Assembly (NCBI GenBank): GCA_022791835.1
Contig: JAAVZW010000064.1
Coordinates: forward strand, 14,336 to 78,335
From: Clostridia bacterium
GTDB taxonomy: Bacteria; Bacillota; Clostridia; TANB77; CAG-508
Reading direction: 5' to 3'
DNA length: 64,000 nt
In this document: positions 1-64,000 of the stretch, one piece after another
Layout: each line of letters starts with the position of its first letter
Numbering within the stretch: the stretch's first letter is position 1
Program-made: the position numbers and the translations under genes
Notes under the pieces: generated by a model
The model's input: the letters and a program-made list of their open reading frames with translations, nothing else
Told to the model about the DNA's origin: nothing
Database searches by the model: none

Positions 1-10864: not shown

Positions 10865-11671
10865 ATGTCAAAGTGGGTATCACTCAAAGACCTAATGGAA
10901 AATCCAAGCAAATATGGAGTAGAAGACCCAAGAGAACTCGAAATCGCATATACCCCAGACAGAAAAAGTATCACATTAACGCAAGAAATGACAGGTCATA
11001 GCGAAGTACAAAACCTTGAAACCGAGACAGATGGACATAAGTATTACCCAGTAATCTATGAGGGAAAAGTATACATTGTATCAGACTCTGTAACAAAAAA
11101 TGATGTCGCGCTTGGAGGAGAAACAGGGTATAAAAATGGACCAAAGGCATTACAAAAGCATGCTGAGATTTATGGTAACGAAAAAATTACATCAAAAGGA
11201 GAAACGTGGAACGAAGCAACAATAGGAATCTTAGATATATTACCTAAGTTCCTAAGGAGAATAGAAGAAAGGTATTGGACAGAAATACAGTGGCCTGGTT
11301 ATTGCGCCTTCGGCCTGCAGCGTGTGTACTCGAGCGGCGTGCACTTCAACTATTTGTACTACTACTTCAGTGGCTCTATGCGTAGCGATACCTACAGTGG
11401 TGCGGTGCGCCCCCTAGTTTCTCTGATATCTAATATCCAAGTGGATATCGAAAAACTTGATGGAACACCATTAAGTTTAAGGTTACCAACCGAACAAAGC
11501 GAAGAGCAAATGGCAATAAAATCTGAAGATACCACAACAGTTCAAACTGACCTACTGAAACAGTTGGAAGCAAATATGTCAGAAATGTCAAGGCGTATTC
11601 AGCAATTGACCGCACAGTTGCAAGAAACAGCTCAATTAATTGAGCAAATCAAAACTCAAAACCTCACATAG
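10865..11671 (+). CDS. DUF1566 / Lcl-C-terminal-like (C-type-lectin clan) domain protein with C-terminal coiled coil; contains a DGR variable-region-like patch at ~11290..11420
   Basis: YWTE...AFGLQRVYSSGVHFNYLYYYFSGSMRSDTYSGAVRPLV resembles the DUF1566 / Fib_succ_major C-terminal motif (WWSST...AWY..F..G.....K....YVRCVR). Patch composition is described under findings. Confidence 0.6.
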   Translation: MSKWVSLKDLMENPSKYGVEDPRELEIAYTPDRKSITLTQEMTGHSEVQNLETETDGHKYYPVIYEGKVYIVSDSVTKNDVALGGETGYKNGPKALQKHAEIYGNEKITSKGETWNEATIGILDILPKFLRRIEERYWTEIQWPGYCAFGLQRVYSSGVHFNYLYYYFSGSMRSDTYSGAVRPLVSLISNIQVDIEKLDGTPLSLRLPTEQSEEQMAIKSEDTTTVQTDLLKQLEANMSEMSRRIQQLTAQLQETAQLIEQIKTQNLT

Positions 11672-11692
11672 GGAAAAAGCTAAACAACCCCT

Positions 11693-11735
11693 ATACCAAA
11701 AGCCTTCTGAATTCATTTCAGAAGGCTTTTGGTAT
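11693..11735 (+). terminator. 19-bp perfect stem, 5-nt loop hairpin (ataccaaaagccttctgaa-ttcat-ttcagaaggcttttggtat)
   Basis: Perfect inverted repeat 21 nt after the stop of the 10865..11671 gene. It lacks a clean 3' T-run, so it could be a terminator or another structured element. Confidence 0.5.
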
Positions 11736-11997
11736 AAGGAGATAATATAGCTTGCTATTAATATGACAGCTTAGTAAGAATTATAATAAAGGACATAATA
11801 AACTAATAATTAGAAAAAGATGAGCAAAATAGAAAAAATGGGGAATATTTACTTCAAATGATAAGAGACTTAAACAAATACAAAGAAAAAACTAAAATTT
11901 GAATTAGTAATATTTTACCTCAATCACTTGTATAATTTAGTCCTAATATAGTATACTATAAAAAGAAATAAAGCGAAAAGAAGAAAGGAGCAAATCA

Positions 11998-13263
11998 ATG
12001 GAAGATAACAAAACACAAATTAGACAAGGAATAACAGCACATGTAATCAAAACGAACAGCTTTAAAACAGACTTAATTGCAGTATTTTTAACAACAAAAC
12101 TATCAAGAGAAGACGTAACAAAAAACGGAATAATACCAATGATATTAAGAAAAGGAACAAGTACAATAGAAAGTCAAGAAGAACTAAACAAAAAACTAGA
12201 AGAAATGTACGGAGCAGGTTTTGACTGTGGAATAGATAAAACAGGAGACAACCAAGTACTAAAATTTTATCTAGAAACAATTGATGGCAAATATTTGCCA
12301 CAAGAAGAAGACTTACTAAAAGAAGGTATCGACACATTACTAGAAGTGGTTTTTGACCCTAAAATCGAAAATAATGCGTTTAAGAAAGATTATATAGCAA
12401 GTCAGAAAGAAAAGTTAAAAATTCTAATCGAAGGAAGAAAAGATAACAAAATGGCATATGCAAATTTAAGATGCCAAGAAGAAATGTACAAAGATACCCC
12501 ATATGGATTATATAAATATGGATATATAGAAGACTTAGAAGGAATAAATGAGCAAAATTTATATGAACATTACAAAAAACTAATATCAGAATGTAAAATA
12601 GATGTATTTGTATCAGGAGATGTGGACGAACAAAAAATAGTAGAAAACATCTCAAAAAATCCAAATATCCAAAAGCTAAATGAAAGAGAACCAATATATA
12701 ATAAAAAGGATATAGAATTCCAAAGACATGAAGAAAGAGAAATAATAGAAAAAACAGACGTAACCCAAGGAAACCTAGCAATAGGACTAGTAGTAGAAGG
12801 ATTAGGAAAGAAAGAAAAATACACAGGATCAGTATACAACTCAATCTTAGGAGGATCAGCAACATCAAAACTATTCCAAATAGTAAGAGAAAAACACAGT
12901 TTAGCATACACAGCAGCATCAAATTATCTAAGACACAAAAATAGTATATTCATAAAATGCGGAATAGAAATAGAAAATTATCAAAAAACCCTAGACCTAA
13001 TAAAAGAACAGATAGAAGATATGAAAAAAGGTAACTTCACAGAAGAAGATATAAAAAGTGCAAAAACAGGAATAATATCAGTCGTAAGAGCAATACCAGA
13101 CGAACAAGATGTCACAATAACATATTTCCTAGGCCAAGAATTAGCAGAAGTTAAAATGCCATACAATGAATATGAAGATAGAATAGAAGAAGTAACAAAA
13201 GAAGATATACAAAATTTCGCACAAAAAGTATATATAGACACAATATTCTTTTTAAGAAACTAG
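11998..13263 (+). CDS. M16 family peptidase, inactive-partner type (no HxxEH)
   Basis: Insulinase-fold similarity. It is paired with the downstream active M16B subunit, as in the YmfF/YmfH pairs of Firmicutes. Confidence 0.75.
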   Translation: MEDNKTQIRQGITAHVIKTNSFKTDLIAVFLTTKLSREDVTKNGIIPMILRKGTSTIESQEELNKKLEEMYGAGFDCGIDKTGDNQVLKFYLETIDGKYLPQEEDLLKEGIDTLLEVVFDPKIENNAFKKDYIASQKEKLKILIEGRKDNKMAYANLRCQEEMYKDTPYGLYKYGYIEDLEGINEQNLYEHYKKLISECKIDVFVSGDVDEQKIVENISKNPNIQKLNEREPIYNKKDIEFQRHEEREIIEKTDVTQGNLAIGLVVEGLGKKEKYTGSVYNSILGGSATSKLFQIVREKHSLAYTAASNYLRHKNSIFIKCGIEIENYQKTLDLIKEQIEDMKKGNFTEEDIKSAKTGIISVVRAIPDEQDVTITYFLGQELAEVKMPYNEYEDRIEEVTKEDIQNFAQKVYIDTIFFLRN

Positions 13264-13275
13264 GGAGGAGAAAGA

Positions 13276-14538
13276 ATGAAAGTAATAGAGAATAAAAACG
13301 TAAAAGAAAAACTATATATTGAAAAGCTAGAAAATGGTCTAACAGTAATGATAATCCCAAGAAAAAACGTTAGAAAAAAATATATAATTTATGGAACACA
13401 CTTCGGATCAATAGACAATACATTTATGCTACCAGAAAAAACCGAAGCAGAAAGAGTGCCAGATGGAATAGCACATTTTCTAGAACACAAAATGTTCGAA
13501 CAAAAATCAGGAGTAAACAGTTTAGACGCCCTAACAGCAATGGGAGTAAATGCAAATGCATACACCTGTAATGATCACACTGCATATCTGTACTCAGGAA
13601 CAGACAACTTCGAAGAAGCATTAGATGAATTCATGGATTATGTACAAAATCCATATTATACAGACGAAAATGTAGAAAAAGAAAAAGGAATAATATCGCA
13701 AGAGATAAAAATGTATGACAATCAACCAGACTGGCAAGCATACCTAAATGCAATTAAATGCATGTACAAAAATTTAGCAATAAATATAGACATAGCAGGA
13801 ACAGTAGAAGAAATAAACAAAATAACAAAAGAAGATTTATATTTATGCTATGATAATTTCTATGCACCAGCAAATATGGCAATAGCAGTATGTGGAGACT
13901 TTGAACCAGAAAAAATGCTAGAAGAAATTAAAAAAAGAATGGTAAATAAAGAATATAAAGAAATACCAAAAAGAATATATCCAGAAGAACCAGAAGAAGT
14001 TGCGCAAAAAGAAAAAAGAATAAAAATGGATATAACAAACCCAATATTCGTACTAGGATATAAAGATAAACCAAAAGGAGATATGGTAAAAAGACATATA
14101 GCAATACAAATAGCACTAGGAACTCTGTTTGGAAAAAGCTCAAAATTAAATCAAGAACTAACAGATAAAAATCTAATATTAAATACACTAGACCCAGAAT
14201 ATGACTATTCAAACAACTACGCCTTTGCACTAATAATAGGAATGTCAAGAAACCCAGATGAAGTAATAGCAAAAATAAAACAAGAACTAGAAAATGCAAA
14301 GAAAAATGGATTAAACAAAGAAGACTTTGAAAGAAATAAGAAAAAGCTATATGGAGACTATATTACAGAATTCAATGACGTAGAAGAAACAGCAAAAAAC
14401 TTTATGGTGGACTATTTTAAGGGAGTTAACACCTTCGAATACCTAGAAAAATATGAAGAAGTAACAAAAGAATACACAGAAGAAATTCTAAGAGAACTTT
14501 TTGTAGAAGAAAAAAGTGTAACATCAATAGTAGAATAA
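13276..14538 (+). CDS. M16B family zinc peptidase (HFLEH inverted zinc-binding motif)
   Basis: HxxEH motif (HFLEHKMFE) and downstream E residues, plus full-length pitrilysin-like organisation. Confidence 0.8.
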   Translation: MKVIENKNVKEKLYIEKLENGLTVMIIPRKNVRKKYIIYGTHFGSIDNTFMLPEKTEAERVPDGIAHFLEHKMFEQKSGVNSLDALTAMGVNANAYTCNDHTAYLYSGTDNFEEALDEFMDYVQNPYYTDENVEKEKGIISQEIKMYDNQPDWQAYLNAIKCMYKNLAINIDIAGTVEEINKITKEDLYLCYDNFYAPANMAIAVCGDFEPEKMLEEIKKRMVNKEYKEIPKRIYPEEPEEVAQKEKRIKMDITNPIFVLGYKDKPKGDMVKRHIAIQIALGTLFGKSSKLNQELTDKNLILNTLDPEYDYSNNYAFALIIGMSRNPDEVIAKIKQELENAKKNGLNKEDFERNKKKLYGDYITEFNDVEETAKNFMVDYFKGVNTFEYLEKYEEVTKEYTEEILRELFVEEKSVTSIVE

Positions 14539-14770
14539 TGTAGAAAAATATTAATAAGCTGTTACAAAAAGTTTACAATTAAATTACAAACAAGAAAACT
14601 GCTGTCAAAAAAAGTCGAAAATCAAAAAACACTAACATAAAAACAATGAAAAAGCAGAAATCTGACTAACGAAAGCAGTGCAAAAAAATATAAATGTAAT
14701 TGACTTAAGAAAATATTTGTGGTATTTTATCATTAACAGATAAAAAAAGAAGAAATTGGAGGAAAAACAA

Positions 14771-14923
14771 ATGTTAAATGAAAAAATACGCAAGAAAAGA
14801 GAAGAATTAAATAAAAGCATAGAAGAAAATAGAAAATATGAACGAATATATGAACTAAGTGTAGAACTAGACGAATTAATATCAGAATATTATAAAACAC
14901 AAAAACAAGAGATAAGAGTATAA
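14771..14923 (+). CDS. Spo0E-like sporulation regulatory phosphatase family small protein (50 aa)
   Basis: MLNEKIRKKREELNKSIEENRKYERIYELSVELDELISEYYKTQ fits the Spo0E family. GGAGG RBS. A TTGACT-17-TATTTT promoter lies about 50 nt upstream. It is not in the track because it is under 60 aa. Confidence 0.55.
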   Translation: MLNEKIRKKREELNKSIEENRKYERIYELSVELDELISEYYKTQKQEIRV

Positions 14924-15032
14924 AAAAGCGATTTAACAATTTCTAAATGATAAAATCATTAAGAAATTGTAACATTCGCCATAATTATCTTCTACGTCAA
15001 TTACACGCTGCGCGTGTACTTTCCTAGAATAT

Positions 15033-15066
15033 AAAAAAATGTAGGGGCGTCACCCCTACGTTTTTT
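15033..15066. terminator. bidirectional rho-independent terminator (gtagggg-cgtca-cccctac flanked by A-run and T-run)
   Basis: Perfect 7-bp GC-rich stem with A7 on one side and T6 on the other. It sits between the convergent spo0E-like gene and mecA. Confidence 0.7.
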
Positions 15067-15748
15067 ATACATTTAAACTAGCAAAAAACTCAAAAACTTC
15101 ATTAGTACCAGAAATAATACAATTTCCATATTCAGTAAGTTTAGCCTCAAAAAGTTCAGGATGCTCTGTCATAGAAGCAAACTCAGAAATCACACTAGTA
15201 AAAAATGAAAAAGCACTAGAATCTTTATTAATACCAGTAAGTACTAAATAATAACGAGAATTATATTGTATCACACTACACTTCTTTACAAATTTTCGGA
15301 TATCTTGTGCAGACTTGCTTTTGCAAAGTAAAAGCGAAAAACTACACATATCCTCCGAAGAATCAAAAGAATAAATAGTCTTAGTAGCATTAATCGAAGT
15401 GGATTTTCTTTTAATATGTACAGGAGCCTTTCTAGTACGGGATTGAAGTGACACAGTTTTTTCATTATTTGGTAAAGCCTTGCCATTCTCTTCATACTTA
15501 GTAATAGTAAATATAAACCTACCATCTTTAAGAGCAATAACCTCTATAGCAAAACGAGAATCATTAATTTGGAACCCAACTTCCTGTTCAGCAATATCAA
15601 GCATATCAAAGAAAATATCCTGAGTTTCAATAGGTCTTGCCATAAAAGACTGATAATCAATATTTCTATCTCTTAAATCCTCTAAATTCAAAGTGATACG
15701 AACTTTATTCTCATTAAGTTTTTCAATCTTCATATCTAAAAAAATCAT
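15065..15748 (-). CDS. mecA: adaptor protein MecA
   Basis: N-terminus MKIEKLNENKVRITLNLEDLRDRNIDYQSF ... EVGFQINDSRFAIEVIALKDGRFIFTITK matches the MecA N-domain, and the C-domain is also present. Confidence 0.75.
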   Translation of the reverse strand: MIFLDMKIEKLNENKVRITLNLEDLRDRNIDYQSFMARPIETQDIFFDMLDIAEQEVGFQINDSRFAIEVIALKDGRFIFTITKYEENGKALPNNEKTVSLQSRTRKAPVHIKRKSTSINATKTIYSFDSSEDMCSFSLLLCKSKSAQDIRKFVKKCSVIQYNSRYYLVLTGINKDSSAFSFFTSVISEFASMTEHPELFEAKLTEYGNCIISGTNEVFEFFASLNV

Positions 15749-15935
15749 CCTTTCAAATCTAAACTATAAATATATTATACTATAAGAAACTGAAAAATGG
15801 AATAGGAAATTAGTGGAAAAAATAAATAAATTTGTAAAAGCTTACTCTAAGTACTTGAAAAATATCTATTAGCAATATATAATATATACAAAATAAAACG
15901 AAAAAAGACAAAAAGTAATAGGAGGAAAAATAAAC

Positions 15936-16193
15936 ATGGCCACAAGAGACAAAAATATATGGGTATTAATATTGTTCATATTTGCAGGAATAGTAGTAGG
16001 AGGGCTACTTGGAGAATTAGCATCAGGAATAGACTTCCTATGGTGGCTAGGATACGGAGAAAGCTTTGGACTATCAGAACCCGTAGTACTAGATTTAAGC
16101 ATAATATCATTATCATTCGGAATACAATTCAAAATAAACATAGCAAGTATCATAGGAATTGCAATAGCACTATTCATATACAGAAAAACATAA
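15936..16193 (+). CDS. small integral membrane protein (2 TM), unknown function
   Basis: An 85-aa hydrophobic ORF with an RBS AGGAGG. Confidence 0.45.
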   Translation: MATRDKNIWVLILFIFAGIVVGGLLGELASGIDFLWWLGYGESFGLSEPVVLDLSIISLSFGIQFKINIASIIGIAIALFIYRKT

Positions 16194-16266
16194 GAAAATA
16201 ATTAATTAAAATGGGGCTTAAAATTGAAAAAGGGAAATCCAGAAAAAGAAAGGACAAGAAACAGAC

Positions 16267-16935
16267 ATGAGTTTAAAAATGAAGGAGCTCCCATCATCAG
16301 AAAGACCATATGAAAAATTAGAAATATATGGTGCAAAAAAGTTATCAAATTCAGAACTATTGGCAATAATAATAAAAACTGGTACAAAAGAAGAAACAGC
16401 AGTCTCAGTTGCACAAAGAATACTAAATCTAAACAAAGGAAAAGAAACAAACGATTTAAGATTTCTACAAAACATCAGCATAGAAGAACTTTGCAAAATA
16501 AAAGGCATAGGGAAAGTAAAAGCGATACAGATAATAGCAACAGCAGAAATAGCCAAAAGAATAATGATGCCATTAGACGTGCAAGATATACAAATAAAAA
16601 GCTCATATGACATTGTAGATTTACTAATGAACGAACTAAAATACGAACAAAGAGAAATAGCAAAAGTCATTTTATTAAATACTAAAATGACTATACAAAA
16701 AATAATAGACCTATCATTTGGTGGGACAAACTTTACAATGCTAGATCCAAAAGAAGTATTGCATGAAGCAATAAAAGCAGGAGTACCTAAGATAATTGTA
16801 GTACATAATCATCCTAGTGGAAATCCGCATCCTAGTAAAAATGACATAATAGTAACAAAAAGATTACTAGAAGCTTCAAGACTATTGGGAATAGAATTAT
16901 TAGACCATATAATAATAGCAGAAAAGCGGATGTGA
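16267..16935 (+). CDS. radC: RadC-like JAB-domain protein (UPF0758)
   Basis: HNHPSG JAMM motif and HhH N-domain. The penultimate codon is an in-frame CGG (aag|c|gga at 16927). Removing the C would extend the protein by 11 aa to about 16956, consistent with the lesion type seen elsewhere. Confidence 0.8.
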   Translation: MSLKMKELPSSERPYEKLEIYGAKKLSNSELLAIIIKTGTKEETAVSVAQRILNLNKGKETNDLRFLQNISIEELCKIKGIGKVKAIQIIATAEIAKRIMMPLDVQDIQIKSSYDIVDLLMNELKYEQREIAKVILLNTKMTIQKIIDLSFGGTNFTMLDPKEVLHEAIKAGVPKIIVVHNHPSGNPHPSKNDIIVTKRLLEASRLLGIELLDHIIIAEKRM

Positions 16936-16981
16936 CAGTGTAATGAAATATATATAAAGTTCGAAAAAAGGAGAAAAGAAA

Positions 16982-18016
16982 ATGGGATTATTTAATTTAG
17001 GTTCAAAAGACATAGGAATAGATTTAGGAACAGCAAATATACTAGTAACATTAAAAGGAAAAGGAGTAGTCCTAGTAGAACCATCAGTAGTTGCAATAGA
17101 CAGAAAAACAGGAGCAATAGTTGCAACAGGCGAAGAAGCAAAAGAAATGTTAGGAAGAACACCAGATCAAATAAAAGCAGTAAGACCACTAAAAGACGGA
17201 GTAATAGCAGACTTTACAGCAACTAGACTAATGCTAAAAAATTTAGTAGAGAAAATATCAGCAAGATATAATATAGGAAAACCAAGAGTAGTAGTAGGAG
17301 TGCCATCAGGTATCACAGAAGTAGAAGAAAGAGCAGTAGAAGAATCAGTAATGCATGCAGGAGCTAAAGAAGTATATCTTATGGAAGAACCAATGGCAGC
17401 AGCAATAGGAGCTGGGCTAGATGTAGCAGAACCTAGTGGTAACATTATAGTAGATATTGGAGGAGGAACAACAGAAGTTGCAGTAATATCACTAGGGGGA
17501 ATAGTAATAAGTAACTCACTTAGAATAGCAGGCGATGAACTAGATGAAGACATAGTAAACTATATAAAAAGAAAATACAACACAGCAATAGGAGAAACAA
17601 CAGCAGAAGAAATAAAAAAAGAAGTAGGCTGTGCATTACCACTAATGACAGAAAAATCTTTAGAAATTAGAGGAAGAGACTTATCAACAGGTCTACCAAA
17701 AAATATAATCATAACCTCAACAGAAATACAAGAAGCAATGGAAGAATCAATAGGAGATATAATAGATGTAATAAAATCAACCCTAGAAAAAACACCACCA
17801 GAGCTTGCCTCAGATATAATGGAAAAAGGAATAATACTAGCAGGAGGAGGAGCACTAATAGAAAACTTAGATAAACTAGTTAGTGAGAAAACAGGAATGC
17901 CAGTGTTTATAGCAGAAACGCCATTAGAATGTGTAGTAAAAGGAACAGGCAAAACACTAGAAGATTTAGAAAAACTTAAAACAGTATTATTAAATGCAAG
18001 AAGAATGAAATCATAA
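16982..18016 (+). CDS. mreB: rod shape-determining protein MreB
   Basis: Actin-fold motifs (DLGTAN, GGGTTEVAV, LAGGGAL). Confidence 0.9.
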   Translation: MGLFNLGSKDIGIDLGTANILVTLKGKGVVLVEPSVVAIDRKTGAIVATGEEAKEMLGRTPDQIKAVRPLKDGVIADFTATRLMLKNLVEKISARYNIGKPRVVVGVPSGITEVEERAVEESVMHAGAKEVYLMEEPMAAAIGAGLDVAEPSGNIIVDIGGGTTEVAVISLGGIVISNSLRIAGDELDEDIVNYIKRKYNTAIGETTAEEIKKEVGCALPLMTEKSLEIRGRDLSTGLPKNIIITSTEIQEAMEESIGDIIDVIKSTLEKTPPELASDIMEKGIILAGGGALIENLDKLVSEKTGMPVFIAETPLECVVKGTGKTLEDLEKLKTVLLNARRMKS

Positions 18017-18041
18017 AAAGAAAGGAAGGGCATGAAAATAA

Positions 18042-18851
18042 GTGTATAAGAAAAGAGCAGGAATAATAGGAATAGCAATAACGATAGTCATACTAGTTAT
18101 ACTAGTATTCTTGTCAAACGTAAAATCAGGAAGCTTATCATATATAGAAAATGTATTTTCTAGTATAGTCATGCCACTTCAAAACGGATATACCTATTTA
18201 AAAAATAAAATATCAGGAAATTCAAATTTCTTTGCAAATATGGAAGAACTAAAAAAAGAAAATGAGAACCTAAAAAAGGAAAACAGTGAATTAGCACAAT
18301 CCCTAAGAGAACTAGAAATAATAAAAGCAGAAAGAGAAACGCTAAAAGAATATCTAGGACTAACAGAAAAATATGCAAATTATAAAACAATACCAGGCTA
18401 TGTAATAAGCAGAGACATAAGCAATTATAGTAGCACATTTGTAATAAATGTAGGAAAAAAAGATGGAATAAAAGAAAACATGACAGTAATAGCAGACCAA
18501 GGACTAGTAGGATATGTAATCTCTACAACTGACAAAACAGCTAAAGTTCAAACAATAATAGATCCAGCAAGCGCAGTAACAGCAAATCTACTACACTCAG
18601 AAGAAAGCATAATTTGTAAAGGAAGTCTAAATGATAAAATGTTAAAAGGAACATATATACCAACAAATGCAGAAATATCAGAAGGAGACAAACTAGAAAC
18701 CTCAGGAATGGGAGGAATATACCCAAAAGGAATAAGCATAGGCGAAGTAAAAAGCGTAGAGAATACACTAAATGTATTAGATAGATACGCATGGATAAAG
18801 CCATTAGTAGATTTCGAAAAATTAGAGACTGTATTAGTAATAACTGAATAG
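18042..18851 (+). CDS. mreC: rod shape-determining protein MreC
   Basis: N-terminal TM, coiled coil, and beta-rich C-domain. Its position after mreB is conserved. Confidence 0.85.
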   Translation: MYKKRAGIIGIAITIVILVILVFLSNVKSGSLSYIENVFSSIVMPLQNGYTYLKNKISGNSNFFANMEELKKENENLKKENSELAQSLRELEIIKAERETLKEYLGLTEKYANYKTIPGYVISRDISNYSSTFVINVGKKDGIKENMTVIADQGLVGYVISTTDKTAKVQTIIDPASAVTANLLHSEESIICKGSLNDKMLKGTYIPTNAEISEGDKLETSGMGGIYPKGISIGEVKSVENTLNVLDRYAWIKPLVDFEKLETVLVITE

Positions 18852-18868
18852 AAAAGCAAGGAGAAAAG

Positions 18869-19403
18869 ATGAAAAAAGCCATAACAATAGCAATACTATG
18901 CATAGTATTTATAATTATATATTTACTAGAACTAAACTTTTTCAGTTGGTTTACAATAGCAGGAATAAAGCCAAATTTATTCATAATACTCACACTATTT
19001 GTAGGATTGTATGCAGGTTCAAAACCAGGCTTAGGTTTAGGCATATTTTATGGATTACTAATCGACATCTTAGGAAATAGCCTAATCGGTATATCAGCAG
19101 TAGCACTAGGAGCAATTGGATTTTTACGGAGGAATATTCGAAAAAAACTTTTCAAAAAACAGTAAAATCACAGTAATGCTAATGTGCATCATAGCAACAG
19201 CAAGCTATGAAACATTCATATATCTATATAGAAGCTTAGCACTAACAGCCAATATAGAGATATGGATATTCATAAAAATTCTATTAATAGAAATTCTATT
19301 TAATACACTAATTACAGTAATAATTTACCCATTAATGCAAAAACTAGGATATAAAATAGAATCAATATTCAAAAAACCACAAATACTTACAAGATATTTT
19401 TAA
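18869..19403 (+). CDS. mreD: rod shape-determining protein MreD, interrupted by +1 frameshift at 19127
   Basis: Track ORFs 18869..19165 and 19116..19403 are the two halves of one polytopic membrane protein. The join is ttttta|c|ggagga (FL|GGIF). Confidence 0.75.
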
Positions 19404-19416
19404 AAAAGGAGATAAA

Positions 19417-21526
19417 GTGGACAATTTTAAGAAAAAGAAAGCACCTAATATAAAATTAAGGTTCAACATATTAACAGGAATAATTTATGGACTAGGAGTA
19501 GTATTATTACTTGGGCTGGCTAATTTGCAAATAGTAAATGGTTCTACATACAGAGAAAACTCAAATACTAGACTTACTAGAGAGAGCACTTTATATGCAG
19601 CAAGGGGAAATATCCTAGACAGAAACGGAACTTACCTTGCAACAAGCGAAATGACTTTCTCGCTAGAATTATATAAAACAAAACTAGAAACAGAAGCTCT
19701 AAACGAAACTATACTAAGAGTAATAAATACATTAGAACAAAATGGAGACACATACACAGACACATTCCCAGTAGCAATAGAACCATTGAGATTTGACTTC
19801 AGTTCAGAAGAAAGAAAAAATACATGGCTAAAAAAATATAATTTTGAACCAGAAGCAACACCAGAAGACGTGTTAAACTATTTTAAAGACAAATATGAAA
19901 TAGAAAAAGAAGATATAAAGGAAATTAGAAAAATAATATCAGTAAGATATAGAATAACATCAGAAGGATATAGTGCAACAAAATCTTTAACAATATCAAA
20001 TAGTATAAGTAGAAAAAGTGCATTAATATTTGATGAACAAAGCGATAAATATCCAGGAATAGATGTAGCAACAAGTTCAAAAAGGCAATATCCAAATGGA
20101 AGCCTATCATCACACATTTTGCGGATATTATAGCTCAATATCAGCAAAACAATACGAAGAAAACAAAGATAAAGGCTATACAATGAATGACCTATATGGA
20201 CAAAATGGAATAGAATACGTATTCGAACAATACTTAAAAGGAAAAAACGGAATAAAACAAATAGATATGTCAGTAGACGGAAGTACAGTCGGAGAATATA
20301 TAGAAAAGGAAGCAATAGCAGGTTCTGATGTAGTATTAACAATAGATGCAAACTTACAAGCAGCAGCAGAAAAAGCCTTAGAAGAAGCAATAGTAAATGG
20401 GGAACCAGATAAAGACACAAAACTAAAGCCAAGTGCTGGAGCAATAGTAGCAATGAATGTGAGAACAGGAGAAGTACTAGCAATGGCAAGCTACCCAGAC
20501 TTTGAGCCAAGCTCATGGAATGGAGGAAGAATAGAAAAATCAGTATGGGACAAATACAATTCAGAAGAAAATGGAAGCCCGCTAGTAAATAGAGCAGTAT
20601 CAAGTGCATTTGCACCAGGTTCAACTTTTAAAATGATAACTGCAATTTCAGCATTACAGACAGGTAATGTAACAACAACAGAAAAAATAAACGACACAGG
20701 AGTATATCCAAGGGGGCATAACCCAGTATGTTGGATATATACATCAAGGCACATAGGACATGGATACTTAAATATAACCCAAGCAATACAAAGATCATGC
20801 AACTATTTCTTTTATGAAATGGGATATAGAATAGGAATAGAAACTCTAAATAGATATGTAAACCTATTTGGATTAGGCAGTAAAACAGGAATAGAGCTTA
20901 CAGGAGAAACAACAGGAAAAATAGCTAGCAGAGAGTCAACGGCCCAAAAAGGAGAAACATGGACAGTAGGTTACACACTATCAGCAGCCATAGGTCAAGG
21001 AGATAACAACTTTAGCCCAATACAAATGGCAAAATATATAAGCATCTTGGTAAATGGTGGTAAACAAATAAATCCTACATTAATTAGAGCAGTAGTAAAT
21101 CCAGACGGAAGTATAGAAGAAAGAAGCAACATAGAAACAAGTGTAAATGAAAGAATAGGAAGAAACATAGAAGCAAAAGAAGATATAGAAATAGACCCTA
21201 AAAACTTAGAAGTAGTACTAGAAGGAATGAGAGGAGTTACATCAGAAAGTGCAGGAACAGCTTATGGAGTATTCAAAAACTTTAGCATAGAAGTAGGTGG
21301 AAAAACAGGTTCGGCACAAACAGAACGTTCAACAAATGCATGGTTCGTAGGATTTGCACCATATGATAATCCAGAAATAGCAATAGCATGTATAATAGAA
21401 GATGGAGGAAGTGGAGCAATAGCATGTTATCCAGCAAGGGATGTAATAGCAAGATACTTTGGCACCCAAGAAGCAACAATCCAAGAAAATCTAACAGCTA
21501 TCCCAAACACAGAAAGACAAAACTAG
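19417..21526 (+). CDS. mrdA: penicillin-binding protein 2 (transpeptidase), interrupted by +1 frameshift at 20122
   Basis: N-terminal dimerisation domain in ORF 19417..20133 and transpeptidase domain (SxxK, SxN, KTG) in ORF 20096..21526. The join is attttg|c|ggatat, restoring the conserved HILGYY. Confidence 0.8.
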
Positions 21527-21681
21527 GAAAACAAAGTCGTACTTCGAAGAACTACCCAATCAATTGTAGGGGCACACATTGTGCGTCCGCACACATAGAA
21601 ATACCTCTTGGCAAAAAACAGTTGCATAAAAAGCAAAATTATGATAAAATAGTGATAATATACGAATGGAAAGGATAAGCT

Positions 21682-21972
21682 ATGATTAATATTAGACCAG
21701 TCTCAGATTTAAGGAATAAATACCCAGAAATAGAAAATTTGGTATTAAAAGAAGATGAAGCAGTATATCTAACTAAAAATGGGTATGGATCAATGGTAGT
21801 TATGAGCTTAGAAAAATATTCTAAATTAATTACAGATATAGAATATGAAGAATATGTGGAGAATGCGTTAGAAGAGTCAGAAAGAGAAGCAAGAGATCCC
21901 AATACAAGAAATTACTCGCATGAAGAGGTGTTTGGACAGCTAAGGAGGAAATTGAATGGAGAAGAAATATAA
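21682..21972 (+). CDS. type II antitoxin, Phd/YefM family
   Basis: YefM-like N-terminus (IRPVSDLRNKYPEI ... AVYLTKNGYGSMVVMSLEKY). It overlaps the downstream toxin gene by 17 nt. Confidence 0.65.
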   Translation: MINIRPVSDLRNKYPEIENLVLKEDEAVYLTKNGYGSMVVMSLEKYSKLITDIEYEEYVENALEESEREARDPNTRNYSHEEVFGQLRRKLNGEEI

Positions 21973-22261
21973 GGTTGAATATTCACCACTATTTTTTAAA
22001 GATTTAGACAAAATTATAGAGTATATAAGAATTAAATTAAATAATAATAGAGCAGCGATAAATTTGCTCAATGAAATAGAAAAGGAAATAGAGTTGAGGT
22101 CATATAATCCAGAAGGGTATGAGAAATATATTAGTAGGCAAAACTTAGTATTTTATCGAATATATGTAAAAAAATATACAATTTTTTATGTTGTTGGAAA
22201 TGAAATAATGGAATTAAGAAGAATTTTATATAGTAAAAGAAACTTGAAAAAATTAATATAA
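21956..22261 (+). CDS. type II toxin, RelE/ParE superfamily
   Basis: About 100 aa and basic, with a conserved YRIIY-like motif (LVFYRIYVKKYTIFYVVG ... ILYSKR). Confidence 0.6.
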   Translation: MEKKYKVEYSPLFFKDLDKIIEYIRIKLNNNRAAINLLNEIEKEIELRSYNPEGYEKYISRQNLVFYRIYVKKYTIFYVVGNEIMELRRILYSKRNLKKLI

Positions 22262-22279
22262 AAGGAAAGGACAAAGAAT

Positions 22280-22774
22280 ATGGAAATAGGAAAACACAGC
22301 ATGGAAACAGAAGAAATAAAAAAAGAAAACACAGAACTAGGCTTACACACAATAAGCCATGGATACGAAAAAGAAATACAAACAACAATAACAAAAGTAG
22401 TAGAAGGCTCATTAAGATCAGGGAAGAAAATAGAATTCGCAGGCACATTAGTAATCCTTGGAGACGTAAACGCAGGAGCAGAAGTAATTGCAGAAGAACA
22501 CATAATAATCCTAGGAACACTTAGGGGGCTAGCGCACGCAGGAGCAAAAGGCAATAGAAAAGCAATAATAGCAGCAGAAGAAATAGATGCTATGCAAATA
22601 AGAATTGCAGATATAGTAAAAGAAATAGAAAAACCAATAGAACAAGAAGACGAAGAAGAGCCAAAAGAAAAAAAGAAAAACAAAAAAGAAGATGAAGAGG
22701 AATTAGAAGAAGATATAGATGACTACATCAAAACAAAAGCTTATGTAAGTAATGGAGAAATTATATTAGAATAA
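22280..22774 (+). CDS. minC: septum site-determining protein MinC (short form)
   Basis: The C-terminal beta-helix domain (LVILGDVNAGAEVIAEEHIIILGTLRGLAHAGAKGN) is conserved. No minD or minE follows. Confidence 0.8.
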   Translation: MEIGKHSMETEEIKKENTELGLHTISHGYEKEIQTTITKVVEGSLRSGKKIEFAGTLVILGDVNAGAEVIAEEHIIILGTLRGLAHAGAKGNRKAIIAAEEIDAMQIRIADIVKEIEKPIEQEDEEEPKEKKKNKKEDEEELEEDIDDYIKTKAYVSNGEIILE

Positions 22775-22840
22775 AGTGTAACAAAAACCTTTTTTCTTGC
22801 ATATATATAAAGTATATATGAAGAAAAGAGGTTTTTATTT

Positions 22841-22990
22841 ATGAACGAATTTGACATGAACAAACTAATGAGTATGCTATCAAAAATGGACAAAAAAGAC
22901 ATAGAAAAAGGAATAGCGCAAGCATCAAAAATCTTAAACTCAAAAGACAAAGATGAAATTCTAAAAAACATACAAAACCAAGGAAAATAA
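22841..22990 (+). CDS. small acidic/basic protein (49 aa), paralogous N-terminus to next gene
   Basis: AAAGAGG RBS. It shares the MNE.DM..L.S..S.M start with the 23021..23368 product. Confidence 0.4.
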   Translation: MNEFDMNKLMSMLSKMDKKDIEKGIAQASKILNSKDKDEILKNIQNQGK

Positions 22991-23020
22991 AAATACATAG
23001 AGAATGGAGATGTTGATTAA

Positions 23021-23368
23021 GTGAATGAAAATGACATGTCAGAACTTTTCAGTAAGTTCAGTAATATGATAAACGAGGGAAACATCCCAGACGAAATGAA
23101 AAACATACTAAGTTCCATGCAAAACGGAAATAAAGAAGAAAAAACAGAAGGGGAAGAAAACGATTCCCCTTCTATCGACTTCGAAACAATAATGAAAATG
23201 AAACAAATAATGGAAAAAATGAAAGGAACAGAAAAAGACCCAAGAGCAACACTTCTATTATCATTAAAACCATATCTAAAAGAAAGCAGAAAAGACAAAG
23301 TAGACCAATATATAAAACTATTTAGCATGGGAAAAGCAATGGAAATATTCGGAAATCTTCGGAGGTGA
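23021..23368 (+). CDS. small hypothetical protein (115 aa)
   Basis: ORF with RBS. An in-frame CGG (ctt|c|ggagg at 23360) is 2 codons from the stop. Confidence 0.45.
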   Translation: MNENDMSELFSKFSNMINEGNIPDEMKNILSSMQNGNKEEKTEGEENDSPSIDFETIMKMKQIMEKMKGTEKDPRATLLLSLKPYLKESRKDKVDQYIKLFSMGKAMEIFGNLRR

Positions 23369-23380
23369 AACAAAAAAATA

Positions 23381-23710
23381 ATGGAATACAGCCCATTTTA
23401 CAGAAAATCCTATTATAATAATTACTATGCACCTAATCGTAGGGGCATACAGCGTCAACCAATACTACCAAAAGAGCCTCCAGCAAATGTAGGGGCGACA
23501 TCCAGTCGTCCAAACTCCGAAGAGTTTACTCAAAGACATATTAAGCCAAGCGAATCAAGCAAAAAAGAAAACAAACCAATCTTCGAAATCTTCGGAATAA
23601 AACTCTACTTTGACGATTTACTAATAATAGCATTATTATTCTTTTTATATGAAGAAGGAGTAGAAGACAATCTCTTATTCATTTCTCTTGTATTACTTTT
23701 ATTATCATAA
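23381..23710 (+). CDS. doubtful ORF: proline/arginine-rich N-terminus, hydrophobic C-terminus; contains two copies of the GTAGGGGC repeat
   Basis: ORF of 109 aa. Two copies of an intergenic-type motif inside it make the coding status uncertain. Confidence 0.3.
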   Translation: MEYSPFYRKSYYNNYYAPNRRGIQRQPILPKEPPANVGATSSRPNSEEFTQRHIKPSESSKKENKPIFEIFGIKLYFDDLLIIALLFFLYEEGVEDNLLFISLVLLLLS

Positions 23711-23992
23711 ATTAATTCTATAAACCTGAATTCCCTTAGGAAAAGCCATTGTTTGTAATAAACATGAAACAAAAACTTAATAAAAACTTAATAAAATAAA
23801 GCTTGAAATGAAAACCAATATCCGTAAAGCTATAATAATTATACTCAAATACTATCAAAATAGCTACTTGCAAAAAAAATAAAAACGTATAAAATAAGAT
23901 AATAATATACTATAATAATATAAAAAACGACAAAACTAGACAATAAACTGCAAAAAACACAAAAATTAACATAAAAAATATTAAAAAAAGCA

Positions 23993-24021
23993 TTGAAAAA
24001 TGCATAAAAATCGTGTATAAT
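23993..24021 (+). promoter_or_regulatory. sigma-A promoter with extended -10 (TTGAAA-17-TGTATAAT) for the adhesin operon
   Basis: Hexamers and spacing. It is preceded by about 250 nt of extremely A-rich DNA, which may act as an UP element. Confidence 0.5.
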
Positions 24022-24060
24022 GTAAAGTAGAGTAAAAAGGAAAAATAGGAGGAACATTCT

Positions 24061-27000
24061 ATGAACAGAAAATTAACAACAAAGGTACTATCAGCAATTC
24101 TAGCATTCATGCTATCATTCGCAAATGTAGCATTACTTTTACCTTATGTAAATACTACATATGCTGCCGAAAATTTAGAACAACAAGATACAGCAGTAAA
24201 AAAAGCAGAAATAGAATTTGATGTGTACTTTAAAGAAAACGGAGCAAAAAAACATACTAAAACATTAAATGTAGAAGAAGAAAAGGACGAGCTTTATCTA
24301 AGTATAAAAGTAGGAGCAGGTTACTTAAGTAATGCAAGAATAAAAATAGAAAATGCAAACTTTAAACTAAAAGCACCTACAAGTAAAACAAACATTATAC
24401 AAAGTATAAACTCTGAAAGCAATGAAATACTTCTTAACCAAATAAGTACAGACGAAACAGTAGTACTAAATGTGCCAATTGAAATAAAAGCTGTTTCTAA
24501 TTTTGCTGTATCTGAATTAAGCAAAACATCAACAGCAAAACTAGTAGGAACATACACAAACAATAAAGGTAAAGAAGTAGAAGTAGAAAAATCAATAGAA
24601 TTAGAAACAACAATAGATGGAACAGCAGAGAGCATTTTAGAAGGAGAAGTTACAAAATATGTTTCTTTCGAACAAAATGGACAAAAAGGAGTAATTCTAC
24701 AAACATTAATAAAATCACAACTAGTAGAAAACAATTTACCAGTAAAACAAACCAAAATAGAAATAGAAGTTCCAAAAATAAATAATATAGAACCAAAAAC
24801 AATAGCATTATCATCAAAAACACTAATGTCAACAAAAGGACAAATAGGAAAAGTATTTGTGAAAGATGAAGATTACAAAATAGAGAATGGAAAAATAATT
24901 CTAACAATAAAAAATGGAGAAGACATTCTTGCATGGGAGAAAAATGCAAGTGATGAAATAATCCTAACATGTGTATATGGAGAAGGAGCAATCGAGAAAC
25001 AAAATATAGTAAACCTAAAAGCAAAATCACAAATAACATATTATGCGAAAGAACAAAAAATAGCAGAAAAAACATTAAACAAAGAAATAGAACTACAAGA
25101 ACAAATAGGAGATATTGTAACAGTAGATACAGAATCATCAGAAAACATACTATATAAAGGATACATGCAAACAGCAAATAGCAAAAATACACAATATATA
25201 AACAAAACAAGTATAAATATAGGATACAAAGAATTAGTAGACAAAATAATGCTACAAGATGAAACAAAATATGTAGACAATAATGGAAATGAATATCCAG
25301 CAAGTATTTTATATACATACACAAAAATAGAAAAAAATAACTTACTAGAAATCCTCGGAGAAGATGGATTTATCAATATTTACAGCAAAGACAAGAAACT
25401 AATATCTACTATTAATAAAGAAAACTTAGAATATAAATACGAAGAAGAAGTATCAGGACTAATCTTCGAAACAAGTAAACCAATAGCAGAAGGAATTTTA
25501 AACCTAGAAAATGGTAGAGAAATAAAACCATTAGAGTATAGCAAATTACAAGAAGAAGCATTTACAATGCTAAAAGAAACAGTAGTTGCAAATGTAATTA
25601 AAGACGAAACAATAAAAACAAGAGTACCAAAAATAACAAATATAGAATTAAAAGCACCAGAAACAAGAGCAAAAATAGAAATAGCAAATCCAAATATATC
25701 AACAGTAATAGAAAACAAAAATGTAGAATTAAGAGTAACACTATGCACTACAGAAGCAAACTCAGCATTATATAAAAACCCAGAAATAGAAATAGTAATG
25801 CCAAACTACATAACAAACCTAAAAATAGCTAGTGCAAAATTAGTATATGAAAACGAACTAAGAAAAGCAAATGCAGAACTATATAAAAATGAAAATGGAA
25901 ATACTGTTATAAAATTAGCCTTTACAGGAGAACAAACAAAATATAACGAAGAAGCAATTACAGAAGGAGCGACAATAGTAATCAAAGCAGACATGACAGT
26001 AAACCCACTAACACCAACAAGAAAAGCAGATGCAGTATTAACAGTTAAAAATGCAAAAACAAACGAAATAGTTACAAAAGCAGCTACAATGAATTTCATA
26101 GCACCAGTAGGAATAGTTACAGTAAACCAAATGGTAGGATACAATGAAGCAGGAGAAAGAGCAACATCAATAAGTGGAAAACAAGAAATTGGAGAAATAG
26201 CAGTCAACGCATCAGCAAAGACAGCTAAAGTAAACATGACAATTATAAACAACTATAACTGCGGATGCGAAAATATAAAAATCCTAGGAAGAACACCATT
26301 CAAAGGAAACAAATCAATAAAAACAAACAAAGACCTAGGAAGCACCTTCACAGCAAAAATGAAAAGCCAAATAACAGCTAGTGGAATAGAAGCAGACAAA
26401 GTAACCGTATATTATAGCACTAATGAAAATGCTAGCAAGGACTTAAGCAATAGTGCAAATGGTTGGACTGTAAGTCCATCAGACCTAGGAGAAGTAAAAT
26501 CATATATGATAGTACTAAATACCCATACAATAAACACAGGAGACATGATAGGCTTCAGCTATGATGTAGAAATTCCAGCAGAACTAAACTATAACGAAGA
26601 AACATACGGAACATTCACAGCATATTTCACAAAAGTAGCAGAAGAAGGAATAGCAAGAGTAGATGCCTATGAAGAAAGTATAGAAGGTACAGCAGTAGGA
26701 ATAACAACAGGAGCAGGACCAAATCTAGCAGTAGAACTTGAAGCAGATATAGAGAACAATGCAGGTGTAATAGAAAGAGATAATATAACATATAAAGTAA
26801 ATGTAAAAAATAATGCAGAATTAACAGCAAAAAATGTAAATGTAAAAGTAGAATTACCAAAAAATGTATTCTATATAAATGGCGAAAAAGTGGATACAGT
26901 AAATAAGACAATCAATATGCAAATAGCAGAAATTCCAGCAGGAGAAACAAAAAGTGTAACATTTGCTTTAAAAGTAGGAGAATACAACAAAGATTCAATA

Positions 27001-28932
27001 TTCAATCAGCAGGACCTAATAAATACAGATATTGAGATGGTAGATTCAAATAAAATAAATATAAAAGCAGTAGCAACAGTAGAAGGATATATATCAGAAT
27101 TTGAATCAAATGAGAGAATAAATAAAATAGTATCAGCAAATGAAAATCCTAGAATAATAATGAATTTTGTAGAATATCTAGGGAATAAAGGAACACCTGG
27201 TGTAGAAATGCTAATTTCAGCAGGAATAAGCAAAAACACAACAGAAGACCTACATAATGTAGTTGTAAAATGCAAAATACCAGAAGGACTAAAACTAACA
27301 AAACTAGACGACGAAACAAATAATTACCAATATGATAGCAAAACAAATACATTAACATGGAATGTAGGAACATTAGGAAATCATGAAGCACTAAGCTTTT
27401 GGGCAGAATTACAAGAAATTCCAGGAGCAAAATATCCAGTAGACATTCCAGTAGTATATACAGCAACATGCAACGAATCATCAGCAGAACAAAGAAGTGA
27501 ACCATACTCTATAAAATTATATAAAGAAGTATATAATATATCACAAACTAGCAACATATCAGGAGAATACATTACAAGTGGAGAAACAGTAATTTACTCA
27601 ATAACAGTAACAAATGAAACAAATGCACAAAGTAATATAACAATAAAAGATATTCTTCCAAACGGACTAAAATTTGAAAAATGTTTCTATACACAAAATG
27701 GACAAACAATAACAAGAACTAAAGCAACAAGTTCAGCCATATTAGAACCAGTAACATTAAAAGGAGGAGAAACATTAACAGTAAACATACAAGCAAAAGC
27801 AAAGGAATATCCACAAAATACACAAATAACAAACAAAGTATTTGTAGTAACAAATAAATATGAAGAAATGGCAGGCAATGAATTAACACACACAATACTT
27901 GGAGTAAAAGACACACCACCAAACCCAGATAAACCAACAAATCCAGATAATCCAGATATAAACAAAGAAAAATATACAATTTCGGGAACAGCATGGACAG
28001 ATACAAATAAAAATGGAATAAAAGAAGATGGAGAAAAGCTATTATCAGAAATAAAAGTATACTTATTAAACAGCAAAAACAATAATATAGTAAAAACAGC
28101 AACAACAAACACAAACGGATTATATACTTTCCTAGATGTACCAAAAGGAAGCTACATAATAGTATTTGAATATGACACAAATAAATATGAAATTGCACCA
28201 AACACTGACATAGTTGCAATGCAGTTAAAATTAAATGGAAAACAAGGCACATATGCAGCAACAAATGTAATGACACTAGAAAACAATACACACAATATAA
28301 ATCTAGGATTAGTAGAAAGCAATAAATTTGACTTGAAACTAGACAAAGTAATAGACCTAGTACAAGTAAGCAACCTAAAAGGAACAAAAACATATAACTT
28401 CAAAAGTACAGACCTAGCGAAAATAGAAATACCAGAAAAGCAAATGAATAATTCAGTAGTTGCAGTAACATACACAATGAAAATAACAAACGAAGGAACA
28501 GTAGCAGGATATGCAAACAAAATAGTAGACTACAAAGCAAAAGACTTAAGTTTCAGCTCAACACTAAATCCAGAATGGTATCAAGACATAAACGGTAACC
28601 TATATAATAGTACACTAAGTAGTAGACTAATAAAACCAGGAGAGACAGTTGAAGTATCCCTAATACTTACAAAAACAATGACTACAGAAAATACAGGACT
28701 ATCAAGCAACTCAGCAGAAATAGCAGAAGCATCAAACGACCAAGGATTAAAAGATATAGATTCAACACCAGGAAATAAAAATACATCAGAAGATGATTAC
28801 AGCACAGCAGATTTAATCGTAACAGTACAAACAGGAGGAATACTATTCTATGGAGGAATAGTACTAGCAGTACTTGGAATATTCGCTCTAGGAGCATATA
28901 TTATAAATAAAAAAGTGCTAATGAGAGTATAG
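24061..28932 (+). CDS. giant cell-surface adhesin-like protein (signal peptide, DUF11/CARDB-like repeats, Cna-B/SdrD-B domain, C-terminal TM anchor)
   Basis: N-terminal signal peptide. DUF11-like repeat (ITYKVNVKNNAELTAKNVNVKVELPKN...). Cna-B domain (YTISGTAWTDTNKNGIKEDGEK ... TNTNGLYTF). PNPDKPTNPDNPD linker. C-terminal VQTGG motif followed by a hydrophobic helix and KK. Confidence 0.75.
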   Translation: MNRKLTTKVLSAILAFMLSFANVALLLPYVNTTYAAENLEQQDTAVKKAEIEFDVYFKENGAKKHTKTLNVEEEKDELYLSIKVGAGYLSNARIKIENANFKLKAPTSKTNIIQSINSESNEILLNQISTDETVVLNVPIEIKAVSNFAVSELSKTSTAKLVGTYTNNKGKEVEVEKSIELETTIDGTAESILEGEVTKYVSFEQNGQKGVILQTLIKSQLVENNLPVKQTKIEIEVPKINNIEPKTIALSSKTLMSTKGQIGKVFVKDEDYKIENGKIILTIKNGEDILAWEKNASDEIILTCVYGEGAIEKQNIVNLKAKSQITYYAKEQKIAEKTLNKEIELQEQIGDIVTVDTESSENILYKGYMQTANSKNTQYINKTSINIGYKELVDKIMLQDETKYVDNNGNEYPASILYTYTKIEKNNLLEILGEDGFINIYSKDKKLISTINKENLEYKYEEEVSGLIFETSKPIAEGILNLENGREIKPLEYSKLQEEAFTMLKETVVANVIKDETIKTRVPKITNIELKAPETRAKIEIANPNISTVIENKNVELRVTLCTTEANSALYKNPEIEIVMPNYITNLKIASAKLVYENELRKANAELYKNENGNTVIKLAFTGEQTKYNEEAITEGATIVIKADMTVNPLTPTRKADAVLTVKNAKTNEIVTKAATMNFIAPVGIVTVNQMVGYNEAGERATSISGKQEIGEIAVNASAKTAKVNMTIINNYNCGCENIKILGRTPFKGNKSIKTNKDLGSTFTAKMKSQITASGIEADKVTVYYSTNENASKDLSNSANGWTVSPSDLGEVKSYMIVLNTHTINTGDMIGFSYDVEIPAELNYNEETYGTFTAYFTKVAEEGIARVDAYEESIEGTAVGITTGAGPNLAVELEADIENNAGVIERDNITYKVNVKNNAELTAKNVNVKVELPKNVFYINGEKVDTVNKTINMQIAEIPAGETKSVTFALKVGEYNKDSIFNQQDLINTDIEMVDSNKINIKAVATVEGYISEFESNERINKIVSANENPRIIMNFVEYLGNKGTPGVEMLISAGISKNTTEDLHNVVVKCKIPEGLKLTKLDDETNNYQYDSKTNTLTWNVGTLGNHEALSFWAELQEIPGAKYPVDIPVVYTATCNESSAEQRSEPYSIKLYKEVYNISQTSNISGEYITSGETVIYSITVTNETNAQSNITIKDILPNGLKFEKCFYTQNGQTITRTKATSSAILEPVTLKGGETLTVNIQAKAKEYPQNTQITNKVFVVTNKYEEMAGNELTHTILGVKDTPPNPDKPTNPDNPDINKEKYTISGTAWTDTNKNGIKEDGEKLLSEIKVYLLNSKNNNIVKTATTNTNGLYTFLDVPKGSYIIVFEYDTNKYEIAPNTDIVAMQLKLNGKQGTYAATNVMTLENNTHNINLGLVESNKFDLKLDKVIDLVQVSNLKGTKTYNFKSTDLAKIEIPEKQMNNSVVAVTYTMKITNEGTVAGYANKIVDYKAKDLSFSSTLNPEWYQDINGNLYNSTLSSRLIKPGETVEVSLILTKTMTTENTGLSSNSAEIAEASNDQGLKDIDSTPGNKNTSEDDYSTADLIVTVQTGGILFYGGIVLAVLGIFALGAYIINKKVLMRV

Positions 28933-28953
28933 AAAGAAAGGAGGACAAAAGAA

Positions 28954-31900
28954 ATGGAAAAAAAGAAAAAAATTAGTAGCAAACTAAAACTGATTATAAT
29001 ACTTACATTTGCAATAGTTGTACTATCAGCAGGAATAGTATCAGCAGTAGTACATCGATATCCAATGAGTGATCACCATGATGGAGCAATTGTATGGGGA
29101 CCTACAAAAGGAGAAATATTCAAGCAGTTTTGGGACGACCCAAATAACTATAACTGGGATAACCTTCCTACATGGTTATTTGCAGAATGGAATATATCTC
29201 TTTGGTGTGCACAAAAAGGAGGATGGATAGGAGGCAAAAGCCAGTTAGTAACAGAAGAACACTATTGGGCATATGTGAGCAAAGAAGGAGATCCTCAATA
29301 TGAAACACATACAGTGCCATATGATGAAAATAACCCATTCAAATGGTATAGAAGAAGTGAAACTATGGGACTTGTAACTGATCACCATGATTGGGAATTT
29401 AACAAATACGAAAAAGAACTGAAAGATGCATCATACTGTGGTAAATATACTGCTGAATATGACGAAGATGATCAACCAATTATCGACTCATTGGAAGCTG
29501 GTGCACCAGGACGTGCATATCCAAAGGAAAATGCTCATTCAATAGAATGGTATTATAACAGAGATCTTATAGAAAAGGATTATCAACATTTGCGTTACAT
29601 ACTTACAGCAAGACCAATATATGATAATGCAGATGATGTGCCAAGAGACCCAGAACCAATAAACAAAGAAGATGGAGAATTTGATGTAAAAGAAAAACAA
29701 GGTGCAATATGGCGCATACCAGAATTTAGCGGAAATATTGTAAATGAAAGTGAGTTACCAGACGATAGAAACTTAGGCCACATTGCACTAGAATATCAAA
29801 AATTCTATGAGGCTATACATAATGCGACTGGAGAAGACAGATATGAAGACATAATAAAACCATACAATGCATGGAAAGACAGAGACGAAATGAAAGAAAC
29901 TTCAGACGATATCGAAGAAAGTACAATAAAACTACCAGATGAAGATAAAGAACTAAAAGACTATATATATAAAGACACTGGCGTGGAAGTAGATGCATGG
30001 ACAGGAGCATATTTACTTGGACCATACTGCATAGATTATTCAGTAAACGATGAAGAAAAAGATAGATATGGTGCACCAACATTTGATGTGTGCGAAGTAA
30101 AATACAATGCAATCCAAGACATCACAGTATATAACCAAGATGGAAAAAATATAGAAGATTTTGGAGGAAGTTTCAAAATAGTATATCCATCAGAAGGAGT
30201 GCCAACATCAAAAGAAGAAGCAAAACTAGTACGTATAAATGATAAACCATATGAAGTAGAAGATGTAAAACTAGACGGAGAAGAAATTTTTGCACCAGAA
30301 TCAAGAAGACCATTCTACATAGTAGTAATAAGAGGTGATATGAAAGCAGAAGACTTTACAGGTATACATGCAAAGATAGACTTTCAATACTTAGAACATG
30401 TAGATGGTACAGCATCAGAATATAAAACAAGAGTACGCGAACACTGGTATTCGAGACAAGATGGAGATTTGTTTAAATATAAATTTACTGGCTCATATTG
30501 CGCAGGTCATGATGAGTGGGGAAATTGTATAATGAAATCTTCTTCAAAAAGTGAAGAGACAGTAGAAACATATATATATGAATTACATAGAAAAGAGTGC
30601 TCACATAAAGCACAAATCATGGCAGCATATAGCCATGATGGATGGAGACACTATAAAAAATACTCAATAGTAATTTCATCAGAATGGGAGATAGAACCAC
30701 CACCAAATATCCAAGTGCAAAAACTATGTAAAGAATGTGGACCACTATATGGTGCAGAATTCGATATAGAGTTAAGATTTGAAGGAAAAGATGGACAAAA
30801 CGAAACACCAGTAAATAAAACACTATACTTTACAAGAATAACAGACACAAAAGGACTTGCAACAGTTACAGCAGAAGAAATAGAAGCAGAAGGAGTATAT
30901 ATAAGAACATTCTCAGGCTACATCACAGCAGTATTCAAAGAAACACAACCACCAGCAGGGCATAAGCTAAATGATACAGAAGCGACAATGATAATAAGAT
31001 TAGAAAAAGGCGCAATGCAAATGTGCGGAGGTTATGGAGTAGAGTGGATACGTGATGAAGAAACAGCAATAGCTAGAATAACAATCTACAATGAAGATGG
31101 TGGAATACCAATAATCCAACTAGCAAAAGTAGATTCAAATGCAGGACTAGTTAAAGAAGCATTTTTCGAAGTACATGTAAGCTATACAGACCCAGAGGGA
31201 GTAGTATACAGAGACGGAAAAATCGTAAGATATGGAGACTTGATTGACAAAAAATATAATATCATAAGAGGTAGAACAAAAAATGGTATACTAAATCTAA
31301 CAGTAGAAGACTTTGCAAATATGAAATATGGCTTTAATATAGTAGGATATACAGGAAAAATAACATTAGATATTGTTGAAGTTAGAGTAGATAGTGGAGG
31401 ATACTCAGTATCTCCAAGAAGCAAAGACGTGACATTAACATATCATGAAGGAGAACTAGTAGACTACACAGAATACACAGATGCACCAGTAATAACTCAC
31501 TACATATATGATAACCCATTAGCAGAAATATATGACTGGGCAAAAGGTAGAATAAGTTACAGTAACTTAAGTAAAGATGTACAAAGATATGTAGACAGAT
31601 GGTTATCTAGACAACAAAATAAACATCCAGAAATGAAATATGATGATATATTAGCATGGTTAGTAAGTTACTTAGAAGAAGGACAAAGAGAGGGTACATT
31701 AAATCTGTATGATAATATAGAAGAATGGAAACATTCAACTATGACAACAGAGACCAAGTCAACAGCAAAAAATGGAGAAATAGCACAAATAACAATAGAA
31801 GACTTCCCAGGAAAAGATATAGACATACCAGACATACCAAAAACACCAGAAGCAAATCCTCTATTCATGACAATAGCAGGAACAGTATTCCTAGACCAAA

Positions 31901-34900
31901 CAACAACAAAAGGAGAAATAGACGAATCAAACGGATACCTAGACAAAGGCGAAACACTACTAATGGGTATAGAAGTTACTCTATACGAAGAAAACGGAAC
32001 AAAAGCAACATTAATACCAGCAGATGGAGAAATCCGTACAAATCCAACAATGACAAATTTCAACGGATACTATGAATTCAGAGGAGTAGACCCAATGAAA
32101 AAATACTATGTAGAATTCAAGTATAATGGAATGGAATATAAGACAACACAAAGTGAAAATGCAACATATAATGGAGAAGCATGGGCAAAGACATCAAAAG
32201 GTTCAGACCTAATTAGTTCAAGAGCAGGAGTAACAAATAAATATAACACAGTAACATATGATACAAAAGCATATGACTACTATGAACTACAAGGACTATA
32301 CACAGAGATGGCAAAAGAGACACTACAATACATAAGAGACAACAATAGCTATCCAGCAGATCCATATTCACTAATAGGAGCACACCTTGAAGATAAAGAA
32401 ATAAAAGACAAAATAGCATACATGAAAGCATGTGAAGTAAAAGCATATGCAGGATATAACTCAATCCAAAGTGGAATAGGAAGCCCATCAGCAAATGGAA
32501 CATATGCACATTCAAGTCTAGGAGATAGATTTGTAATGGATGGAGCATCAATAAATACTGAAGGAGACTCAATCTCATTTGCAGGAGATACAGTAAAGAA
32601 ACTATATCCAGGACAACTACAAGTACACCTAGGATTAATAGAAAGAGACAGCACAGACCTATCACTACTAACAGATATAGTAAAGACAAATGTATCAGTA
32701 AATGGATATGACACAACATATAACTATCACCAAGGACTAAGTTCATATCACCAATATATCTTTGAAGAAGACTATAACTATTCAAAGACACCAAACACAA
32801 ATGGTATAGCATACTATACAGAAGACAATATAGACCTATACCTAACATATGAAATAGCAGTAAGAAATGATACAAAAATAGCAACAGCACCATTACAAAT
32901 AGTAGATTACTATAACAATAGATTCACATACCAAGACGGCTATACAACAAGCAAAGGCAACCATATAGCAGGACTTAGAATAAATGGTAATGAAGTAACT
33001 GGTAGAATAACAGCAAATGGATTTAATAATGCAGGTGTAAGCAGTAAGCCAAAAGACTATAATGCATTATTCATAAACCTAGGACAAGGCTATCTACTAA
33101 ACAGTCCAGATGATGAGTTAAAGATACAAATAACTTTCAAGCTAACAGATAGAAATGGACATGCAACAGAAGTATTAAAAGAAATGTTATTACAAGAAGA
33201 TAGAGACAATAAATACTCAAGATCATGGGAAATTAAGAATTACGCAGAAATAAACGCTTACTACACACCAGAAGGATACCTAGATAGAGACTCACATCCA
33301 GGAACATTTGAAATAACTAAATTTGAAGAACGACTAGCTGAATATCAAAAAGCATATGCAAAATATGTATTCAGTCAAAGCGAAGATGACAAACGTGCAG
33401 TAAAACTTGCATTAGGAAGAATGACAGACCTAAGAGAAGACGATGCATGGAAAGTAAGCTTAATACTTTCAAACAATGGATATGTAAGAGAACTATCAGG
33501 AAATGTTTGGGAAGCAATAAATGATGAAGTTAAGAACTCTCTACACTTACAAAAAGGCTTTGGAGAAAGACTATTAACAAAGAGTGATAAGAGCGAACTG
33601 AACTTAGCTGGAATAAAAGTAGAATTAGTAGAAATGCTAAAGAATACACAACATAACCCAGATCCAGATAATTCAAGAGATGGTGCAACACAATTAGTAA
33701 GAGGACAAACAGTAACAGACGAAAATGGTAACTACAAATTCACAGCATACCTTGCAGGAGACTATGCAGTAAGATTTGTATATGGAGACTACGAAGATAC
33801 AAGCAAAACAATCTACAGCAAAGTTTCAAAGAACACATTCAAACCAGAAAGTGAAGCAGACCCATTACCAATAAATGGACAATACTATCAATCAACAAAG
33901 GCAAACCCAAATACAGATAGTGAACCATATTGGTACAAACAAAGAGTATACAATGAAACAACAAAATTACCAGATGAAATAACAGGAATACCAAGATATT
34001 CAGATGCATACGACGATGCATACAGCAGACTATCACAGATGAAATCTAAGATAGACAAAGCAGAAAATTCTACATCAACAGAATACGACTATGATGGAGT
34101 ACTAGAAGTAGAATCAACAAGACACACAGACCCAATGTATGCATATACATCTACAATGGAACTAGAAGTAGAATACACAAGACCAGCGACATCAGGAAAC
34201 GCAAGCAATGTATTCTATGGATACTCAATAAGCGACATAGACTTTGGTATAACTCCAAGAGCATACAATGACTTAGGCATAGATAAATATGTAGCTAATA
34301 TAAAATTGTACACAGTAGATGGCAATAAGCTAATAGATACAAACTTTGATGAAAATGGTAAAGTAATATTAGATTCAGCAACACAAAATATTGTAAAAGA
34401 TGAATTAACATCAAATACTTACCTAGATAACTTCATAGATATAATCTACAACACAGAATTACTACAAGGTGCTACACTAGAAATAACCTTTAAAGTAGTA
34501 GTATCAAACGATAGCTTACATGATGGAGACAAATACGATACAATCAAATATATTAGCAAAGATGGAAAAGTAGTTGCAGTAGCATACTATGATGAAGCAG
34601 TAGAGACACTAACAAGTTATGAAGGAAATGGAAGAGGAACACCTACAATAGTATATCACAATACATCTGGAGATAAAGATTACTCAGATACAGTACTAAC
34701 AAAAGAACATAATGCAAGAGTAAATAACACATCAGACAGATTAAGAAAATTCAGCTTAATTACAGGATACAATGTAGGCAACGCAGAAATAATAACATCA
34801 AGAGCAACAAATATAGTAGACTACATCAATACTCCATTCGACGTAAACCATGAAAACTTTACAAAAGCAGGAGTAAACCCATATTGGGAACCAACAGACC

Positions 34901-35436
34901 CAAGCAAGTTCGTATCAAGTCGTGAAAAATATAAAGCAGAAAACGGACAAGACCTACTAAGTACCTATGACCACATAGTTAGAGCAACAGATAACAGCCC
35001 ACTATATAAAGTATTAAAACCAGGAGAAAGGACAGAAGACGAAATAGTACTATCAGGAATTCTAGGCACATCAGCATCAGGCTCATCAGACTTCGAATTC
35101 TCTAACCTAATAGAAATCACAAGAATGAGAAACACAGCAGGTAAGATAGTAGACATAGAGGGATACGACATAAAAGGTAAAACTGATAGAGAAACATCTG
35201 AAGTAAGACACTTAAAGAACATAGATGGAGAGCCACCAGCAGACGAAACACCAAAATACACACCAACAATCTCTACATCTAAATCACCAACAATTAAAAT
35301 AAACGTAGCAGATGGTCTAACAGTAATCCAAGACGTAGTAGGATCAAACGTAGGAATAGTAATAATTGCACTAGTAATCTTAGCAGCAGGAATAGTACTA
35401 ATCAAAAGGTTTGTAATCCCAAGTCATAAGGAATAA
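28954..35436 (+). CDS. giant cell-surface protein (signal anchor, Trp-rich N-terminal domain of unknown function, two Cna-B domains, C-terminal TM anchor)
   Basis: At 2160 aa it contains two Cna-B-type domains (IAGTVFLDQTT...NGYYEF and LAGIKVELVEM...NGNYKFTAY). It ends in a hydrophobic helix followed by KRF. Confidence 0.75.
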   Translation: MEKKKKISSKLKLIIILTFAIVVLSAGIVSAVVHRYPMSDHHDGAIVWGPTKGEIFKQFWDDPNNYNWDNLPTWLFAEWNISLWCAQKGGWIGGKSQLVTEEHYWAYVSKEGDPQYETHTVPYDENNPFKWYRRSETMGLVTDHHDWEFNKYEKELKDASYCGKYTAEYDEDDQPIIDSLEAGAPGRAYPKENAHSIEWYYNRDLIEKDYQHLRYILTARPIYDNADDVPRDPEPINKEDGEFDVKEKQGAIWRIPEFSGNIVNESELPDDRNLGHIALEYQKFYEAIHNATGEDRYEDIIKPYNAWKDRDEMKETSDDIEESTIKLPDEDKELKDYIYKDTGVEVDAWTGAYLLGPYCIDYSVNDEEKDRYGAPTFDVCEVKYNAIQDITVYNQDGKNIEDFGGSFKIVYPSEGVPTSKEEAKLVRINDKPYEVEDVKLDGEEIFAPESRRPFYIVVIRGDMKAEDFTGIHAKIDFQYLEHVDGTASEYKTRVREHWYSRQDGDLFKYKFTGSYCAGHDEWGNCIMKSSSKSEETVETYIYELHRKECSHKAQIMAAYSHDGWRHYKKYSIVISSEWEIEPPPNIQVQKLCKECGPLYGAEFDIELRFEGKDGQNETPVNKTLYFTRITDTKGLATVTAEEIEAEGVYIRTFSGYITAVFKETQPPAGHKLNDTEATMIIRLEKGAMQMCGGYGVEWIRDEETAIARITIYNEDGGIPIIQLAKVDSNAGLVKEAFFEVHVSYTDPEGVVYRDGKIVRYGDLIDKKYNIIRGRTKNGILNLTVEDFANMKYGFNIVGYTGKITLDIVEVRVDSGGYSVSPRSKDVTLTYHEGELVDYTEYTDAPVITHYIYDNPLAEIYDWAKGRISYSNLSKDVQRYVDRWLSRQQNKHPEMKYDDILAWLVSYLEEGQREGTLNLYDNIEEWKHSTMTTETKSTAKNGEIAQITIEDFPGKDIDIPDIPKTPEANPLFMTIAGTVFLDQTTTKGEIDESNGYLDKGETLLMGIEVTLYEENGTKATLIPADGEIRTNPTMTNFNGYYEFRGVDPMKKYYVEFKYNGMEYKTTQSENATYNGEAWAKTSKGSDLISSRAGVTNKYNTVTYDTKAYDYYELQGLYTEMAKETLQYIRDNNSYPADPYSLIGAHLEDKEIKDKIAYMKACEVKAYAGYNSIQSGIGSPSANGTYAHSSLGDRFVMDGASINTEGDSISFAGDTVKKLYPGQLQVHLGLIERDSTDLSLLTDIVKTNVSVNGYDTTYNYHQGLSSYHQYIFEEDYNYSKTPNTNGIAYYTEDNIDLYLTYEIAVRNDTKIATAPLQIVDYYNNRFTYQDGYTTSKGNHIAGLRINGNEVTGRITANGFNNAGVSSKPKDYNALFINLGQGYLLNSPDDELKIQITFKLTDRNGHATEVLKEMLLQEDRDNKYSRSWEIKNYAEINAYYTPEGYLDRDSHPGTFEITKFEERLAEYQKAYAKYVFSQSEDDKRAVKLALGRMTDLREDDAWKVSLILSNNGYVRELSGNVWEAINDEVKNSLHLQKGFGERLLTKSDKSELNLAGIKVELVEMLKNTQHNPDPDNSRDGATQLVRGQTVTDENGNYKFTAYLAGDYAVRFVYGDYEDTSKTIYSKVSKNTFKPESEADPLPINGQYYQSTKANPNTDSEPYWYKQRVYNETTKLPDEITGIPRYSDAYDDAYSRLSQMKSKIDKAENSTSTEYDYDGVLEVESTRHTDPMYAYTSTMELEVEYTRPATSGNASNVFYGYSISDIDFGITPRAYNDLGIDKYVANIKLYTVDGNKLIDTNFDENGKVILDSATQNIVKDELTSNTYLDNFIDIIYNTELLQGATLEITFKVVVSNDSLHDGDKYDTIKYISKDGKVVAVAYYDEAVETLTSYEGNGRGTPTIVYHNTSGDKDYSDTVLTKEHNARVNNTSDRLRKFSLITGYNVGNAEIITSRATNIVDYINTPFDVNHENFTKAGVNPYWEPTDPSKFVSSREKYKAENGQDLLSTYDHIVRATDNSPLYKVLKPGERTEDEIVLSGILGTSASGSSDFEFSNLIEITRMRNTAGKIVDIEGYDIKGKTDRETSEVRHLKNIDGEPPADETPKYTPTISTSKSPTIKINVADGLTVIQDVVGSNVGIVIIALVILAAGIVLIKRFVIPSHKE

Positions 35437-35458
35437 ACCGACATCTTAACATAAAAAC

Positions 35459-35492
35459 AAAGGCACTAGCTAAAAAAACTAGTGCCTTTTCC
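35459..35492 (+). terminator. rho-independent terminator (aggcactag-N9-ctagtgcct + T-run)
   Basis: A 9-bp stem and tttt directly after the adhesin stop. Confidence 0.6.
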
Positions 35493-35507
35493 TTATGTAT
35501 CTAAGAC

Positions 35508-35544
35508 TTATACAAATTCCGAATCTGATTCGGAATTTGTATAA
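35508..35544. promoter_or_regulatory. 37-bp perfect palindrome (tatacaaattccgaatc t gattcggaatttgtata)
   Basis: Arms of 17-18 bp with a 1-nt centre, in the promoter region of the glucan-synthase-like gene. No T-run follows, so it looks more like an operator than a terminator. Confidence 0.4.
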
Positions 35545-35620
35545 ATTTTATCTAATTTGCATAAAATTTGCCAAAATCGTCAAAACTATATAAAAACTTT
35601 ATAAAAGGAAGGCGAATAAA

Positions 35621-38600
35621 TTGGCAATCCCAAAAACCTTAAATATAAAAGGTGTAATACTGAACAAAGAGCAATTAAAAACTTATCTAGAAAATATAGC
35701 AGTAGACCATACATTAAAAGAAAAATCAAACAGAGAAACATACCCAATTCCAAGACTTATAGAAAATTTTGCATATATTACAAAAACATATGACTTATTA
35801 AATGAACATTTAAAACTAGGCATAACCATACATCAAGCAGGAGAATGGTTATTAGACAACTATTATGTTATAGAAGAAACAGTAAAGGAACTGAGAAAAA
35901 ACTTACCGCTTAATAAATATGAAAAATTTATAGGTATATCTTCAGGAGAATTCCAAGGTTATGCTAGAAGTTATGTAGTGGCATCACAAATAGTAGGATT
36001 TACAGAAGGAAATTTTACATCAAAAGATTTAGAAGAATACCTAGAAAGTTATCAAAATAAAAAAACACTCAATATGGATGAGATTTGGGATATTAATCTC
36101 TTTTTTAAGATTGCCTTAATAGAAAGAATAAGAGAAATTTGTGAAAAAATTTATGCTTCACAAATGCAAAAACTCAAAGTAGAAAGTATAATAGAAAGAC
36201 TAGTAGAGCTTAAATCAAAAGAAGAGCTTAAATTTGAAGAACAAAGAAAGATACTAGGAAGCTATGGAGAGAATAGTTATACTTTCATAGAATATATGTC
36301 ATATAGATTAAAAAAATATGGAAAAAAAGGAATAGCTTATCTAAATATTCTAGAAGAAGAGATAAACAAAAGAGGACTTACTTTGCAAGAAGTTATAAAA
36401 AAAGAACATTTTGATGTAGCACTAAAAAAAGTTTCAATAGGAAATGCAATAAAAAGTATACATGCATTACAAAGAATGAACTTCTCAGAAGTATTTGAAA
36501 AAATAAATGGAGTAGAAGAAATCCTAAAAGAAGATGCAAGTGGGACATATCAAAATATGGACTACAAAACAAAGGAATACTACAGAGGAGCAATAAAAGA
36601 AATCGCAAGCAAAACAAAGATATCTGAAATATATATAGCTAAAAAAGTAGTAGAACTTGCAAAAAAAGAGCAAAAATCTACTAAAGAAAGCCATATAGGA
36701 TATTATCTAATAGATGAGGGTTTGCAAAAACTCTATCTTACTTTAGAAATAAAAAAAGAAGACCCTAAACAAAAAGTAAAATTCAAAACAAACCTATATA
36801 TATATGGAATTAGCTTAGTATCAGCATTCATAGCAATGTGGCTAGGAATTTTAGTATACACAGCAAGCCATATTGCAGTTTTAGGTATAATAGAAGCAAT
36901 TTTAATATATATTCCAATAACAGAAATAATAACAAAACTAATACAAAATATATTAAGCAAATGTGTAAAACCAAAGCTTATACCTAAAATGGACTTCAGT
37001 AAAGAAGTACCAAAACAATATAGCACGATGATAGTAATACCAAGCATAATAAAAAGCAAAGAAAAAGTAAAAGAACTTATGCAAAAACTAGAAGTATATT
37101 ATCTAGCAAATAAATCAAAAAACATTTATTGTACATTACTTGGAGATTGCACAAGTGGAGATTTAGAAAAAGAAAAATATGATGATGATATAATTAAAAT
37201 AGGTCAAGAAGAAGTAGAAAGACTAAATCAAAAATATAAAAACGAAGAACAAGAAAATATTTTCAATTTCATATATAGAAAAAGAAAGTGGAATCAACAA
37301 GAAAAATGCTATATGGGTTGGGAAAGAAAGAGAGGCTTGCTTACAGAGCTAAACTCTTTCCTGATTAATAGAAAATCGAAGAATACTTTCCAAATAAACA
37401 CATTAGAAAATATAAAGAACCTAGATGTAAAATATATAATAACACTAGACGCAGATACAGAACTTACATTAAATTCAGGAATAGAGTTAATAGAAGCAAT
37501 GGCACATCCATTAAATAAGCCAGAGATTAAGTTCGGAAAAGTTACAAGTGGATATGGAATAATGCAACCAAGGGTAGGAATAAATCTAGAAAAAAGTATG
37601 CAAAGCACTTTTTCAGAGATTTTTGCAGGAAGTGGTGGAGTAGATTCATATACAAATGCTATATCAGACACATATCAAGATAACTTTGGAGAGGGAATTT
37701 ATACAGGTAAAGGAATATATGATGTAAAGGTATTCCATGAAGTAATGAGTGGCAAGATTAAAGAAAATACAGTTTTAAGTCACGATTTATTAGAAGGAAG
37801 TTTCTTAAGATGTGGATTGGCATCAGATATATGTTTACTTGATGGATATCCAAAAGGTTATATGGCATTCCTAAGTCGACTTAGCAGATGGATAAGAGGA
37901 GATTATCAAATAATAGGTTTTCTTAAATCAAACCTAAATAAATTATCTAAATTCAAAATAATAGACAATATAAGAAGGAGTCTAGTAGAAATAACTGTAC
38001 TCATCAATATATTGTTATTGCTAATATTAAAAGTATTTATCAATTTTAATACATTAGGAACTATAACAATATCATTTTTAAGTATAGCAATTCCGAGCGT
38101 ATTAGAATTATTTAATTATATAATTTTCAGAAAAGAAAACATAAAAAGGCAAAAAACCTTTACTCAAAGCTTAGATGGATTAGAATCTTGTATATATAGA
38201 GGAATCATAAATATAATGACAATTCCAACTAAAGCTTATATATCATTACAAGCAATAATAAAAACAATATACAGAATGTGTATATCAAAAGAGAATTTGC
38301 TAGAATGGACTACATCAGATGAAGCAGAAGCACAGGATAAAAATGAGCTAAAAGTAGTAGTGACAAAAATGTTTCCTAATATTCTAATAGGAATAGCTTT
38401 TATATTACTAGCAATATTCATAAAAAGTACCATATATTTCAAAGGTATACTATACATTTTAGCAGTATTATTCATAGGTGGACCATTCATAATGTGGGAG
38501 ATAAGCCAAGAAAAAAGGCAAATAGATAAGTTTAATAGACTAACAGAACAAGAAAAAATATACGTAAAAGACATAGCAAAAAGAACTTGGAGATTTTTCG

Positions 38601-41600
38601 ATGAATTAATGAATGAAGAAAATTCTTTCTTACCACCAGATAATATACAAGAAAGTAGAAGAGAAAAAGTAGTATCAAGAACATCGTCAACTAATATAGG
38701 ACTTGGATTACTTACAATAGTTTCTGCATATGATATGGGATTTATAACTTTAGAAGAAACAATAGTAAAACTAGAAAAGACAATGCAAACAATAGTGAAA
38801 CTAGAAAAATGGAATGGACATCTATACAATTGGTATAATACAAAAACACTAGCACCACTAATTCCTAAGTATGTATCAACAGTAGACAGCGGAAACTTTG
38901 TGCGGATACATGTATACACTAAAGGAATTTTTAAAAGAAATATCAAATGTAGAATACAAAAATAGAATAAACGCTATGTTATTAGAAATAGAAAAAATAA
39001 TAGAAGAAACGGATTTTTCATATCTATATAGCAAAGAAAACAGACTATTATCAATAGGATATAATGTAGAAGAAAACGAATTAACAGACACATACTATGA
39101 CTTACTAGCATCAGAAGCAAGACAAGCAAGTTTAATTGCAATAGCTAAAAAAGATATTCCATCTAAACACTGGAACAATTTAAGCAGAACATTGACAAAG
39201 CTAGGAAAATACAAAGGCTTAATATCATGGTCAGGAACAGCTTTTGAATATTTAATGCCAAATATAAATATAAAAAGATATAATCGGAAGCCTTTTAGAT
39301 GAATCCTGCAAATTTATGATAATGAGTCAGCAAAAATATACAAATAAATTAAGAATACCATGGGGAATATCAGAAGCAGCATTCAACTTAAAAGATTTGA
39401 ATTCGAACTATCAGTATAAAGCCTTTGGTGTACCCTGGCTAGGATTAAAAAGAGGCTTAGGAGATGAAATGGTCGTTTCTAGCTATGGTTCTATCCTTGC
39501 TATAACCGATTATCCAAAAGCAGTAATAGAAAACTTAAAAATCCTAGAAAAACAAGGCATGTATGATAAATATGGTTTCTATGAATCAATAGACTATACT
39601 CCATCAAGATTAGCAGTGCGGTAAAGAATATGCAAAAGTAGAAACATATATGGCACACCACCAAGCATTAATATTACTATCAATAAATAACTTAGTGAAT
39701 AAAAATATATTCCCAAATAGATTTATGAGAAATCCAGAAATACAAGCAATAGATATTCTTTTGCAAGAAAGAATGCCAAGAAACATGCTAATCACAAAAG
39801 AAAGAAAAGAAAAAACCAAGAAAATAAAATACACAGGATATAACAATTATATAGAAAAGAAATATACAAAAATAGATGCAATACTAAGAAAATCAAATAT
39901 ATTATCAAATGAAGAATATTTAATAGAAATAAATGATAAAGGAGAGGGATATAGCAAACATAAAGGAATATTAATAAACAAATATAAAGAAACAGAAGAT
40001 AGCTCATGTGGTATATTCTTTTACTTAAGAAATACTAAGACAGGTAAAGTGTGGAAGACAAGCTATGAAGGAAAAGAAGAAAAGTACGAAGTAACATTTG
40101 CAGAAGATACAGCAAAATTTACAAAATCACAAGATGGTATAGAAACAGAGGCAAAAATCCTTACGGCATCAAATCTAGGTTGTGAAATAAGAAGCCTAAA
40201 AATAAAAAATAATACAGAAGAAGAAGTGGAACTAGAAGTAAATACCCTATTAAAACCAGTTTTGTCAAAAATGGAAGATGATATTTCACATCCAGCCTTT
40301 AATAATTTATTCTTAAAATATTGGACATCAAAAAATGGAGATATATTAGTAAAAAGAAATAAAAGAGGAGCGGGCAAAGAGCTATATTTAGGTACAAATT
40401 TATTTGAAGAAGAAAATATAAATGCAAAAATAGAATATGAAATAGATTTATCGAAAGTATATGAAAAAATAAATACTGGAAATGAATTCGAAAGCAAAAT
40501 AGGACTAATGCCAGAAAGTTGTATAGCCCTAAGAAGAAAAATCAAAATAAAATCAGGAAAAGAAGCAAATTTAAACTTAATAATTAGTGTATCAGAGAAT
40601 GAAGAAGAAGTAATAAAAAATCTAGAATATTATAAAATACCAGAGAATGTAAAAAGAGAAGCGGGAATTGCAAGAGCAAAAGCAGAGGAAGAGGCAAGAT
40701 ATTTGAATTTAAGTAGAACAGACCTAGAGACTTTTCATCTAATATTACCATATATAATGCACCCAAACCCAATGAAATCACTATATCTAGAAAATTTGGA
40801 AAAAAAGGAATATAAGCAAAGCGACTTTTGGAAATATGGAATATCAGGAGATATACCAATAATGCTAGTTACAATCAAATCAGCAAACGATATATATACA
40901 GTAAAAGAAATGCTGAAAGTCCATGAAAATTTAAGAGCAAAAGGAATAAATACAGACCTTATACTATTAGATTATGAGAAAAATATTTATGAAAGGTTTG
41001 TAAAAGAACAAATAATACAAGAAATATTAAACCAACAAATAGGCTATTTGCAAAATATAAGTGGCGGAATATTTATTTTAAACGCAAATGAAATAGAAGA
41101 TGAAGAATTGTTCAAGTTTAAAGCTAATATAATAATAAACGCATCAAAAGGTACAGTACAAGAAGCGATAAAAGAAATGGAAGAAGCATATAAGGCAAGA
41201 TTTTTAAGGTATAATGGGGAAACTATAAATTACACAAGGGAACTACCAAAGACACAAGAATATGAACAGATAAAGCCAAATGTAAATATGGAAGAACTAA
41301 AATACTATAATGGCTATGGAGGTTTTGCACCAGATGGAAGAGAATATATAATAAGAACAAATAAAAACTTAAAGCCACCAGTAGTCTGGAGTAATGTATT
41401 GGCAAATGAGAAATTTGGTACAATTATCACAAATAACATGGGTGGTTTCACATATAGCAAAAACAGTAGATTAAATAGAATAACAGCATGGGCAAATAAA
41501 CCAATAGAAGATATTCCTTCAGAAATAATATATATTAAAGATTTAAAAGATAAAAACATATGGACTTTAAATTCAAATGTAATACCAGATAAAGAAGATT

Positions 41601-64000: not shown

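Follow-up and report, generated by a model that had tools for sequence, protein, structure and literature searches.

A probable variable region of a remote diversity-generating retroelement in a leaderless lectin-like gene of a Clostridia bacterium

The DNA analysed here, a stretch of 64,000 nucleotides referred to as the window, belongs to a low-GC Firmicute chromosome with an A-rich coding strand (45.8% A), on which nearly all genes lie on the plus strand. The gene of interest occupies positions 10865..11671 (plus strand) as an intact ORF of 268 aa, and an exact-sequence look-up gave its GenBank name as hypothetical protein HFJ52_08380 (MCI8397593.1) of a 'Clostridia bacterium' MAG. Its neighbours are those of an ordinary chromosomal region: the order around it is FtsH, Prs, S21, the target gene and two M16 peptidases, followed farther along the window by MecA, RadC, MreB, MreC, PBP2 and MinC, all of them ordinary housekeeping genes. 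Rfam and tRNA scans found nothing in the window. Because Spo0E-like and YpeB genes are present on related contigs, the host organism is probably a spore former. A candidate promoter of the target gene (TTGACA, a 17-nt spacer and TATAAT) was found at 10719..10747 on the plus strand, downstream of the terminator of rpsU, the S21 gene (10658-10675); its 12/12 consensus match is the basis on which promoter function is inferred. Downstream of the target gene, a long, perfect, terminator-like hairpin with a 20-bp stem is located at 11691..11737.

Within this gene, the preliminary description of the DNA had singled out 11290-11420 as an A-poor, GC-rich and NNC-rich patch, and the counts bear this out. 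The patch contains 19 A per 131 nt (14.5%) and 55.7% GC, compared with medians of 45.8% A and 30.5% GC for 131-nt stretches of the window, and it is the single most A-poor, GC-rich 131 nt in the 64 kb; the next-lowest A fraction among such stretches is ~0.25, found on minus-strand genes. GC content changes in a sharp step at either edge. Among the 43 in-frame codons of 11291-11419 there are 20 NNC, 12 NNT, 10 NNG and only 1 NNA, as opposed to 66% A and 11% C at the third positions of five neighbouring genes. Given the third-position use of those genes, the probability of at least 20 NNC codons is ~1e-8. Between 11291 and 11401 no third position is A, and adenine occurs in 7 of the 54 columns that are invariant across eight variable regions. 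An A-poor composition with 0% third-position A is what would be expected if all non-variable template positions must avoid adenine.

A protein search returned 17 relatives of the target protein, and in the alignment those that are 86-92% identical to it differ chiefly at discrete positions of the patch. Three contigs, L008, L009 and L010, have the same locus as the window, in the order S21, target, M16, M16. The strain comparison covers four orthologous loci, with the window as the reference for mismatch bins; population variation may be blurred in MAG consensus sequences. The flanks of the three loci are ~99–100% identical to the window, most 90-nt bins in the flanking genes having 0–3 mismatches. 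Variability at the patch across isolates, which the preliminary description had named as a check on its idea, is indeed found between strains: the 90-nt bin 11320-11409 shows 22, 19 and 17 mismatches to the window in L008, L009 and L010, respectively. Among the four strains, 34 of the 112 columns in 11290-11401 are variable, 30 of these 34 at codon positions 1–2, compared with 4/38 and 3/60 in the bordering columns. On this basis a variable region (VR) was delimited at 11291..11401 (plus strand; aa 143-179, WPGYCAFGLQRVYSSGVHFNYLYYYFSGSMRSDTYSG), in which variation starts at ~11291 and ends at GCGGTGCGCCCCCTAG. An identical VR is carried by P0001 from a second data set (JGI). The VR is internal, ~90 codons coming after it; most VRs of diversity-generating retroelements (DGRs) are C-terminal.

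Seventeen codons of the VR vary at positions 1–2, and in 15 of them the third base is invariant (8 C, 6 T and 1 G). Codon 160, for example, reads CAC, TGC, TAC and AAC in the four strains, and codon 177 reads TAC, CTC, GAC and ATC, so that up to four different bases occur at single sites. Variation at positions 1–2 with a fixed C or T in third position is the signature expected of AAC/AAT template codons, and drift, selection or gene conversion would not be expected to leave such a site pattern. At a few third positions of the scaffold there are C/T differences that do not derive from adenine. The presence of different VRs in four strains with near-identical flanks implies that diversification is much younger than the 0–1% flank divergence. 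The rest of the gene is not static either. Between the window and L010 the whole target gene is ~9% diverged where the flanks are ~99.9% identical, and outside the patch 49 of the 63 variable codons carry a non-synonymous change. Because the strains differ in stretches of the gene beyond the VR as well, some of the difference between alleles appears to come from recombination.

At the 3' limit of the VR lies a GC-rich element at 11402..11424 (plus strand), GCGGTGCGCCCCCTAGTTTCTCT, which encodes AVRPLVSL and is single-copy in the window. Its first part, GCGGTGCGCCCCCTAG (11402-11417), does not vary among the four orthologues and hardly varies in paralogues or in the pilin-like targets described below. 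The initiation-of-mutagenic-homing (IMH) sequence of DGRs has a GC-rich first 14 bp and marks the 3' limit of mutagenesis (PMC5758913). The end of variability at GCGGTGCGCCCCCTAG fits this published description, and the element at 11402..11424 is a putative IMH. A weak inverted repeat, GATATC...GATATC, follows at 11430..11454 (plus strand) with an AT-rich stem of 6–8 bp. The DNA fold of 11395-11470 reaches −9 kcal/mol (z = −1.8), and the 5' arm changes without compensation in paralogues, to GCTATC, AATATC, GTTATC, ACCATC or GACATC. A GC-rich inverted repeat after the IMH is absent at the locus, where only the AT-rich stem is found; this component is optional, being present downstream of the IMH in 34% of DGRs (PMC5758913). 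We conclude that the GATATC repeat is probably not a functional hairpin, and we do not count it among the components of the DGR system. Thus, of the IMH plus hairpin that had been proposed at the start, the GC-rich run, unique and conserved, holds up and the hairpin, weak, AT-rich and unconserved, does not.

The protein that carries the VR could be assigned to no described family. Pfam, NCBIfam and PHROGs offered none for the target protein, a PDB sequence search with it gave no match, and Foldseek of its model against the PDB returned nothing significant. The AlphaFold model (pLDDT 96) shows a C-type-lectin fold with the VR in the C-terminal strands; the globular domain with this fold comprises aa 1-215 (10865..11509, plus strand). 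The structures nearest to the model are DUF6273 proteins, and the sole meaningful match among viral models is also a DUF6273 protein. DUF6273 is a C-type-lectin-like DGR-target domain with VRs at the C-terminus (PMC11792537, PMC10743442). The DUF6273 HMM matches neither the target protein nor one of 127 members of its family, and hhalign against a DUF6273-positive protein gave 34% probability. Given structural neighbours of the DUF6273 type yet an unmatched HMM, the tie is remote homology at best, and the target family is best regarded as related to the DUF6273 type but lacking a model of its own. The initial assignment to a DUF1566 domain of the C-type-lectin clan is accordingly supported as to the clan, by the AlphaFold fold, and unsupported as to the label, since the Pfam DUF1566 HMM does not match the target protein even at E≤10 and the neighbours are DUF6273.

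Behind the globular domain, a long C-terminal helix is predicted at 11530..11668 (plus strand; ~aa 223-267). It is taken from a first AF2 model built with 18 sequences, which has an overall pLDDT of 52 and a block mean pLDDT of 77–85 for the helix 223-267, and it is probably a coiled-coil tail. In the alignments some family members retain this tail, whereas truncated paralogues have lost it. The target protein has neither a signal peptide nor a TM segment (maximum Kyte–Doolittle 19-aa mean 0.78). A prepilin-type hydrophobic N-terminus is likewise absent from it, unlike the pilin-like DGR targets of Clostridia, which join an N-terminal methylation motif to a C-terminal VR. An HMM search of 1.84 billion representatives yielded 351 relatives, for which there is no Pfam model. 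Most of these are single-domain proteins of ~200 residues, and some recur as modules within giant dockerin or LRR proteins. Many have ordinary K/E/D-rich sequence at the VR position; others are clearly VR-like.

Several paralogues of the target gene are dispersed in related genomes. Three stand in tandem behind leuS, one of them being interrupted by an in-frame TAG, and two are found near rpoB. The copy upstream of rpoB, P0014, is identical in at least six samples, among them two strains with 98.3% identity in the surrounding DNA. Its GC element carries a G-to-A change, some of its scaffold codons are altered in a non-canonical way and its C-terminus is truncated; P0014 resembles a former target that the DGR system no longer serves. 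The fixed nucleotides of the VR and the GC element are conserved at the DNA level in the distant paralogues L001 and L002. The same VR scaffold and GC element are also found at the C-terminus of the pilin-like proteins P0126 (L012), P0165 (L016), P0139 and P0164, which have a prepilin-type N-terminus and lie in ordinary chromosomal contexts. P0126, P0139 and P0165 have only the C-terminal lectin-like domain and the VR scaffold in common with the target protein. A second scaffold type is common to the small family member P0018 and the pilin-like P0166. From these shared sequences it seems that, in each lineage, one template diversifies dispersed genes of two architectures.

The absence of a reverse transcriptase (RT) and of a template repeat (TR) from the window, as first described, was borne out by each search. 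An A-tolerant sliding comparison of both strands found no template repeat, only the A-rich background, and a generic repeat search of the window found none either. No YxDD reverse-transcriptase motif occurs in the six frames of the window, and no RT domain was identified by Pfam among the ~35 window proteins. The contexts of nine related target genes had no RT within reach. In larger collections, patterns for the VR/TR backbone and for IMH or IMH* detected no template repeat in viral contigs or JGI metagenome contigs, and the same pattern scan of GTDB genomes had a single match, L013, which is a VR of this class but unrelated. Phage and plasmid records, searched with blastn and tblastn, gave no template repeat, RT or similar DNA. 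Protein-based locus searches of GTDB genomes and viral contigs gave no RT, and phage collections yielded no relatives. No Avd gene came to light in the window, in the flanks of related loci or in the collections searched. One lead, a GC-rich patch at 135-285 of L003, was rejected as merely a higher-GC insert with Spo0A_C-like ORFs.

A profile search with VR peptides led to an 81-residue ORF, P0339, and to P0342 from the same cluster. The contigs that carry them, L017 (518 nt) and L018 (655 nt), have very low coverage (~1–2x) and have a unit of ~410 nt in common, consisting of a promoter-like site (TTGACA...TATACT), ~160 nt in which homology is to the VR only, the GC element and a conserved AT-rich region of 165 nt. 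The flanks of the unit are unrelated between L017 and L018, and in L018 the unit is followed by a hairpin plus T8. The GC element of the units matches the locus to ...CCCCCTAG and then has CT versus TT at +17, as IMH* does. AAY is present at 9 of the 15 locus-hypervariable codons in these units, compared with 1–4 of 15 in real VRs. Relative to the window scaffold, the units show synonymous differences (CTG/TTG, AGT/AGC, GGC/GGT and TCT/TCG). All differences but one between the pilin-like fragment P0337 and the L018 core are reachable from adenines. The L017 and L018 units are not cognate to the VR studied here, from which they differ by 24–29 non-adenine mismatches, partly beyond the boundary. 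We read them as template repeats of a sister lineage, not of this locus, in which the TR-like unit seems to be transcribed separately as a small unit of its own. No RT is present on the L017 or L018 contigs, and the RNA fold of the TR-like unit is no better than that of shuffles. An ORF fragment upstream of the L017 unit resembles the AAA_14/DUF4143 ATPase encoded at 44687-46003 of the window over 9 residues only, which we judged coincidental.

Taken together, these results make it highly probable that 11291-11401 is the VR of a DGR in a remote target gene and that it has been recently diversified. The original suggestion of a DGR variable region is thereby strengthened by strain hypervariability at codon positions 1–2, the GC-rich 3' boundary, the C-type-lectin fold and the reuse of the scaffold. 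Because neither RT nor TR lies in the window, a remote, trans-acting element is required. We infer that a cognate TR and RT exist, that information passes from template to target and that the system is active at present. In the mechanism that we propose from the way known DGRs work, a TR RNA encoded elsewhere in the genome would be reverse-transcribed by a DGR RT, probably with an Avd-type partner, and template adenines would be copied as any base in the process. The cDNA would then replace the VR, beginning at the GC-rich element 11402-11424. The template would read approximately TTC GGC CTG CAG AAT GTG AAC TCG AGC GGY GTG AAC AAC AAC AAT TTG TAC AAC TAC AAC AGT GGC TCT AAG AAT AGC AAT ACC AAC AGT AAT GCG GTG CGC CCC CTA G. 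Some 15–17 codons would be randomised at their first two positions, the adenine-avoiding scaffold codons staying fixed, and the randomised residues are predicted to lie in the C-terminal beta-strands of the C-type-lectin-like domain. Such a domain is the usual ligand-binding scaffold of DGR targets. The product would be a small lectin-like domain that lacks a leader and ends in a helical tail, made from its own strong promoter. The gene would be one of several dispersed targets, which would include the paralogues beside leuS and rpoB and the pilin-like proteins with the same VR scaffold.

A wider proposal, which we put forward tentatively and think rather unlikely to be correct, is that the DGR is fully dispersed. 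A free-standing TR small RNA gene, made up of promoter, TR, a conserved 3' region of ~165 nt and terminator and detached from the RT, would serve about a dozen scattered chromosomal targets of two architectures: pilin-like surface proteins, and leaderless lectin-like domains, some of them coiled-coil-tailed, beside core housekeeping genes. The leaderless lectin-like targets may be intracellular hypervariable binders.

Could the VR instead be a fossil, written by a DGR at an earlier time and left as a slowly evolving coding segment after the retroelement was lost or inactivated here? The missing RT and TR in 64 kb are compatible with this, as is the identical VR of P0001 in the second, JGI data set, and P0014, with its G-to-A change in the GC element and truncated C-terminus, demonstrates that frozen VRs exist in the lineage. 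However, a frozen segment does not agree with the finding that the VR differs in each of four strains whose flanks are nearly identical, with up to four bases per site; for the same reason, the 'decayed' DGR that had been raised at the outset is unlikely for this locus. In addition, the GC boundary element at the locus is intact, and the intact ORF retains its consensus promoter and terminator-like hairpin. We regard a fossil as improbable.

Two other explanations dispense with a retroelement. In the first, a ligand-binding surface would be under strong diversifying selection while gene conversion among paralogues shuffled existing variants into the locus. Such exchange could draw on the several paralogues per genome, some in tandem, and the ~9% whole-gene divergence from L010 between ~99.9% identical flanks, like the non-synonymous change in 49 of 63 variable codons outside the patch, points to allele exchange. 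Nevertheless, selection and conversion leave unexplained why sites vary only at positions 1–2 with the third base fixed as C or T, why no third position is A where the genome has 66%, why unrelated pilin-like genes have an identical nucleotide scaffold and why there are non-coding AAY-rich copies with their own promoter. Moreover, none of the four strains has a VR that is a mosaic of the observed paralogue VRs, and we consider this explanation very improbable. It is also conceivable that the patch is a compositional mosaic, a foreign-GC segment that was horizontally acquired or represents a conserved domain, with no special mutational mechanism, as the sharp GC step at both edges might suggest. 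But in the strain comparison the patch stands out as the most variable part of the locus rather than the most conserved, and a foreign segment would lack site-specific saturation; nor did phage or plasmid records, or the viral, metagenome and genome collections scanned, yield similar DNA. The probability that we assign to a mosaic is negligible. The reading of 11291-11401 as a recently diversified VR in a remote target gene is the one that we retain.

This locus illustrates that an orphan VR is recognisable from sequence alone, by its low adenine content and its NNC/NNT codons against an A-rich genome, and that strain comparison confirms it. It has also uncovered an unannotated C-type-lectin family with 351 representatives, some of them hypervariable; in this lineage the family and the pilin-like proteins have one template-defined scaffold in common. 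If the target protein is truly cytoplasmic, it adds to the few cases of DGR diversification of non-surface proteins, and if the template is a stand-alone RNA gene, the search strategy for DGR cassettes would change. Large DGR surveys begin from the RT and seek a VR on the same contig, so that remote targets are systematically missed (PMC8144416).

Among the systems described so far, the mechanism inferred here is like that of Bordetella phage BPP-1 (Mtd/Brt/Avd) in its AAY-coded variable residues and its C-type-lectin scaffold. It is also like BPP-1 in the 14-nt GC-rich IMH start at the 3' limit of mutagenesis (PMC5758913). In BPP-1, however, target, avd, TR and brt are adjacent, whereas none of these adjoins the target here, and the GC-rich cruciform that follows the IMH in BPP-1 contrasts with a downstream repeat that is AT-rich and unconserved. 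DUF1566, the Lcl C-terminal domain that is also found in Legionella LdtA, is the 'CLec2' VR class; unlike LdtA/Lcl, the target protein has neither a DUF1566 match nor a lipoprotein signal, and its host is Gram-positive. Remote DGR targets more than 100 kb from the RT have been documented (PMC5758913), and the DGR of Treponema denticola has multiple dispersed targets, the TvpA family (Wu et al. 2018, PMC5758913). TvpA, a lipoprotein of the FGE-sulfatase type, has its VR at the C-terminus, whereas the target here belongs to another, unmodelled C-type-lectin family and has no leader, and its VR is internal, with ~90 residues, including the helical tail, behind it. DUF6273-type DGR targets are known from Faecalibacterium prophages and as 'tentaclin' phage proteins (PMC11792537, PMC10743442); in contrast to these, the gene here lies on the chromosome, flanked by rpsU and peptidase genes and outside any phage context. 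The DGR mechanism and the existence of remote targets are thus already known (PMC5758913), and what is new here is an unannotated lectin-like family, an internal VR, a leaderless, helical-tailed protein and dispersed co-targets that include pilin-like ones.

Divergence of the target gene, which codes for a C-type-lectin-like protein, is not confined to its variable region. When window positions 10690-11770 were compared with L010, one of the three other strains carrying an orthologous locus, the entire gene was found to be ~9% diverged, against ~99.9% identity in the flanking peptidase genes. Across the four strains, 49 of the 63 variable codons that lie outside the variable region carry non-synonymous differences. 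Divergence of this extent between near-identical flanks, together with the preponderance of non-synonymous changes, suggests that the gene has either exchanged alleles with paralogues or evolved rapidly.

Paralogues of the target gene were observed on related contigs. Three lie in tandem downstream of leuS in the MAG GCA_949745695.1 (L001, 10001-12495); the middle one is interrupted by an in-frame TAG and has lost part of its tail to a deletion. The third is incomplete, as the contig end falls inside the copy. A further paralogue, P0014, is linked to rpoB (L002, 2207-2851; L003, 2581-3225) and has the same sequence in at least six samples. Its GC boundary element, the GC-rich 3' limit of the variable region, bears a G-to-A change and its C-terminus is truncated; P0014 is apparently a frozen target that is decaying. 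Upstream of the rpoB-linked paralogue, two different species encode small proteins whose Spo0A_C-like match is weak (L003, 48-536; L011, 6094-6579), those of L003 being located within a segment of higher GC content. In two independent MAGs, gene calling divides rpoB itself into two ORFs, 271 and 869 aa long and ~340 nt apart (L002, 3233-6995; L003, 3606-7368).

A template-like unit of ~410 nt, consisting of a promoter, a template-like repeat and a conserved 165-nt 3' region, is present on two short contigs of a sister lineage (L017, 57-466, and the aligned region of L018). The surroundings of the unit are unrelated between the two contigs; on L018, a hairpin and T8 come after it. Within the repeat, 15 of 157 positions distinguish the copies, mainly in hypervariable codons, against 5 of 166 positions within the 3' region. 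The truncated ORF directly upstream of the L017 unit has the peptide EYMIVGG.P in common with an AAA_14/DUF4143 ATPase of the window (44687-46003); the shared stretch is only 9 residues long and was set aside as probably coincidental.

The coding strand of the window (1-64000) is extremely purine-loaded, with A making up 45.8% overall and 66% of third codon positions in five genes, and nearly all genes are carried on the + strand. Scans of the whole 64 kb detected neither a tRNA nor an Rfam family. Three genes look split or frameshifted under translation table 11 (4749-5636, 19417-21526 and 39650-43698): the C-terminal domain match of DnaB ends at a stop after 97 of 255 positions, PBP2 consists of two overlapping ORFs, and the GH94 phosphorylase of two ORFs separated by a 375-nt gap. 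Assembly indels in A-runs may be the cause, or the genes may be genuine pseudogenes. Two giant ORFs, one of 1623 aa and the other of 2160 aa, situated side by side (24061-35436) and containing DUF11, SdrD_B and CarboxypepD_reg-like domains, probably encode cell-surface proteins.

An unrelated variable region of the same class was seen in a rabbit-gut Clostridia MAG (L013, 61-6893), where a cluster with a SipW-type signal peptidase and a TasA-like protein has DUF6273-type domains on secreted proteins, one of which has an A-poor, variable-region-like C-terminus with the final sequence GCGGTGCGCCCCTTAGTT.
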